Origin: an uncultured Mollicutes bacterium
GTDB lineage: Bacteria; Bacillota_I; Bacilli_A; ML615J-28; CAG-313
Reading direction: 5' to 3'
NCBI GenBank assembly: GCA_900539265.1
Contig: UQBM01000001.1
Span: forward strand, 66,012 to 130,011
DNA length: 64,000 bases
Positions 1 to 64,000 of this stretch are shown here, one piece after another. Made by a program: the position numbers and the translations under genes. The notes under the pieces are model-generated. The model saw only the letters and a list, made by a program, of their open reading frames with translations. It had not been told where the DNA came from and did no database searches. Position 1 is the first letter of the stretch. Each line of letters starts with the position of its first letter.

Positions 1-3000
1 GTTGCTATACCAATTTGTATAAAGTATCAAAATTTAAATGATATTAAAATAATGTTTGGCGAAAATAATAGTAACAAAATTGTAAAAATTGCAGATATGA
101 AATTATATCATAGTGGAGTGTCAAAATATTGTTTAACAAACGGAGAAAATCGGGGATATGTAGATAAAATAACTAAAATAAAATATAAAATAACCAGTGA
201 TTCAGATGAAATCACTGAATACGTTAATTCGAATTTATATTTTAGTGAAAAAGATATTCAATCTACTTACTATAGTTTATTCAAAACGAGGGGCTTAGAT
301 GACAGTGATTTACCTTACATTTTATCGAGTTGTGATGGGACAAAAAAAATGTTGGTTAACAGTGTAAAGTTTTATTCTAATAATATAGAGTTTCCAGTAA
401 TGTTTGGAAGTGATGAATATGGAAATAATACTAGAGCTTTATATTTTTCTGAAGTAAAGAGTCCTGATAATAATTTATACACTTATGGAATACCACATTT
501 TTTGAAAAATATAAATATTAATGGGAAAAATACTGATTGTATTTTGCAAATTACAGAGATAAATAAAGGTTTAAAATCTGATAAAAACAATCATGAAATG
601 AGTTCAATATACAATTATTATGATATTAATGGGAATCTTTTAAAGGAGATAGATGAATATGGTGTCGAAGTATGCTATTATTATGATGAAAAAGGTCATT
701 TAATAGAAAAAACAATGAAACATGAAGATACTGATGAAGTGATTTCAACAAAATATTCCATTAATGAAACAGAAAGTTCAGAAGAAAGTTATAGAGGTAA
801 AGTTGTTACTACAACTGATGATCATTCGGGTAATATATCTAATATACATTATAACAAAGATGAAGAAAAAAGTTTATCCGTTGAAATGAAATATAATACT
901 ACTTCACAAATTAAAAAAATTTCAAATAATTTAGATGGGGCAAATTATTTGAAATATGATAAGAATGGTAGATTGTTGGCAGTAACACCTATTGGATGGA
1001 ACAAAAGTAATATGTATGGTTTTTTGTTTAAATACAATTTATTGGGTGAAACAACGAATTATTATTTAATGTATAGAGATGAGTTAAAAAAAACTAACAA
1101 ACAATTGTTATTATCAAGAAACATGAATTATGTAGAAAATAAATTAACAACTTCATATTATAGAGATTTATATAATTCTAGTGAAATAGATACATCAACT
1201 GTACATTTTGATAAATACGGAAGAATAACTTCAGTTATTAATGGTGATAAAGAAATTACATATAGAAGACAAGAACTATGGGAAAGTAATGGTGCTAGTA
1301 AAATTGAAGAAAAATATGATCCATATGAAAATAGAACTTATAAGTATCATTATAATGAGTTCAATGACTTAACGGAGTATGAGGTTTTTGATGAGGATGG
1401 TAAGAGTTATTTTTCTACTAAATTAAATTCACCAAACCAAGTACAATATGGAGGAGTATACTATAAGTGTGAAAACACAAAGGATGAAAGTAAACTAATG
1501 AATCCACGAATTAAAGAAACTATTACGGAAGTAGTTAATGATAAACTTGAGATATTACCTATAAAAACATCCTATGAATTTGATAAATTAGGTAGACTAA
1601 GTTACAAAGAGGATGTAATTAAGGATGGACTATTTGGAGCAAATTCAAAAGTAACAGAAGAAATAATTTATAAAAAAGGAACATTTCAAGTAGAACAAAT
1701 TACAAAGAAAATTACTAATCCACTGTCAAAATCCCAAACATATCAAATAAATTATACCTATGACAAAAAAGGAAATATTTCTAATAAAAAAATTACTTCA
1801 GAAAGAGGTAATGATAGTGAAGAAACTTTAAATGTATATAAATATGATAATGCAAATAGGTTAATTTTTGAAAGTAGTACAAATTCCTCTTTTATATATG
1901 CGGATAAGACATATTCATATAATAAAGATGGAAGTTTATATTGTGAATCTATGGCAGGTGAATCTATATATTATACATATGATAAAGGAAGATTAACAAA
2001 AAGAAAAGAGAAATTTATTGAAAACTTATTTGATTATGATAATTTTGGAAATTGTACACATTATAATATTGATTCAAAAACTAAACCTCAAAATATGTTT
2101 TGGGAAAGAGGTAACTTATTAAAACAATACACTTGTGATAAAAATATTAAATATTATTATAATGGTGAAGGAGTGCGTTTTAAAAAGACTATTAATGACA
2201 ATAATGTAGATTATGTATATGATGGTTCAAAGTTAATTAGGGAAGAAAGAAATGGTCTAATGATTAGATATTTATATGATGCAGACGGATTGAGTGGAAT
2301 TATACCATTATATAATAATGATGAATTTCAATATACATTTGTTAAAGATGCTGAAGATAATGTAATTTCAATATATAATAAGGATAAAGAAGTAGCTTAT
2401 TATGAATATGATTCATGGGGAAATTGTATGGTATATGATAAGAAAGGTGGAACCATTATTACAGATGAAGGCCATATTGGGAATATTAATCCAATAAGAT
2501 GGAAATCACAATATTATGATACTGAAAGTAAATTATATTTTATTAATGGTAGATATTATTCTCCGTTAATGAAACAATTTATTTCAGCAGTATCACCAGA
2601 AGTTGCATTTTCAAATGCTAATTCTTTATATAGTCTTAATTTGTATAGTTTAACTGTTGCAAATCCTATTAATTTAGTGTATAATACATATACCTATGAA
2701 ACATTTGAAAAACTTATTTATGATTCTGATGAATTAACAAAATGGCAATATTTTTGGCAAGTGACTTGGCAAAAATTTTGGAATAGTCCGCTCGGGAAAG
2801 CTATATCAATAGGTTTAATGGTAATTGCTGTAATAATAATTATTGTTGTTGCATTCTTTAATATTGGTGCTGCTGCTATCTTGGCAAAAGCTTTAGTAAA
2901 AAGTGTAGTAATTTCAGGGTTGTGGTTTTTTGGAGCAGCTGCAATAGCTGGCTTTTGCTCAAAAAAAGGTTTTGGTCCCGGTTTTTTTAATTATGTAAAT

Positions 3001-3453
3001 AATAATTGGTCGTTCTCATTGGCTATTACTGGATTTTTTGTAATCATAAGTACTAGCCTTAATATTTCCAGTGCTATTAAAATAGTAAATGCTTCACAAA
3101 AGTCAGCACTTCAATATGCTAAAGATGTGTTTGCTACTTCAAAAAGAAAATATAATATGGTATCTACAGCCATTGATAAAAAAACTGGAAAAATTTATTA
3201 TGGAAAAGCAGGAAGAAATCCTGATTTTATTCCAAATAAACTTTTAAAAGCAAGAGAGTTTCCATCTCTAGAAGATTGGGATGATATTTTTAATTGTGCA
3301 GAAGTGAGGGCAGTATCAGATGCTTTAGATGATGGGGCTAGGCTTAGTGATTTAGTAGTAACAACTGTAAGGGTGAAAGATTTGGCCATGGCGCCTATGT
3401 GTAGAAATTGTAGAAAACTTCTTCGAGGTATTTTATTAGTTGTCAGTGGATAG
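1..3453 (+). CDS. RHS/YD-repeat polymorphic toxin, 5'-partial, with a C-terminal TM block and a deaminase-like toxin domain
   Basis: Frame 1 has no stop from nt 1 to the first ATG at 52 (gtt gct ata cca ...), so the gene probably continues upstream of the window. It has more than 12 YD-type repeats (YDEKGHLIEK, YDKNGRLLAV, FDKYGRITSV, FDKLGRLSYK, YDKKGNISNK, YDNANRLIFE, YDADGLSGI, YDSWGNC). The RHS core-end signature is 'GRYYSPLMKQFISAVSP...LNLYSLTVANPINLV'. This is followed by three hydrophobic helices and a tail carrying NCAEVRAV and PMCRNC motifs. Confidence 0.85.
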   Translation, partial: VAIPICIKYQNLNDIKIMFGENNSNKIVKIADMKLYHSGVSKYCLTNGENRGYVDKITKIKYKITSDSDEITEYVNSNLYFSEKDIQSTYYSLFKTRGLDDSDLPYILSSCDGTKKMLVNSVKFYSNNIEFPVMFGSDEYGNNTRALYFSEVKSPDNNLYTYGIPHFLKNININGKNTDCILQITEINKGLKSDKNNHEMSSIYNYYDINGNLLKEIDEYGVEVCYYYDEKGHLIEKTMKHEDTDEVISTKYSINETESSEESYRGKVVTTTDDHSGNISNIHYNKDEEKSLSVEMKYNTTSQIKKISNNLDGANYLKYDKNGRLLAVTPIGWNKSNMYGFLFKYNLLGETTNYYLMYRDELKKTNKQLLLSRNMNYVENKLTTSYYRDLYNSSEIDTSTVHFDKYGRITSVINGDKEITYRRQELWESNGASKIEEKYDPYENRTYKYHYNEFNDLTEYEVFDEDGKSYFSTKLNSPNQVQYGGVYYKCENTKDESKLMNPRIKETITEVVNDKLEILPIKTSYEFDKLGRLSYKEDVIKDGLFGANSKVTEEIIYKKGTFQVEQITKKITNPLSKSQTYQINYTYDKKGNISNKKITSERGNDSEETLNVYKYDNANRLIFESSTNSSFIYADKTYSYNKDGSLYCESMAGESIYYTYDKGRLTKRKEKFIENLFDYDNFGNCTHYNIDSKTKPQNMFWERGNLLKQYTCDKNIKYYYNGEGVRFKKTINDNNVDYVYDGSKLIREERNGLMIRYLYDADGLSGIIPLYNNDEFQYTFVKDAEDNVISIYNKDKEVAYYEYDSWGNCMVYDKKGGTIITDEGHIGNINPIRWKSQYYDTESKLYFINGRYYSPLMKQFISAVSPEVAFSNANSLYSLNLYSLTVANPINLVYNTYTYETFEKLIYDSDELTKWQYFWQVTWQKFWNSPLGKAISIGLMVIAVIIIIVVAFFNIGAAAILAKALVKSVVISGLWFFGAAAIAGFCSKKGFGPGFFNYVNNNWSFSLAITGFFVIISTSLNISSAIKIVNASQKSALQYAKDVFATSKRKYNMVSTAIDKKTGKIYYGKAGRNPDFIPNKLLKAREFPSLEDWDDIFNCAEVRAVSDALDDGARLSDLVVTTVRVKDLAMAPMCRNCRKLLRGILLVVSG

Positions 3454-3462
3454 GAGGAAATT

Positions 3463-4305
3463 ATGTGTTTTTCTAAAGATGTACTACAATGCTTAAAAAA
3501 AAATGGTTGGAATAATGAAAAAAGAAATATTGATCAAATAATTAAATATATAAAACAAAACGGATATGAAGTTAATGAAAATCTAATTCTGTTTTTAGAA
3601 AGATTCGATAAGTTTACTTTTAAATTTCCCTTAAAAAAATCAAGAGATAAAGTATTTTTTGATTGCGAGAAAATGATAGCAGAAGATAAAGAAGTAGCAT
3701 TAGATTATGAGGAATCTGTAGGAGAACAGTTAATACCTATAGGAGAAATTGGTTTTTATTATTTAATTATGATTTCTTTGTCAGGAAAAATATATGCTTC
3801 ATTTGATGGTTATTTATTCTTGTTTGGAAATAATATTTATGAAATGATTGAAAATTGCTATTATGGAAATAAGGTTGAAGAAATTCCAATTAAAGCTAAG
3901 CCATGTACTTTTAAAAATGAAATATATAAAATAAATAAAGATGAAATTAATAAGTATAAAGAAAAATTTAATCACTCTTTTGTAATTGAGTTAGATGGGA
4001 AAAAATGTAGTAATTTAAAAAATTTTATTTTAGAATTAAATAAATTAATTCCATTTGATAAAGTATCTTTTGATTTTCAAATGCATATTTTAAATATGAG
4101 AAAATTACCTGAGTATATAAATAAGGAATCATATTTAATGATTATAACGAATTATAATTACTTTCTAACTAATGATGTTATTAATAAGGAATTATTTGAA
4201 AATAAATATAAAAGTGAAGTATTATCATGGTATGACAATTTAATTGCTGTAAAATTATGGGGTGGCGAATATAAACAGTTTAATATTTTATTAGTTTCTG
4301 ATTAG
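3463..4305 (+). CDS. Putative cognate immunity protein with an N-terminal SUKH-3-like domain and a C-terminal barstar-like domain
   Basis: It starts 9 nt after the toxin stop, and an AGGAGG RBS overlaps that stop. The N-terminal half (LKKNGWNNEKRNIDQIIKYIKQNGYEVNENLILFLERFDKF...LIPIGEIGFYYLIMISLSGKIYA) fits the remembered SUKH-3 pattern. The C-terminal half (FVIELDGKKCSNLKNFILELNKLIPFD...YLMIITNYNYF...FNILLVSD) follows a barstar-like pattern. Domain calls are by eye only. Confidence 0.55.
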   Translation: MCFSKDVLQCLKKNGWNNEKRNIDQIIKYIKQNGYEVNENLILFLERFDKFTFKFPLKKSRDKVFFDCEKMIAEDKEVALDYEESVGEQLIPIGEIGFYYLIMISLSGKIYASFDGYLFLFGNNIYEMIENCYYGNKVEEIPIKAKPCTFKNEIYKINKDEINKYKEKFNHSFVIELDGKKCSNLKNFILELNKLIPFDKVSFDFQMHILNMRKLPEYINKESYLMIITNYNYFLTNDVINKELFENKYKSEVLSWYDNLIAVKLWGGEYKQFNILLVSD

Positions 4306-4383
4306 TATGATCACGACAATTATTGATAAATGTTATTAACTAATTATATTTTATGAGAAATAAAATAAGTTTATAATTTATTT

Positions 4384-4425
4384 AAAAGGAGATTATTATT
4401 TTTAAAAAATAATAATCTCCTTTTT
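4384..4425 (+). terminator. Rho-independent terminator after the toxin/immunity pair
   Basis: A perfect 17-bp stem, aaaaggagattattatt (4384-4400) pairing with aataataatctcctttt (4408-4424), has a 7-nt loop and a T-rich 3' arm. Confidence 0.75.
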
Positions 4426-4628
4426 CTACAAATTATAAAAGTATTATATAAATAATTTATTATAAGTGTATCTAATAAATATGTGCATGATTAACATAAA
4501 TATTATTCATAAAATTGTGATAACTATTTTAATGGTTTAGAAATATCGATAGTATTAGTAGCCATTAAGCAATTTTTGAGTTATTGATATGTAGAAATAA
4601 TAGTTCATTTTATTTTACACTAAATTTA

Positions 4629-4656
4629 TTGAAAAATATAAGTTTTATGATATAAT
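4629..4656 (+). promoter_or_regulatory. Sigma-A-like promoter candidate for the 4745 gene
   Basis: TTGAAA (4629-4634), a 16-nt spacer, then TGaTATAAT (extended -10, TATAAT at 4651-4656). Confidence 0.4.
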
Positions 4657-4744
4657 ATTGTAAAAGGCACGATTAAATTAACAAATTAATATTTGAATAA
4701 CATAATATTTTTTATATTGTAGTAAAATAGATGGAGGAAATACA

Positions 4745-5860
4745 ATGAATAAAATATCGTTAAATGATTATAAAGGGTCAATGATATATTTTCATTTTTT
4801 TGATACATATATAAAATTATTTGAAAAAGGTAAAGAAGTCATATTTAATGAACTCTATATAAATAATAGTTCATATAGAAGATGTAAAGAAAAAGAACAA
4901 GGAGTAGGACCAGAGATTATTTCAAAGTTAACTACTTATTATAATATAAAAGAAGTTAATAATGAGGATATAGATAATTATGAAATACTTTTAAATGACC
5001 TTTATACAAATATCTATTATAAAAATACTGATAATTACGAAGAAGACTTAAATAAATTAGAAACTTTAATAGCTGAAAATAATTTGATGTCACCAGTTTT
5101 TAAATTAATAAGATTATTACTACTTTTGAATTCTAAGAAAAGTGTAGAACAAGTGTATAATGAAAATACTCATGAATATAATTATATAAAAAAATTTAGT
5201 TCCTTTTATGTAGGAGAACTAAAAACTATTCTTAATATTATATCTTTATTCTTTGAATCAACTTCAGATAAATGTGAATGGGACCATGATTTCAAAAATG
5301 CACTAGCTTATCAAATATTATCATCAAAATGTTTTAAAGACCAAAAGTATATAGAAGCAATATTTTATGCTACGAAAGCAAATGATATTTTAATAACTGA
5401 TTATAATTACAAAAGAATAATTAGTGTTAATAACATTGTAATGCGTTCACTACTTTATATTGGTAACTACGAAGAATGTATGAAACTATCAACAAAGCAA
5501 ATTAGAAGTTTAGAATCATTAGGTGTTATAGGATATGATTTAATAGCAACAAAGTCGAGTTTGAATTTATCTTTACTTGGACTTAACAAATATAAAGAAG
5601 TTTTAATTAACATTAATAATCAGGAAAAGATGGATTTATCAGATATTACTTCAATGCTTATATGCGAGTATAAATTAAATAAACAATCATTTAAAGATTA
5701 TTATAAAGATTTTATTGAAACAAATAAATTTAACGAATCAACTTTAAAATACCTAAATTTGCTAACTTATTACTTTACACATAGGGATAAAAAGATATTA
5801 AAAACCTTATCAAAAGCAAATATTAGTGGAATTTTAATAAACATTTTACAAAATATCTAA
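4745..5860 (+). CDS. Hypothetical protein, possibly an HTH + TPR-like (RNPP/Rgg-type) regulator
   Basis: A GGAGG RBS lies upstream. The N-terminal stretch 'IFNELYINNSSYRRCKEKEQGVGPEIISKLTTYYNI' looks like a degenerate XRE-type HTH. The C-terminal 250 aa are helical with TPR-like pairs (AYQILSSKCFKDQKYIEAIFYATKANDI..., MRSLLYIGNYEECMKLSTKQI). The family call is weak. Confidence 0.35.
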   Translation: MNKISLNDYKGSMIYFHFFDTYIKLFEKGKEVIFNELYINNSSYRRCKEKEQGVGPEIISKLTTYYNIKEVNNEDIDNYEILLNDLYTNIYYKNTDNYEEDLNKLETLIAENNLMSPVFKLIRLLLLLNSKKSVEQVYNENTHEYNYIKKFSSFYVGELKTILNIISLFFESTSDKCEWDHDFKNALAYQILSSKCFKDQKYIEAIFYATKANDILITDYNYKRIISVNNIVMRSLLYIGNYEECMKLSTKQIRSLESLGVIGYDLIATKSSLNLSLLGLNKYKEVLININNQEKMDLSDITSMLICEYKLNKQSFKDYYKDFIETNKFNESTLKYLNLLTYYFTHRDKKILKTLSKANISGILINILQNI

Positions 5861-5980
5861 AATGGGCATTTTTATTACTCTAATTAAAAAGTGCTCAAAT
5901 AATCACCCATTTATTGGGCTTTTTTTTATTAAAACGTATATATTTATAAAAAAATGCTCAATTATACAAACTTTAGTCAT

Positions 5981-6009
5981 TTGACAAAACGTTATTTTTA
6001 ATGTATACT
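5981..6009 (+). promoter_or_regulatory. Sigma-A-like promoter candidate for the lipoprotein gene
   Basis: TTGACA (5981-5986), a 17-nt spacer, then TATACT (6004-6009). Confidence 0.45.
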
Positions 6010-6043
6010 AGTAATAAGATATTAATGTATAAAGAGAAGTTCA

Positions 6044-7096
6044 ATGTATAAGAGGTTTATATTATTAATTGCTATTTTAGCTTCATTATTTTTAATAGGG
6101 TGTAATCAGACTAAGCATATTCATATTAAGTGTGAAGAATGTGGTAAATGTACTGATGTAAATTGTGATGGACTAGAAGAAGAAAGGTGTCAAGGACATC
6201 AACATTATATATTTAACTTAACGATAACTGATGAAGATAATTTTATTTATGATAAGACAGCTGAAACAAGTTTTGAATCAGGCACTAAAATTGTGATGCA
6301 CTCTCGCCCAATAATGGATGCTGATTTAGCAATGTACATAAATGGTGAGTTTCATTCTATTCAAAATACAATTCGAGTAAATGATGAATACGTTTGGGAA
6401 TACTCTTTTGTAATGCTAGCAAGAGATACTACTATTGAATTTAAGACTCAAACATTAGAATATTCTGATGTAAAAACTATTCTTGGTATTACATCACTAA
6501 CAAGAGAAGATATCTTAAGAATAAAATATTCAAGTTCTAACATAGAGGATGACAATAAACCTAAACCTGGTACTTTAAAATTAGTTATCAGTATTGCTGA
6601 CTATGAAGATATTACTTCTATGTTGGAATTTATGAAAGTAACTGTAATTGAAGATAGAAGTGATGACTGGCAAGAAGATGCAGGTATATGTAATAAATAT
6701 TCAATTTATACAAACGATAAAAAGTATGATTTCGAAATAGTTAATGGATATATATTAGTTAATAATAAACACTATAAAGTTTTAGGGTATGAACCAGGCT
6801 GGAACTATGGGGATGTCACTTTTGCTTTTAATACTAATTTAGATTCATATGAGGCATACACATTAGATGGAACTAAAATAGGTGATTTTAATGGTCTATC
6901 TGAATTTGAGTTTTATGAAATTGATAGTCCTTTAACAGGTGTAGATGATTATGGATATTTAGAAACTGAGTTTGGAATAATTTATATTCATGATGCAAAA
7001 ATATTTTACATCAAAGAAGGAGAAAATTATACTTATTATGAATTAGTTTGGGAATGGGAAAAAGACTTTAGTGATATATTTAACAAACATAATTAA
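6044..7096 (+). CDS. Lipoprotein with an N-terminal Cys/His-rich module
   Basis: Signal peptide with lipobox LFLIGC, followed by HIHIKCEECGKCTDVNCDGLEEERCQGHQH. The rest has no family I recognise. Confidence 0.7.
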   Translation: MYKRFILLIAILASLFLIGCNQTKHIHIKCEECGKCTDVNCDGLEEERCQGHQHYIFNLTITDEDNFIYDKTAETSFESGTKIVMHSRPIMDADLAMYINGEFHSIQNTIRVNDEYVWEYSFVMLARDTTIEFKTQTLEYSDVKTILGITSLTREDILRIKYSSSNIEDDNKPKPGTLKLVISIADYEDITSMLEFMKVTVIEDRSDDWQEDAGICNKYSIYTNDKKYDFEIVNGYILVNNKHYKVLGYEPGWNYGDVTFAFNTNLDSYEAYTLDGTKIGDFNGLSEFEFYEIDSPLTGVDDYGYLETEFGIIYIHDAKIFYIKEGENYTYYELVWEWEKDFSDIFNKHN

Positions 7097-7107
7097 TAAA
7101 TAGTTAA

Positions 7108-7139
7108 GCATCAAGGCAAATACGCTTTGGTGCTTTTTC
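7108..7139 (+). terminator. Rho-independent terminator
   Basis: The stem pairs gcatcaaggc (7108-7117) with gctttggtgc (7124-7133), including two G-U pairs, and is followed by TTTTT. Confidence 0.55.
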
Positions 7140-7256
7140 TCTTTATGCAATTTTTACAATGTAAACTAATAATTATGCATCTTTTATAATTGAAACTATC
7201 AAATATAAAACATTACGCAGTATACACACATTAAAGTACTATAAAAAGCCTTCATT

Positions 7257-7294
7257 AGTGAAGTGAACCCCATTTAGTTCACACATAAAATAAG
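7257..7294 (+). repeat. Left terminal inverted repeat of the IS3-family element
   Basis: agtgaagtgaaccccatttagttcacacataaaataag is the exact reverse complement of 8368-8405. Confidence 0.9.
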
Positions 7295-7339
7295 ACTATA
7301 TCTCCTTATGATATAATGATATCGTAAGGAGGTTTTTTT

Positions 7340-7633
7340 ATGGCAAGAAAAGGAATTAAACACAATAATTATACAGTTGAGTTTATACAAGAAGTTTTGG
7401 AAAAATATTATTCTGGCCAAGGTGGATTCACTTCTCTAGCTAATGAGTATAAAATTCCAATTAAAACCATTAAAACATGGGTTTATAGGATGAATAAAGG
7501 AATTAATGTTTTTAAAAATAAAAAAACAAACTCATTAGGTCGTCCTAAAGAATTTGAAATTGATTATAAGGAAAGATATGAAATATTAAAAAAATTCCTG
7601 ACCTTCATAAAAGCACAACGAAAGAAAAAATAA
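7340..7633 (+). CDS. IS3-family transposase OrfA (HTH)
   Basis: This 97-aa protein has 'YTVEFIQEVLEKYYSGQGGFTSLANEYKIPIKTIKTWV' (HTH) and a leucine-zipper-like tail 'YEILKKFLTFIKAQRKKK'. An A-run sits at its 3' end where IS3 elements frameshift. Confidence 0.8.
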   Translation: MARKGIKHNNYTVEFIQEVLEKYYSGQGGFTSLANEYKIPIKTIKTWVYRMNKGINVFKNKKTNSLGRPKEFEIDYKERYEILKKFLTFIKAQRKKK

Positions 7634-8341
7634 TTTTTATTAATCTTTATTTAAACTTATATAGTTTGAAAAATATGTGCGAAGTGTTGAAAATCTCTAC
7701 TAGAACATATATAAATATAGAAACGTTGAAGATAAAGATTATTATGATTATTTAATTATAAAAAGGTATTACGAATTATGAATAAATATAATTTAAGGGC
7801 AGAATACGTAAAGAAAATACATCCACATACATATAAGCGGATTGAAGAAAATGTTGAACCAAACTTACTAAATAGGAATTTTGATATTGAACATCCTAAT
7901 AAAGTATGGGTAACTGATATAACTTATCTTATATTTAATAATAAACGTGCATATTTATCTACAATATTAGATTTATTTGATCGAAAAGTAGTAGCATATA
8001 GAATTTCTAAATTTAATGATAATCAATTAGTTATTGATACATTAAATGAAGCTATAGCTAAAAATAAAGACGTATATGGACTAATCATTCACAGTGATCA
8101 GGGTTTTCAATATACGTCTTTTAGTTACAAAGCCATATGCGAGTCAGTAGGTATTCAGATTTCAATGAGTCGCAAGGGAACACCGCTTGATGATTCTCCA
8201 ATGGAAAGTTATCATAGTATTCTTAAAAAAGAGACTTTGTATAATAATTATATCACAAATTTAGAAGAATATATAGCAATTGTAGAAGATTGGATAGAAT
8301 TTTATAATACAAAAAGAATTAAAAATAGGAAGAGAAAATAA
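7621..8341 (+). pseudogene. IS3-family transposase OrfB (DDE), disrupted
   Basis: The -1 frame is open across the orfA end and reads '...LYSLKNMCEVLKISTRTY', a typical orfB N-terminus, but it stops at about 7770. The DDE core resumes in another frame at 7778 (VWVTDITY, IIHSDQGFQYTS, MSRKGTPLDDSPMESYHSILKKE). Only about 26 codons lie where roughly 55 are expected. Confidence 0.75.
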
Positions 8342-8367
8342 TCTCTTCCTTTTATTTAGACATAAGA

Positions 8368-8405
8368 CTTATTTTATGTGTGAACTAAATGGGGTTCACT
8401 TCACT
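8368..8405 (-). repeat. Right terminal inverted repeat of the IS3-family element
   Basis: cttattttatgtgtgaactaaatggggttcacttcact is the exact reverse complement of 7257-7294. Confidence 0.9.
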
Positions 8406-8839
8406 TTTATATCAGTAATTAAAGTCTTATTATTTTCATTAATATAAAGTGAAGTGATAAGAAGTGCTATCAAGAGGATAAAGTCATTATTTATTATAAA
8501 ATAATATTAGAATAGGATAAAGTAAAGGATAGTATGTTGTAATATTAAATGAGAACACATAGTAGAAAGTATATTTAGAAGATATGTAAGTGGAGATACC
8601 TTTTAACAAATGGTGAATGTCCCATACTGATAAACTAAAAAACAAGAAAAGAAGTTTGTTTTCATTAAGTACAATTTAAAGTAGGTTAAAAAAAATACAT
8701 AGGAAATGCAATAGAGATATCCTAAGTATTATAAGTTAAAAAATATTTGATATAGTATAAACTAAATGAGTGAATTATAATAATATAAGAGGATTATCAA
8801 AGATAGATAAAGGTAGATTTCAAGTAAATAGCAATTGGT

Positions 8840-9409
8840 TTAGATTAAACTACAAACTATAATTCCTAAAATAGCACATATTAAAATGGTAAATATCGCA
8901 TTAAGATTTTTCTTAAATATTTTTTTTACTATGAATGAAATAGTCATAATAATAAACAAAATAATCATTGAAGCAAGATTAAATTGAAAGGATGATAAAT
9001 TTATATATCCTATTGACTTTGCAAGTAAAATGAGTCCAGTAGAAAGAATTAAACCAAGAACGACACTATTTATTCCTAAAAAGGCAAACTTAACATATTT
9101 GTTATCCATAATATGAGTAAAAAATTTAGCAATTAAAAGAATGATAATAAAAGAGGGAAGAGTTACTCCAATAGTTGCCACGAGTGAACCGAGAAAACCA
9201 GAATGAATTGAACCGATATAGGTAGCCATATTAATTGCAATAGGTCCTGGAGTTGATTCACAAATACCAATAAAATTGTAGAATTGAGTTTCGCTTAGCC
9301 AACCATATTTTAAAACTGTTTCTTTTAATAGTGGAATCATTGCATATCCACCACCAATTGTAAAAAAACCAATTTTCAAAAATTCGAAAAATAAAAGAAG
9401 TAGCTCCAT
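8840..9409 (-). CDS. chrA: Chromate transporter (CHR family) short-chain subunit, second half
   Basis: 'MELLLLFFEFLKIGFFTIGGGYAMIPLL...ESTPGPIAINMATYIG'. I place the start at the ATG that overlaps the upstream stop (TAATG at 9407-9411). The longer ORF in the track (to 9622) overlaps the upstream gene. Confidence 0.85.
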   Translation of the reverse strand: MELLLLFFEFLKIGFFTIGGGYAMIPLLKETVLKYGWLSETQFYNFIGICESTPGPIAINMATYIGSIHSGFLGSLVATIGVTLPSFIIILLIAKFFTHIMDNKYVKFAFLGINSVVLGLILSTGLILLAKSIGYINLSSFQFNLASMIILFIIMTISFIVKKIFKKNLNAIFTILICAILGIIVCSLI

Positions 9410-9972
9410 TATAATGTTTTCCTTTCCTTTATCATTGATAATATAATACCGAGTACTGCTCCAATTAAAATTAAAAATATTGAAGAAAAGTTTAAAGCAA
9501 ATAAATCTAGAAGAACCATTATGAATATTACACTTATAATAATGATTTTTTGCCATATATTTTTCTTCATTTTTATAAACATATCTATCCCTGCTTTGGT
9601 TATTAAATAAGCGACAGCACATTTTATTCCTACAAAGGCATATTGGACATAGAGGTTTTCCATTAATTTGTTTAAAAACAAACTAATTATAAATATGAAT
9701 AAAAAAGCAGGAAATATTACACCAAGAGTTGAAAGCATACTACCCAATAATTTTCCTTTTTTATAGCCAATAAAAGTTGCAAGGTTAATTGCAATAGGGC
9801 CAGGGGTAGACTCGGCAATGCCACATATTTCTAGCAATTCATCATTAGTCATCCACCTCTTTTTTTTCACTACAATGTCATTTAATTGAGCAATCATTGC
9901 ATAACCACCACCAAAGGTAGTTGCTCCTAATTTTAAAAATGTTAAAAATAAATCTAGATAAATATTCATCAC
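9409..9972 (-). CDS. chrA: Chromate transporter (CHR family) short-chain subunit, first half
   Basis: 'FLKLGATTFGGGYAMIAQL...AESTPGPIAINLATFIGY', with multiple TM helices. Confidence 0.85.
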   Translation of the reverse strand: MMNIYLDLFLTFLKLGATTFGGGYAMIAQLNDIVVKKKRWMTNDELLEICGIAESTPGPIAINLATFIGYKKGKLLGSMLSTLGVIFPAFLFIFIISLFLNKLMENLYVQYAFVGIKCAVAYLITKAGIDMFIKMKKNIWQKIIIISVIFIMVLLDLFALNFSSIFLILIGAVLGIILSMIKERKTL

Positions 9973-10359
9973 TTATTTTCCTCCTTGAGACTAAAGTAAT
10001 TGTATCTTACAAATCATTATATCTATAAACGCTAAGAGTTTTTCTCGTTTATGTTTTAGTAATAATCTAATATGTTTACAATTATACGTAAAATCCTATA
10101 TAATTTTGTAATTGAATTTATTATACCACTTGTATAAGTATAAGTAAACTATTATAATTTTATAAAGTGATGAAAAAATTGATAAAGAATGTAATGAATA
10201 CTAAATAATACAACAAAGGATATCAGTTAATTTTATTTGTTATCTTGACTTAAGAAACATAAGAATGATAGTGAAAAATAGAATTATAAATATTAAAAAT
10301 ACATAATTATTGACATATGTCATAAATAAGAGTAAAATCATATTAAAGGAGAAAACTTT

Positions 10360-11127
10360 ATGCCTAGACCATTTAAGAAAAGATTTATTTGTCAAGAACC
10401 AAAATTTAAAAGATTTAATTGTATAAATAATAATGAAAAGGTTACACTAACAGTTGATGAATTTGAGGTAATTAGATTGATTGATTTTGAGTCACTTACG
10501 CAACTTGAATGTGCAGAACAAATGCAAGTTGCTAGAACAACTGTGCAATCAATGTATGATAAAGCTAGAAAAATAATTGCTGACGCACTTGTTAATGGCA
10601 AACAAATCATAATTGAAGGTGGAGAGTATCAATTGTGTGAGTACTATCAAAGTGGTTGCAAACATGGTTGTGGCAAAAAGTGTCAACTTCTAAATCTAAA
10701 AAATGAAAAGAAAGGTCTAAATAATATGAAAACTTTTATAGCAGTTACTTATGAAAATGGAAATGTATTTCAACATTTTGGTCACACAGAAGAGGTGAAA
10801 ATTTATGAAATAGAAGATAAGAAAATAGTATCTTCAAAAATCTTATCTACCACTGGCTATGGTCATGGAGCTTTAGCAACTTTTTTGAAAAATAATAAGG
10901 TTGATGTACTAATTTGTGGTGGTATTGGTGGGGGAGCTCAAGCCGCCTTGATGAATGCAAATATATCTTTTTTTGGTGGTGTAACTGGGAAAGCTGATGA
11001 AGTTGTGGAAGCATATGTCAAAGGAACTTTAGAGTATAATCCAGATGTAAAGTGTAATAACCATGAAAATCATAGCGGACATAATCATAGTTGTAGCGGA
11101 GAAAATTGTGCCAAAGAACATTGTTAA
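10360..11127 (+). CDS. DUF134 (UPF0251) DNA-binding domain fused to a NifX/NifB-type (dinitrogenase FeMo-cofactor-binding-like) domain, with a His/Cys-rich tail
   Basis: N-terminus: 'MPRPFKKRFICQEPKFKRF...LTVDEFEVIRLIDFESLTQLECAEQMQVARTTVQSMYDKARKIIADAL'. C-terminal half: 'IAVTYENGNVFQHFGHTEEVKIYE...VDVLICGGIGGGAQAAL'. Tail: 'CNNHENHSGHNHSCSGENCAKEHC'. RBS aaaggag. Confidence 0.75.
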   Translation: MPRPFKKRFICQEPKFKRFNCINNNEKVTLTVDEFEVIRLIDFESLTQLECAEQMQVARTTVQSMYDKARKIIADALVNGKQIIIEGGEYQLCEYYQSGCKHGCGKKCQLLNLKNEKKGLNNMKTFIAVTYENGNVFQHFGHTEEVKIYEIEDKKIVSSKILSTTGYGHGALATFLKNNKVDVLICGGIGGGAQAALMNANISFFGGVTGKADEVVEAYVKGTLEYNPDVKCNNHENHSGHNHSCSGENCAKEHC

Positions 11128-11141
11128 TATAAAATTATTTA

Positions 11142-11175
11142 AAAAGTCATTAAAAATTTTAGTGACTTTTATTTT
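11142..11175 (+). terminator. Weak rho-independent terminator
   Basis: aaaagtca (11142-11149) pairs with tgactttt (11163-11170), followed by a T-rich tail. Confidence 0.4.
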
Positions 11176-11362
11176 ACAAAATTTTTATAAAGCACTGAAC
11201 ATCTTTCATCAAATTTTTATAATTTATATGTAAATATAATGAATGAAAGTTCTTGAAGTTACTTGTTAAAAAATACCCATATATTGTTTAAGATAGGATT
11301 GAGATTATTTTTTAAAATTTATCATTGGTCTTTGTTAATTAAATAATTTTGATAGAGTAAAT

Positions 11363-11391
11363 GAAGAAAAGCATCACAAATCAATGATGCT
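11363..11391 (-). terminator. Rho-independent terminator for the vWA gene
   Basis: On the minus strand, agcatca and tgatgct form a stem (11370-11376 / 11385-11391) followed by TTTTCTTC. Confidence 0.5.
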
Positions 11392-11421
11392 AGATTAATG
11401 ATGCTTTCCGTTAAATTAGTA

Positions 11422-12807
11422 TTATGATAAATTGGTTAGAACTGTATCACAACAATTAAAGTCATAGTCTATGTAATTAGCAATGAAGCTTACTCTAAAC
11501 TTTCTAGGTGTGCACATCATATTGAATGAATTGGTAACGTTTAAATCTTCTGGTAGGACAAATTTAATACATTTGATAAGTATATCTTGACAAGTATTTT
11601 GAGTATGGGCTGGTATGGTTAGAACTTTAAATCCTCTTTTATATTCTACATCAAAATCATCCACTTCATTTAACATAACTGCTAAGGCTACTCGTTTATT
11701 TGGACAAACGTTTTTAATTGTAGTATCAATTTGAAGAATTCTACCTAAAGAAGTTAGTTCAATGTCGCCTGCATCAAATTCAATAGAATCTTTGCAACCA
11801 GTTATTTCTAAATCAACCTTTGTAGGACATGGTTCTGTGATTACAGTGTCATCACACTCAACTAAAATACTTGGATCTGGGAAGGTTACTACATTTCCTT
11901 CAGAATCGGTATAATCAATATCTTCATTGACTTTTATTTCACCTGTGCAAGGTCCAATATGTTTAACGGTAAACTCTAATATTGCACCTTCAGAACCGGT
12001 TACACCTAGTTCATCAATTTTCCATTCAACCGTTGTATTATTTAATTTTATAGCATTTCCAATGTTTGGTGTATCAATATCAGTTATTTCAAAACAATCA
12101 TTTATTGTATCTGTAAGTACAATATTTGTTGCACCGGTTTTAGAAATATTTTTTGCCAAATCTTCAAAAATATTTTCTAATTCTTCATCATCAGGTGTAA
12201 TAACTACATAAGCACTATCAGGATCAGATGCCCATGCATTTAATGCATTTACATCAATTCCAGTTTGTCCAGATAGACCAATACTATAAATAATTATTCC
12301 TTGTGATTTAGCTAAAGTGGCAACAGTATTAGGATTGCCACCTGCTGTAGTTAATCCATCGGTAAACATGATCATTACTTTTGCATTTGTTGATGTTGGT
12401 TCAAATAATTGTAATGCTTTTGTAAAGGCATCTGCATGATTTGTAGATCCAGATGCTGATAAATTATCTACAGCCGTTTTTAAATCATTAACTGAAGTTA
12501 TTAATTGTGTATCTTGAGTTGCTGTAGTTGAAAAACTTACAATACCAATTCTACTTCCACCTCCTATTTGTCCATCATGTGAGCTATCAGTTGATTCATC
12601 AATAATATCAATAAACTTTTTAGCTCCATTTTTTAAATTTGCAAGGGCACTACCAGCCATACTACCAGATCTGTCTAGAATTAAAACTATATCTGTAGGA
12701 TTGGTTGTAATATCAGGTGAAGCGGTTAAAGATAGAGTAACTTTAAACGATTCATTACATGATATAGTAGTGGCATTGACTTGCTTGTTGGAATTTGTTA
12801 TTCCCAT
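11422..12807 (-). CDS. von Willebrand factor A (vWA) domain protein with a Cys-rich C-terminal region and no signal peptide
   Basis: It has the MIDAS motif 'DIVLILDRSGSMAG', plus 'VMIMFTDGLTTAGG' and 'IIIYSIGL'. A beta-rich segment follows, then a tail containing 12 Cys. The N-terminus (MGITNSNKQVNATT) is not hydrophobic. Confidence 0.8.
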   Translation of the reverse strand: MGITNSNKQVNATTISCNESFKVTLSLTASPDITTNPTDIVLILDRSGSMAGSALANLKNGAKKFIDIIDESTDSSHDGQIGGGSRIGIVSFSTTATQDTQLITSVNDLKTAVDNLSASGSTNHADAFTKALQLFEPTSTNAKVMIMFTDGLTTAGGNPNTVATLAKSQGIIIYSIGLSGQTGIDVNALNAWASDPDSAYVVITPDDEELENIFEDLAKNISKTGATNIVLTDTINDCFEITDIDTPNIGNAIKLNNTTVEWKIDELGVTGSEGAILEFTVKHIGPCTGEIKVNEDIDYTDSEGNVVTFPDPSILVECDDTVITEPCPTKVDLEITGCKDSIEFDAGDIELTSLGRILQIDTTIKNVCPNKRVALAVMLNEVDDFDVEYKRGFKVLTIPAHTQNTCQDILIKCIKFVLPEDLNVTNSFNMMCTPRKFRVSFIANYIDYDFNCCDTVLTNLS

Positions 12808-13225
12808 TTTATCAATTCCTTTCTGAATCTATTTTAGATTCATTATATTTTATGAATAAAGTAAAAAAAGGTATGGGGGCATAAAACGTTATCTATATTT
12901 TTTTAAAAATAATTTATTTATAATTATTATGAAAAACATTTTAGTTGAGATTAAAAATAAGTAAAATTTTATTTTAATATATAATATAATAGTTTCAATT
13001 CATAAAGTTATTATTGATAAAATAGTTGAAAAGGATAAAAATTTAGTGTATAATAATAAAGAAAATGGAATGAAAATATTATAAATTCTTAAAATTGTGC
13101 AAAAATAAAATATGATTTAGTATTGTTTTTATGTTATTGTTTCTTGATTATTTCCTACTTTTTATTAAAAAATTAAAAATAAATATTTTAAAAATTGATG
13201 ATAATAGGATTAAGTGGTGATATTG

Positions 13226-13534
13226 ATGAGAAAAGAAATAGATGAAAATTTATTATATTTGATTTATTCAGTAGTAGAAGAAATACCAAGAGGAAATGTT
13301 GCTACTTATGGTCAAATTGCAAAATTAATAGGTAGAGAAAATAATTCTCGATTTGTAGGTAGAGCTTTAAAAATGTCTCATTTGTATGGTGAATATCCTT
13401 GTCATCGCGTTGTTAATCATAAAGGTAGAGTTGTAATTGGTTGGGATGAACAAATCACATTACTAAAAGCAGAAGGTATTTCATTTAAAGATGAATATCA
13501 TGTCGATTTAAATAATTATAAATGGAGAGTTTAG
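13226..13534 (+). CDS. MGMT-family (methylated-DNA-protein-cysteine methyltransferase DNA-binding/active-site domain) single-domain protein
   Basis: 'IPRGNVATYGQIAKLIGR...RFVGRALK...YPCHRVVNHKGRV' includes the PCHRV active-site motif. There is no N-terminal Ada/Ogt domain. The start could instead be the GTG at 13214. Confidence 0.75.
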   Translation: MRKEIDENLLYLIYSVVEEIPRGNVATYGQIAKLIGRENNSRFVGRALKMSHLYGEYPCHRVVNHKGRVVIGWDEQITLLKAEGISFKDEYHVDLNNYKWRV

Positions 13535-13570
13535 ATTTTTAAAAAATATTAAGAATATAGTGGTAAAAAT

Positions 13571-15139
13571 ATGAAAAGAATATTAAAGTATGAATCTAAA
13601 AGAAAAATAAATAAACAAAGATTTAAATTTTTTTTACATAAAGGTGGAGCAGTTAATTTTTTTTTAATTTTGGCAACAACTATTTATATTATAGCAAATA
13701 GTATGAAGCAAATTATAGATACTATAAATAAGAATGAATTAACTTTTATTTTTGCTACTATTTCATTAATAGCAGCTATTTTTGCTTTAATTGCCCAAAT
13801 TATTAAGTTTTGTCTTGATTGGAAAAAGTTTTTTTCTCCAGTAGCCAATGTGTATGAATACAAAAATAAAATAAATAAAGATTATGTTTTAAAAATCTTT
13901 TTTACAAAAGAGGATAAAGCATTATCAGAAAAAGCTTTACAAAGTGGATATGTTATTGCTAGAAGAGAAAATTCGAGTTATATATATTCAGATAAGGTAA
14001 ATGAACTCCTATTTAAAGGAAAATATGATTTAAAAGTTATTATTAAAAATAAAATTGTAACTGAAGAAGAACAAATTGTGCTAGCATCTATTCTTCAAAA
14101 ATATGTTGAATCTAAAGGTAATATTTATAATGATCAATTACTAGGTCAAGTTACGGATTTGTTTATAGACTTACCAAAAGAAATTGTTTTAAATAAGACT
14201 TGCTATTTTAGTAATAAAGCAACTAATGATATTGTATATTCTAAATTTTGTTCTAAAACGAAACAAACATATGAATTTAATGGTTATAAATTTACTTTAG
14301 ATGCCAATAATCAATTATATGATTTAATTGATTCTAATGCGGCCAACATCATAGGTGTTTCAACTATTATTTTAACAAATGATAATCATTTAATTTTATC
14401 TATTCAAAATAGTAATAGTGATGAATCTGCTGGTTTAATTGTTGCAACAGGGTCGGGTTCTGCAACTGTTAAAGACTATCAAAAAAATCAATCATTTTAT
14501 GAATTTTTGACAACAGGAATGGAAAGAGAATTAATTGAAGAAACCTCTAATTCTTTAAGGTATCAAGATTTATCTTTATGGTTTAGAATTTTTAATCAAA
14601 ATAGTATTAGAAAATATAAACATCAAGAAGAAAAATTACAAAATAGATTAAAAGAATTATTTAAACCAAATAGTACAAAGGTTTATTGTTATAATAGAAT
14701 TTTACATCGAGGTGGTAAACCAGATTTTTTTGGTATCACTAAAGTAAATTTAACATCAGCACAAATTAAACCACTCATAGATGATTGTAACATTCATACT
14801 AAAGAATTACTTATAAACGAACTGAAGTTAGTATTGGATAAAAGAAAAGATAAAATAGATGAAGTTTTAAAAGCCCATGATGTAATGCTTTCTAAACTTA
14901 ATAATGGAACTATTATAGATGGTAATTATAGTGTTATTAAAGAATTTATTGATTTAAAAAAAGAAGTAACAAAAAATTATAAACTTAAGTTTCGACCATT
15001 GGAATATGAAAATTTAGGACTTTTTATAATTAGTTTAGATAGTTTAAAGAATATGACGTTATTAAATGATAATACAATATTTTCTTTACAAGTAGAGTAT
15101 ATGGTTAAATGTTTATTAAAGGTTATTGAAGAGATTTAA
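13571..15139 (+). CDS. Hypothetical membrane protein with an N-terminal 2-TM module and a divergent Nudix-like domain
   Basis: Two hydrophobic helices (VNFFLILATTIYIIANSM; LTFIFATISLIAAIFALIAQIIKF). The Nudix-like stretch is 'IGVSTIILTNDNHLILSIQ...GSGSATVKD...TTGMERELIEETS...RGGKPDFFGITKV'. The CDS is solid; the function is an inference. Confidence 0.4.
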   Translation: MKRILKYESKRKINKQRFKFFLHKGGAVNFFLILATTIYIIANSMKQIIDTINKNELTFIFATISLIAAIFALIAQIIKFCLDWKKFFSPVANVYEYKNKINKDYVLKIFFTKEDKALSEKALQSGYVIARRENSSYIYSDKVNELLFKGKYDLKVIIKNKIVTEEEQIVLASILQKYVESKGNIYNDQLLGQVTDLFIDLPKEIVLNKTCYFSNKATNDIVYSKFCSKTKQTYEFNGYKFTLDANNQLYDLIDSNAANIIGVSTIILTNDNHLILSIQNSNSDESAGLIVATGSGSATVKDYQKNQSFYEFLTTGMERELIEETSNSLRYQDLSLWFRIFNQNSIRKYKHQEEKLQNRLKELFKPNSTKVYCYNRILHRGGKPDFFGITKVNLTSAQIKPLIDDCNIHTKELLINELKLVLDKRKDKIDEVLKAHDVMLSKLNNGTIIDGNYSVIKEFIDLKKEVTKNYKLKFRPLEYENLGLFIISLDSLKNMTLLNDNTIFSLQVEYMVKCLLKVIEEI

Positions 15140-15148
15140 AAACAAATA

Positions 15149-15191
15149 AAATAGGTATATATTATGCGAAAAGGATATACCTATTTTTTTG
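15149..15191 (+). terminator. Rho-independent terminator
   Basis: ataggtatat (15151-15160) pairs with atatacctat (15175-15184), followed by TTTTTTT. Confidence 0.7.
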
Positions 15192-15226
15192 TTGTCAAAT
15201 TTTGCAAAAATATATATACATTATGG

Positions 15227-15255
15227 TTGACATTTATAATAATAATTCGTATAAT
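15227..15255 (+). promoter_or_regulatory. Sigma-A-like promoter of the regulator-potABCD operon
   Basis: TTGACA (15227-15232), a 17-nt spacer, then TATAAT (15250-15255). Confidence 0.55.
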
Positions 15256-15315
15256 ATGATGGTGTTTAGAAATATTAAACAAAAAGTTTATTTTAATAAA
15301 ACAAAAGGAGGAAAT

Positions 15316-15849
15316 ATGACAATTGGTAATAAGATTAAAAATCTTCGAAATCTTTGTCAATTAACTCAAGAAGAATTAGCAGATCGCTGTGAGTTAACGA
15401 AGGGATATATTTCTCAATTAGAAAACGATTTAACTAGTCCATCAATTAGTACGTTAACAGATATATTGGCTGCTTTAGGTACTAATCTCCATGAATTTTT
15501 TAAAGAAGAAGAAGAACCACAAATTGTTTTTACTAAGGATGACTATTTTGAAAAAACCTCCGATGATGTGAAAACGATTTGGCTTGTTCCTAATGCGCAA
15601 AAAAATGAAATGGAACCTATATTATGTGAATTAAAACCTAAGGCAGAGGCAACCTTAGATATGCCTCATGAAGGTCAAGAATTTGGTTATATCTTAGAAG
15701 GTAGTATTACAATTGTTTATGGTAATTATAGGTATGTTTGTAAAAGTGGAGAAACTTTCTATTTTACTACTGATAAAAACCATTATATTTATAATCATAC
15801 AAATCAGATTGCGAAAGTTATTTGGGTTAGTAGCCCACCAAATTTTTAG
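15316..15849 (+). CDS. XRE-family HTH + cupin domain transcriptional regulator (PuuR-like)
   Basis: '[53 protein letters not shown]' is followed by a cupin-like C-terminus ([14 protein letters not shown]...GETFYF). The start is the ATG after AAAGGAGG. The track ORF start (15202) lies upstream of the predicted promoter. Confidence 0.8.
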
Positions 15850-15854
15850 GTATT

Positions 15855-17090
15855 ATGGAGGAAATGATGGTAAATAATAAGTTAATTGAATTAAAAAATA
15901 TTGTCAAATCGTATGATGGTGAAATAGTTGTTGATCATATGAATTTATATATTCGTGAAAATGAATTTATTACACTAGTTGGTCCTTCAGGATGTGGAAA
16001 AACAACTACCCTTAGAATGATTGGAGGCTTTGAAAAACCTGATGAAGGTGAAATTATTATGAATGGTCAAGTTGTAAATGATTTACCTCCTCATAAAAGA
16101 CCGATTAATACTGTTTTTCAAAAATATGCACTCTTCCCTCATCTTAATGTTTATGGTAATGTTGCATTTGGTTTAAATAATCGAACATATCAAGAATTAA
16201 TAGATTTTTATACTTTAGAGAAAGTAAATAAGAAGGTAGAAGAATTATATCCTAAAAAAGATATAGAAAAAAAACCATCTAGACTACAATTAAAAAAAGC
16301 TATCAATGCATTGATAGATGAAAGTGTTAAGAATGCTCTTAAGATGGTTAATTTAGAGGGATATGAAAAAAGAAAAGTTGACTCAATGTCTGGCGGTCAA
16401 CAACAGCGAATTGCAATCGCTAGGGCTATTATTAATAAACCTAAAATATTACTTTTAGATGAACCACTTGCGGCACTTGATTTAAAGCTTAGACAGAATA
16501 TGCAATATGAATTAAAAGAGATGCAAAGAAAATTAGGTATTACCTTTATTTTTGTTACGCATGATCAGGAAGAGGCTTTAACAATGAGTGATACAGTAGT
16601 TGTTATGAGTAAAGGGGTTATTCAACAAATTGGAACACCAGAAGATATTTATAATGAACCTAAAAATTCTTTTGTTGCAAATTTTGTAGGTGAAAGCAAT
16701 ATTATTCAAGGTATTTATAACGGAAATAAACAAGTAACTTTTATGAATCAAACTTTTGAGTGTGTTGATGAAAACTTTAAAATTGGTGAAGAAGTTCAAG
16801 TAGTTATTAGACCAGAGGATTGGGATGTAGTACCACTTGATAAAGCAAAGTTGATTGGTAGGGTTGATGCCTCTGTTTTTAAAGGTGTTCATTTTGAGCA
16901 CTGTGTAATAATTCAAGAAAAAGAACTCATCGTGCATACATATGAATTTGTTAAAGTTGGTGAACAAATCGGTCTAAATGTTGATCCTTATGAGATTCAT
17001 TTGATGAAAAAAGAAATGGTCGATGCTGAAGAAGTTTTAGAAGAAATTTTAAATGCTGAGGATGGAATTGTTGAAGATGAAGAGATTTAG
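15855..17090 (+). CDS. potA: Spermidine/putrescine ABC transporter ATP-binding protein with an insertion in the helical subdomain
   Basis: Walker [10 protein letters not shown], signature SGGQQQR, Walker B LLLDEP, and a PotA-type C-terminal domain. GGAGG at 15857-15861 suggests the real start is the ATG at 15864 or 15867. Confidence 0.9.
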
Positions 17091-17907
17091 TAAATTATCA
17101 ATTCCATATTTAATTTGGATGATACTACTAGTAATGATTCCCATTGGTATTTTAATTATAATGGCTTTTCAAAAAACTAATGGTATCAAAATTTTTGAGG
17201 GTAAACTAGATTTTAATAATTTTAAAGTTCTTGCTACACCAAAAGTTATTGAATCTTTGTGGCTTTCATTTTTATATTCTTTAGTTGCTACTATTTGTTG
17301 TATTATTATTGCTTATCCAATTGCGTATATTATTGCAAGAGCACATTTTCATAATCGCTTTTTGGTTTTATCATTTTTAGTTCTTCCAATGTGGTCTAAT
17401 ACTTTACTTAGAACTAAAGCAATTGCTAGTTTATTTATGGAAGGGAATATTATTTCATCTATGTTTGCAAAAATTGGATTAATTTTGCCTACTTTAGATT
17501 TATATGGTAAACCTCTTGGGGTTATTATTGGAATGGTTTCCATGTATTTACCTTTTATGATTTTGCCAATTTATACAGTGCTTGAAAAAATTGATCATTC
17601 TTTATATGATGCAAGTGATGATCTTGGAGCTAATTCATTTAAAACTTTTTGGAAAGTAACTTTTCCAATTTCCTTAAAAGGAATTATTACGGGAGTTATT
17701 CTTGTTTTCTTACCATGTGCTACTGGATTTGGAATTGCTGAGGGTCTTGGTGAATCAGGATTAATTGGTACTTTTATACAACAACAATTCGGAAATAATT
17801 CAACATATGGGATTGGCGCTTTAATATCATTGGTTATTCTAATTATTATTACCGTCTCTTTATTTATCGTTGGAAAGGTTGATAAAGAAGGAGAGACATT
17901 GTTATGA
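17077..17907 (+). CDS. potB: Spermidine/putrescine ABC transporter permease
   Basis: A multi-TM permease with an EAA-like loop ([29 protein letters not shown]). I chose the ATG at 17077 ([12 protein letters not shown]...); the gene overlaps the potA 3' end. Confidence 0.85.
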
Positions 17908-18746
17908 ATAAGGCTAAAAAAATATGTTCAATCTTATTTAAAGTAATTTTTTTAGGACTTGCTATTATTTTAATATATATGCCAATTGTTGTAATTGCTT
18001 TGCAATCATTTAATGGTTCTAAAAATAATGAAATTTTTACAGAATTTTCTTTTAAATGGTATGGTGGGTTAATTTCTCCTGAAACTTTTTTAACAGGAAA
18101 TGATATTCAAAATGCAAGAGATTTACAAAAAGCTATTCTAAATACTTTGACTATTACAATTTTATCAACTTTAATTTCAACAATTTTAGGAGTTATTTTT
18201 GCTTTAGGAATTCATTCTTTATCGAGAAAAAAACGTCAAAGAATGATTCTTTTGAACAATGTTCCTATTATAAATGCTGATATTGTTACTGGTGTCACTT
18301 TAATGATTGTTTTTTCTATTATTTTTTCAGAATTAGGTTTTACAAGTTTACTATTATCACATATTTTCTTTTGTATTCCATATGTGGTATTAAGTGTTTT
18401 ACCAAAATTATCTGAAATTGATAATAATCTATATGATGCGGCTGTTGATCTTGGATGTAATCCTTTTAAAGCTATTTGTAAAGTAATTTTACCTGCTATT
18501 AAATCAGGTATTTTAATGGGCATGCTTTTAGTTTTTACAATGAGTATTGATGATTTTACAATTAGTTTTTTTACAGGAGCTAGAGTCTTCAGCAACGTTT
18601 CAATGATTGTCTATTTGAGAAAGGGGAAAGCACTATCTCCTAGTGTTTATGCCTATAATACCATTTTAACATTTGGTATATTATTTGTTTTAGTTGGTTA
18701 TAATTTATATGTTCATTTTAAGAACAAAAAGAAAAAATCAAAATAA
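17904..18746 (+). CDS. potC: Spermidine/putrescine ABC transporter permease
   Basis: It overlaps potB at an ATGA junction. EAA loop: 'LSEIDNNLYDAAVDLGCNPFKAICKVILP'. Confidence 0.85.
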   Translation: MNKAKKICSILFKVIFLGLAIILIYMPIVVIALQSFNGSKNNEIFTEFSFKWYGGLISPETFLTGNDIQNARDLQKAILNTLTITILSTLISTILGVIFALGIHSLSRKKRQRMILLNNVPIINADIVTGVTLMIVFSIIFSELGFTSLLLSHIFFCIPYVVLSVLPKLSEIDNNLYDAAVDLGCNPFKAICKVILPAIKSGILMGMLLVFTMSIDDFTISFFTGARVFSNVSMIVYLRKGKALSPSVYAYNTILTFGILFVLVGYNLYVHFKNKKKKSK

Positions 18747-18769
18747 TTAAATAATTGGAGGAAAAGATT

Positions 18770-19876
18770 ATGAAAAAATTATTATTATGTTTTGTTATTG
18801 TATTTGTTAGTGTATTTTCTTTAACAAGTTGCAAGAAAAAACAAAAATTATATTTACTGAATTGGAATGAGTATTTAAATGGTGATTTGGTAACAAAATT
18901 TGAAAAGAAATTTAATTGTAGTATCGTTCATTTACCAAGTGAGTCAAATGAAGATATGTATACAGTTATTAGTAATGGACAATATGCAGTAGATGTTGCA
19001 ATTCCTTCTGATTATATGATTCAAAAACTTGTTAATGAAAAATTATTACATAAACTTGATTTTAATAAAATGTCTAATTATCAAAGCGATATGTTCGATG
19101 AAAATTTAACAAAGTTAAGAAAATCATACTTTGAAGATAATGAATCATATGCGGTACCATATTTTTGGGGTACAATTGGCATTATGTATAACGATCGTAC
19201 AGCAGGTCTTGAACAAAAAATTAAAGATAATGGTTGGGATGTTTTCTTTGATGATACATTAGTGGATAAAAATCAAATAAAAATGGGTATGTATAATAAT
19301 CCTCGAGATGCAATTGCGGTAGCAGAGTTATATCTTGGTTATAGTTTAAATGAAACCGATAGTACGAAATTAAATAATGTACAAAATCTTTTAATAAATC
19401 AAAGTAGAACTTTTGATGTTAAATATGCCTCAGATGATTTAAAAAAATGGGTTGCTGGAGGGAAAAATTTAGATTTTGCAATGGTTTATTCGGGAGATTT
19501 CTTTGATCAGTTATATATTTTAGAAGAGGATGGTTCAGATCAATATATTAATATGTATGTACCAGATAACACCAATCTATATTTTGATGCAATGGTAATT
19601 CCAACTACATCCAAAAATCCTGATCTTGCTTATGAATTTATAAATTTTATGCTTGATACTGATAATATTGTTGAAAATGTATCGTATGTTGGATATTGTC
19701 CTTGTACGAAAGCCTCAATCGAAGCTTTAAAAAATGATGAATATTATTCACAATTATTAGAAACTTATCCGGCATTTTATCCTGGTAATGCTATTAATGG
19801 AGAGATATATTATGATTTAGGTGATGATATTTATAAGAAACTAACAGATATATATAATGCAGGAAGAAATGCATAA
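18770..19876 (+). CDS. potD: Spermidine/putrescine-binding lipoprotein
   Basis: GGAGG RBS, then ATG at 18770. Lipobox SLTSC. PotD-like motifs ('LYLLNWNEYL', 'VPYFWGTIGIMYN', 'YFDAMVIP'). Confidence 0.85.
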   Translation: MKKLLLCFVIVFVSVFSLTSCKKKQKLYLLNWNEYLNGDLVTKFEKKFNCSIVHLPSESNEDMYTVISNGQYAVDVAIPSDYMIQKLVNEKLLHKLDFNKMSNYQSDMFDENLTKLRKSYFEDNESYAVPYFWGTIGIMYNDRTAGLEQKIKDNGWDVFFDDTLVDKNQIKMGMYNNPRDAIAVAELYLGYSLNETDSTKLNNVQNLLINQSRTFDVKYASDDLKKWVAGGKNLDFAMVYSGDFFDQLYILEEDGSDQYINMYVPDNTNLYFDAMVIPTTSKNPDLAYEFINFMLDTDNIVENVSYVGYCPCTKASIEALKNDEYYSQLLETYPAFYPGNAINGEIYYDLGDDIYKKLTDIYNAGRNA

Positions 19877-19893
19877 AATTTAAATTTTATATT

Positions 19894-19928
19894 AAAAACT
19901 AAGTTTATTTTAATGAACTTAGTTTTTT
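19894..19928 (+). terminator. Rho-independent terminator of the pot operon
   Basis: aaaaactaagtt (19894-19905) pairs with aacttagtttt (19916-19926), followed by a T-run. Confidence 0.75.
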
Positions 19929-20023
19929 AATTTATAGTAGAAATTAACAAATAATAATAGGATTTAACTCTTGGCAATTTTGTAAAAATATGCTATAATA
20001 ATGGTGAAAAGAAGGTGAATTAA

Positions 20024-22150
20024 ATGAATAAAAAAATATCTTGTCTTTTATTAATTATGTTGGTATGTTTGCTTATGTCGGGATGTAATAAAAAGCATAC
20101 ACATAATTATAAAGATGCAACTTGTACACAGCCTAAAACATGTATTATATGTGGACAAACAGAAGGTAATCCTTTAGGACATATATATGATAATGATTGT
20201 GATGATATATGTAATGTTTGTGAAGAAACTAGAATTGTACAACATCAATTTAGTGATGCTACATGTGAAAATCCAAAAACTTGTGTTATTTGTGGCAAAC
20301 AAGAAGGACAGGCCTTAGGACATTTATGGGCTGATGCAACTTTTGATGAGGCTAAAAAGTGTTCTAGATGTGGAAAAATAGAAGGTAATGATCTATTAAC
20401 TGAAGCTTTAAAAGAGTTTATTCCTCAAAATACTTCTACAAAATTAGATTTACCAAGTTCTATTTTGGGATATGATGTAACTTGGACATCATTAGATAAA
20501 GATGTTATGCTAGATGATGGTGTAATTGTTGCAAGTGATATTAAAAAAACCGTTAAATTACAAGCGAAAATTGAAATAGATAAAACTACATATATAAAGA
20601 CTTTTGAAATTGGTGTTAATAGCACTAGTGTATCCAAGGGTAAATATGATGTAGCTTATAATTATTATGTAACTAAACTATCGAATGGTCTTGTCAAAGA
20701 TGTAACCTTGATTAAGAAAGATTATAATGGATGTAGTGTAAGATATTTAAGCCTTGATGAAAATATAATTACATCAGATGGTAAAATCAAACAAACGACA
20801 GTTGATCAAAGTGTTATTATGAATATATATGTAATTCAAAATGGTATTGCAGTATTATATCCAACTGAAGTTACAGTATTATCTTTTACAGCTATTCAAA
20901 GAATAGAGCTTACGAAGGTAATTGTGGATCAAATGATAGAAGATTTTCAAAATGGTGTAATCACAACATTATCCACATTTAATGATGAATATGGAGTAAC
21001 TATAAATTGGAATTCTAATATTCCTGAATTCTTTGTTTTAGAAGATAAGGTTTTGACACCAATTACTAAAACAAATGTAAGACTCAATTGTACATTAAGA
21101 TATGATGAAGTTTCAAATTCTATTGAGTATGATTTAGAAAATGTTGGTGGTAACATGACAGAAGAAGAATATATTACTGAGCTTGTAAAATATATTAGTA
21201 AAATAGAATTAAAAGGTTCTATTAATCATTTGCATAAAGAATACAATGATGAATTATTTTTAGATTATCAAGAAAGAATCAATTCATATGGAGTTTTAAA
21301 TTTAGCAATGCCTACTAGTCCAGTAGTAAAAAAAGAATATATGGTGGATATCAATAGAACGGATTTTAAAAATAAATTTTTTGGTTCAGGAACACTTGGT
21401 ACAAATCTTAAACCAATAGTTGGACAAAATTATTTAAATGAAAAATTTTATGAAGGGTATCAAATGCCAAATAATAGTAACATTTTATGGATTACTGTTC
21501 ATGAAAGTGCGATGACTTTAAATGGACAAACTGCTGAATTTTTAGCAAAAGTACAATATCGTTATGCTTTTGAACAAAATGATGCTAGAGCTGCTTCTTG
21601 GAATTATCAAGTTGATGCGTATAATATTTATCAAAGCTTTGATGATAATGTTATTTGTTGGCATGCTGGAGATGGTACTGCAACTCCAGGAAGTGGTAAT
21701 AATAATGGGATTGGAATTGAAATGTGTGTAAACCAAGATGGAAATTATGAGGGAACACTTGCTAATAATGCCAAACTTGTTGCATCACTTATGTTACAAT
21801 ATAATTTGACTCTTGACAATGTCAAACGCCACTATGATTTTTCTGGTAAAGAATGTCCTAGTTATTTAATTAGAACTGGACGTTGGGAAGAATTTATTGA
21901 AATGGTAAGAAAAGAGTATCTAATTCAAAAATATTTATATGGAGCAACCATTGAATATCAACTTTCAACAGATACTTATCAAACAACTGATGAAGTATTG
22001 GATAATTTATTTATTGAAGGTGGAAATGGTCTTTGGTATAATAAACCAGTATCAGTTGAAACTGAGATTGATTTTGTAATCCATGTTACAAAAAATGGTA
22101 AAAAATATACATCATCATCAACTATTATGTTATTACCAGATGAAAACTAA
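20024..22150 (+). CDS. Lipoprotein with three tandem Cys-rich repeats and a C-terminal N-acetylmuramoyl-L-alanine amidase (Amidase_2/PGRP-type) domain
   Basis: Lipobox LMSGC. Three repeats follow of the form 'H-x-[YFW]-x-DAT[CF]-x-x-[PA]K[TK]C-x-[IR]CG-x-x-EG-x', the first two ending in LGH. Amidase motifs: 'WITVHESA', 'CWHAGDG', 'NGIGIEMC', 'VKRHYDFSGKECPS'. Confidence 0.8.
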   Translation: MNKKISCLLLIMLVCLLMSGCNKKHTHNYKDATCTQPKTCIICGQTEGNPLGHIYDNDCDDICNVCEETRIVQHQFSDATCENPKTCVICGKQEGQALGHLWADATFDEAKKCSRCGKIEGNDLLTEALKEFIPQNTSTKLDLPSSILGYDVTWTSLDKDVMLDDGVIVASDIKKTVKLQAKIEIDKTTYIKTFEIGVNSTSVSKGKYDVAYNYYVTKLSNGLVKDVTLIKKDYNGCSVRYLSLDENIITSDGKIKQTTVDQSVIMNIYVIQNGIAVLYPTEVTVLSFTAIQRIELTKVIVDQMIEDFQNGVITTLSTFNDEYGVTINWNSNIPEFFVLEDKVLTPITKTNVRLNCTLRYDEVSNSIEYDLENVGGNMTEEEYITELVKYISKIELKGSINHLHKEYNDELFLDYQERINSYGVLNLAMPTSPVVKKEYMVDINRTDFKNKFFGSGTLGTNLKPIVGQNYLNEKFYEGYQMPNNSNILWITVHESAMTLNGQTAEFLAKVQYRYAFEQNDARAASWNYQVDAYNIYQSFDDNVICWHAGDGTATPGSGNNNGIGIEMCVNQDGNYEGTLANNAKLVASLMLQYNLTLDNVKRHYDFSGKECPSYLIRTGRWEEFIEMVRKEYLIQKYLYGATIEYQLSTDTYQTTDEVLDNLFIEGGNGLWYNKPVSVETEIDFVIHVTKNGKKYTSSSTIMLLPDEN

Positions 22151-22155
22151 AAGGA

Positions 22156-23085
22156 ATGATTATGGATAAATATTTAAAAATTAGTGATGATGTAAAATAT
22201 GCTTTAGACAATCATTTGCCTATTGTAGCCTTAGAATCAACAATTATTTCACATGGCATGCCTTATCCTAAAAATTTAGAAACGGCTTTAAATTGTGAAC
22301 AAATAATTAAAAAGTTAGGTGCTTTTCCCGCAACCATTGCAATTATTAAAGGTAAACTTTGTGTAGGTTTAACAGAAGAAGAACTTACTTATTTGGCAAA
22401 ATCTGGTAGTAATGTTATTAAAACTTCAAGACGTGATATTCCAGTTATTGTATCAAAGGGTCTAGATGGGGCGACTACAGTTAGTGCTACAATGTATATT
22501 GCAAGTCTTGCCAAAATAAAAATATTTGCCACTGGTGGAATTGGTGGTGTGCATCGTGGTGCAGAAATAACAATGGATATTTCGGCTGATTTAGATGAAT
22601 TTGCTAAAACAAATGTTGCCGTAGTTTGTGCTGGTGCTAAAGCTATTTTAGATTTAGGAAAAACTTTAGAATATTTAGAAACCAAAGGAGTTCCTGTCAT
22701 TGGGTATCAAACTAAAACTCTTCCAGCTTTTTATACAAGAAATAGTCAATATAAGGTTGATTATCAGATGGATACACCAGATGAGATTGCTAAGATGTTA
22801 AAAGTGAAATGGGATTTAGGTTTAAATGGTGGCGTTTTAATTACTAATCCAATTCCTTGTGATGCTTCTTTAGATGAAAATTTAATGAATGAGTCTATAA
22901 ATAAAGCATTAAATGAAGCAAATGAAAAGCAAATAAAAGGAAAAGATATTACGCCATATTTACTCGCTAGCATTAAAAATATCACAGAAGGAAAAAGCTT
23001 AGAGGCTAATATTCAACTTGTATATAATAATTGTTTACTTGCTGCCGAAATTGCTAAAGCTTATCAAAATAACGATGAAATTTAA
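22156..23085 (+). CDS. psuG: Pseudouridine-5'-phosphate glycosidase
   Basis: It matches the remembered YeiN/PsuG sequence closely across its length: 'PIVALESTIISHGMPYP', 'FATGGIGGVHRGAE', 'DISADLDEFAKTNVAVVCAGAKAILD', 'NIQLVYNN'. Confidence 0.9.
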   Translation: MIMDKYLKISDDVKYALDNHLPIVALESTIISHGMPYPKNLETALNCEQIIKKLGAFPATIAIIKGKLCVGLTEEELTYLAKSGSNVIKTSRRDIPVIVSKGLDGATTVSATMYIASLAKIKIFATGGIGGVHRGAEITMDISADLDEFAKTNVAVVCAGAKAILDLGKTLEYLETKGVPVIGYQTKTLPAFYTRNSQYKVDYQMDTPDEIAKMLKVKWDLGLNGGVLITNPIPCDASLDENLMNESINKALNEANEKQIKGKDITPYLLASIKNITEGKSLEANIQLVYNNCLLAAEIAKAYQNNDEI

Positions 23086-23758
23086 AACTTTTTTGGCAAT
23101 GTATAAAAATATTATTATTTTAGTATGGTGGTTAGCCATTTTAGTTATTTTTAAAGTTTGGAATAATTTTAATTTCTCTAATGGTAATTCTATTTTATTT
23201 ATTATTTTGATTGTTGTTTTGCCGCTTGCTTTATATATATTTGGTGTTATATATAAAAAAAGACTTTTAAAACAAAAAAATTTAAGAAAAAAACCTTTTT
23301 TTGAAATTATTCAAGATGATTATAAAACTAAGAAATTACAAAAAGAGTTTTTGGAACAAGTTGAATTTTTAAAATTAAATTTAAATAGTAAAGAAAATCA
23401 ACTTCTTTTGTCAAATAATAAAATTGAAATTAGTTTTGAAAAAAACTATACTAAAATTAATCTTTTAAATACAAAGATTACATATTATTTTTATTATAGT
23501 AATTATATTAATAATTTTACAAAATTTGATAAACGTATGATACAATATCATTCAACTAAATATCTATATAATCAAATAATAGAATTATTAAAAAAACTTA
23601 CTTGTAATCAACTTACATATATGGAAAATAAGAAAAATTGTAAATTAATTGATAGTATTACAAAAGAGATTCTCTATGATAATAATAAAAAGACTGATAA
23701 AAAACAAAAATATACAAATGTTATTCCTATTAATTTAAATGAGAATAAACCTTTTTAG
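23075..23758 (+). CDS. Hypothetical membrane protein
   Basis: I chose the start at the ATG at 23075 (MKFKTFLAMYKNIIILVWWLAILVIF...). It has two N-terminal TM helices and a Lys/Asn-rich soluble part. No family recognised. Confidence 0.55.
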   Translation: MKFKTFLAMYKNIIILVWWLAILVIFKVWNNFNFSNGNSILFIILIVVLPLALYIFGVIYKKRLLKQKNLRKKPFFEIIQDDYKTKKLQKEFLEQVEFLKLNLNSKENQLLLSNNKIEISFEKNYTKINLLNTKITYYFYYSNYINNFTKFDKRMIQYHSTKYLYNQIIELLKKLTCNQLTYMENKKNCKLIDSITKEILYDNNKKTDKKQKYTNVIPINLNENKPF

Positions 23759-23786
23759 CTAAACCAGCTAAAAAGGTTTATTTTAT
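23744..23786 (+). terminator. Rho-independent terminator
   Basis: A 17-bp stem, aataaacctttttagct (23744-23760) with agctaaaaaggtttatt (23766-23782), has a 5-nt loop and a T-rich tail. It overlaps the stop codon. Confidence 0.8.
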
Positions 23787-23830
23787 TGTATAGAATATTT
23801 TTATTTAAATATAATAAAAAAGTATTATAT

Positions 23831-23859
23831 TTGAAAAAAAATATGTAGTATAGTAGAAT
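23831..23859 (+). promoter_or_regulatory. Sigma-A-like promoter of the cop operon
   Basis: TTGAAA (23831-23836), a 17-nt spacer, then TAGAAT (23854-23859). Confidence 0.5.
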
Positions 23860-23863
23860 ATAG

Positions 23864-23887
23864 ATACCCCCCCTATGGGATGGGTAT
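23864..23887 (+). promoter_or_regulatory. Candidate CsoR operator
   Basis: ATACCCCCCCTATGGGATGGGTAT is a GC-rich pseudo-palindrome (ATACCC...GGGTAT) in otherwise AT-rich DNA. It sits immediately downstream of the -10 and upstream of the copA RBS. Confidence 0.6.
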
Positions 23888-23900
23888 AGGAGGATATAAT

Positions 23901-26141
23901 ATGATACGCAAAAAATTTAGCGTTGGTGGGATGACATGCTCTAGTTGTAGTGCTCATGTAGAACATGATGTATCTTTAGTTGAAGGTGTAAATCATGTCG
24001 AAGTAAGTCTTATGACTAATTCAATGATTGTTGAATATGATGAGTATATTACAGATGATGATAAAATTATAAAAGCAGTAGAAAGTGGAGGTTACTCAGC
24101 AAGTTTATACATTAAAGATCGCAAATTAAATAGTAATAATCAAAAAGAAGAAAAAAACAAATTGAAAAAATTAATAGCCTCAATTATTTTAATGTTTATT
24201 TTGATGTATTTTTCAATGGGACCGATGATTGGGTTACCACTACCTAAGATATTTGAAAATCATCAATATGCTTATTTAAATGGATTTATTCAATTAATTT
24301 TCTTAATTCCAATCATTATTTTAAATAAACATTATTTTATTCATGGATTTAAACGTTTATTTAAATTTTCACCAAATATGGATTCATTAATAGCTTTGGG
24401 TTCTGGGGCAAGTTTAGTGTATGGAATTTTTGCTTTAATCATGATTATAATTGGTATCAAAACACAAAATATGTCATTAATTGAAAGATACCATATGGAA
24501 TTATATTTTGAATCAGCAGGAATGATTTTAACTTTAGTATCATTAGGAAAATATTTTGAAAATCGTTCTAAACGCAAAACTACACAAGCTATTACAAAAC
24601 TTCTTGATTTAACCCCTAAAATGGCGTTATTATTGAAAGATAATGTAGAAGTAGAGATAAATGTAGATGATATTAAGATAGGGGATGTTTTGATTGTAAA
24701 ACCAGGAACTAGTATTCCCATTGATGGAAAAGTAATAGATGGTATTAGTAGCGTTGATGAATCTACTCTAACGGGTGAGTCAATGCCAGTTTTAAAAGAG
24801 ATAGGTGATTTAGTTAAAAGTGGAACCACTAATATTAATGGGATATTAAAAATTGAAGCAACTTGCGAGAGTAATGATACAACATTACAAAAAATCATTG
24901 ATTTGGTAGATGTTGCTAGTAATTCAAAAGCACCTATTGCAAGACTTGCGGATAAAATTAGTTTATATTTTGTTCCTATTGTTATCGGTATTTCGGTTAT
25001 AACTTTTATTGTTTGGATTTTAGTAAGCCATAATTTTGAATTTAGTCTTGCAAGAGCTATTTCTATTTTAGTAATTTCATGTCCTTGTGCACTTGGACTT
25101 GCAACACCAGTAGCTATTATGGTGGGAACTTATAAGGCTGTTAATTATGGTATTCTAATTAAATCAGGAGAAAGTCTTGAAACCTTACATAAAGTAAACA
25201 CGATTATTTTAGATAAGACAGGGACGATTACTTATGGCAAGCCTCATATCACTGATATTATAACTTACAATATAGAGGAAGAGGAATTATTGAAAATAGC
25301 TTATTCACTAGAAAAAAATTCAGAACATCCTTTAAGTTATAGTATTAATCAACTTGCTATTTCAAAAGATATAGTTTCATATGAAGTTAGTAGTTTTGAA
25401 AATATTTTAGGTAAAGGTATTAAAGGAGTAATAAATGATAAAGAATATTTTATTGGGAATACTTCATTATTAAATCAAGAATACGATTTAGATAAATATC
25501 AAGAATTATCAAATAAGGGGAAAACAGTTATTTTTGTTTTTACAAATAGTGAAATTCTTGGGATGATTGCCTTAAAAGATGAGGTAAAACCATCAACAAT
25601 TAAGGCTATTGAAATGTTTAAAGAATTAGAAGTTGAGACTATCATGCTTACTGGTGATAATGAAGATACTGCTAGAGTAATTGCTGAAGAATGTGGTATT
25701 ACAAAAGTAATTGCTAAAGTATTGCCAGAACAAAAAGCAAAAGTAACAGAAGAAATAAAAGCATCTGGCAAAATAGTTGCAATGGTTGGTGATGGGATTA
25801 ATGATTCAGTCGCTTTAACAATGGCAAATGTTGGAATTGCAATGGGTGGCGGTACAGATGTTGCTATTGAATCGGCCGAAGTTGTTTTAATGAAAGATGA
25901 CTTATCAGAAGTCGCTACAGCAATTAAACTTAGTAAAAAAGTTATTGCTAATATAAAAATGAATTTATTTTGGGCATTTTTTTATAATATGTTGTTTATT
26001 CCGATTGCTGCAGGAGTGTTATATGTACCATTTAATATTACATTAAGTCCAATGATATGTGCATTAGCGATGAGTTTAAGTTCAATATGTGTAGTTCTCA
26101 ATGCTTTAAGAATTAATAATTTTAAAAAGGAGAAAAAGTGA
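23901..26141 (+). CDS. copA: Copper-translocating P1B-type ATPase
   Basis: HMA domain GMTCSSCSAHVE, TGES, the CPC motif 'SCPCALGLATP', DKTGT, and GDGINDS. The start is the ATG at 23901 after GGAGG. Confidence 0.92.
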   Translation: MIRKKFSVGGMTCSSCSAHVEHDVSLVEGVNHVEVSLMTNSMIVEYDEYITDDDKIIKAVESGGYSASLYIKDRKLNSNNQKEEKNKLKKLIASIILMFILMYFSMGPMIGLPLPKIFENHQYAYLNGFIQLIFLIPIIILNKHYFIHGFKRLFKFSPNMDSLIALGSGASLVYGIFALIMIIIGIKTQNMSLIERYHMELYFESAGMILTLVSLGKYFENRSKRKTTQAITKLLDLTPKMALLLKDNVEVEINVDDIKIGDVLIVKPGTSIPIDGKVIDGISSVDESTLTGESMPVLKEIGDLVKSGTTNINGILKIEATCESNDTTLQKIIDLVDVASNSKAPIARLADKISLYFVPIVIGISVITFIVWILVSHNFEFSLARAISILVISCPCALGLATPVAIMVGTYKAVNYGILIKSGESLETLHKVNTIILDKTGTITYGKPHITDIITYNIEEEELLKIAYSLEKNSEHPLSYSINQLAISKDIVSYEVSSFENILGKGIKGVINDKEYFIGNTSLLNQEYDLDKYQELSNKGKTVIFVFTNSEILGMIALKDEVKPSTIKAIEMFKELEVETIMLTGDNEDTARVIAEECGITKVIAKVLPEQKAKVTEEIKASGKIVAMVGDGINDSVALTMANVGIAMGGGTDVAIESAEVVLMKDDLSEVATAIKLSKKVIANIKMNLFWAFFYNMLFIPIAAGVLYVPFNITLSPMICALAMSLSSICVVLNALRINNFKKEKK

Positions 26142-26142
26142 T

Positions 26143-26367
26143 ATGAAAAAAATTATACAAATTAATGGAATGAAATGTGAACATTGTACATCAAGAGTTG
26201 AAGAAGCCTTAAAAAAAGTTCCTAATGTGAAAAGTGTAAAAGTTAATCTTGCAAAAAAGGAAGCCATAATTAATGGTGATGTTGATAATAGTATTTTAGA
26301 GGAAACAATTAAAAATGCAGGATACGAAGTAGTTTCAATTAGTGTCAAAAAAGGATTATTTGAATGA
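26143..26367 (+). CDS. copZ: Copper chaperone (HMA domain)
   Basis: 'INGMKCEHCTSRVEEALKKV', 74 aa, starting 1 nt after the copA stop. Confidence 0.85.
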   Translation: MKKIIQINGMKCEHCTSRVEEALKKVPNVKSVKVNLAKKEAIINGDVDNSILEETIKNAGYEVVSISVKKGLFE

Positions 26368-26630
26368 GAGCAGATAAAAAACAAATTACAAGACTTCTGA
26401 ATACCGCAAAAGGTCAAATTATGGGAATTATTAAAATGATTGATGATGATAAATATTGCATTGAGATATCTAATCAATTATTAGCAGTTGAAGCAATTAT
26501 TAAGAAAGCTAATCAAGAAGTTATTAGGGCACATCTTGAAGGATGTGTAAAGGAAGCAATTACCAATGGCGAAGATACTCATCAAAAGATTGATGAGATT
26601 ATGCAAACAATAATCAAAATGTCTAAGTAA
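26364..26630 (+). CDS. csoR: CsoR/RcnR-family metal-sensing repressor
   Basis: An 88-aa protein, 'LNTAKGQIMGIIKMIDDDKYCIEISNQLLAVEAIIKKANQEVIRAHLEGC', with Cys...His...Cys ligand positions. It overlaps copZ at an ATGA junction. Confidence 0.85.
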   Translation: MRADKKQITRLLNTAKGQIMGIIKMIDDDKYCIEISNQLLAVEAIIKKANQEVIRAHLEGCVKEAITNGEDTHQKIDEIMQTIIKMSK

Positions 26631-26660
26631 AAAAGAAGAAATTATAATTTCTTCTTTTTT
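26631..26660. terminator. Bidirectional terminator between convergent genes
   Basis: aaaagaagaaat pairs with atttcttctttt around a tata loop, flanked by A- and T-runs. Confidence 0.7.
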
Positions 26661-27144
26661 ATTCAATGCATAAAGCATAAAAACTAAATTCAGGAAGGAT
26701 CAATTCTTTTTCTAAAACCATTTCATCGTTGCAATTGTAACAAAAAACAGTTTTTTCTTGCAATTCTGGTGGTAAAATAAGATTTATTTCACGAGTATTA
26801 TGATTAATAATAAAATAAAAATTATCTATTCTAGTAATTAAATTATGCTTTCCAACTTCTAAAAATTCTAAATCCATATTTTTAATATCTTTAGTTAAAT
26901 CATTTATATATGATAAGTAAGGATTAGAATCATCTTTAATATCTTTAAATAGTTCATATTTATAAAACCAAAGAATTAATAAAGCATTCATTTTTTCATC
27001 CATTTTAGTTGTGTTTTTGTAGTTTATAATAAAGTTTTGAAATTCATCCTTATTAATAATTTCCAAATGATCTAATTTTAATAAATAATCAATGAGATCA
27101 ATTTTTAAATTTATAAAATCTTCTATTAATTTTTCAATTATCAT
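26659..27144 (-). CDS. Hypothetical protein, possibly a relic of a GH13 glycosidase C-terminus
   Basis: A 161-aa ORF. The tail 'FYFIINHNTREINLILPPEL...LILPEFSFYAL' vaguely resembles the C-terminal beta-sandwich of GH13 alpha-glucosidases. The support is weak. Confidence 0.3.
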   Translation of the reverse strand: MIIEKLIEDFINLKIDLIDYLLKLDHLEIINKDEFQNFIINYKNTTKMDEKMNALLILWFYKYELFKDIKDDSNPYLSYINDLTKDIKNMDLEFLEVGKHNLITRIDNFYFIINHNTREINLILPPELQEKTVFCYNCNDEMVLEKELILPEFSFYALCIE

Positions 27145-27282
27145 GCATTTATCTCCTTTATGTGATTTTATTTTATAACATAATTATAAAAAAAGCAAGA
27201 ATATGATATAAAACATTATGCTTTTAAAAAATAATAAAATGTAGTATAATAACAAAAGTTAAATAAGAAAGGAAGATGGCAA

Positions 27283-27873
27283 ATGGATTTAAAATGTAAA
27301 GATGGATGGTTAGAAGTAATATGTGGATGTATGTTTGCAGGTAAAACAGAAGAGTTAATTAGAAGAATTAATCGTATTAAATATGCTAAAAAAGATATTG
27401 TTGTTTTTAAACCTGTTATTGATGATCGATATGATAAAAAGCAAGTCGTTTCTCATTCTAATCAAAGAGTTGATTCGATTCCCATTAAAAACTCTCAAGA
27501 AGTTTTTTCTTATTTGGATAAATTACCTTATGCAGTAGCTTTTGATGAAGCTCAGTTTTTTGATGATGGATTGGTGGATGTTACAGATCGGCTTGCTAAT
27601 TCTGGAGTTAGAGTAATTGTAGCAGGACTAGATCAAGATTTTAGAGGTGAGCCATTTGGCATAATGCCAATTTTGATGTCTAAAGCTGAATATATAACAA
27701 AACTTCAAGGGATATGTATGGTTTGTGGTGCTCCTGCAACCAGAACGCAAAGAATTATTAATGGTCATCCTGCGGCCTATGATGATCCAACCATTTTGGT
27801 TAGTGCAAAAGAAAAATATGAATCTAGATGTAGGCATTGCCATCAAGTTTTTAATAAAACATATGATAAATAA
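27283..27873 (+). CDS. tdk: Thymidine kinase
   Basis: 'GCMFAGKTEELIRR', 'FDEAQFF', and the C-terminal zinc motif 'CMVCG...CRHCH'. Confidence 0.92.
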   Translation: MDLKCKDGWLEVICGCMFAGKTEELIRRINRIKYAKKDIVVFKPVIDDRYDKKQVVSHSNQRVDSIPIKNSQEVFSYLDKLPYAVAFDEAQFFDDGLVDVTDRLANSGVRVIVAGLDQDFRGEPFGIMPILMSKAEYITKLQGICMVCGAPATRTQRIINGHPAAYDDPTILVSAKEKYESRCRHCHQVFNKTYDK

Positions 27874-28348
27874 TAATGATGATTTTTATTATATGAATGA
27901 GGCTTTGAAAGAAGCTTATAAAGCATATAGAGCCGATGAAGTTCCAGTTGGATGTGTAATTGTTAATAATGGAAAAATAATTGCAAGAGCTCATAATAAA
28001 AGGCAAAAAAAACATAATGTTTTTGGACATGCTGAAGTGTTGGCTATTAAAAAGGCTACTAAAAAATTACATTCTTGGATTTTAGATGAGGCAACAATTT
28101 ATGTAACATTAGAACCATGTTTAATGTGTGCAGGGTCTATTTTACAAGCACGGATAAAAAAACTTGTTTATGCAACTCCTGAAAAAAAATTTGGAGTTAT
28201 TGAAAGTAGGATGCAAATTTTTAATAATCAATCATTATTTAATCATCAAATTGAAGTTGTTAGTGGCATTTTTAAGTTAGAAGCTAGTAAAATTTTAAAA
28301 GAATATTTTAGACAAAAAAGAAAGTCTAAAATAAAGATTAACAAGTAA
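27863..28348 (+). CDS. tadA: tRNA-specific adenosine deaminase
   Basis: 'YMNEALKEAYKAYRADEVPVGCVIV', 'HAEVLAI', 'PCLMCAGS'. I chose the ATG at 27863 (11-nt overlap with tdk); 27893 is the alternative. Confidence 0.9.
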   Translation: MINNNDDFYYMNEALKEAYKAYRADEVPVGCVIVNNGKIIARAHNKRQKKHNVFGHAEVLAIKKATKKLHSWILDEATIYVTLEPCLMCAGSILQARIKKLVYATPEKKFGVIESRMQIFNNQSLFNHQIEVVSGIFKLEASKILKEYFRQKRKSKIKINK

Positions 28349-28366
28349 AATCAATATAATAAAACG

Positions 28367-28395
28367 TTGACAAAAATAAAAAAATGGTGTATAAT
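28367..28395 (+). promoter_or_regulatory. Sigma-A-like promoter for the SRP RNA
   Basis: TTGACA (28367-28372), a 17-nt spacer, then TATAAT (28390-28395). Confidence 0.6.
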
Positions 28396-28419
28396 AAGAT
28401 TGTAAATAGGTAATGGATT

Positions 28420-28548
28420 TACGGTAGGGGAAAATCTCAACTTAGATACCTTCATCCAAGGTTCCATGGTGAACCAGGTCAGGTCTTGATCGAAGCAGCC
28501 TTAAGCTTATGTAACTTGTGGATGGGGGGATCTAAGTTGAGATTTTTT
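28420..28548 (+). ncRNA. ffs: Small (4.5S-type) signal recognition particle RNA
   Basis: The conserved domain IV core 'ggtgaaccaggtcaggtcttgatcgaagcagcc' is present. A long closing helix pairs aaatctcaacttagat (28431-28446) with atctaagttgagattt (28530-28545), followed by a T-run. This is a locally GC-rich island. The position right after tadA matches the tadA-scr synteny known from Bacillus. The exact ends are uncertain. Confidence 0.85.
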
Positions 28549-28569
28549 AAAAGAAGGAGGATTAATAAA

Positions 28570-30357
28570 GTGAAAAAAGTATATGTTTTAATTTCAATTT
28601 TTATGTGTAGTTTATTTCTTTTTACTGGCTGTCAAAAAACTTATACAATTACTTTTGATGCAAATGGTGGAGTTTGTGAAATAGACAAAGTTGATTGTAA
28701 AAAGAAAGAAACTATTCAAGTTCCAAACAAACCAACAAGGGAAGGATATAATTTCTTATATTGGGAAAAAAATGGTAGTCAATTTAATTTTGATGAGGCT
28801 ATCACCTCTTCTTTTACTCTTGTTGCTAAATGGGAAATTCAAAAATATAATGTTATTTTTGATACCGATGGTGGAACATACATTGAAGATCAAAAAGTGG
28901 AATATGGTAAAACAATAAAAGTTAGTAACCCTACGAAAGAAGGATATGAGTTTATTGGTTGGTCTTTAAATGGTGAAGTATATGATATTTCCACTCCTGT
29001 TAAAAGTGATTTAATTTTGCTAGCAATTTGGGATGATATAAAATATACGGTGACTTTTGATGTAGCAGGTGGCGATGAACTCGAACCTATAAAAATTAAA
29101 AATGGTGAAAGTTTAGGTAAAATTATTCCAACTAAAGAACATAATAGTTTTGTATGTTGGTTATTAAATGGTGAAGTATATGATACAACAACCCCAATTA
29201 CTTCTAATATTACATTAGTTGCTTCTTGGAAAGAAGATTATAAAGTAACTATTCATTATAATAATGGCGATCCAAATTTAGTTTTATATGCAAAAGAAGG
29301 ACAAAGTATAAATGATTTAGGTGGAATCGATTCTCCTATAAAAGAAGGATATAAATTTATAAATTTTTATTATGATGAAGGATTCAATAATGCAATGTTG
29401 ATTTTTTCTAAAATTAATAATGATATTGATTTATACGCTAAATTTAGTAAGATTTATAATATAACTTATTATTTAAATGGTGGTACAACAAAAGAAGAAT
29501 TATTAACAAGTTATGTTGTTGAAGATGTTGAAAATCGGAATATTGATTTAATTTTGCCAGAAAAAAAGGGATATTTTTTTAGAGGATGGCATGAAAAAGA
29601 GGATTGTAGTGATAGTAATTTTTATAGAATAACCAAAAATGAAGCAAGAGATATCACTCTTTTTGCTAAATGGGATGAAGCAATTCTCCAAAATGCATAT
29701 TTAGGAATTTTAGGCGATAGTATTTCAACTTATAAAGGATATATTCCTGGAGGTTTCGTACATTTTCCATATTATGCAAGTTCTGATGATGGAGGAAGGG
29801 TAACTTTAGAACAGACCTGGTGGCGAATTACACAACAAACTTTAGGTTGTAGATTAGGAGTTAATAATTCATATAGTGGAACTTGTGTAATGAATGAGTA
29901 TGGGTATACTACTTCGGCAGAAAATATATCAAGGCTTCAACATTCAACTCGCTTTGATAATCTTCCTCCCGATATTATGATAATTTATATGGGAAATAAT
30001 GATGCTTTAGTTCAAAATTTAAATACAGCTAATTTTGAAAAAAGTTATCGAAATATGCTTAATAATATTTATACTTTATATCCAAATATTCAATTATTTC
30101 TAGGTACATTATCATATGAAAAATATTTTGTTGGCAAAGATTATTATCAAGAACATTTGTTAGTGACGGCTGAGGTTAATCGAATAATTAAATCTTTAGC
30201 TCATGAATATAATTTGCCAATTATTGATTTTGCGACTGCTTATAGTGATAGTTCATATTTATTTGATACTATTCATCCTAATGTTTTGGGTATGAGTGCT
30301 TTAGCTAATGTAGCAATTGATTCTATTTCAACATTTTACAATAAAACGACATTTTAA
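28570..30357 (+). CDS. Lipoprotein with Listeria-Bacteroides-type (Flg_new) repeats and a C-terminal SGNH/GDSL hydrolase domain
   Basis: The start is the GTG at 28570 after AAGGAGG. The track ORF start (28486) lies inside the SRP RNA. Lipobox LFTGC. Repeats follow the pattern 'ITFDANGG...PTREGYNFLYWEKNG...LVAKWE' (about 5 copies). SGNH blocks: 'GILGDSIS', 'GNND', 'DTIHPN'. Confidence 0.8.
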   Translation: MKKVYVLISIFMCSLFLFTGCQKTYTITFDANGGVCEIDKVDCKKKETIQVPNKPTREGYNFLYWEKNGSQFNFDEAITSSFTLVAKWEIQKYNVIFDTDGGTYIEDQKVEYGKTIKVSNPTKEGYEFIGWSLNGEVYDISTPVKSDLILLAIWDDIKYTVTFDVAGGDELEPIKIKNGESLGKIIPTKEHNSFVCWLLNGEVYDTTTPITSNITLVASWKEDYKVTIHYNNGDPNLVLYAKEGQSINDLGGIDSPIKEGYKFINFYYDEGFNNAMLIFSKINNDIDLYAKFSKIYNITYYLNGGTTKEELLTSYVVEDVENRNIDLILPEKKGYFFRGWHEKEDCSDSNFYRITKNEARDITLFAKWDEAILQNAYLGILGDSISTYKGYIPGGFVHFPYYASSDDGGRVTLEQTWWRITQQTLGCRLGVNNSYSGTCVMNEYGYTTSAENISRLQHSTRFDNLPPDIMIIYMGNNDALVQNLNTANFEKSYRNMLNNIYTLYPNIQLFLGTLSYEKYFVGKDYYQEHLLVTAEVNRIIKSLAHEYNLPIIDFATAYSDSSYLFDTIHPNVLGMSALANVAIDSISTFYNKTTF

Positions 30358-30385
30358 AAACATAAATAATATTTAAAAAATTTGT

Positions 30386-30430
30386 TCCTCATTTTGAATC
30401 TTCAATAAGGTTTAAAATGAGGATTTTTTT
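30386..30430 (+). terminator. Rho-independent terminator
   Basis: tcctcatttt (30386-30395) pairs with aaaatgagga (30414-30423), followed by TTTTTTT. Confidence 0.7.
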
Positions 30431-30495
30431 ATGTATAAAACGTAAATAATAAAATTCCTTCGTATTTATATTAACGAAAGGAGATAAAGATAATT

Positions 30496-32463
30496 ATGAA
30501 AAAAATAATAATATCATTAATTTTAGTTTTTAATTTGTTATTTACTAGTAACTTTTTTATAAAGATTAGAGCCTCAACTTTTAGCGATATTAGTAAACCA
30601 TTAATCGTATTACAAGGTCAAGACTATAATCAATATCTAAATTATCCAGGATACTCTATATTAGAAAGTAATGTCAATTTTAATAAGTGTGGTATTTATC
30701 GAGTTAAATATGAAAATGATTTTAATAAAAAGGCTATTGAAAAAAAAGTATATGTCAAATCTTATGAAGAATTATTAAAAGAAAAAAATTTTAATCAACA
30801 GTATGGACAAATTTTGGAAAATAGTAATTTGGCTAGCGTCCAAAAAGTTAAAAAAGATAAGGATTCATATTATATTAGTTTATTAGAAGAAACAGAAAAT
30901 GAACTTTATAATATCAAATTAGTTAAGATTACAAATGGATTTATAGTGTATGATAAGACAATATTTCCTAAAGTTAGAGGGAAAATTGTTGATTTTGTTA
31001 TTAATAATGATGAAGTTACCTTATTAGTTGAACAAGAAAGAGATGGGTATCATCAAGAGGTTTACCTTATTATGTTAAATGAATTCGGTGATATAGTAAA
31101 TATAAAAAGATATATTGGCAATGGCGTTGACAAAGCAAAAAAATTACTAGAAGATGACATCAATTATTATCTTATTATTGAAACTAATTCTAGTAATAAT
31201 TTTGATTATACTTTTGAACATTCTTATCAAAGTATTGTTATTTTTGTATATAATAAAAAGCAAAAAGCAAATACTAGTTTTCAATATATTATTGGTGAGA
31301 ATGATATGGAAATTATTGATGCTTCAATAGTAGACAATCAAATATGTATAATGACAAAGATGTATGATACAACAATTAGACTTAAAGTATTTGATTTATA
31401 TTTTTTTGCATGTGAAACATTAAAACAAACTAAAAAAACTAATTTCACAACTTCTTTAACAGAAACACCTTTTAAAATAAGAGTTGATTCATGTGATGAT
31501 ATATATGTTGTTAGTAGTGATTTTAAAAATAACGCATCTGTTAATAAATTATATAAATTAAAAGATAATTTGCAAAAAGAATTAATTTATCACTATCAAT
31601 ATCCCAAAGAAGCAGTGGCTAATTTAGTCGATTTTTTGGTACTTGATCATGATCAAATTATTATGCTTTATAATTTAATTGATTATCAACAAATTAATTC
31701 ATATGGATATTTATATCAAATTGTTGATAATCATCAAATAGTTGCTCAAATTGAAGATTTCAATACAGAACTGTATGTAAATGGATTTATACTATCTAAT
31801 GAATTATTGTTTATAGATGAGGATAGTATTTATGTTAATAAGATTAATAATGCAATATTTAAAGAGTTGAATCAAAAAATAATGATCACTTCTTTTAATG
31901 ATTTGATTTTTCCTACTTTATTTGTTAATGGTCAAAAAATAAATATAGATAAAAAGAAATCATCAATAGAATATGACATTAATGTTTTTGGAACATACTT
32001 AGCATATTATTATTTTACAACACCAGAGGTGGATATTGTTGTATTTGGAGACATAGTTGTGATGCCTAAAATTAATGTTAATCAAAACGAAATATATGAT
32101 AATAATTTTGCTTTAATATTTAATGGTGATGCTTTTTTAAATAATTATAAAATTATGTCTGGATATACGATTACAACCCCTGGTAAATATAATTTAGTTG
32201 TAGAGGGAAAAGATAAACAAACGATTGAAATTGATTTTTATGTTCAAGAAATAACTACACAAGAAACAATTAAAAATAAAGATTTATTGAAAATTACAAC
32301 TACAGATAAAAAGATGAGTAGCGAAGATTGTATAAATATAAACAATCATCTTCAAAAAAATAATTTTTATCAAGAAGGAATGGGGAAAGAAATTTGGACT
32401 TTACTTATACCTGTTTGTGCTTTTATTTTACTAATAATAACGATTGTTCGCAAGAGGAGTTAA
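30496..32463 (+). CDS. Large secreted, C-terminally membrane-anchored protein, unknown function
   Basis: It has an N-terminal signal peptide (MKKIIISLILVFNLLFTSNFF), a ~600-aa ectodomain, a C-terminal TM helix (IWTLLIPVCAFILLIITIV) and the basic tail RKRS. Confidence 0.7.
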   Translation: MKKIIISLILVFNLLFTSNFFIKIRASTFSDISKPLIVLQGQDYNQYLNYPGYSILESNVNFNKCGIYRVKYENDFNKKAIEKKVYVKSYEELLKEKNFNQQYGQILENSNLASVQKVKKDKDSYYISLLEETENELYNIKLVKITNGFIVYDKTIFPKVRGKIVDFVINNDEVTLLVEQERDGYHQEVYLIMLNEFGDIVNIKRYIGNGVDKAKKLLEDDINYYLIIETNSSNNFDYTFEHSYQSIVIFVYNKKQKANTSFQYIIGENDMEIIDASIVDNQICIMTKMYDTTIRLKVFDLYFFACETLKQTKKTNFTTSLTETPFKIRVDSCDDIYVVSSDFKNNASVNKLYKLKDNLQKELIYHYQYPKEAVANLVDFLVLDHDQIIMLYNLIDYQQINSYGYLYQIVDNHQIVAQIEDFNTELYVNGFILSNELLFIDEDSIYVNKINNAIFKELNQKIMITSFNDLIFPTLFVNGQKINIDKKKSSIEYDINVFGTYLAYYYFTTPEVDIVVFGDIVVMPKINVNQNEIYDNNFALIFNGDAFLNNYKIMSGYTITTPGKYNLVVEGKDKQTIEIDFYVQEITTQETIKNKDLLKITTTDKKMSSEDCININNHLQKNNFYQEGMGKEIWTLLIPVCAFILLIITIVRKRS

Positions 32464-32464
32464 G

Positions 32465-34678
32465 ATGAGAAAAATAGGTTTTATAAGTTTTATATTATTA
32501 TGTTGTTATCTTAATTTAGCAATACCAGTTAAAGCTGATAAGACAAGTCAAGAAGTAGAGTTTTATGAAGAAGTTAAAAGGGAAGTTTTTTTAGAAGATA
32601 TTAATAGTATTGATATTTTAGATGACGATGTATATACTGCCAATGATGATTTTTATTATTTAAAATATAATCTAAAGCAAAAAGGAAAACTTATTGCATT
32701 TTGTGAAAGAGTAGATTACTTATATTTGTTATATTTTAATAATAGTTATTATTTGGAACAATTAGACTTAAAAAAGGGTGATTCTAAATTAATCAAATTT
32801 GATAATAAAATTACTGATATAAAAATAAAAAATGATTATATATATTTAGTTGGTTGTTTAAATGATGATGCTATTATTTATAGATATAGTTTAGATTTAA
32901 CATTGTATAATATGTATACTTTTGGTGGTGATCAATATGAAGAATTTTGTAAAATTTATTTCATAAATGATTATATATATTTATTTGGATTAAAAAATGG
33001 AATTAGTCATAATAGTCCATTTTTAAATGTTGGTAATAGTATGGATATAAAACCATTTATTATAAAAATAGATAATAATTATACAATCAAAAAAAGTTTT
33101 TATATAAATGAGCATACAGAATTAGAAAGATTTAAAAGTATAATCGTTGATAATCAAGAAATCTATTTTATAATTGAAAGTAACAATCAAAATTATTACC
33201 AGTATACTCTTAATGATGATTTACAGATTAAAGAGCGTTATCTAATTTCAAATAATCAGGATATATCTAATATTTTTCTTGTTAATAGTTATAATATAAA
33301 AAATGAGAAGATATATGTATATGTGACTAATCATAGTTTATATTACGGTAGTTTTACCAATGAGTTTGTTCATACTTTTAAAATTAGTGATGATATTGAT
33401 TGTTTGAATTATACTTTTATAAATAGTGGTATATTAGAATTATTCTGTACAGAAAATCAAAAAATAATTAAATATGAAGTTTCAATGTATTATATAAATT
33501 TTGTAAATGAGAAGATAGTGTATTATAAAGATAGTACATATTTAGATACTAATCATTTTTCAGTATCTTCATATTTTGAGCCATTAGTTTTTAATTATGA
33601 TTATGAAAAAAATTCTAAAATTACTTTAAATAAATCAGGTATTTTTAAAGCTTTTTACTATGCTAAAAAAGCTAATGGTAGTTTTCTTAGAATTTCTACT
33701 CCATATATTATTAAACCATATCTAAATATTATTAATGGAGGAATTTATCAAAAAGGATATAAATTAGAATTTAGTGATAATTTATATTTAAATGATAAAA
33801 AGGTTTATAATGGAGAAATATTGAATCTTATAGGAGAAAATAAAATTACCCATGAGGTTAATAATATTAAAAAGGATTATATTATTTATGTTGAAGATAA
33901 TTATTATAAACAAATGGATTTAAACTGGATAGAATCGCATATAGTTCAAAATCTTTATGATAAATATTTATATAATATTTTGTTATCATATGATAAGGAA
34001 GTAAAACAAGTAATTGTAAATAATGAAATTTGGCCATTTAATAAAATTGATAATATGATAGTACTAGAATTTAATTCTTATAAGGTTGGCATTGAAAAAT
34101 ATAATATTGATTATATTGAATTTATAGATGGAAGTATATATGAGATTAAAGAACAATTATTTATTAAAACGAAGAAAAGTTTACCAATTATTGATATTTA
34201 TTATCAAGAAGATTTTATAGAATATAATATTGTAGATGATGATCAGAGTATAAATGATATTTTTATTAAATATTATTTAAATGATAAAACAGTTATTGTG
34301 GATAGGCTTCATTTAGGAAATTCTAAAATTAAAATAAATAATAATATCACAAGGATTGAAGTCATCTTGCAATATGAAAATGGTACAACTGATTTATATG
34401 AACAAATATTATTTGAGGTAGATGCTACTACAAAAAGAAAAGAAAAAATATTTTTTAATATAGATATAAAATTTAATGATAACAAAATTAATCAAATTTT
34501 GATAAAGGATTTTAATGTAAGAAATGTTAATTTATCATCAGCTAAAATACAAGATGTCATTTTTACAGATGCTTTAGTTGATAATCGCAATAAAGTGGTA
34601 ATATATATATCATTTATTTTAACTAGTATAATTGTTACAACTTCAACTATTATTCTTATAATTAAGAAAAAATCCTAA
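32465..34678 (+). CDS. Large secreted, C-terminally membrane-anchored protein, unknown function
   Basis: The ATG at 32465 comes right after the upstream stop. Signal peptide (MRKIGFISFILLCCYLNLAIPVKA), a ~690-aa ectodomain, a C-terminal TM helix (VVIYISFILTSIIVTTSTIILII) and the tail KKKS. It shares a ~60-aa module with the upstream protein. Confidence 0.7.
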   Translation: MRKIGFISFILLCCYLNLAIPVKADKTSQEVEFYEEVKREVFLEDINSIDILDDDVYTANDDFYYLKYNLKQKGKLIAFCERVDYLYLLYFNNSYYLEQLDLKKGDSKLIKFDNKITDIKIKNDYIYLVGCLNDDAIIYRYSLDLTLYNMYTFGGDQYEEFCKIYFINDYIYLFGLKNGISHNSPFLNVGNSMDIKPFIIKIDNNYTIKKSFYINEHTELERFKSIIVDNQEIYFIIESNNQNYYQYTLNDDLQIKERYLISNNQDISNIFLVNSYNIKNEKIYVYVTNHSLYYGSFTNEFVHTFKISDDIDCLNYTFINSGILELFCTENQKIIKYEVSMYYINFVNEKIVYYKDSTYLDTNHFSVSSYFEPLVFNYDYEKNSKITLNKSGIFKAFYYAKKANGSFLRISTPYIIKPYLNIINGGIYQKGYKLEFSDNLYLNDKKVYNGEILNLIGENKITHEVNNIKKDYIIYVEDNYYKQMDLNWIESHIVQNLYDKYLYNILLSYDKEVKQVIVNNEIWPFNKIDNMIVLEFNSYKVGIEKYNIDYIEFIDGSIYEIKEQLFIKTKKSLPIIDIYYQEDFIEYNIVDDDQSINDIFIKYYLNDKTVIVDRLHLGNSKIKINNNITRIEVILQYENGTTDLYEQILFEVDATTKRKEKIFFNIDIKFNDNKINQILIKDFNVRNVNLSSAKIQDVIFTDALVDNRNKVVIYISFILTSIIVTTSTIILIIKKKS

Positions 34679-34694
34679 TTTAAATGCATAAAAA

Positions 34695-34740
34695 TAAAAG
34701 TTTACTTAATCAAAAAATATTTAAGTAAACTTTTATTTCT
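34695..34740 (+). terminator. Rho-independent terminator
   Basis: taaaagtttacttaa (34695-34709) pairs with ttaagtaaactttta (34721-34735), followed by a T-rich tail. Confidence 0.75.
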
Positions 34741-34798
34741 TTTGTAAAAAAAAAGATTGTATGATATACTATATATGTATATTAAGGAGGTTTTTGAA

Positions 34799-37700
34799 AT
34801 GTTCAATCAATTGTATATTCAAACCGAATATTCCATTTTGCAAAGTTCATGTAAACTAGAACCTCTTTTTGAACGTTTGGTAAAAGATAAGGTTGATTCA
34901 TGTGCTATTGTTGATGAAGGAACTATGTATGGGACTATTAAATTTTATCAAGCATGCTTAAAAAATAAGATTAAACCGATTATTGGTTTAAAAGTAAATT
35001 ATGTATATAATGATATGAATAGTAGTATTTTGTTATATGCTATAAATGATTTTGGTTATAAGAATTTAATGAAAATATCTAGTAGAAGTAGATTAAATGA
35101 TGGAATAGTAGATTTTGAATATTTAGAAAAAGCATCATTAGGATTAATAGCAATTATTCCTTTTGATGAATCAATTTTAATTAAATACCATCAACACCAT
35201 GATGATAAAGCAATATTTCAAACAATTGATATTTTAAAACATACATATGATATTTTATATATCGGACTTCCGATTCCCAATTCATTAATTGAATTAAATT
35301 TTAATGAGATATATCGTTTTTATAAAAATGAAGGTTATAAATTAGTTGCATTGCCAAAGGTTAGTTATTTAAATATTGATGAAATGGATGCTTATATAAC
35401 ACTTAGGTCAATTAAAATGAATGCGAATTTGTATAAACCATTAGAAGTGGAAAAGTATCATTATTTGTTAGAACAAGAAGAATTAGAGTTTCTTTTTAGG
35501 GATTATCAAGATTTAATTGCTGCTACTATTGAAATAGCATCTTTATGTCAGGTAGAAATAGAATTTGGTAAATATCAATTACCTTTATATCAAGCAGGGT
35601 TAGATACGAAATCATATTTAAAAGAATTATGCTTAGTTGGATTAAAGAAAAGAATGCAAAGTTTTAGTTATTCCTATGATTATCAAATGTATTTAAAAAG
35701 GCTTAATGATGAATTAGATACAATCAATCAAATGGGATTTAATGATTATTTTTTAATTGTATATGACTATGTTAAATTTGCCAAAAAAAATGGTATACTA
35801 GTAGGACCAGGTAGAGGATCGGCTCCAGCATCACTTGTTAGTTATACCTTAGGAATTACTGAAGTGGATCCTATTTATTACAATTTATTATTTGAAAGAT
35901 TTTTAAATCCTGAAAGAATTTCTATGCCTGATATTGATATTGATTTTCCAGATGATAGGCGTGATGAAGTTATTAAATATGTTGGACAAAGATATGGAAA
36001 GGAAAAAGTGGCTCATATTGTTACATTTGGTACTTTTAAAGCTAAACTTGCAATTAATGATTGTGCACGAGTTTATAAATTACCAGATGAACATTTAAAA
36101 CAAATAAACAAATGCCTTCAATCATCTTTGTCATCAAGAGGAGTTAGTTTATCATTAAAAGATGCAATTAAAAATAATATAGAATTGCAACAATTAATGG
36201 ATGATTATGATGATATTAAAAAGGTTTTGGAAATTGCGTCTATTATTCAAGGAATTCCGAGAAATATATCAACACATGCGGCAGGTATTGTAATTACTAA
36301 ATATGATTTAGTCAATTATACACCTCTTGATGAAGGATTAGATGATATATATCAAACCCAGTATGAGTCTAGTGATTTAGAAATTTTAGGTCTTTTGAAA
36401 ATGGATTTTTTAGGACTTAAAAATTTAACAAATATTGCGAAAACAATTGAATTAATTCAAAAAGATAATCCTAATTTTATACTTCCTAAAAGAGAAGACG
36501 ATGAGGAAACGTATAAGATGTTAGCCGATGGTGATGTTAGTGGTGTTTTTCAATTAGAATCAGCAGGGATGAGAAAATTAATTATGAATTTAAAAACCTC
36601 TAGTCTCGAGGATATCATACAAGCACTTGCTTTGTATAGACCTGGACCAATGGATATTATTCCGCTATTTATTAAAAGAAAATTTAATTTAGAAAAAATA
36701 GATTATCCTCATAAAGATTTAGAACCAATCTTAAAAGAAACATATGGTACTATTGTTTATCAAGACCAAATTATGTTGATAGCTTGTAAATTTGCAGGAT
36801 ATACATTAGGTCGAGCAGATATTTTAAGAAGAGCAGTTTCTAAGAAAAAAAAGGAAGTTTTAGAACAAGAACGAGAAGTTTTTGTAAATTCATCGATCAA
36901 GCAAGGATATTCTTATGATGATGCTAGTTTAATATACGACTATATTGTCAAGTTTGCAGATTATGGTTTTAATAAAGCTCATAGTGTTGCTTATGCTAAG
37001 GTTGCCTATTTAACTGCCTATTTAAAATGTCATTATTTTAGTTATTATTTTTCTACTTTAATGACTTCTTTTATGGGAAGTATTAGTGATATTTTAGACT
37101 ATACTAAACAACTACTTTCAAGACATATTAAAGTTAATGCTCCCTCCATTAATAAAAGCATTGATATTTTTAATGTAATTGATGGTGAGATATACTTTCC
37201 TATTAGTATAATTCGAGGACTTGGTAATGTTAAAACTAATGATATTTTAGAAGAAAGAAAGAAAGGTATTTTTAATAGTTTTGAAGATTTTATAATAAGA
37301 TGTAAAAATATTATAGCTGCATCATTAATAGAAAATATTATTTATAGTGGTGCTTTAGATGAATTTGGATTAACTAAAAAAGCTATGATTGACAATTATC
37401 AAAATATTATTGAAAAAAGTACTTATACATTTGTTAAAAACATTTTGCAAATAGATTATGTGGAAGATGAATATAGTTATGGTACTTTACAAGAAAAGGA
37501 ATTAGAAGTTTTAGGAATTAATATACAATATGATTTTTTTAAACAATGTGTGGCGCTTTATGATAAATATAAGATGATTAAAATAAGTGATTTAAATTTA
37601 AATCAAAATATTAGAACAATGGGAATGATTAAAAATGTTAAAGAAATTTTAACAAAACAAAAAGAAAAAATGGCTTTTATTGAACTCGGTGATGATACAT

Positions 37701-37840
37701 CTAGTATAGAGGTTGTTTTTTTCCCTAAAATTTATTTTTCCTCATTACCTCTTAATAAAGGTATGATTATAATGGTATCTGGGAATGTTCAAAAAAGAAC
37801 AACAATGCAAATAATTGCTGATTATGTGAAAAAAATATAG
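34799..37840 (+). CDS. dnaE: DNA polymerase III alpha subunit (DnaE-type)
   Basis: An N-terminal PHP domain (LYIQTEYSILQS), 'GPGRGSAPASLVSYTLGITEVDP', 'PDIDIDF', and a C-terminal OB fold. The start is the ATG at 34799 after AAGGAGG. Confidence 0.92.
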   Translation: MFNQLYIQTEYSILQSSCKLEPLFERLVKDKVDSCAIVDEGTMYGTIKFYQACLKNKIKPIIGLKVNYVYNDMNSSILLYAINDFGYKNLMKISSRSRLNDGIVDFEYLEKASLGLIAIIPFDESILIKYHQHHDDKAIFQTIDILKHTYDILYIGLPIPNSLIELNFNEIYRFYKNEGYKLVALPKVSYLNIDEMDAYITLRSIKMNANLYKPLEVEKYHYLLEQEELEFLFRDYQDLIAATIEIASLCQVEIEFGKYQLPLYQAGLDTKSYLKELCLVGLKKRMQSFSYSYDYQMYLKRLNDELDTINQMGFNDYFLIVYDYVKFAKKNGILVGPGRGSAPASLVSYTLGITEVDPIYYNLLFERFLNPERISMPDIDIDFPDDRRDEVIKYVGQRYGKEKVAHIVTFGTFKAKLAINDCARVYKLPDEHLKQINKCLQSSLSSRGVSLSLKDAIKNNIELQQLMDDYDDIKKVLEIASIIQGIPRNISTHAAGIVITKYDLVNYTPLDEGLDDIYQTQYESSDLEILGLLKMDFLGLKNLTNIAKTIELIQKDNPNFILPKREDDEETYKMLADGDVSGVFQLESAGMRKLIMNLKTSSLEDIIQALALYRPGPMDIIPLFIKRKFNLEKIDYPHKDLEPILKETYGTIVYQDQIMLIACKFAGYTLGRADILRRAVSKKKKEVLEQEREVFVNSSIKQGYSYDDASLIYDYIVKFADYGFNKAHSVAYAKVAYLTAYLKCHYFSYYFSTLMTSFMGSISDILDYTKQLLSRHIKVNAPSINKSIDIFNVIDGEIYFPISIIRGLGNVKTNDILEERKKGIFNSFEDFIIRCKNIIAASLIENIIYSGALDEFGLTKKAMIDNYQNIIEKSTYTFVKNILQIDYVEDEYSYGTLQEKELEVLGINIQYDFFKQCVALYDKYKMIKISDLNLNQNIRTMGMIKNVKEILTKQKEKMAFIELGDDTSSIEVVFFPKIYFSSLPLNKGMIIMVSGNVQKRTTMQIIADYVKKI

Positions 37841-37851
37841 AAGGAGAATAT

Positions 37852-38727
37852 ATGAGAGTACTTTGCTTTGATATTGGTGGTACTAATGTAAAATATGGTG
37901 TCATCGATAATGAAAAATTTTTAGAGAAAGGTTTATTTGATACAAATGCAGATCTTGGGAAAGAATATTTAACTAATATTTTAGTTGATATGGCTCAAAA
38001 GATGAAAGAGAAATATCAAATAGATGGAATTGGTATATCTTGTGCTGGTAGTGTTAATTTTGAAAAAGCATATATTGAAATTGCACCAGATGCTTTACCT
38101 AGTTTTTCAGATTGGGACTTCAGAAAAATATTCAAAGAAAGGGTAGGACTTGATTGTATTGCGGACAACGATGTTAATAGTTTTGCCAAAGCAGAATGTG
38201 TTAATGGTGCTGCAAAAGATTTTGATCACTTTATTGTCATTACAGTTGGTACTGGTATTGGAGGTGCTATTGTTATGAATGATGAAATTTGGCGTGGAAA
38301 AAATTATAATGCAGGTGAAGTTGGTAGGGTTTTAATTGGGAATGCTAAATGGGAAAGTGTTGCTTCTACTCAAGCTTTGATCAAAGAAGCAAGGAGAGCA
38401 GGACTTGATGTTCATAATGGAATAGAGTTATTTCAACTATATGATAATCATGATGAAATTGCAATTGCTGTAGTCAATAGATTTTATGACTTGCTTGGTA
38501 TTGGAATGGCTAATTTAGTATATGTATATAACCCAGAGGCAATTATTATTGGTGGTGGAATTTCTAAAAGAGAATCATTTGCTTCTTCAGTTGAAAAGTA
38601 TATGAATTCGCATTTATCATATGGTTTTAGAAATACTGCAAAAGTTTTAAGTGCAAGTTATCGAAACGATGGTGGTATGCTTGGAGCATATTATAACTTT
38701 GTTGAATATAAAAAGGAGAAAAAATAA
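37852..38727 (+). CDS. ROK-family protein (putative sugar kinase)
   Basis: 'LCFDIGGTNVKYGVI', 'VGTGIGGAIV', 'AGEVGR'. The Cys-rich zinc motif typical of many ROK glucokinases is not evident. Confidence 0.75.
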   Translation: MRVLCFDIGGTNVKYGVIDNEKFLEKGLFDTNADLGKEYLTNILVDMAQKMKEKYQIDGIGISCAGSVNFEKAYIEIAPDALPSFSDWDFRKIFKERVGLDCIADNDVNSFAKAECVNGAAKDFDHFIVITVGTGIGGAIVMNDEIWRGKNYNAGEVGRVLIGNAKWESVASTQALIKEARRAGLDVHNGIELFQLYDNHDEIAIAVVNRFYDLLGIGMANLVYVYNPEAIIIGGGISKRESFASSVEKYMNSHLSYGFRNTAKVLSASYRNDGGMLGAYYNFVEYKKEKK

Positions 38728-40433
38728 TGGATCAAAAAACTTTAGAAAAAGTTAAAAAATGGGAAAATTTTAAAGAATTAGATCCTTCTTTAAAAGAAGA
38801 ATTAGAAACAATGAAAGATAATGAGGAAGCCCTTATAAATGCATTTTATAATGATATTGCTTTTGGAACTGGAGGTCTTCGTGGCATATTAGGAGTTGGA
38901 ACCGATAGGATGAATATATATGTTGTTAGAAAATCAACTCTAGGATTTTTGAATTATATGATAAAAAAATATCCTAATATTAAGGAAATGGGCGTTGCTA
39001 TTTCATATGATTGTCGAAAGAATTCTTATTTATTTGCTAAACATGCGGCTGAGATTATTGCAAGTTGTGGTGTTAAAGCTTATTTATATACATCTATTCG
39101 TTCAACCCCACAACTAAGTTTTACAGTTAGATATTTAAAATGTGCAGGAGGTATTATGATTACTGCTAGTCATAATCCACCAATTTATAATGGGTATAAA
39201 ATCTATGATCATAATGGGTGTCAATTGGTACCAGAACTTGCCGATAAAGTAATTGAAGAAATTAATAAAATTGATGATATGTTTCATATTCAATCAGAAA
39301 AATTTGATAACTTAGTTGCAAAGGGTTTAATTAGAATGATTGATGATGAAGTTGATAATGCATATGTTACAAGAGTAAAAAAAATAAAAATAAATGATGT
39401 TAAGAAAGATAATATTAAAATAGTATATACTCCTCTTCATGGTACTGGAGCTACTCATATGGTTAAACTTCTTTCTTCTTGTGGATATAACGTATACCCA
39501 GTAGAAGAACAAATGATACCAGATGGTAATTTTTCAACTTTAAAATCACCAAATCCAGAAGAAGCAAGTGCCTTCGAATATGCCATTAAATTAGGAGAAA
39601 AAGTGAATGCTGATATTCTAATTGCAACGGATCCTGATGCTGATAGAATGGGAATTGCAGCAAAAGATAATGAGGGTAGATATGTGTTGCTTACGGGAAA
39701 TCAAACAGGTGCTATTTTATTAGATTATCTTGGTAAATATAAAAAACACCAAAAAAAGGCTGTTGTTTTTAATACAATTGTTACCTCTAATTTTGCAAAA
39801 GCAATTTGTGAAAAATATGATTTAGAACTAGTACAAACATTAACTGGTTTTAAATATATTGGAGAACAAGCAGCCAAAATTGAAAATACAGATAAAGAAT
39901 TTTTCTTTGGTTATGAAGAATCTTATGGATATGTTATTGAAGATTTTGTCAGGGATAAAGATTCTTTTCAAGCATCATTATTATTGTCTGAGGTAGCATC
40001 ATTCTATAAATCCCAAAATAAAACATTAATTAATGTTTTAAACGATTTATATGAAGAATATGGTTATTATTTAGAAGGAGTGCATAATATTGTTCTTACG
40101 GGAATTGAGGGAAGTAAAAGAATTGAAAAAATTATGAGAACCTTCCAAAAAATGAAACTAACTGAAATTGCTGGTTCTCATATTAGAGTATTTGAGGATT
40201 ATGATAGATTAGAAAGAATTGAAGAAGGTAAAGTATCTTCTCTTAATCTTCCTCAATCCTTTGTTTTAAAGTATATATTTGATGATGGTGGATGGTTTGT
40301 TTTAAGACCATCGGGAACAGAACCTAAACTAAAAATCTATATTGCTATTAAAGCTTTATCATACAGAAAAGCCCAACAATTTATTGAGCAACTTAAAAAA
40401 GCAATTCTTGAAATCATTGAAAATATCAAATAG
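38727..40433 (+). CDS. pgcA: Phosphoglucomutase/phosphomannomutase family (alpha-phosphohexomutase)
   Basis: Active-site loop '[14 protein letters not shown]', metal loop 'ATDPDADR', sugar loop 'GYEESYG'. It overlaps the ROK gene at a TAATG junction. Confidence 0.88.
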
Positions 40434-40444
40434 AAGGTGAAAAA

Positions 40445-41767
40445 ATGAAAGTTAGTTTGAATTATAAGAATGTTTTAAATTTTTTATCAGAAGAAGAAAT
40501 TAAAAATAACGAAAAAAAAGCTTTAGATGCTAGAAATGTCTTACTTAATAAAAAAGGAGAAGGTGCTGCTTTTTTAGGATGGATAGAATATGCTAATAAT
40601 TATGATAAGGAAGAATTTGCTAGAATCAAAACTGCAGCCGAGAAAATTAGAGCAAATAGTGAGGTTTTGATAGTAATTGGGATTGGTGGTTCTTATCTCG
40701 GTGCTAAGGCTATTATTGAAAGTCTACAACCTTATTTCCGAAAAGATAAAGCTTTAGAAGTTATTTTTGTAGGTAATAATTTATCATCATCTTATATAGC
40801 AGAATTACTAGAATATGTTCGTAATAAAGATTTTTCAATTAATGTTATTTCTAAATCAGGAACCACTACTGAACCAGCTATTGCATTTAGATTATTTAGA
40901 CAATTATTGATTGAAAAATATGGGAACAATGCTTATGAACGAATTTATGCAACTACTGATAAAGAAAAAGGGGCTTTACGAATGCTTGCTACTAATGAAG
41001 GTTATGAAACTTTTATTGTACCAGATGATATTGGCGGTAGATATTCTTGGTTTACTGCTGTGGGACTTTTACCAGTTTGTGCTAGTGGTGTTAATATTGA
41101 TGATTTAATAAAAGGAGCAAGCGATGCCTATTTTGATTGCAAAAATACAAAATATTTAGATAATAGTAGTTTACTTTATGCAAGCATTAGAAACCTACTT
41201 TATGATAAGGGAAAAATGGTTGAAGTTCTTATCAATTACGAACCAAAGTTGACATTTATTAGTGAATGGTGGAAACAATTATATGGAGAATCAGAAGGTA
41301 AAGATCATAAGGGATTGTTTCCCTCAAGTCTAGTTTATTCAACTGATTTGCATTCAATGGGACAATATATTCAAGATGGAATGCGTATAATGTTTGAAAC
41401 TATTGTAAATATTAAAAAACCTCAAATAGATTTTACATTACAAAGTGAAGAAAATAATTTAGATGGATTAAATTTTTTGGCGGGAATTAATTTCGATAGT
41501 GTAACTAAAAAAGCAATGCAAGGAACCATTCTTGCTCATGTAGACGGAGGAGTACCTAATATTATTTTAGAAATTGAAAATATTGATGCTTATAATATAG
41601 GATATTTATTATATTTCTTTATGTTTTCTTGTGGTGTTTCAGGATATATGCTTGGAGTGAATCCATTTAATCAGCCAGGAGTTGAGGACTATAAGAAAAA
41701 TATGTTTGCATTGCTTGGTAAACCAGGATATGAAAATCTTCGCAAAAAACTTTTAGAAAGATTATAA
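40445..41767 (+). CDS. pgi: Glucose-6-phosphate isomerase (Firmicutes-type, ~440 aa)
   Basis: '[13 protein letters not shown]', '[10 protein letters not shown]', '[14 protein letters not shown]', '[12 protein letters not shown]', 'NPFNQPGVE'. Confidence 0.92.
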
Positions 41768-41773
41768 TATTTT

Positions 41774-41810
41774 AAAAGGATAAATCTAAATTAATTTATC
41801 CTTTTTATTT
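41774..41810 (+). terminator. Rho-independent terminator
   Basis: aaaaggataaat (41774-41785) pairs with atttatcctttt (41794-41805), followed by a T-rich tail. Confidence 0.75.
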
Positions 41811-42141
41811 TGAATTACATTTTTAAATTAGTATAATGAATAAATATTATAGAAATTATTAAAACGAATTTATAAAAAATTTATCAATAATAAGTAGAAG
41901 AAGTTGAAAAGAAAATATATCCTCAAAACAAAAGAATCAACAATTTGAAAAGCTAATTTTATTTTTATTGAATAGTTTTTAAATTAGTTTTTATATGAAA
42001 ATGTAAAAAATATAATTTTAAATTTAACTCATGATACTTGAATTTAATTTCAGCATCCAATGTAAACCTTTTTATAAGCATATAAACAAACATATTTATA
42101 AAAATAAGTATAATATTTATCTAGTATGAGAGGGAAAAATT

Positions 42142-43542
42142 ATGTCGATAACATCAATTAAAAAAAGAACACATTATGAAATGGATATGACAAGTGGGAA
42201 CTTTTTTAAAAAAATTGTTTTCTTTTGTTTACCACTTATGTTTACAGGTATTTTACAATTATTATACAATGCGGCAGACTTGATTGTTGTAGGACAGTTT
42301 AGTGATGAACCTGACGCACTTGGAGCAGTTGGTTCTACTTCAGCTTTAATTAATTTAATCATTAATTTATTTATGGGGCTATCGGTTGGTTCTAATGTAA
42401 TGTGTGCAAGAAGTTTTGCTTCTAAAGATGCTGATAAATTATCAAAAATTATACATACATCAATTACTATTAGTGTAATTTGTGGTTTTGTTTTAGGAAT
42501 TATTGGCTTTATTTTTGCTCGCAATTTTTTACAAATGATGGATAATCCTATTGATCTTGCGGTAGTATATTTAAAAATATATTTCATTGGAATGCCTTTT
42601 AATATGCTTTATAATTTTGCTGCAAGTATTCTTAGAGGAGTTGGTGATACCAAAAGACCTTTGTATTATCTAAGTATTGCAGGATTAATTAATATTGTTT
42701 TAAACATTGTTTTTGTGGTAGTTTTTAAAATGGATGTTGATGGGGTGGCAATTGCAACCGTAATATCTCAAGTAGTATCTTGTATTTTAATTATGAATTG
42801 CTTAATTAAAACAAAGGAAATTTATAAGTTTTCTTTCAAAAAAATTCATATTTATAAAAAGGAATTGATTGAAATAACAAAAATTGGATTACCAGCTGGT
42901 ATTCAAGGATCTATTTTTTCTATTTCTAATGTTCTTATTCAATCATCTATTAATAAATTTGGTTCTATTGCTATTAATGGAAATTCGGCAGCTCAAAGTA
43001 TAGAAGGGTTTGTATATATTTCAATGAATTCTGTATATCATGCATCTCTTGCATTTGTAGGTCAAAATATGGGTGTTAAAAAATATCATAATATTCATAA
43101 AGTTACCTGGTATTGCTTAATTTTTGTTACATTAGTTGGTGTGGTTCTAGGAGGAAGTCTTTTTTTATGTGGTCGCTATGTATCAAGAATATATACAAAT
43201 GTCCCAGGTGAAATTGATGTTTCATATATTAGGCTACATTATTTATGTTTACCATATTTTTTATGTGGTATTATGGATGTAATGGTTGGAGTTTTAAGAG
43301 GTTTAGGTTATTCAATCACGCCAATGATTGTATCTATAATTGGTGTTTGTGTGTTTAGAGTTTTTTGGATATATTTAATTTTTTATAATGTCACTGATTT
43401 TTCTAATTATAACGATTTACATTATTTGTATATGTCTTATCCAATTTCATGGATTGCTACTTTTGCAGTAGAGTATTTAATGTATGTAATAGTTTATAAA
43501 AAAATTTTAAAAAGATCTCAATTAGAATTAATTAATAATTAA
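42142..43542 (+). CDS. MATE-family efflux transporter
   Basis: It has 12-TM topology and an N-terminus of 'PLMFTGILQLLYNAADLIVVGQF', plus 'ILRGVGDTKRPL' and 'GLPAGIQGSIFSISN'. Confidence 0.85.
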   Translation: MSITSIKKRTHYEMDMTSGNFFKKIVFFCLPLMFTGILQLLYNAADLIVVGQFSDEPDALGAVGSTSALINLIINLFMGLSVGSNVMCARSFASKDADKLSKIIHTSITISVICGFVLGIIGFIFARNFLQMMDNPIDLAVVYLKIYFIGMPFNMLYNFAASILRGVGDTKRPLYYLSIAGLINIVLNIVFVVVFKMDVDGVAIATVISQVVSCILIMNCLIKTKEIYKFSFKKIHIYKKELIEITKIGLPAGIQGSIFSISNVLIQSSINKFGSIAINGNSAAQSIEGFVYISMNSVYHASLAFVGQNMGVKKYHNIHKVTWYCLIFVTLVGVVLGGSLFLCGRYVSRIYTNVPGEIDVSYIRLHYLCLPYFLCGIMDVMVGVLRGLGYSITPMIVSIIGVCVFRVFWIYLIFYNVTDFSNYNDLHYLYMSYPISWIATFAVEYLMYVIVYKKILKRSQLELINN

Positions 43543-43595
43543 AAAAGACTTGTGAGAAGTTTGCAATTAAATCAAACTATTCTCACAAGTCTTTT
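43543..43595. terminator. Bidirectional terminator between convergent genes
   Basis: A 16-bp stem pairs aaaagacttgtgagaa (43543-43558) with ttctcacaagtctttt (43580-43595). Confidence 0.8.
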
Positions 43596-45838
43596 TAATA
43601 AATTAAATCTACTAACCAAGGATTATCAATAAAAGGATTATAGTTGCCTTGAATTTTTTGTATTTGTTCATTGCGATATGTTTCATAATAGTCAACAGGA
43701 TCTTGGTTATGCCACAAAATTAACATTTCTATACTTTTTGCAACACCAAGTTTTTCAATATCCATATTATATCGAATATTCATATAAAATATTATTCTAG
43801 CTACATCACCTTTTATGTCGTCTTTTGGCTCGAAGTAGAGGTTATTTGTTATAGGACCAAAAGGTTTATTGTTTCTAGATGAATTAATTGAAGTAAGTGC
43901 AGGTCTTAACTGGTGTAAGTCGGTTCCTGCATTTTTACTTGATCCATTTACGGTTGAATACAGACCACCTGATAAGGATTTGGGCCAAATATGCTCTCGA
44001 TTCCAAGTAATTCCATTTTCCCAAGTTCCATTTATTGATTGACCACTATAAAATAGGATAATATTTCCAGGATGATCAAAATCTGGATCAGTTAAAAGAT
44101 AGGCATTTCTAGCAAAATCATAATCAACAATATTACTATGAGTAGAAGTAATAAGTGATGACAATTGATTTCTTAAAGCATCTCCTGTTAAACCAATGAT
44201 TGATTCGTAGTAGTCTTCGTGACTATAAGGATACAAATTATCAAGATGTTTATATTCATAATTCCATGTATCTAAAGAACTAATTTCGGTTACGCTAGTT
44301 GTAAAATTAGAAGAATATTTATCAATTTGCCATAATATTTCATTTTGATAAGAAAGATCATAGATTGAAATGCTAGAATCCTTCATATATATTTGATTAA
44401 TATTATGATAGTCATTCATAGTTGCTATTCTATTAATTATTAAGTTTTTGGTTTTAGCAAGATAATTAGAAGAATTTGTAATAATATAGTCATAAGATGA
44501 TATTTTTATTTCATCACTAATATCACCCGTGGTATCAATTAAAATTTGAGTATTATAATTATTTAATAAAATTCCATTAGGTGTGTAAATAAGAGTTGCG
44601 GTTGGTGAAAGATGATAGGTTTGAGTATTTACTTCATCTAATTTTATAAATTTTTTAACTTTTAAACTTTCAATATTATGATAACTAATTAAATATTCAA
44701 TATCATTATCTTTTATTAATTGGTTAAAATTATCTAAATCATCATCACTTAAAATAATTAAAACGTCAATATTATCTAATTTGATATATATTAGGTCTTT
44801 TTTTACAATAACATCAGTATAAGGATAACTATGATTTAAAGAAGGATAATTATAGGACATAGTGTATGGTGAAGAGATTGTGATATCTTTATAGGTTATT
44901 TTAAGTTCACCTTTATAAAATTGTTTATTATTAAAATTGGAAATAATAAGTTCATCTTTAATTGCAGTAAGGCTAATAATTTTGCTAGTGTTATCACTAT
45001 AGGTGATTTTTAAATTTCCTTTATAATCAAAATCATCACCAATAGTATAGTTTGTTGTTAAATCTAAAGCTTCGATAGATATAATTTCATCATTAGATAG
45101 GTGAAAAATCTTTATTTCAAATAAGCCAAAATTACCAATGGCTTTTTTGGAATATTCAAATTTTACTTTAGTGATATTAGTATTAGAAAATATGGCACTA
45201 ATAGTATTTTTAGTGTTTAAAATAGGTCCATCAATTTGGTATTGTTCTAAAATATTATTATTATCATCTAATCCATAAATGGTAATAATTGAATCTCCCC
45301 CCGCATTTTTACCAAGAATAGTTACTTCAACTTTAAAGGTTGAGAAAGGTTCAAAAGAAACGGATGTAATACTTTCATTGTTATTAGAAAATTTTAGTGA
45401 ACCATCAGCATAAATACTTGCATTATAATTATATATCCATCCTTTTGGTGCTGTTTTTTGATTGAGAAAACTTTGAGTTATAATTTCTTTGGCATAAGTT
45501 TCTTTATAATCAGTATTATTATATGTATATACATTGGAATAATTAGAGTCATTAGAGTAAGTGGTTCCCTGTTTTAATCCTTTAACCCGAAAACTAATTG
45601 TTTCAATACTAGAATTAAGATAAGAGGAAAAATTAAAGTTATTTTCAACTTGATGATAAGTAGTTTCATCTAAAATAGTCATTTCTACTTCATAATATTT
45701 AACATCATTTTGTAATGTCCAAGTAAGAGTATTATTTTTAACATCTAAATTGCTTGGAATTTTAATTTCTGAGGTAGTACATCCACTAAATATTGTTAAA
45801 AATAAGGTTATAATAATTGGTAAAATAATTTTTTTCAT
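43595..45838 (-). CDS. Lipoprotein with a C-terminal endonuclease I-family (extracellular nuclease) domain
   Basis: Lipobox TIFSGC. The C-terminal ~230 aa contain 'WNREHIWPKS', 'GTDLHQLRPALTSINSSRNNKPFG' and 'KGDVARIIFYM'. The ~500 N-terminal aa belong to no family I recognise. Confidence 0.8.
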   Translation of the reverse strand: MKKIILPIIITLFLTIFSGCTTSEIKIPSNLDVKNNTLTWTLQNDVKYYEVEMTILDETTYHQVENNFNFSSYLNSSIETISFRVKGLKQGTTYSNDSNYSNVYTYNNTDYKETYAKEIITQSFLNQKTAPKGWIYNYNASIYADGSLKFSNNNESITSVSFEPFSTFKVEVTILGKNAGGDSIITIYGLDDNNNILEQYQIDGPILNTKNTISAIFSNTNITKVKFEYSKKAIGNFGLFEIKIFHLSNDEIISIEALDLTTNYTIGDDFDYKGNLKITYSDNTSKIISLTAIKDELIISNFNNKQFYKGELKITYKDITISSPYTMSYNYPSLNHSYPYTDVIVKKDLIYIKLDNIDVLIILSDDDLDNFNQLIKDNDIEYLISYHNIESLKVKKFIKLDEVNTQTYHLSPTATLIYTPNGILLNNYNTQILIDTTGDISDEIKISSYDYIITNSSNYLAKTKNLIINRIATMNDYHNINQIYMKDSSISIYDLSYQNEILWQIDKYSSNFTTSVTEISSLDTWNYEYKHLDNLYPYSHEDYYESIIGLTGDALRNQLSSLITSTHSNIVDYDFARNAYLLTDPDFDHPGNIILFYSGQSINGTWENGITWNREHIWPKSLSGGLYSTVNGSSKNAGTDLHQLRPALTSINSSRNNKPFGPITNNLYFEPKDDIKGDVARIIFYMNIRYNMDIEKLGVAKSIEMLILWHNQDPVDYYETYRNEQIQKIQGNYNPFIDNPWLVDLIY

Positions 45839-45846
45839 AGCAACTC

Positions 45847-46403
45847 CTATAATGATTTAATAATGATTTCTAAGGCTTCACGCATTTGAGTAATGGATAA
45901 ATCATTTGTTGGCAAAGGAAAATGAATAAAAATGCAAGGTATTTTTGGATAATAATACATTACTTGATAATATAAAGCATTACAAATATATGCGCCAGCA
46001 TCCATACTAATTTCAGCTTTAATTAAGTTAGTAAAAAGATGTGATAAAGCTTCAATAGTTGGAAAAACAGAATATATTGATTGTGGTCCTTTTTCAATTA
46101 TTAATTTTTGATTTAAATTTACTTCATCGGTACTATCAATTTTTTTATTAATAAGGTTTTTTGCTCTAATTTCAAGAGAAATTTTTTTCTGTTAGTAGCT
46201 TCACCACATAGTATTATGACATCTGGCTTTTCTTTTTCAATATATGAATTAATACACTGGAAAGAAGAAAAAAGAGCGACTGGTAAGTATTTTTTGTTAA
46301 CTTCTATTTGAGAATTATGTAAATCTACCCCATTTACTGCTAATTGAGAAACATTGGTATGTCTACCATTAAAGGCTTCAAATGCTGTTAATAATATTTT
46401 CAT
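45847..46403 (-). pseudogene. pcp: Pyroglutamyl-peptidase I (pyrrolidone-carboxylate peptidase), frameshifted in a homopolymer
   Basis: The N-terminal frame reads 'MKILLTAFEAFNGRHTNVSQ...PDVIILCGEATNRKK'. After the A7 run (T7 on plus, 46182-46188) the sense continues in another frame: 'ISLEIRAKNLINKKID...SMDAGAYICNALYY...CIFIHFPLP...MREALEIIIKSL*'. One extra A would restore a ~185-aa Pcp. Confidence 0.8.
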
Positions 46404-46552
46404 TATATCACCTCACAATTTATTATATCATAATTATAATTTATTTCAAAACTATTTGTTTTTGTTATGCAAATATTTCCGTTTTTAATATAAAAATTTA
46501 TTTTATTTTAGAAAATTAGATGAATTTATGAAAAGAAAAAAGTCAACAAAAC

Positions 46553-46581
46553 TTGAATAAATAGTGAAGTTATGTTATAAT
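46553..46581 (+). promoter_or_regulatory. Sigma-A-like promoter of groES-groEL
   Basis: TTGAAT (46553-46558), a 17-nt spacer, then TATAAT (46576-46581). Confidence 0.55.
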
Positions 46582-46607
46582 AAGTTAAATATGGAGGAAT
46601 ATATTTT

Positions 46608-46859
46608 ATGGTTAAAGCGATTCATAATAATGTAGTTTTACAAAAAAAAGTAAAGCAAGGGCAGAAGGGGATTTATATGCCAAATATTGGAGATGATAGT
46701 TTTATAGTTTTAAATGTAGGTCCAGAGGTATCCACTATAAAAGTTGGTAATGAAGTAATATTAGACAAAAATCCTAAACAATTTAAATTAGGAATAAATG
46801 ATTATTATATAACAAGTATTGAAAATATTATTGCAATTGTGGAGGAAAATCATGAGTAA
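46608..46859 (+). CDS. groES: Co-chaperonin GroES (short, 83 aa)
   Basis: 'VKAIHNNVVLQK...KGIYMPN...FIVLNVGPEV..IKVGNEVILDK...YYITSIENIIAIVE'. The mobile-loop region is shorter than in typical GroES. Confidence 0.8.
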   Translation: MVKAIHNNVVLQKKVKQGQKGIYMPNIGDDSFIVLNVGPEVSTIKVGNEVILDKNPKQFKLGINDYYITSIENIIAIVEENHE

Positions 46860-48444
46860 TAAATTATTGTTTTCATCTTCAGCAAGAGAAAAAATGACTA
46901 TTGGTGCTAAAACATTAGCAAATGCGGTAAAAGTAACGTTAGGTCCTAAAGGAAGAAATGTTGTAATTGAGCAAGATTTCGGTTCACCACTTATTGTTAA
47001 TGATGGAGTAACAATTGCTAAGTCGATTACTTTAGAGGATAAATATGAAAATTTAGGGGCATCAATTTTAATTGAAGCAGCTACTAAAACTAATGATTTA
47101 GTTGGTGATGGCACAACCACTGCTATTTTGCTTACTGCAACCCTAATAGAAGAAGGTATGAAAAAATTACAAAGTGGTGCTAATCCAGTAACTTTAAGAA
47201 ACGGATTAAATTTTTACTTGTCACATATTAATCAAATGATTGATGAAGTGTCAACTCCCGTTAAATCAAGCGACGATTTAGAACAAATTGCAACGATTTC
47301 ATCTGGTTCAAAAGAAATTGGTAAGCTTATTCGTGAGGCTTATCAAAATGTTGGTCAAGATGGTATTATTACCATTGAAGAATCTCAAGGACTTGAAGAT
47401 TATTTAGATGTGGTAAAAGGTTATTCTTTTGATCGAGGATTTTTATCTAGTTATATGGCAAATAATGAGACTAAAAATGAAGCTATTTTAGATAAACCTT
47501 TTGTTCTTGTTACTGATAAAAAAATTATTAGCATGCAAGAGTTATTGGTATATTTAGAAGAGGCTATCAAAAGAAGTAAACCACTTTTCATTATTTGTGA
47601 TGATATTGAACAAGAAGTTTTAGGAGCTCTTGTTGTCAATAAATTGCGTGGTGTTTTTAATGCGGTAGTAGTTAAGGCTCCATCATTTGGTGAAAGAAAG
47701 TTAAAACAATTAAAAGATATTGCAACAATTACTGGTGCTCAAATGGTAGATTCTAGCATTGGTATGGAACTTAGCAATAATGACACAAGTATTTTAGGAA
47801 TTGCAGAAAAAATAATTGTTTCAAAAGATCAGACAATTATTATTAGTAATTCTGAATTAACTGATAATATAAATTTGTATGCCAAATCCCTTCAAGAAGA
47901 ATTATTAAATACGACTAGTGAATATGACAAAGAAAAACTAGAAGAACGAATAGCTAAAATTTTAGGAGGAATTGCCCAAATTAAAATTGGAGCTGAGACA
48001 GAAATAGTTTTAAAAGAAAAAAAACTTCGAATTGAAGATGCACTAAATGCAACTAAGGCCGCAATGAAATCAGGCATTATTGAAGGTGGTGGCAAAGTAT
48101 TATATAAACTTTCAAATGCTTTGAAAAATATTGAGAATGCAGAACCATATCAACAAGCAAGAGAAATTTTAGAAATAGCTTTACAAAAACCTTTTATACA
48201 AATTTGTGAAAATGCAGGAGTTGACTATAAAGATATCTTACAAAGGGTTAGTGGTGATTTATGGTATGATGCTTTAAATAATAATATGGTTGATATGAAA
48301 CAAGTAGGAATTATCGATCCTGCTAGTGTAGAAAAAAGTGCAATTATGAGCGCAGTAAGTATTTCAGGAATCTTTTTAACAACCGAATGTGCAATTATCA
48401 ATGAGGATAAAAAAACGACTGTAAATGAGGAGAATTTATTGTAA
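46852..48444 (+). CDS. groEL: Chaperonin GroEL
   Basis: The start is the ATG at 46852 after GGAGG (8-nt overlap with groES). 'AREKMTIGAKTLANAVKVTLGPKGRNVVIEQ', 'VGDGTTTA', 'VVKAPSFGERR-like (GERK)', 'GGG'. The C-terminus ends with '...NEENLL' and has no GGM repeats. Confidence 0.92.
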   Translation: MSNKLLFSSSAREKMTIGAKTLANAVKVTLGPKGRNVVIEQDFGSPLIVNDGVTIAKSITLEDKYENLGASILIEAATKTNDLVGDGTTTAILLTATLIEEGMKKLQSGANPVTLRNGLNFYLSHINQMIDEVSTPVKSSDDLEQIATISSGSKEIGKLIREAYQNVGQDGIITIEESQGLEDYLDVVKGYSFDRGFLSSYMANNETKNEAILDKPFVLVTDKKIISMQELLVYLEEAIKRSKPLFIICDDIEQEVLGALVVNKLRGVFNAVVVKAPSFGERKLKQLKDIATITGAQMVDSSIGMELSNNDTSILGIAEKIIVSKDQTIIISNSELTDNINLYAKSLQEELLNTTSEYDKEKLEERIAKILGGIAQIKIGAETEIVLKEKKLRIEDALNATKAAMKSGIIEGGGKVLYKLSNALKNIENAEPYQQAREILEIALQKPFIQICENAGVDYKDILQRVSGDLWYDALNNNMVDMKQVGIIDPASVEKSAIMSAVSISGIFLTTECAIINEDKKTTVNEENLL

Positions 48445-50045
48445 TGATTGATTATCAAAATGATATGAGTAGGGTTGAACAACTTCTTAAAGATATTGAA
48501 AAATTAAAGGAAGAAAATCTTTTTTTGAAAGAAGAAATAAGAAGATTAAATTCAAGGCTTACAGGTTTAAACTCAACAAATACTCAAGTTAACATAAATT
48601 CACCATTAGTTGATTATTATATTAATCGTTATTTAGAAATTCATGATTATGTTTTAAATGCTAGAATTAGCATTTTGGATGAAGATATCCAAAAAACTGA
48701 AAATAATTATGAAGAATTAACTTCACGTGAGGATATGTTAGAAGAAATTGCCAAAAGAAATCAAAATCTAACAATTCAGATTGAAGAATTGGATGAAAAA
48801 ATTAAACAAAATAATCAATCATTGGAAAATGAAAAGGCTACTTTTCAAATAATTGCTAATAAAGTAACCGATTTAGAAAATAATTTATACTATGCAACAC
48901 TAGATTATTATAATAATTTAGTTAGTAAATTAAGTATTGGAAATGTTTATGAAACTTTGGAATATATGAATTTTGTTATAGATGTATTAAAATACACTCT
49001 ATATGATGAAGTAGTAAAATATTTAGACGATGCAAAAAATGCTTTGATTAAATTAGATGATTTAAACATTTTAGAATATGAAGTAAAAAATCAAAATATT
49101 ACTTATGAAAATGAAAAAAAGGTTTTATCCGAAAGTATAGAAGTTATCTCTTTTGAAGAAACGGAAAAGAAATTAGATGCCTTGGCATATGAGATTACTA
49201 CTAAAAAAACAACAAGGAGTGAATTATTAGAATTATTCGAAAATTTAAAAAAGCAAAATGTTAAATCCATTAAAGACGAAATTAAACATTTACAAATTTT
49301 GGAATATACAAATCAACAAATTGCTTTGAAAATGGATGATATCGTACTTAATTATAAAAATAATTTATCTAGTGTTGATACTTCTTCTAATATTTTATTA
49401 AATAAAAAATTATTGTTAAAAAAATTGAATGATAAGATGGAGACTATTAAACCATTTAAAGATAAATATGATAAATTAAATGATGAATATAATCAAATAC
49501 AGGCAATGTATAAAACTATTACCAATAATATTGATGAAATAGAAAACTATATTTCAGATGCTAAAAAAATAATGGATGCTAATCAGTCATTTATAAGAAC
49601 GATTAAAGAATATAATGAAACCAAAACCAAATTAGATTCTATTAAAATGAGTTTAGATTCAATTATTATCAGAGAAAAAAATCTTGCTGAAGCAAGAAAA
49701 CAAATATTAAATGATCCTTATGGGAAAACTGATTTAATTAGAATTGATGAAGAGTTGAAACTGGTTCAAGAAAGCATTGAAAGTTTTAATATAGAGTACA
49801 GACAATTAGAATCAAAAATATATAAATTAAAAGAGACAGAACAAGATTATAAAATTATTATGATATATGAAGAATATTTACTTTGTGAGGATAAACTTCC
49901 AAAATTATATGATAAGCAAAGAGCTTTAAGTTCACTTATAAGTGATAAATATGTTGAGGTTTCTAATGCCAAAATGAAATGTAATGAATATGAATCACTT
50001 TTAAAACAAATTGAGGAAGTTGAAGATGAGATTAACAATTTCTAA
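48444..50045 (+). CDS. Coiled-coil protein, unknown function
   Basis: The 533-aa protein is almost entirely heptad-like and rich in Lys/Glu/Asn/Leu. Its ATG overlaps the groEL stop (TAATG), with GAGGAG upstream. Confidence 0.65.
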   Translation: MIDYQNDMSRVEQLLKDIEKLKEENLFLKEEIRRLNSRLTGLNSTNTQVNINSPLVDYYINRYLEIHDYVLNARISILDEDIQKTENNYEELTSREDMLEEIAKRNQNLTIQIEELDEKIKQNNQSLENEKATFQIIANKVTDLENNLYYATLDYYNNLVSKLSIGNVYETLEYMNFVIDVLKYTLYDEVVKYLDDAKNALIKLDDLNILEYEVKNQNITYENEKKVLSESIEVISFEETEKKLDALAYEITTKKTTRSELLELFENLKKQNVKSIKDEIKHLQILEYTNQQIALKMDDIVLNYKNNLSSVDTSSNILLNKKLLLKKLNDKMETIKPFKDKYDKLNDEYNQIQAMYKTITNNIDEIENYISDAKKIMDANQSFIRTIKEYNETKTKLDSIKMSLDSIIIREKNLAEARKQILNDPYGKTDLIRIDEELKLVQESIESFNIEYRQLESKIYKLKETEQDYKIIMIYEEYLLCEDKLPKLYDKQRALSSLISDKYVEVSNAKMKCNEYESLLKQIEEVEDEINNF

Positions 50046-50703
50046 AGATTTAAAAGAAATCTTACCCTCTTTTTTAGTATCTGCTTATACATTTGATTTA
50101 CTTGAAAAAAATGATAAAGAAAACTTATCAAATGAGATTAGTGAGGCTTTAAATCAAATTGTTCAAGAATATCAAAAAAATTACTCTTTAGATATGGTCG
50201 TAAATATTAAGCGAATTAAACAAACAAGAGATGGATATAAAAAGTTAGGAAAAGATCCATCTCATACTAGAGCAGCTTGTGAGGCACTTTTAAGAAGAAT
50301 AATTAAAGATGGCCATATTTATCGGCTTGGTAATGTTATTGACGTTGGAAATTTAATTTCTTTAATATTTTTAAAAAGTGTTTGTGTTGTTGATTTAGAT
50401 CAAATTATAGGTGATATAAATATTAGAATAGGCACGAAAGAGGACTATTATTTTGGCATTAACCGTGGAAAAATTAATGTTGATCGTTTGCCACTTTATA
50501 CCGATGATGTAGCACCTTTTGGCAATCCTACTAGTGATACTTTAAGAACTTCAATAACATCGAATACTAGAAGGGTTTTAATTATGCTAATTCATTTTGA
50601 TACAGATGATGTATTACAAGATGAAGATAGAATGGTTGATATTTTAAATAGATATTTAAAAATTAAAAATTTAAATAAAATTAATTATGAGGAGAAAAAC
50701 TAA
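50026..50703 (+). CDS. Free-standing B3/B4 tRNA-binding domain protein (PheRS-beta-related)
   Basis: '[50 protein letters not shown]...[16 protein letters not shown]...[26 protein letters not shown]' follows the B3_4-domain family pattern. The ATG at 50026 follows GAGGAAG. Confidence 0.7.
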
Positions 50704-50704
50704 T

Positions 50705-52348
50705 ATGATGAACGATAGTTCAAATTTTATTAAGACAATTATGAAAAATGAATTAGAAATGGGAATTGTAGACCACATTCTAACTCGTTTTCCTCCCGAA
50801 CCTAATGCTTATTTGCATATAGGGCATGCAAGAGCAATTATTATGAATTTTGAACTGGCCAAATGCTTTGGTGGTGCAACTAATCTTCGCTTTGATGATA
50901 CTAATCCTTCAAAAGAAGATACAGAATATGTTGATGCAATTAAAAAGGATATTGAGTGGCTTGGTTATATTCCCAAAACAATCAATTATGGATCTAGTTA
51001 TTTTGATGCAACATATGAAAAAGCAGTTCTTTTAATTAAAAAGAATCTAGCATATGTTGATGATTTAGATCAAGAAACATTGTCAAAATATCGTGGTTCT
51101 ATCAATGAACCTGGTATTCCTTCTCCTTATAGAAATAGAACAATAGAAGAAAATTTAAAACTTTTTGAAGAAATGAAAAATGGTAAATACGCTAACGGAG
51201 AAAAAACATTACGAGCCAAAATTGATATGGCTAGTCCTAACATTAATTTAAGGGATCCCGTTATCTATCGAATAATGCATGTGTATCATCATCAAACCAA
51301 AGATAAGTGGTGCATTTATCCAATGTATGATTTTGCTCATCCTTTGCAAGATGCCTTTGAGGGAATTACGCATTCGCTTTGTAGTATTGAATTTGAAGAT
51401 CACCGACCACTTTATGATTGGGTTATTAATCATTGCGATGTTGTGGCAAAACCTCGTCAAATAGAGTGGGGACGCCTTGGCATCACTAATATGATTATGA
51501 GTAAACGATATTTGAAACAATTAGTTGATGAAAAATACGTTTCAGGGTATGATGATCCAAGAATGCCAACTCTTGTTGGTCTTAGAAGAAGAGGTTTCAC
51601 ACCCAATGCTATTAAAAATTTTATTTTATCAACAGGTTTATCTAAAATTAATTCAACTGTGGATTATGGAATGCTTGAACATTTTTTAAGAGAAGATTTA
51701 AAATTAACAACAATAAGGCCAATGGCAATTATTAATCCGCTCAAAGTTATCATTACAAATTATCCAAGTGATGAAATTGAATATGTTGAGGCAGTTAATA
51801 ATATGGAAAATGAGAGTCTTGGAACTCATAAGATGGCTTTTGGTAAAGTGCTTTATATTGAAAAAGAAGATTTTTGTGAGATTAAGCCTAATAAACATTG
51901 GAAACGTCTTGCAAAAGATGTTGAAGTAAGATTAATGCATGCTTATTTTATTAAATGCAATGAGGTTATTAAGGATGAAAATGGTAATATTTTAGAAATT
52001 CATTGCACTTATGATCCAAAAACTAAATCTGGAACGGGATTTAATGAAAGAAAACCTAATGGTACAATTCATTATGTTGAAGCTAGTACTGCTCTAAAAG
52101 CAACTTTCAATATTTTTGAACCACTTATTATTGATGAAAAAGTTTCTACTGATAATTTTAAAGAACGTTTAAATAAAGATTCATGGCAAGTATTTGAAGG
52201 GTTTGTTGAAGCTGTACTTAAAGATAGTAAACCAATGGATAAATATCAATTTATTCGTAATGGTTACTATACAACTGATTATACATCCAAAGGAGATAAG
52301 TTGGTTTTCAACCGTATTGTGGGGTTAAAATCATCTTTTACAGCATAA
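50705..52348 (+). CDS. glnS: Glutamine--tRNA ligase
   Basis: It matches the remembered E. coli GlnRS closely: '[16 protein letters not shown]', '[28 protein letters not shown]', 'IMSKR'. The ATG at 50705 follows GAGGAG. Confidence 0.9.
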
Positions 52349-52349
52349 T

Positions 52350-54443
52350 ATGGAAAATAGTGATTATTTGAAAAATTTAAATGAGAATCAACTTGAAGCT
52401 GTAAAAACAATTAATGGTCCTGTTATGGTGTTTGCAGGAGCGGGAACTGGTAAAACTAGAACCCTCATTTCTAGAATTGTATATATGATAAAAGAATGTA
52501 ATATTCAGCCCTATAATATCTTAGCAATCACTTTTACTAAAAAAGCTACTAATGAAATGCGAGAACGTCTAGAAAAGCAAATTGATGATAATGCTAAGTT
52601 TGTACACATTTCGACTATTCATTCTTTATGTGCAAATATTTTAAGAAGGAATGCAACATATTTAGATTATGGGCGAAATTTTGAAGTTATCGATGAAGAA
52701 GATCAAGTAAAAATCTTAAATGAAATATATAAAAAATCAGAAATTAACCGACGTGTTTTATCACCTAAGGTGGCAATTAAAGCCATTGGTGATTTTAAAA
52801 ATAAATCATGTTTAGAATTAGTTGGCCTTTTAAAAACTGTTTATAATGAATATCAAACGTTTTTGAAGGAAAATAATATGATGGATTTTGAAGATTTACT
52901 TGTTTTAACTTATAAACTTTTTAAAGAAAATCCTAATATCTTAGAATATTATCAAAATGAATTTAAATATATTTTAGTTGATGAATTACAAGATACCAAT
53001 GTTGTTCAGTATGATATTATTAATTTGTTGTGTCAAAAATATGAAAATATTTTTGCTGTAGGTGATGATGATCAAAGCATATATTCTTTTAGAGGTGCTA
53101 AAATTGAAAATATGATGAAGTTTAAAGAAGATCATCCTAATGCTAAAATAATTAAATTAGTAGAAAATTATCGATCAACTAATATGATTTTAAAAGGTTC
53201 AAATGCAGTTATTAAAAATAATAAAATTAGAGAACCAAAAGAATTATTTAGTAAGAAGATTGGTTCTAAAAGTGATGTAACAATTCAAGAAGCTTACTAT
53301 TATGAAGATGAAGTTAGATATATAACCAATGAGATTATGACTCTTGTGAATCATAATGGCTATGCGTATAGTGATATTGCTGTAATATATCGTAATGGAG
53401 CATTATCTCGTAATTTTGAAATTGCGTTTATTCAAGAAAAAATACCCTATAACATTTATGGTAGTTTTGCCTTTTTGAAACGTAAAGAAGTAAAAGATAT
53501 GATTAGTTATTTACGTTTTATTGCAGATCCGTCTAAAATTGTTCACTTTAAAAGAATTATAAATGTTCCTAGTCGTGGTGTTGGTGAAAAAACGATTGAA
53601 AAGTTGCAAGAATATATGAAAGAATATGATTGTGATATTCTTTCATCAATTGATATTTTTAAAAAAAATAATACAACTTCTAAAACGGAAGCTTTAATTG
53701 ATTTTAAAAATATGATTGAAAATTTAGCAAAAGTTTTAAATGAGATGTCGATGCCAGAATTTTTTGATTATATGCTTGAAAAAACTGGTTATATGGAGAT
53801 GTTAAAAGCGGAAGCAGAAGCAGATGAAATTAATCGAATTGATAATGTAAAAGAGTTTAAATCTATTTTATATCAAATTGAATATAATAATTTAGATCAA
53901 GATTTGACTCAAGCAGAAGAGATTGAAATTGGTTTAGACGAACTTTTACTTGATACATCAATGATTGATGATCATACAACAAATGGTGTAGTTTTATCAA
54001 CTATTCATTCAGTCAAGGGATTGGAATTTAAAGCCGTATTTGTTGTTGGTTTAGAAGAAGGAATTTTTCCTGCTATTAGAGAAGAAGTTGATATGGAAGA
54101 AGAAAGAAGAGTTGCCTATGTTGCCTTTACTAGAGCAAAAGAAAAACTTTATATTACTTGTTCGGCAAGAAGATTAATATATGGTAGACTCGTTAGAAAT
54201 CCTAAATCAAGATTTTTAATTGAATATTTGAATGCGGAAGACATTAAAAAAGCAGTTGAGGAGAAAAAAATAAAAGAAATTTTACCAGGTGAAATTGAAG
54301 TAGGTTCAAGAATAAACCATAAATTTTTTGGCAATGGTCTTGTAATTGCTAAAGATGATTATTATGTTCAAATTTTATTTGATAAAGATCAGTCAATTAA
54401 AAAAATTTCTAAGGGTCATCCAACCCTTACAAAGATTGCTTAA
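52350..54443 (+). CDS. pcrA: ATP-dependent DNA helicase PcrA (UvrD/Rep family)
   Basis: 'LNENQLEAVKT..GPVMVFAGAGTGKTRTL', 'ILVDELQDTN', 'VGDDDQSIYSFRGA', 'NYRST', 'STIHSVKGLEF', 'RRVAYVAFTRAK'. Confidence 0.9.
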   Translation: MENSDYLKNLNENQLEAVKTINGPVMVFAGAGTGKTRTLISRIVYMIKECNIQPYNILAITFTKKATNEMRERLEKQIDDNAKFVHISTIHSLCANILRRNATYLDYGRNFEVIDEEDQVKILNEIYKKSEINRRVLSPKVAIKAIGDFKNKSCLELVGLLKTVYNEYQTFLKENNMMDFEDLLVLTYKLFKENPNILEYYQNEFKYILVDELQDTNVVQYDIINLLCQKYENIFAVGDDDQSIYSFRGAKIENMMKFKEDHPNAKIIKLVENYRSTNMILKGSNAVIKNNKIREPKELFSKKIGSKSDVTIQEAYYYEDEVRYITNEIMTLVNHNGYAYSDIAVIYRNGALSRNFEIAFIQEKIPYNIYGSFAFLKRKEVKDMISYLRFIADPSKIVHFKRIINVPSRGVGEKTIEKLQEYMKEYDCDILSSIDIFKKNNTTSKTEALIDFKNMIENLAKVLNEMSMPEFFDYMLEKTGYMEMLKAEAEADEINRIDNVKEFKSILYQIEYNNLDQDLTQAEEIEIGLDELLLDTSMIDDHTTNGVVLSTIHSVKGLEFKAVFVVGLEEGIFPAIREEVDMEEERRVAYVAFTRAKEKLYITCSARRLIYGRLVRNPKSRFLIEYLNAEDIKKAVEEKKIKEILPGEIEVGSRINHKFFGNGLVIAKDDYYVQILFDKDQSIKKISKGHPTLTKIA

Positions 54444-57165
<2,722 letters not shown>

Positions 57166-57192
57166 AAATGATAGCATTTAGAAAGGATAGAT

Positions 57193-60030
57193 ATGGATAG
57201 TGGAAAAATAATTATTAAAGGTGCAAGAGAAAATAATTTAAAAAATATTAATCTAGAAATTCCTCGTAATAAACTGATTGTTATGACAGGAGTTTCCGGT
57301 TCTGGTAAAAGTTCTCTTGCCTTTGATACAATATATGCAGAAGGACAAAGAAGATATGTCGAAAGCCTTTCAGCATATGCTAGACAATTTTTAGATAATG
57401 TTGATAAGCCTGATGTTGATTCAATTGAAGGATTGTCACCAGCTATTTCAATTGATCAAAAGACAACTAGTCGAAATCCTCGTTCAACTGTTGGAACAGT
57501 TACTGAGATATATGACTATTTAAGATTACTATATGCTAGAATTGGTCATCCGATATGTCCTAATCATCATATTGAAATAGCCTCTCAAACGATTGAACAA
57601 ATGTGTGATAAGGTTTTGACATATGAAGAAGATTCGAAAATAACCATTTTATCACCGATTGCAGAAGGTAGAAAAGGTACTTTTGAGAAAACTTTAGATT
57701 TATTACGAAAAGATGGTTATTCAAAAGTTATCATTGATGATGAAATGTATGAATTAGATGAAGAATTTAATCTTGATAAAAATAAAAAACATAATATACT
57801 AGTTGTAGTTGATAGATTAAAATTAAAAAAGGATATTAGAAGTCGACTTTATGAATCTTTAGAGGCAGCATGTAATTTATCCGATGGTATTATCTATGTT
57901 GATATTAATGATGAAAGATTATTATTTTCTGAACACTATGCATGTCCATATTGTGAGTTTACGGTTGGTAAATTAGAACCTACACTTTTTTCGTTTAATT
58001 CACCACTTGGTGCATGTCCAACTTGTCATGGGCTTGGTTTTATTTCAACAATTGATCCATCACTTCTTGTAACTGATGAAAATTTGTCAATAGCAGACGG
58101 GGCTATTAGGTACCTAAAAAATATTATTTTTACGGAAAATTTAGAATGGCAAATGTATAAGGTTTTATTTGAATATTATAATATTGATCTTTTTAAGCCA
58201 TATAAAGATTTAAGCGATGAACAAAAAGATATTATTCTTAATGGTTCTAAAGAACCTATTAAATATGAGATTCATTCTAGTGGTGGCATAACAATGCGTA
58301 AAAACAAAGTAATTGAGGGTTTAGCGACTCTTATTACTAGAAGATATGCTGAAACATCCTCATCAATGCAAAGAGAATACTATGGATCTTATATGAAAGA
58401 AATGATATGTCCTACTTGTAATGGTAAAAGATTATCAGAGATAGCTTTATCAGTTAAAGTAGGTGGAAAAAATATTTATGAATTTACTCAAATGTCTATT
58501 TTACAAGCTTTAGATTTTATTGAAGGATTAAAACTTTCAATTGTTGAGGCTAAAATTAGTAATTTAGTTTTGAAAGAAATAAAAAATAGACTTTCTTTTT
58601 TAAAAGAAGTAGGGCTTGAATATTTAACATTATCTCGAAAAGCAGGAACTTTATCTGGAGGCGAAGCTCAAAGAATTCGCCTTGCTACTCAAATAGGTTC
58701 AAAACTCATAGGTGTTTTATATGTTTTAGATGAACCATCAATAGGACTTCATCAAAGAGATAATCATAAATTAATTGATGCTTTAAAAGAGATGCGAGAT
58801 TTAGGAAATACTTTAGTAGTTGTTGAACATGATGAAGAAATTATGCATGAGTGTGATTATATCGTTGATATAGGACCATACGCTGGAGTACATGGTGGTG
58901 AAGTTGTTGCCCTAGGAACACCAAAAGAAATAATGGAAAATAAAAATTCTATAACAGGAGATTATTTAAGTGGTAGAAGAAAAATTGAAGTTCCCAAGAT
59001 TAGAAGAGTTGGTAGTGGCAAATCTTTAATAATTCATGGATGTAAGGCTAATAATTTAAAGAATATTGATGTAGAAATTCCGTTACAAAAATTAATTGTA
59101 GTTACTGGTGTATCTGGTTCTGGTAAATCAACTTTGGTTAATGATATATTATACAATGCGATTTCAAATAAGTTATATAAAACTAAAGTTGATATTGGTG
59201 AGCATGATTATATTGAAGGACTTGATGAGATTGATCGTGTAATTAATATTGATCAGGCTCCCATCGGTAGAACTCCAAGAAGTAATCCAGCAACATATAC
59301 GGGTGTTTTTGATCCAATTAGAGATTTATTTGCCACAACCATTGAAGCTAAAAAAAGAGGGTATACTAAAAGTAGATTTTCTTTTAATGTAAAAGGTGGA
59401 AGATGTGAATCTTGTGGTGGTGATGGTGTTATTAGAATTTCCATGAATTTTTTGCCAGATGTTTATGTACCTTGCGAAGCATGTCATGGCTCTAGATATA
59501 ATAGAGAAACTTTAGAATGCAAATATAAAGATAAAAATATTGCGGATGTTTTAGATATGACAGTTGATGAGGCACTAGGTTTTTTTGAAAATATTCCTAC
59601 GATTTATCCTAAAATTAAAACAATGAAAGATGTTGGTCTCGGTTATGTTAAATTGGGTCAAAGTGCTACAACTCTATCTGGCGGTGAAGCACAAAGGGTT
59701 AAACTTGCTAGTGAACTACATAAAAAAATTACTGATAAAACGATTTTTATTTTTGATGAACCGACTACTGGATTACACACTTATGATGTTGATCAGTTAA
59801 TGAAAATGATTGAAAATATTGTCGATATGAAAGCAACAGCAGTTATTATTGAGCATAATTTAGATGTTATTAAGTTAGCTGATTATATCATTGATTTAGG
59901 TCCAAATGGTGGTGATGATGGTGGGCAAGTAATTGCAACCGGTACACCTGAGGAGGTAATGGAAAATCCTGATTCATATACAGGATATTATTTAAAAAAA
60001 GTATTAGTTGGTAATTGGAGTAAAAAATAA
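57193..60030 (+). CDS. uvrA: Excinuclease ABC subunit A
   Basis: Two ABC modules (GVSGSGKSS / GVSGSGKST; LSGGEAQR twice) and zinc modules ('CPYCEF...CPTCHG', 'CESCGGDG...CEACHG'). Confidence 0.95.
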   Translation: MDSGKIIIKGARENNLKNINLEIPRNKLIVMTGVSGSGKSSLAFDTIYAEGQRRYVESLSAYARQFLDNVDKPDVDSIEGLSPAISIDQKTTSRNPRSTVGTVTEIYDYLRLLYARIGHPICPNHHIEIASQTIEQMCDKVLTYEEDSKITILSPIAEGRKGTFEKTLDLLRKDGYSKVIIDDEMYELDEEFNLDKNKKHNILVVVDRLKLKKDIRSRLYESLEAACNLSDGIIYVDINDERLLFSEHYACPYCEFTVGKLEPTLFSFNSPLGACPTCHGLGFISTIDPSLLVTDENLSIADGAIRYLKNIIFTENLEWQMYKVLFEYYNIDLFKPYKDLSDEQKDIILNGSKEPIKYEIHSSGGITMRKNKVIEGLATLITRRYAETSSSMQREYYGSYMKEMICPTCNGKRLSEIALSVKVGGKNIYEFTQMSILQALDFIEGLKLSIVEAKISNLVLKEIKNRLSFLKEVGLEYLTLSRKAGTLSGGEAQRIRLATQIGSKLIGVLYVLDEPSIGLHQRDNHKLIDALKEMRDLGNTLVVVEHDEEIMHECDYIVDIGPYAGVHGGEVVALGTPKEIMENKNSITGDYLSGRRKIEVPKIRRVGSGKSLIIHGCKANNLKNIDVEIPLQKLIVVTGVSGSGKSTLVNDILYNAISNKLYKTKVDIGEHDYIEGLDEIDRVINIDQAPIGRTPRSNPATYTGVFDPIRDLFATTIEAKKRGYTKSRFSFNVKGGRCESCGGDGVIRISMNFLPDVYVPCEACHGSRYNRETLECKYKDKNIADVLDMTVDEALGFFENIPTIYPKIKTMKDVGLGYVKLGQSATTLSGGEAQRVKLASELHKKITDKTIFIFDEPTTGLHTYDVDQLMKMIENIVDMKATAVIIEHNLDVIKLADYIIDLGPNGGDDGGQVIATGTPEEVMENPDSYTGYYLKKVLVGNWSKK

Positions 60031-60033
60031 TAA

Positions 60034-60076
60034 AAAACAAAGGTTTAAATATTGTTTTTAAATCTTTGTTTTTTAT
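60034..60076 (+). terminator. Rho-independent terminator
   Basis: The stem pairs aaaacaaaggtttaaa with tttaaatctttgtttt (one G-U pair) and is followed by TTTT. Confidence 0.7.
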
Positions 60077-60087
60077 TTGTACAATTT

Positions 60088-60133
60088 TTGACTTTCAATT
60101 ATTTTTATGTTAAAATAGTTGTGTACGCAACTA
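60088..60133 (+). promoter_or_regulatory. Promoter plus a palindromic candidate MarR operator
   Basis: TTGACT (60088-60093), a 17-nt spacer, then TAAAAT (60111-60116). The inverted repeat tagttgtgtacgcaacta (60116-60133) overlaps the expected transcription start. Confidence 0.5.
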
Positions 60134-60157
60134 ATTTTGATGAAAGAGGTGAAGACT

Positions 60158-60598
60158 GTGACAACCCTTATGAGACAAATTAATGTAATTAGTAGATGTG
60201 CCGCTAGTTATCGTGGTGAAAAGTTTAAAGATTTAAAACTTTGTGCTGCTCATCATAGTTACATTATCAATATTTGTAAAAAACCAGGAATATCACAAGA
60301 AGAGTTAGTTAGACATATTTGTGTAGATAAGAGCAATGTTGCTAGACAAGTTTTTAATTTAGAAAATTTAGGATATATTAAAAGGATACAAAGCCAAAAA
60401 GATAAAAGGGTTATTGAAATTTATCCAACATCTAAAGCCTTAGAAATATTACCATATGTAAAAGAAGTTGTAAAGTTTTGGAATGAATATGTTACTCAAG
60501 ATTTAAGTGATGAAGAATTGAAATTACTTATGAAAATGATGGATAAACTTGTTAATCGAGCAAAAGGATATTTTGAAAATCAAGAGGTGAATAAATGA
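60158..60598 (+). CDS. MarR-family transcriptional regulator
   Basis: Winged-HTH 'GISQEELVRHICVDKSNVARQVFNLENLGYIKRIQSQKDKRVIEIYPT'. The start is ambiguous: the GTG at 60158 after AGAGGTGA, or the ATG at 60170. Confidence 0.8.
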   Translation: MTTLMRQINVISRCAASYRGEKFKDLKLCAAHHSYIINICKKPGISQEELVRHICVDKSNVARQVFNLENLGYIKRIQSQKDKRVIEIYPTSKALEILPYVKEVVKFWNEYVTQDLSDEELKLLMKMMDKLVNRAKGYFENQEVNK

Positions 60599-62322
60599 AG
60601 TTTATTTATCAATATTTAAAACCTTTTATAGGTATTATGATAGTTGGATTATTAATTAAAACCATTGGAACTTTAATAGAACTTGCTTTACCATATATTT
60701 TGAGTTATATTTTAGATGATCTTGTTCCTAATGATGGTAGATTATCTATGATTATTCTTTGGGGAGGCATAATGATTTTGTGTGCTTTAATTGCTCTTTT
60801 TTGTAATATAAAGGCCAATAGAATGGCTTCTAAAGTTGCACGTGATTGTACTAGAAAAATTAGACATGATTTATTTTACCGAACAATTACTCTTTCAGGA
60901 AAACAATTAGATTATTTTACTATTCCTTCTTTAGAAGCTAGAATTACAACCGATACATACAATGTTCAAAATTTTATAGGTAGAATACAACGGTTAGGTG
61001 TAAGAGCGCCGCTTTTATTAATGGGAGGAATTATTGTAACTTTAATTATGGATGCTTATTTATCTTTAGTTATGATTGCAATTTTACCAATTATTTTTGT
61101 TGTTGTCTTATTTATATCTTTGAAAGGAGTGAAACTCTATGCCAATGTACAAGATTCCGTAGATGGAATGGTTCGTGTAGTTAGAGAAGATACTCAAGGT
61201 ATCAGAGTAATTAAAGCTCTATCTAAGGTAGAAAAAGAACAACAAAGATATGATAAGGTTAATAAAAAATTAATTAATGCAGAAAAAAAAGCTAATCTTG
61301 CAATGGGATTTGTTAATCCTATAATGAGTTTATTAATGAATCTTGGCATCACTTTTGTTGTATTGATTGGAGCATATCGCGTAATGAATAGACAAACAGA
61401 GCCTGGTAAAATTGTTGCTTTCACACAATATTTTACAATGATTTCTACTGCAACTTTATCAATTACAAGAATTTTTATGATGTATACTAAAAGTTCTGCT
61501 TCCGCAAGTAGAATAGCAGAAGTGATGCATACTGAAAAAGATTTAGAGGTTGCAAGTTTAGATACATATCCATTAGTTGAAAATGATGATTATATTGTTT
61601 TTGATAATGTATCTTTTTCATATAATCAAACAAAGGATAATTTAAAAAATATCAATTTTCACTTAAGCAAAGGAAAAACTTTGGGAATTATTGGGGCAAC
61701 TGGTAGTGGAAAAACCACTCTTATTAATTTACTAATGCGTTTTTATGATGTAAATAAAGGTTCAATTAGGATTGGTGGAAAGGATATTAGAACTATTCCT
61801 GAAAAGGATTTACATACTTTATTTGGCATTGTAATGCAAAATGATTTTTTGTTTTCTGACACTATCTTAGAAAATATCCGCTTTGGTAGAGAAATTTCGC
61901 AAAATGATATTGAAAAGGCTACAAAAATTTCGCAAGCATATGATTTTATTATGTCATTCCCTGAAGGATTTAATCACGTTTTATCACAGAAGGCAACTAA
62001 TATTTCGGGTGGACAAAAACAAAGGTTATTGATTGCTAGGGCTTTGGCTAATCATCCTGAAATCTTAATTTTAGATGATTCTTCTTCAGCTTTGGATTAC
62101 AAAACAGATGCTAATTTAAGAAAGGCTATTTTGCAAAATCTTGAACATACCACATCTATTATTGTTGCACAAAGAGTTAGTTCTGTTATGAATGCTGATT
62201 TAATTATTGTATTAGAAGAAGGAGAAATTATTGGAATGGGTAATCATCAAGATTTACTAAGCACTTGTGAAGTATATAGAGAAATTAGTGAATCGCAAAT
62301 GGGAGGTAGTTTCATTGATTAA
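60595..62322 (+). CDS. ABC exporter, fused permease/ATPase (multidrug-type), subunit 1
   Basis: A 6-TM N-terminal domain, Walker A 'GATGSGKTT', signature 'ISGGQKQR', Walker B 'LILDDSSSALD'. It overlaps marR at an ATGA junction. Confidence 0.88.
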   Translation: MKFIYQYLKPFIGIMIVGLLIKTIGTLIELALPYILSYILDDLVPNDGRLSMIILWGGIMILCALIALFCNIKANRMASKVARDCTRKIRHDLFYRTITLSGKQLDYFTIPSLEARITTDTYNVQNFIGRIQRLGVRAPLLLMGGIIVTLIMDAYLSLVMIAILPIIFVVVLFISLKGVKLYANVQDSVDGMVRVVREDTQGIRVIKALSKVEKEQQRYDKVNKKLINAEKKANLAMGFVNPIMSLLMNLGITFVVLIGAYRVMNRQTEPGKIVAFTQYFTMISTATLSITRIFMMYTKSSASASRIAEVMHTEKDLEVASLDTYPLVENDDYIVFDNVSFSYNQTKDNLKNINFHLSKGKTLGIIGATGSGKTTLINLLMRFYDVNKGSIRIGGKDIRTIPEKDLHTLFGIVMQNDFLFSDTILENIRFGREISQNDIEKATKISQAYDFIMSFPEGFNHVLSQKATNISGGQKQRLLIARALANHPEILILDDSSSALDYKTDANLRKAILQNLEHTTSIIVAQRVSSVMNADLIIVLEEGEIIGMGNHQDLLSTCEVYREISESQMGGSFID

Positions 62323-64000
62323 CAAGAAGAAAAAAAGTCATATTTTTTATCGCCTTTTTAAATATATGTTAAAGTTTTGGTATCTGACTTTAATCGCCTT
62401 TATTTTTTCAATGATATCGAATTATTTAGCTCTTTTAGGACCTATGTATTTAGGAAATGCAATGAATGCTATTTCTAATAAAACAGGAGTCTTAATCGAT
62501 GAGGTTATTTATAATTTTTGGCAAATGCTTTTTTGTTATATTACATCATTTGTTTTATCGTATTTGTTAACAGTCATAATGGTTGTTTTAAGCCAAAAAA
62601 TTACATATTTAATGAGAAAACAACTTTTTGAAAAACTAACAATTTTGCCAATTGCTTATTTTGATACCCATTCAACAGGAGATATTATTAGTAGAATTTC
62701 TTATGATATTGATACAGTTAATGCAACTTTATCGACTGACTTAATACAAGTTGTAACAAGTATTTATACAGTTATTGGTTCACTTTATTTTATGATTATT
62801 ATATCAAAACCACTGATTTTAGTATTTGTTATAACTGTTCCTATTTCGATTATTTTTACTAAATTGAAAGCTAAAAAGATTCAACCTCTTTTTAGAATGA
62901 ATTCTAAAAAGTTAGGTGAGTTAAATGGTTTTGCTGAAGAAATGTTATCAGGTGCTAAAACAATAGGAGCATATTATCAATATGATGATATAACAGAAAA
63001 GTTTGATCAAAAAAATGATGCGGCAGTAGAAGCATATTATAATGCAGAATATTATGGTGCAATAATTGGACCATCTGTTAATTTTATTAATAATTTATCC
63101 ATTTCACTAGTAATGATTTTTGGAGGAATTTTATATCTATTATCTCAAAAAGAAATTGTTACTGAAGGACAACTTTGGTTTATAACAATTGGAGGAATTA
63201 CTCAATTTGTAATGTATTCTCGTAAATTTGCAGGACCAATTAATGAATTTGCAAATATTATTAGTGAATTTCAATCAGCATATACTGCAGCAGAAAGAAT
63301 TTTTAGAATTATTGATGAAGAACCTGAACCACTTGATAGTCAAGATGCGATAATATTAGAAAATACATTAGGTGATGTAGAATTAGAGAATGTAGAATTT
63401 GGTTATACAAAAGAAAAGATAATTATCCATAATCTTTCCTTTCATGCAAAACCTGGTAAAACCATTGCAATTGTTGGACCAACTGGTGCTGGTAAAACAA
63501 CTATTATCAATTTATTAATGCGATTTTATGACATCAATAGTGGCAAAATATTAGTGGATAACCAAGAGATTGTTAATATTACAAGGAATAGTTTAAGATC
63601 ATCTTATACAATGGTTTTACAAGATACATGGCTTTTTTATGGCACTATTTATGAAAATATTGTTTATGGGGCAGAAGATGCAACGATGGAAGAAGTTATT
63701 GGTGCAGCTAAAGCGGCTAAAATTCATTCTTTTATTGAACAATTGCCTAATGGATATAATACCTTGTTATCAGATGATGGTATTAATATATCTAAAGGTC
63801 AAAAACAATTGATTACAATTGCTAGAGCAATGCTTCCAAAAAGTAAAATGCTAATTCTTGATGAGGCGACATCAAATGTAGATTCAAGGACAGAAATTAA
63901 AATTCAAAATGCTATGTCAACATTGATGAAAAATCGCACTTGTTTTGTTATTGCTCATCGTTTATCAACTATTCAAAATGCTGATTTAATATTAGTAGTA
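62315..64000 (+). CDS. ABC exporter, fused permease/ATPase, subunit 2 (3'-partial, runs off the window)
   Basis: This ORF is not in the supplied track because it has no stop in the window. A TTG at 62315 follows GGGAGG and overlaps the upstream stop. The product reads 'LINKKKKSHIFYRLFKYMLKFWYLTLIAF...', with Walker A 'GPTGAGKTT', signature 'ISKGQKQL' and Walker B 'LILDEATS'. The frame is open to nt 64000. Confidence 0.85.
   Translation, partial: MINKKKKSHIFYRLFKYMLKFWYLTLIAFIFSMISNYLALLGPMYLGNAMNAISNKTGVLIDEVIYNFWQMLFCYITSFVLSYLLTVIMVVLSQKITYLMRKQLFEKLTILPIAYFDTHSTGDIISRISYDIDTVNATLSTDLIQVVTSIYTVIGSLYFMIIISKPLILVFVITVPISIIFTKLKAKKIQPLFRMNSKKLGELNGFAEEMLSGAKTIGAYYQYDDITEKFDQKNDAAVEAYYNAEYYGAIIGPSVNFINNLSISLVMIFGGILYLLSQKEIVTEGQLWFITIGGITQFVMYSRKFAGPINEFANIISEFQSAYTAAERIFRIIDEEPEPLDSQDAIILENTLGDVELENVEFGYTKEKIIIHNLSFHAKPGKTIAIVGPTGAGKTTIINLLMRFYDINSGKILVDNQEIVNITRNSLRSSYTMVLQDTWLFYGTIYENIVYGAEDATMEEVIGAAKAAKIHSFIEQLPNGYNTLLSDDGINISKGQKQLITIARAMLPKSKMLILDEATSNVDSRTEIKIQNAMSTLMKNRTCFVIAHRLSTIQNADLILVV

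Follow-up and report, generated by a model that had tools for sequence, protein, structure and literature searches.

A YwqJ-like deaminase domain behind a hydrophobic pre-toxin module as the probable C-terminal cargo of an RHS polymorphic toxin from an uncultured gut Bacilli bacterium

RESULTS

An RHS protein carries a two-part cargo upstream of a SUKH-3 gene

The window analyzed here, a stretch of 64,000 nucleotides, begins inside a gene: an open frame (frame 1) extends from nt 1, where the window edge cuts it, to a stop codon at nt 3451 to 3453. The full gene was located at L001 (positions 5153 to 9991), and the 1151 codons shared with the window, including the stop, are identical. It encodes an RHS protein of 1612 amino acids (aa), the first 462 codons of which lie upstream of the window. 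An IS3-type transposase gene lies 3 kb downstream. The features of the window part and of the gene that follows it, all on the + strand, are listed below.

nt 1 to 2679, +: RHS/YD-repeat shell (Pfam RHS_repeat, TIGR03696), with the RHS-associated core at nt 2407 to 2679
nt 2680 to 2799, +: linker containing an amphipathic, Trp-rich helix (DELTKWQYFWQVTWQKFWNSPLGK), opening the pre-toxin module (conservation in relatives, predicted helix)
nt 2800 to 2886, +: hydrophobic helix 1 (AISIGLMVIAVIIIIVVAFFNIGAAAILA); maximum of the 19-residue Kyte-Doolittle window (KD19), 3.26; helix in the cargo model
nt 2905 to 2955, +: hydrophobic helix 2 (VVISGLWFFGAAAIAGF); KD19, 1.8 to 1.9
nt 2956 to 3006, +: short polar loop (CSKKGFGPGFFNYVNNN) with the module signature G-F-x-x-G-F-x-[ND]-x-[IV]-N-x-N-W
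nt 3007 to 3060, +: hydrophobic helix 3 (WSFSLAITGFFVIISTSL); KD19, 1.65
nt 3079 to 3450, +: putative YwqJ-clade zinc deaminase toxin domain, 124 aa (homologues, conserved motifs, predicted fold)
nt 3463 to 4305, +: likely cognate immunity gene, encoding a SUKH-3 domain (aa 3 to 131; Pfam SUKH-3, E value of 5.7e-14) and a C-terminal half of ~150 aa

Pfam RHS_repeat matched the window part with an E value of 5e-9 and the full protein with one of 8e-12. The TIGR03696 (Rhs_assc_core) match spans window-frame aa 803 to 893 and scores 33.7 bits (cutoff, 32.5); since it ends at nt 2679, the RHS core ends where an earlier note, made from the DNA letters, had placed it. The three hydrophobic segments and the CAE and PMCRNC motifs which that note reported were likewise found at the positions it gave. 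From these data and those described below, the locus probably encodes the C-terminal cargo of an RHS polymorphic toxin of an uncultured low-GC gut Bacilli bacterium. The cargo, of ~257 aa, probably joins a pre-toxin module of ~115 aa, with one amphipathic and three hydrophobic helices, to a zinc-dependent YwqJ-clade deaminase of 124 aa.

Canonical aspartyl autoproteolysis of RHS toxins uses the motif DPXGX18DPXG (PMC10684867), which canonical relatives, P0010 and P0034 among them, possess. The full 1612-aa protein contains no DPxG motif, its equivalent positions reading RYYSP...AVSPEV...ANPINLVYN, and so gives no support for the usual "cleave and release" step. The complete N terminus, taken from L001, contained no signal peptide or hydrophobic leader and no recognizable LXG, PAAR, or other trafficking domain, and the only Pfam domains in the recovered N terminus were RHS repeats.

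The tail is a predicted deaminase with a near-invariant zinc site

An exhaustive phmmer search with the tail retrieved 214 representatives at an E value of ≤1e-3 (26 at ≤1e-10), nearly all of them C-terminal domains, whose N-terminal parts carry RHS, PAAR, prePAAR, PT-HINT, or T7SS-signal regions; one member, P0044, is named "YwqJ-related putative deaminase" by NCBI. Three zinc-ligand cysteines and the catalytic glutamate are near-invariant across the family (C73 in 145, E75 in 146, C108 in 147, and C111 in 146 of 148 aligned members). The window tail retains all four of these residues together with most other family-conserved positions, with CAE encoded by TGT-GCA-GAA at nt 3295 to 3303 and PMCRNC by CCT-ATG-TGT-AGA-AAT-TGT at nt 3394 to 3411 (CRNC at nt 3400 to 3411). 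Exactly as had been noted, 13 codons separate PMCRNC from the stop. The compactness attributed to this tail is shared by its relatives, however: across the family, the median number of residues past CxxC is likewise 13, and 121 of 141 members have 20 or fewer.

AlphaFold (AF2) modeled the tail with a pLDDT of 85.4 and a pTM of 0.83. The modeled elements (H2-27, E33-39, E45-49, H80-90, E98-104, H115-120, and E125-127) run from helix 1 through strands 1 and 2 and an insert to helix 2 (bearing CAE), strand 3, helix 3 (bearing CRNC), and strand 4, matching the element order of the three-layer alpha/beta (CDA) fold of the nucleotide/nucleic-acid deaminase superfamily. In a Foldseek search of the PDB, the top 34 matches were all zinc deaminases, with probabilities of up to 1.0, TM scores of 0.35 to 0.57, and weak E values of about 1e-2. 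A profile of the family also matched tetrameric cytidine deaminases in the PDB (E value of 1.8e-4), with CAE and PCxxC aligned. The tail is thus predicted to adopt a deaminase fold that ends after strand 4, and the proposal that it is a deaminase-fold toxin domain has held up against homologues, Pfam matches of the YwqJ clade, the model, and the fold search.

Relatives place the tail in the YwqJ-like clade

A profile-HMM check of the tail, as the earlier note had suggested, succeeded for the relatives but not for the tail itself. The tail scored 14.4 bits (E value of 0.044) against PF14431 (YwqJ-like deaminase), under the 25.9-bit gathering cutoff, and 17.2 bits against dCMP_cyt_deam_1. PF14431 was matched by 46 of 57 domain segments from relatives (best E value of 6e-10) and by 37 of 78 full-length members; among these, P0017, which matches the window tail with an E value of 4e-12, scored 28.7 bits, above the gathering score. 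Because the tail scores under the Pfam cutoffs, its assignment to the YwqJ-like clade is transitive, made through these related sequences. Across the window and the 57 relatives, dCMP_cyt_deam_1 and YwqJ-deaminase were the only deaminase Pfam families matched. There was no match to SCP1.201, the clade of DddA, which had been cited as belonging to the same class.

Iyer et al. (2011) gave Gx[CH]xE as the helix 2 motif of the clade. At this site the window reads F-N-C-A-E, with Cys and Glu present and Phe in place of Gly (Gly is found in 23 of 148 relatives). Cys in place of His had been called typical of YwqJ-like toxins, which fits the clade motif, although YwqJ of B. subtilis itself has His and the Cys form of CAE also matches tetrameric cytidine and blasticidin-S deaminases. 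The same authors described a conserved His within an insert that lies after strand 2 and before helix 2; the window insert is ~30 residues long (model residues 50 to 79) and has Pro in the column where 58 of 148 relatives have His. For the second clade insert that they described, located past strand 3 and ahead of CxxC, the window has a loop of ~9 residues (VKDLAMAPM). Members of the family span ~97 residues against ~126 HMM positions, which suggests that this insert is short or absent. Iyer et al. (2011) also catalogued the combination of RHS repeats, a YwqJ-clade deaminase truncated after helix 3 or strand 4, and a SUKH3 immunity protein. The window has the same layout: the 13 residues after CxxC form strand 4 in the model, the RHS core lies upstream, and SUKH-3 lies downstream.

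The adjacent SUKH-3 gene is the likely immunity gene

The start codon of the downstream gene, preceded by GGAGG, lies 9 nt past the toxin stop. Amino acids 140 to 280 of its product gave no family match. SUKH-3 genes also directly follow homologous deaminase open reading frames (ORFs) at two distant loci, L008 and L009, the latter locus adjoining VgrG, DUF4123, and PAAR genes. This recurrent pairing, together with the SUKH-3 match, indicates that the downstream gene likely encodes the immunity protein of the tail deaminase.

The substrate may be cytosine in single-stranded DNA

YwqJ, the only characterized PF14431 member, is a single-stranded DNA (ssDNA) cytidine deaminase with minimal activity on double-stranded DNA (dsDNA), and its toxicity requires the catalytic Glu (September 2026 preprint). 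We favor the same substrate for the window tail. The toxin-domain model of YwqJ has a five-stranded sheet, and since the tail has four strands, its activity and substrate may differ. An active deaminase with another target, such as RNA or tRNA, dsDNA, a free nucleoside or nucleotide, or a small molecule, strikes us as somewhat improbable. Nucleoside and blasticidin-S deaminases, with three-Cys sites of their own, provide the closest solved structures and PDB sequences, and the tail lacks the fifth strand modeled for YwqJ; moreover, an earlier study suggested that YwqJ might have small-molecule substrates, the chromosome and rRNA seeming intact. Against these points stand the ssDNA activity of YwqJ, with its minimal activity on dsDNA, and the fact that characterized bacterial toxin deaminases mostly act on DNA. 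A cytoplasmic SUKH-3 protein fits an intracellular macromolecular target, yet it separates none of these options.

The hydrophobic block is a recurrent pre-toxin module

The hydrophobic block that had been reported between shell and toxin is real. Kyte-Doolittle values of ≥1.6 (19-residue windows) are confined to nt ~2782 to 3078 of the window frame, with a peak of 3.26, and resolve into segments at window-frame aa 934 to 962, 969 to 985, and 1003 to 1020; over the first 1300 aa of the 1612-aa protein, the value never exceeds 0.78. These segments are putative transmembrane helices by their hydropathy and by a helical model of low confidence (pLDDT of 50 to 70) rather than by a dedicated predictor.

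The module is conserved in P0007, P0005, P0032, and P0003. The amphipathic-helix linker DELTKWQYFWQVTWQKFWNSPLGK, predicted to be helical in the cargo model (pLDDT of 60 to 70), is conserved in P0007 as DELTDWQSFVKSWKAFWNSPFGK, with looser conservation in P0003 and in P0160 to P0165. Hydrophobic helix 1 aligns with hydrophobic helices of relatives, helix 2 has a conserved pattern (VIGxGxxLxxGAxIAG), and helix 3 aligns with "W[AS]Q.[LV]AIS..." of relatives. The polar loop contains the one invariant column of alignment A3, a Gly (G994 in the window frame; G101 of the first sequence), within a motif, F-W/F-E/P-G-F-A/F-N/D...N-E/N-N-W, common to the window, P0005, P0007, and P0032. The module matched no Pfam family, and a search with PT-TG (PF14449) gave no match to the window module at an E value of ≤0.1 or ≤1 and none to relatives P0159 to P0167.

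Such a layout had been considered unusual for an RHS protein, but among the 76 deaminase representatives with enough upstream sequence, 24 have a hydrophobic stretch ahead of the toxin, in both RHS and PAAR/prePAAR contexts. A search with the module itself found it ahead of Tox-REase-9, HINT, another deaminase, and unassigned C termini. P0161 and P0162 share 104 of 113 module residues (92%), while their toxin domains, a deaminase and a Tox-REase-9, are unrelated. Because nearly identical modules precede unrelated toxins, we regard the module as part of the delivery scaffold rather than of the toxin. The hydrophobic block is a recurrent pre-toxin module and part of the conserved delivery portion of these proteins.

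Two other roles for the block, as an anchor in the membrane of the producer or as a second, membrane-damaging toxin resembling the C terminus of Tse5, are together unlikely. In their favor, the 1612-aa protein has no hydrophobic segments besides these and no other export or anchor signal, and the RHS cocoon of Tse5 does carry a hydrophobic, pore-forming C terminus. Relatives P0163 and P0164, moreover, end soon past the module, though they may be truncated gene calls. Complete sequences, on the other hand, always have a separate enzymatic toxin after the module, with the toxin swapped and the module constant, and the immunity protein is a soluble SUKH-3 protein, typical of cytoplasmic enzymatic toxins, and not a membrane protein. 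An anchor is also hard to reconcile with solved RHS structures, in which the C terminus lies inside the shell. The self-translocation role suggested in the earlier note is plausible and draws indirect support from the occurrence of one module ahead of unrelated toxins.

It is very improbable that the tail has degenerated into a catalytically dead relic of a toxin system that no longer works: the low curated-model scores, missing autoprotease motif, lack of an export signal, and nearby transposase are outweighed by the intact catalytic and zinc residues and the intactness of most family-conserved positions, by a 1612-aa ORF that is uninterrupted and identical across several long metagenome contigs and recurs in another species-level genome with a 96% identical cargo region and unchanged gene order, and by an intact, tightly linked immunity gene whose protein sequence recurs unchanged in 1537 indexed blocks of an assembly collection.

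DISCUSSION

We propose that the RHS shell would enclose and shield the hydrophobic cargo. Once the toxin has been released and has met a competitor, its helices might insert into the cytoplasmic membrane of the target and help the small deaminase pass inside, a step we hold tentatively, at slightly less than even confidence. Inside the target, the deaminase would convert cytosine to uracil in ssDNA; this step is drawn by analogy with YwqJ, and we consider it as apt to be right as wrong. Such conversion would lead to mutagenesis and repair-mediated damage, and the adjacent SUKH-3 protein would neutralize the deaminase in the producer.

Among the closest known systems are the YwqJ-like toxins (PF14431; YwqJ/YwqK in B. 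subtilis), with which the window protein shares a C-terminal zinc deaminase of polymorphic toxins with [CH]xE...CxxC motifs; features of the clade, namely the insert between strand 2 and helix 2, truncation after strand 4, RHS repeats, and SUKH-3 immunity, are shared as well. B. subtilis YwqJ belongs to the LXG/T7SSb toxins; its pre-toxin module is PT-TG, its zinc ligand is His, and its sheet has five strands. In the window protein, an RHS toxin, the pre-toxin module is hydrophobic, the ligand is Cys, and there are four strands. Of the clade signature, its tail is also missing the Gly and the insert His, and its own PF14431 score is below threshold. Tetrameric cytidine and blasticidin-S deaminases (3dmo, 1jtk, and 2z3g) gave the best profile and fold matches and share the three-Cys zinc site, small size, and a CAE-PCxxC spacing of ~33 residues. 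Those proteins are housekeeping or resistance enzymes that act on free nucleosides and have strands 4 and 5 after helix 3; the window tail, in contrast, ends 13 residues past CxxC, has a 30-residue insert before helix 2, and lies in a toxin-immunity context. DddA/SCP1.201 and SsdA are likewise interbacterial deaminase toxins fused to delivery domains, with dedicated immunity proteins and of interest for base editing, but they belong to other clades of the superfamily, listed with Imm1/Imm4 immunity in the table of Iyer et al. (2011).

Hydrophobic helices between a delivery domain and a toxin that acts in the cytoplasm are also a feature of class I prePAAR/Tse6-type T6SS effectors, whose transmembrane regions are implicated in crossing the inner membrane of the target (PMC7773334). 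Some proteins of the present deaminase family have this arrangement, a hydrophobic stretch lying between PAAR/prePAAR_I and the deaminase. The window protein differs in having no PAAR or prePAAR domain and in belonging to a Bacilli genome without T6SS context; its helices follow the RHS core, presumably inside the shell, and the two kinds of module have no sequence similarity. Tse5, an Rhs protein of P. aeruginosa, shares an RHS shell with a strongly hydrophobic C-terminal segment that needs shielding until it reaches a membrane. The hydrophobic part of Tse5 is itself the toxin and is released by a DPXGX19DPXG aspartyl protease, whereas the window protein has an enzymatic toxin after its helices and lacks the protease motif.

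The deaminase family was catalogued in 2011, along with its truncated form and its association with RHS and SUKH-3, and the substrate of the prototype was reported in 2026; the tail thus adds a member and no new principle. A broader claim would combine an autonomous, toxin-agnostic translocation block, in a lineage of Gram-positive RHS toxins that had lost the aspartyl autoprotease and every known export signal, with a fully active, four-stranded DNA cytosine deaminase of ~110 to 124 residues, and we consider it quite doubtful that both parts hold. If the second part were true, the tail would be among the smallest known DNA cytosine deaminases and an attractive base-editor scaffold. A core of ~120 residues without strand 5, if active on DNA, would offer a minimal scaffold for base editing and would test how much of the deaminase fold catalysis needs. 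How Gram-positive polymorphic toxins get across the membrane of the target is poorly understood, and a constant hydrophobic module with swapped toxins is a concrete candidate for this step.

The RHS toxin gene and its C-terminal cargo

An ORF scan found frame 1 of the window to be without a stop from base 1 to the stop codon at 3451-3453; since this frame is already open at base 1, the toxin gene is cut by the window edge. Contigs carrying the exact immunity protein, those read reaching up to 479 kb, supplied the whole gene. On one of them, L001, it occupies L001:5153-9991 and encodes a toxin of 1612 aa, and all codons in common with the window are identical. A profile search matched RHS repeats in the window part of the protein (E 5e-9). 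Domain and hydropathy searches of the full-protein N terminus found no hydrophobic leader and no domain besides RHS repeats. An RHS core end, three hydrophobic segments, and the CAE and PMCRNC motifs had been read in an earlier note on the sequence, and all are present:

nt 2407-2679, frame 1: RHS-associated core, TIGR03696 (window-frame residues 803-893; 33.7 bits versus a cut-off of 32.5)
nt ~2782-3078, frame 1: hydrophobic stretch of the pre-toxin module, to which hydropathy windows of at least 1.6 are confined in the window part of the toxin; three hydrophobic segments (window-frame aa 934-962, 969-985, and 1003-1020)
nt 3079-3450, frame 1: deaminase tail, 124 aa
nt 3295-3303, frame 1: CAE codons
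nt 3394-3411, frame 1: PMCRNC codons, followed by 13 codons
nt 3463-4305: SUKH-3 immunity ORF, 280 aa, starting 9 nt past the toxin stop (E 5.7e-14)

An alternative feature on the minus strand was rejected; the one ORF on that strand across the region has 63 aa.

The tail is a predicted deaminase of the YwqJ-like clade

Taken alone, the tail scored under threshold on curated models (dCMP_cyt_deam_1, E 0.005; YwqJ-deaminase, E 0.044) and had no phmmer match among PDB sequences. A word-indexed search with the 253-aa cargo (module plus tail) matched only the query protein, and finding relatives of the tail required searching all 1.84 billion representatives exhaustively. This search returned 214 tail homologues at E ≤1e-3, nearly all of them C-terminal in longer proteins. 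In a 148-sequence family alignment the zinc and catalytic residues are kept almost throughout (CAE Cys in 145 and Glu in 146; the CxxC Cys residues in 147 and 146), and N72 and N110, of NCAE and CxNC, are also close to invariant. PF14431 was matched by 46 of 57 family domain segments (best E 6e-10), dCMP_cyt_deam_1 by 20 of the 57, and 37/78 longer family members matched PF14431 at E ≤1e-3. One homologue (P0017) scores above the PF14431 gathering score, and another (P0044) is named "YwqJ-related putative deaminase" by NCBI. Unlike the single tail, the family profile matches tetrameric cytidine deaminases in the PDB (E 1.8e-4), and in this match the CAE and PCxxC motifs line up. A literature search on "PF14431" returned no papers. 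Membership in the DddA-like (SCP1.201) group, which the earlier note had raised, was rejected: neither the window nor its 57 family segments gave an SCP1.201 match.

The alignment used for structure modeling was shallow (14 rows), as a word-indexed search with the family profile yielded 13 proteins. The AlphaFold2 model built on it had a pLDDT of 85.4 and a pTM of 0.83, and its predicted order is helix 1, strands 1 and 2, an insert of ~30 residues, helix 2 (CAE), strand 3, helix 3 (CxxC), and strand 4. The first 34 Foldseek matches against the PDB were all zinc deaminases (blasticidin-S, cytidine, dCMP, and cytosine), at modest E values of ~1e-2 and TM scores of 0.35 to 0.57. The homologues, the near-invariant motif, the PF14431 links, and the deaminase-only top folds bear out in substance the earlier identification of a deaminase toxin, and on this sequence and fold evidence the tail is assigned to the YwqJ-like clade.

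The tail had been described as a very compact deaminase. Its 13 residues after PCxxC were counted correctly and are nothing special, since the family median is also 13 (quartiles 12 to 15; ≤20 in 121/141 relatives); the compact form is the norm for this deaminase family. Iyer et al. (2011) describe the YwqJ clade by "Gx[CH]xE in Hel-2" and an insert before CxxC, with links to RHS, ALF, PAAR, and hemagglutinin repeats and "Immunity proteins: SUKH3, Imm6". The window protein resembles that clade in its truncation, RHS and SUKH-3 association, and Cys and Glu residues, but it carries Phe for the motif Gly and Pro for the insert His. The tail is best called a divergent, four-stranded subgroup of the YwqJ clade.

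In three family members (P0111, P0094, and P0137) the deaminase domain is N-terminal or mid-protein, with 170 to 655 residues after it, and one long member combines the deaminase with a SUKH-3 domain in a single chain. Toxin-immunity fusion, or the merging of separate gene calls, may account for these proteins.

A hydrophobic module precedes the toxin

The module had no Pfam, PT-TG, or PHROG match. It is conserved in four family members (P0007, P0005, P0032, and P0003), which have in common, in this order:

Part 1: Trp-rich amphipathic helix, DELTxWQ...FWNSPxGK
Part 2: two hydrophobic helices
Part 3: loop, G-F-x-x-G-F...N-x-N-W
Part 4: third hydrophobic helix

Ten proteins with the module came up in a profile search, in some of which it directly follows an RHS core; the domains after it include:

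P0162: Tox-REase-9 (E 2.5e-13)
P0159: HINT
P0161: another CAE/CxxC deaminase
P0160, P0166, and P0167: C termini without an assigned family

P0161 and P0162 are identical at 104/113 module residues, whereas their downstream domains are unrelated; near-equal modules joined to unrelated toxins imply that the recombination boundary lies after the last helix. As judged from these comparisons, the module is part of the constant delivery portion and not of the toxin. PT-TG, as a candidate identity for the module, was rejected after HMM searches of the window and the module relatives without a match.

The earlier note took such a block to be unlike the usual RHS layout; in this family a hydrophobic stretch is not rare, preceding the deaminase in 24 of the 76 representatives whose upstream sequence is long enough. 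Those 24 include PAAR/prePAAR-class-I proteins as well as canonical RHS proteins, the latter with DPxG...DPxG and then Gly-rich helices. In the cargo model the whole module is predicted to be helical, at low confidence (pLDDT 50 to 70). The most economical reading is that the module may help the toxin through the membrane of the target cell, in analogy to the transmembrane segments of prePAAR effectors (PMC7773334).

The autoprotease motif is absent

In Tse5, RhsA, and Rhs1, an aspartyl-protease motif, DPXGX18DPXG, severs the toxin from the shell (PMC10684867). This motif is absent from the window RHS core, nor does the full 1612-aa sequence contain a DPxG at any position; Ser-Pro stands at the aligned sites (RYYSP...AVSPEV...ANPINLVYN; window 2551-2700, full-protein residues ~1313-1360). 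P0165 and P0003, with the same module type, likewise have no canonical autoprotease motif, while other RHS-deaminase relatives retain it. The window toxin departs from the usual RHS layout in having neither this motif nor a recognised export signal. Lysis-type release is conceivable. The region 5' of the RHS gene, outside the window (which starts at ~L001:6539), carries phage-type genes within L001:1-5148:

Recombinase gene, 3' end, upstream of the toxin
638-aa phage protein (phrog_4031, E 1.7e-142)
Phage holin (Phage_holin_5_2)
186-aa ORF, no assigned family
449-aa Mur-ligase-like ORF

ORFs of 186, 449 (Mur-ligase-like), 1612 (RHS), and 280 aa are found again on a second contig, L007, in unchanged order and with short holin-size ORFs before them. 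The toxin may be a prophage-associated cargo released by lysis.

Immunity gene, surroundings, and host

A SUKH-3 gene lies directly 3' of the deaminase in two homologous loci. In L008 it follows a deaminase-only ORF 84% identical to the tail; in L009 it follows a distant homologue, adjoining divergently transcribed VgrG, DUF4123, and PAAR genes. No SUKH-3 was recognisable beside a third homologue, on the short contig L010. The SUKH-3 domain spans only residues 3-131 of the 280-aa immunity protein, and its C-terminal ~150 aa (window 3880-4302), without a Pfam or PHROG match, could be a second immunity domain. The immunity homologue is 280 aa in L008 and 165 aa in the T6SS context of L009. A Barstar-like second half, suspected from sequence, was unsupported by Pfam and PHROGs. 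The L008 pair (L008:1734-2957; stand-alone 123-aa deaminase ORF, P0152, and then the 280-aa SUKH-3 gene, with only short ORFs before) resembles either an orphan cassette of toxin and immunity gene or an RHS gene that has decayed.

Two ORFs 3' of the immunity gene had no family match: one of 371 aa (window 4745-5860) and one of 350 aa (6044-7096), whose N terminus has Cys-rich motifs and a leader of lipoprotein type (...SLFLIGCNQ). Their position is kept in 6/6 metagenome loci. About 3 kb 3' of the immunity gene, adjacent ORFs of 97 and 187 aa (window 7340-8341) resemble the transposase of a two-ORF insertion sequence; integrase-core domains (rve/rve_3) are present in the second.

The window has a G+C content of ~26%. 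A single-protein scan for related loci matched one genome; the species-representative genome nearest to the window, a MAG labelled "Bacilli bacterium" and obtained from water-deer rectum, has a 96% identical cargo and the same gene order. In a public assembly collection, 1537 indexed blocks contain the immunity protein with its exact sequence, so the host seems widespread in sequenced metagenomes although represented only at MAG level.

Substrate and significance

Bacillus subtilis YwqJ (LXG, then PT-TG, then PF14431) is a T7SSb-delivered ssDNA cytidine deaminase that favours no particular 5' base and acts only minimally on dsDNA, and antagonism by it needs the catalytic Glu (preprint, 30 Sept 2026; PMC13648612). 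From homology to YwqJ, ssDNA cytosine would be the leading guess for the window deaminase. Another substrate is conceivable, as the model is missing a fifth strand, the zinc site has three Cys residues, and the domain is structurally nearer to nucleoside deaminases. The system fits a combination already catalogued, in which an RHS toxin carries a truncated YwqJ-clade deaminase and is paired with SUKH-3 immunity; what it adds to the textbook account is confined to the hydrophobic pre-toxin module, which lacks annotation, and the loss of the autoprotease motif.
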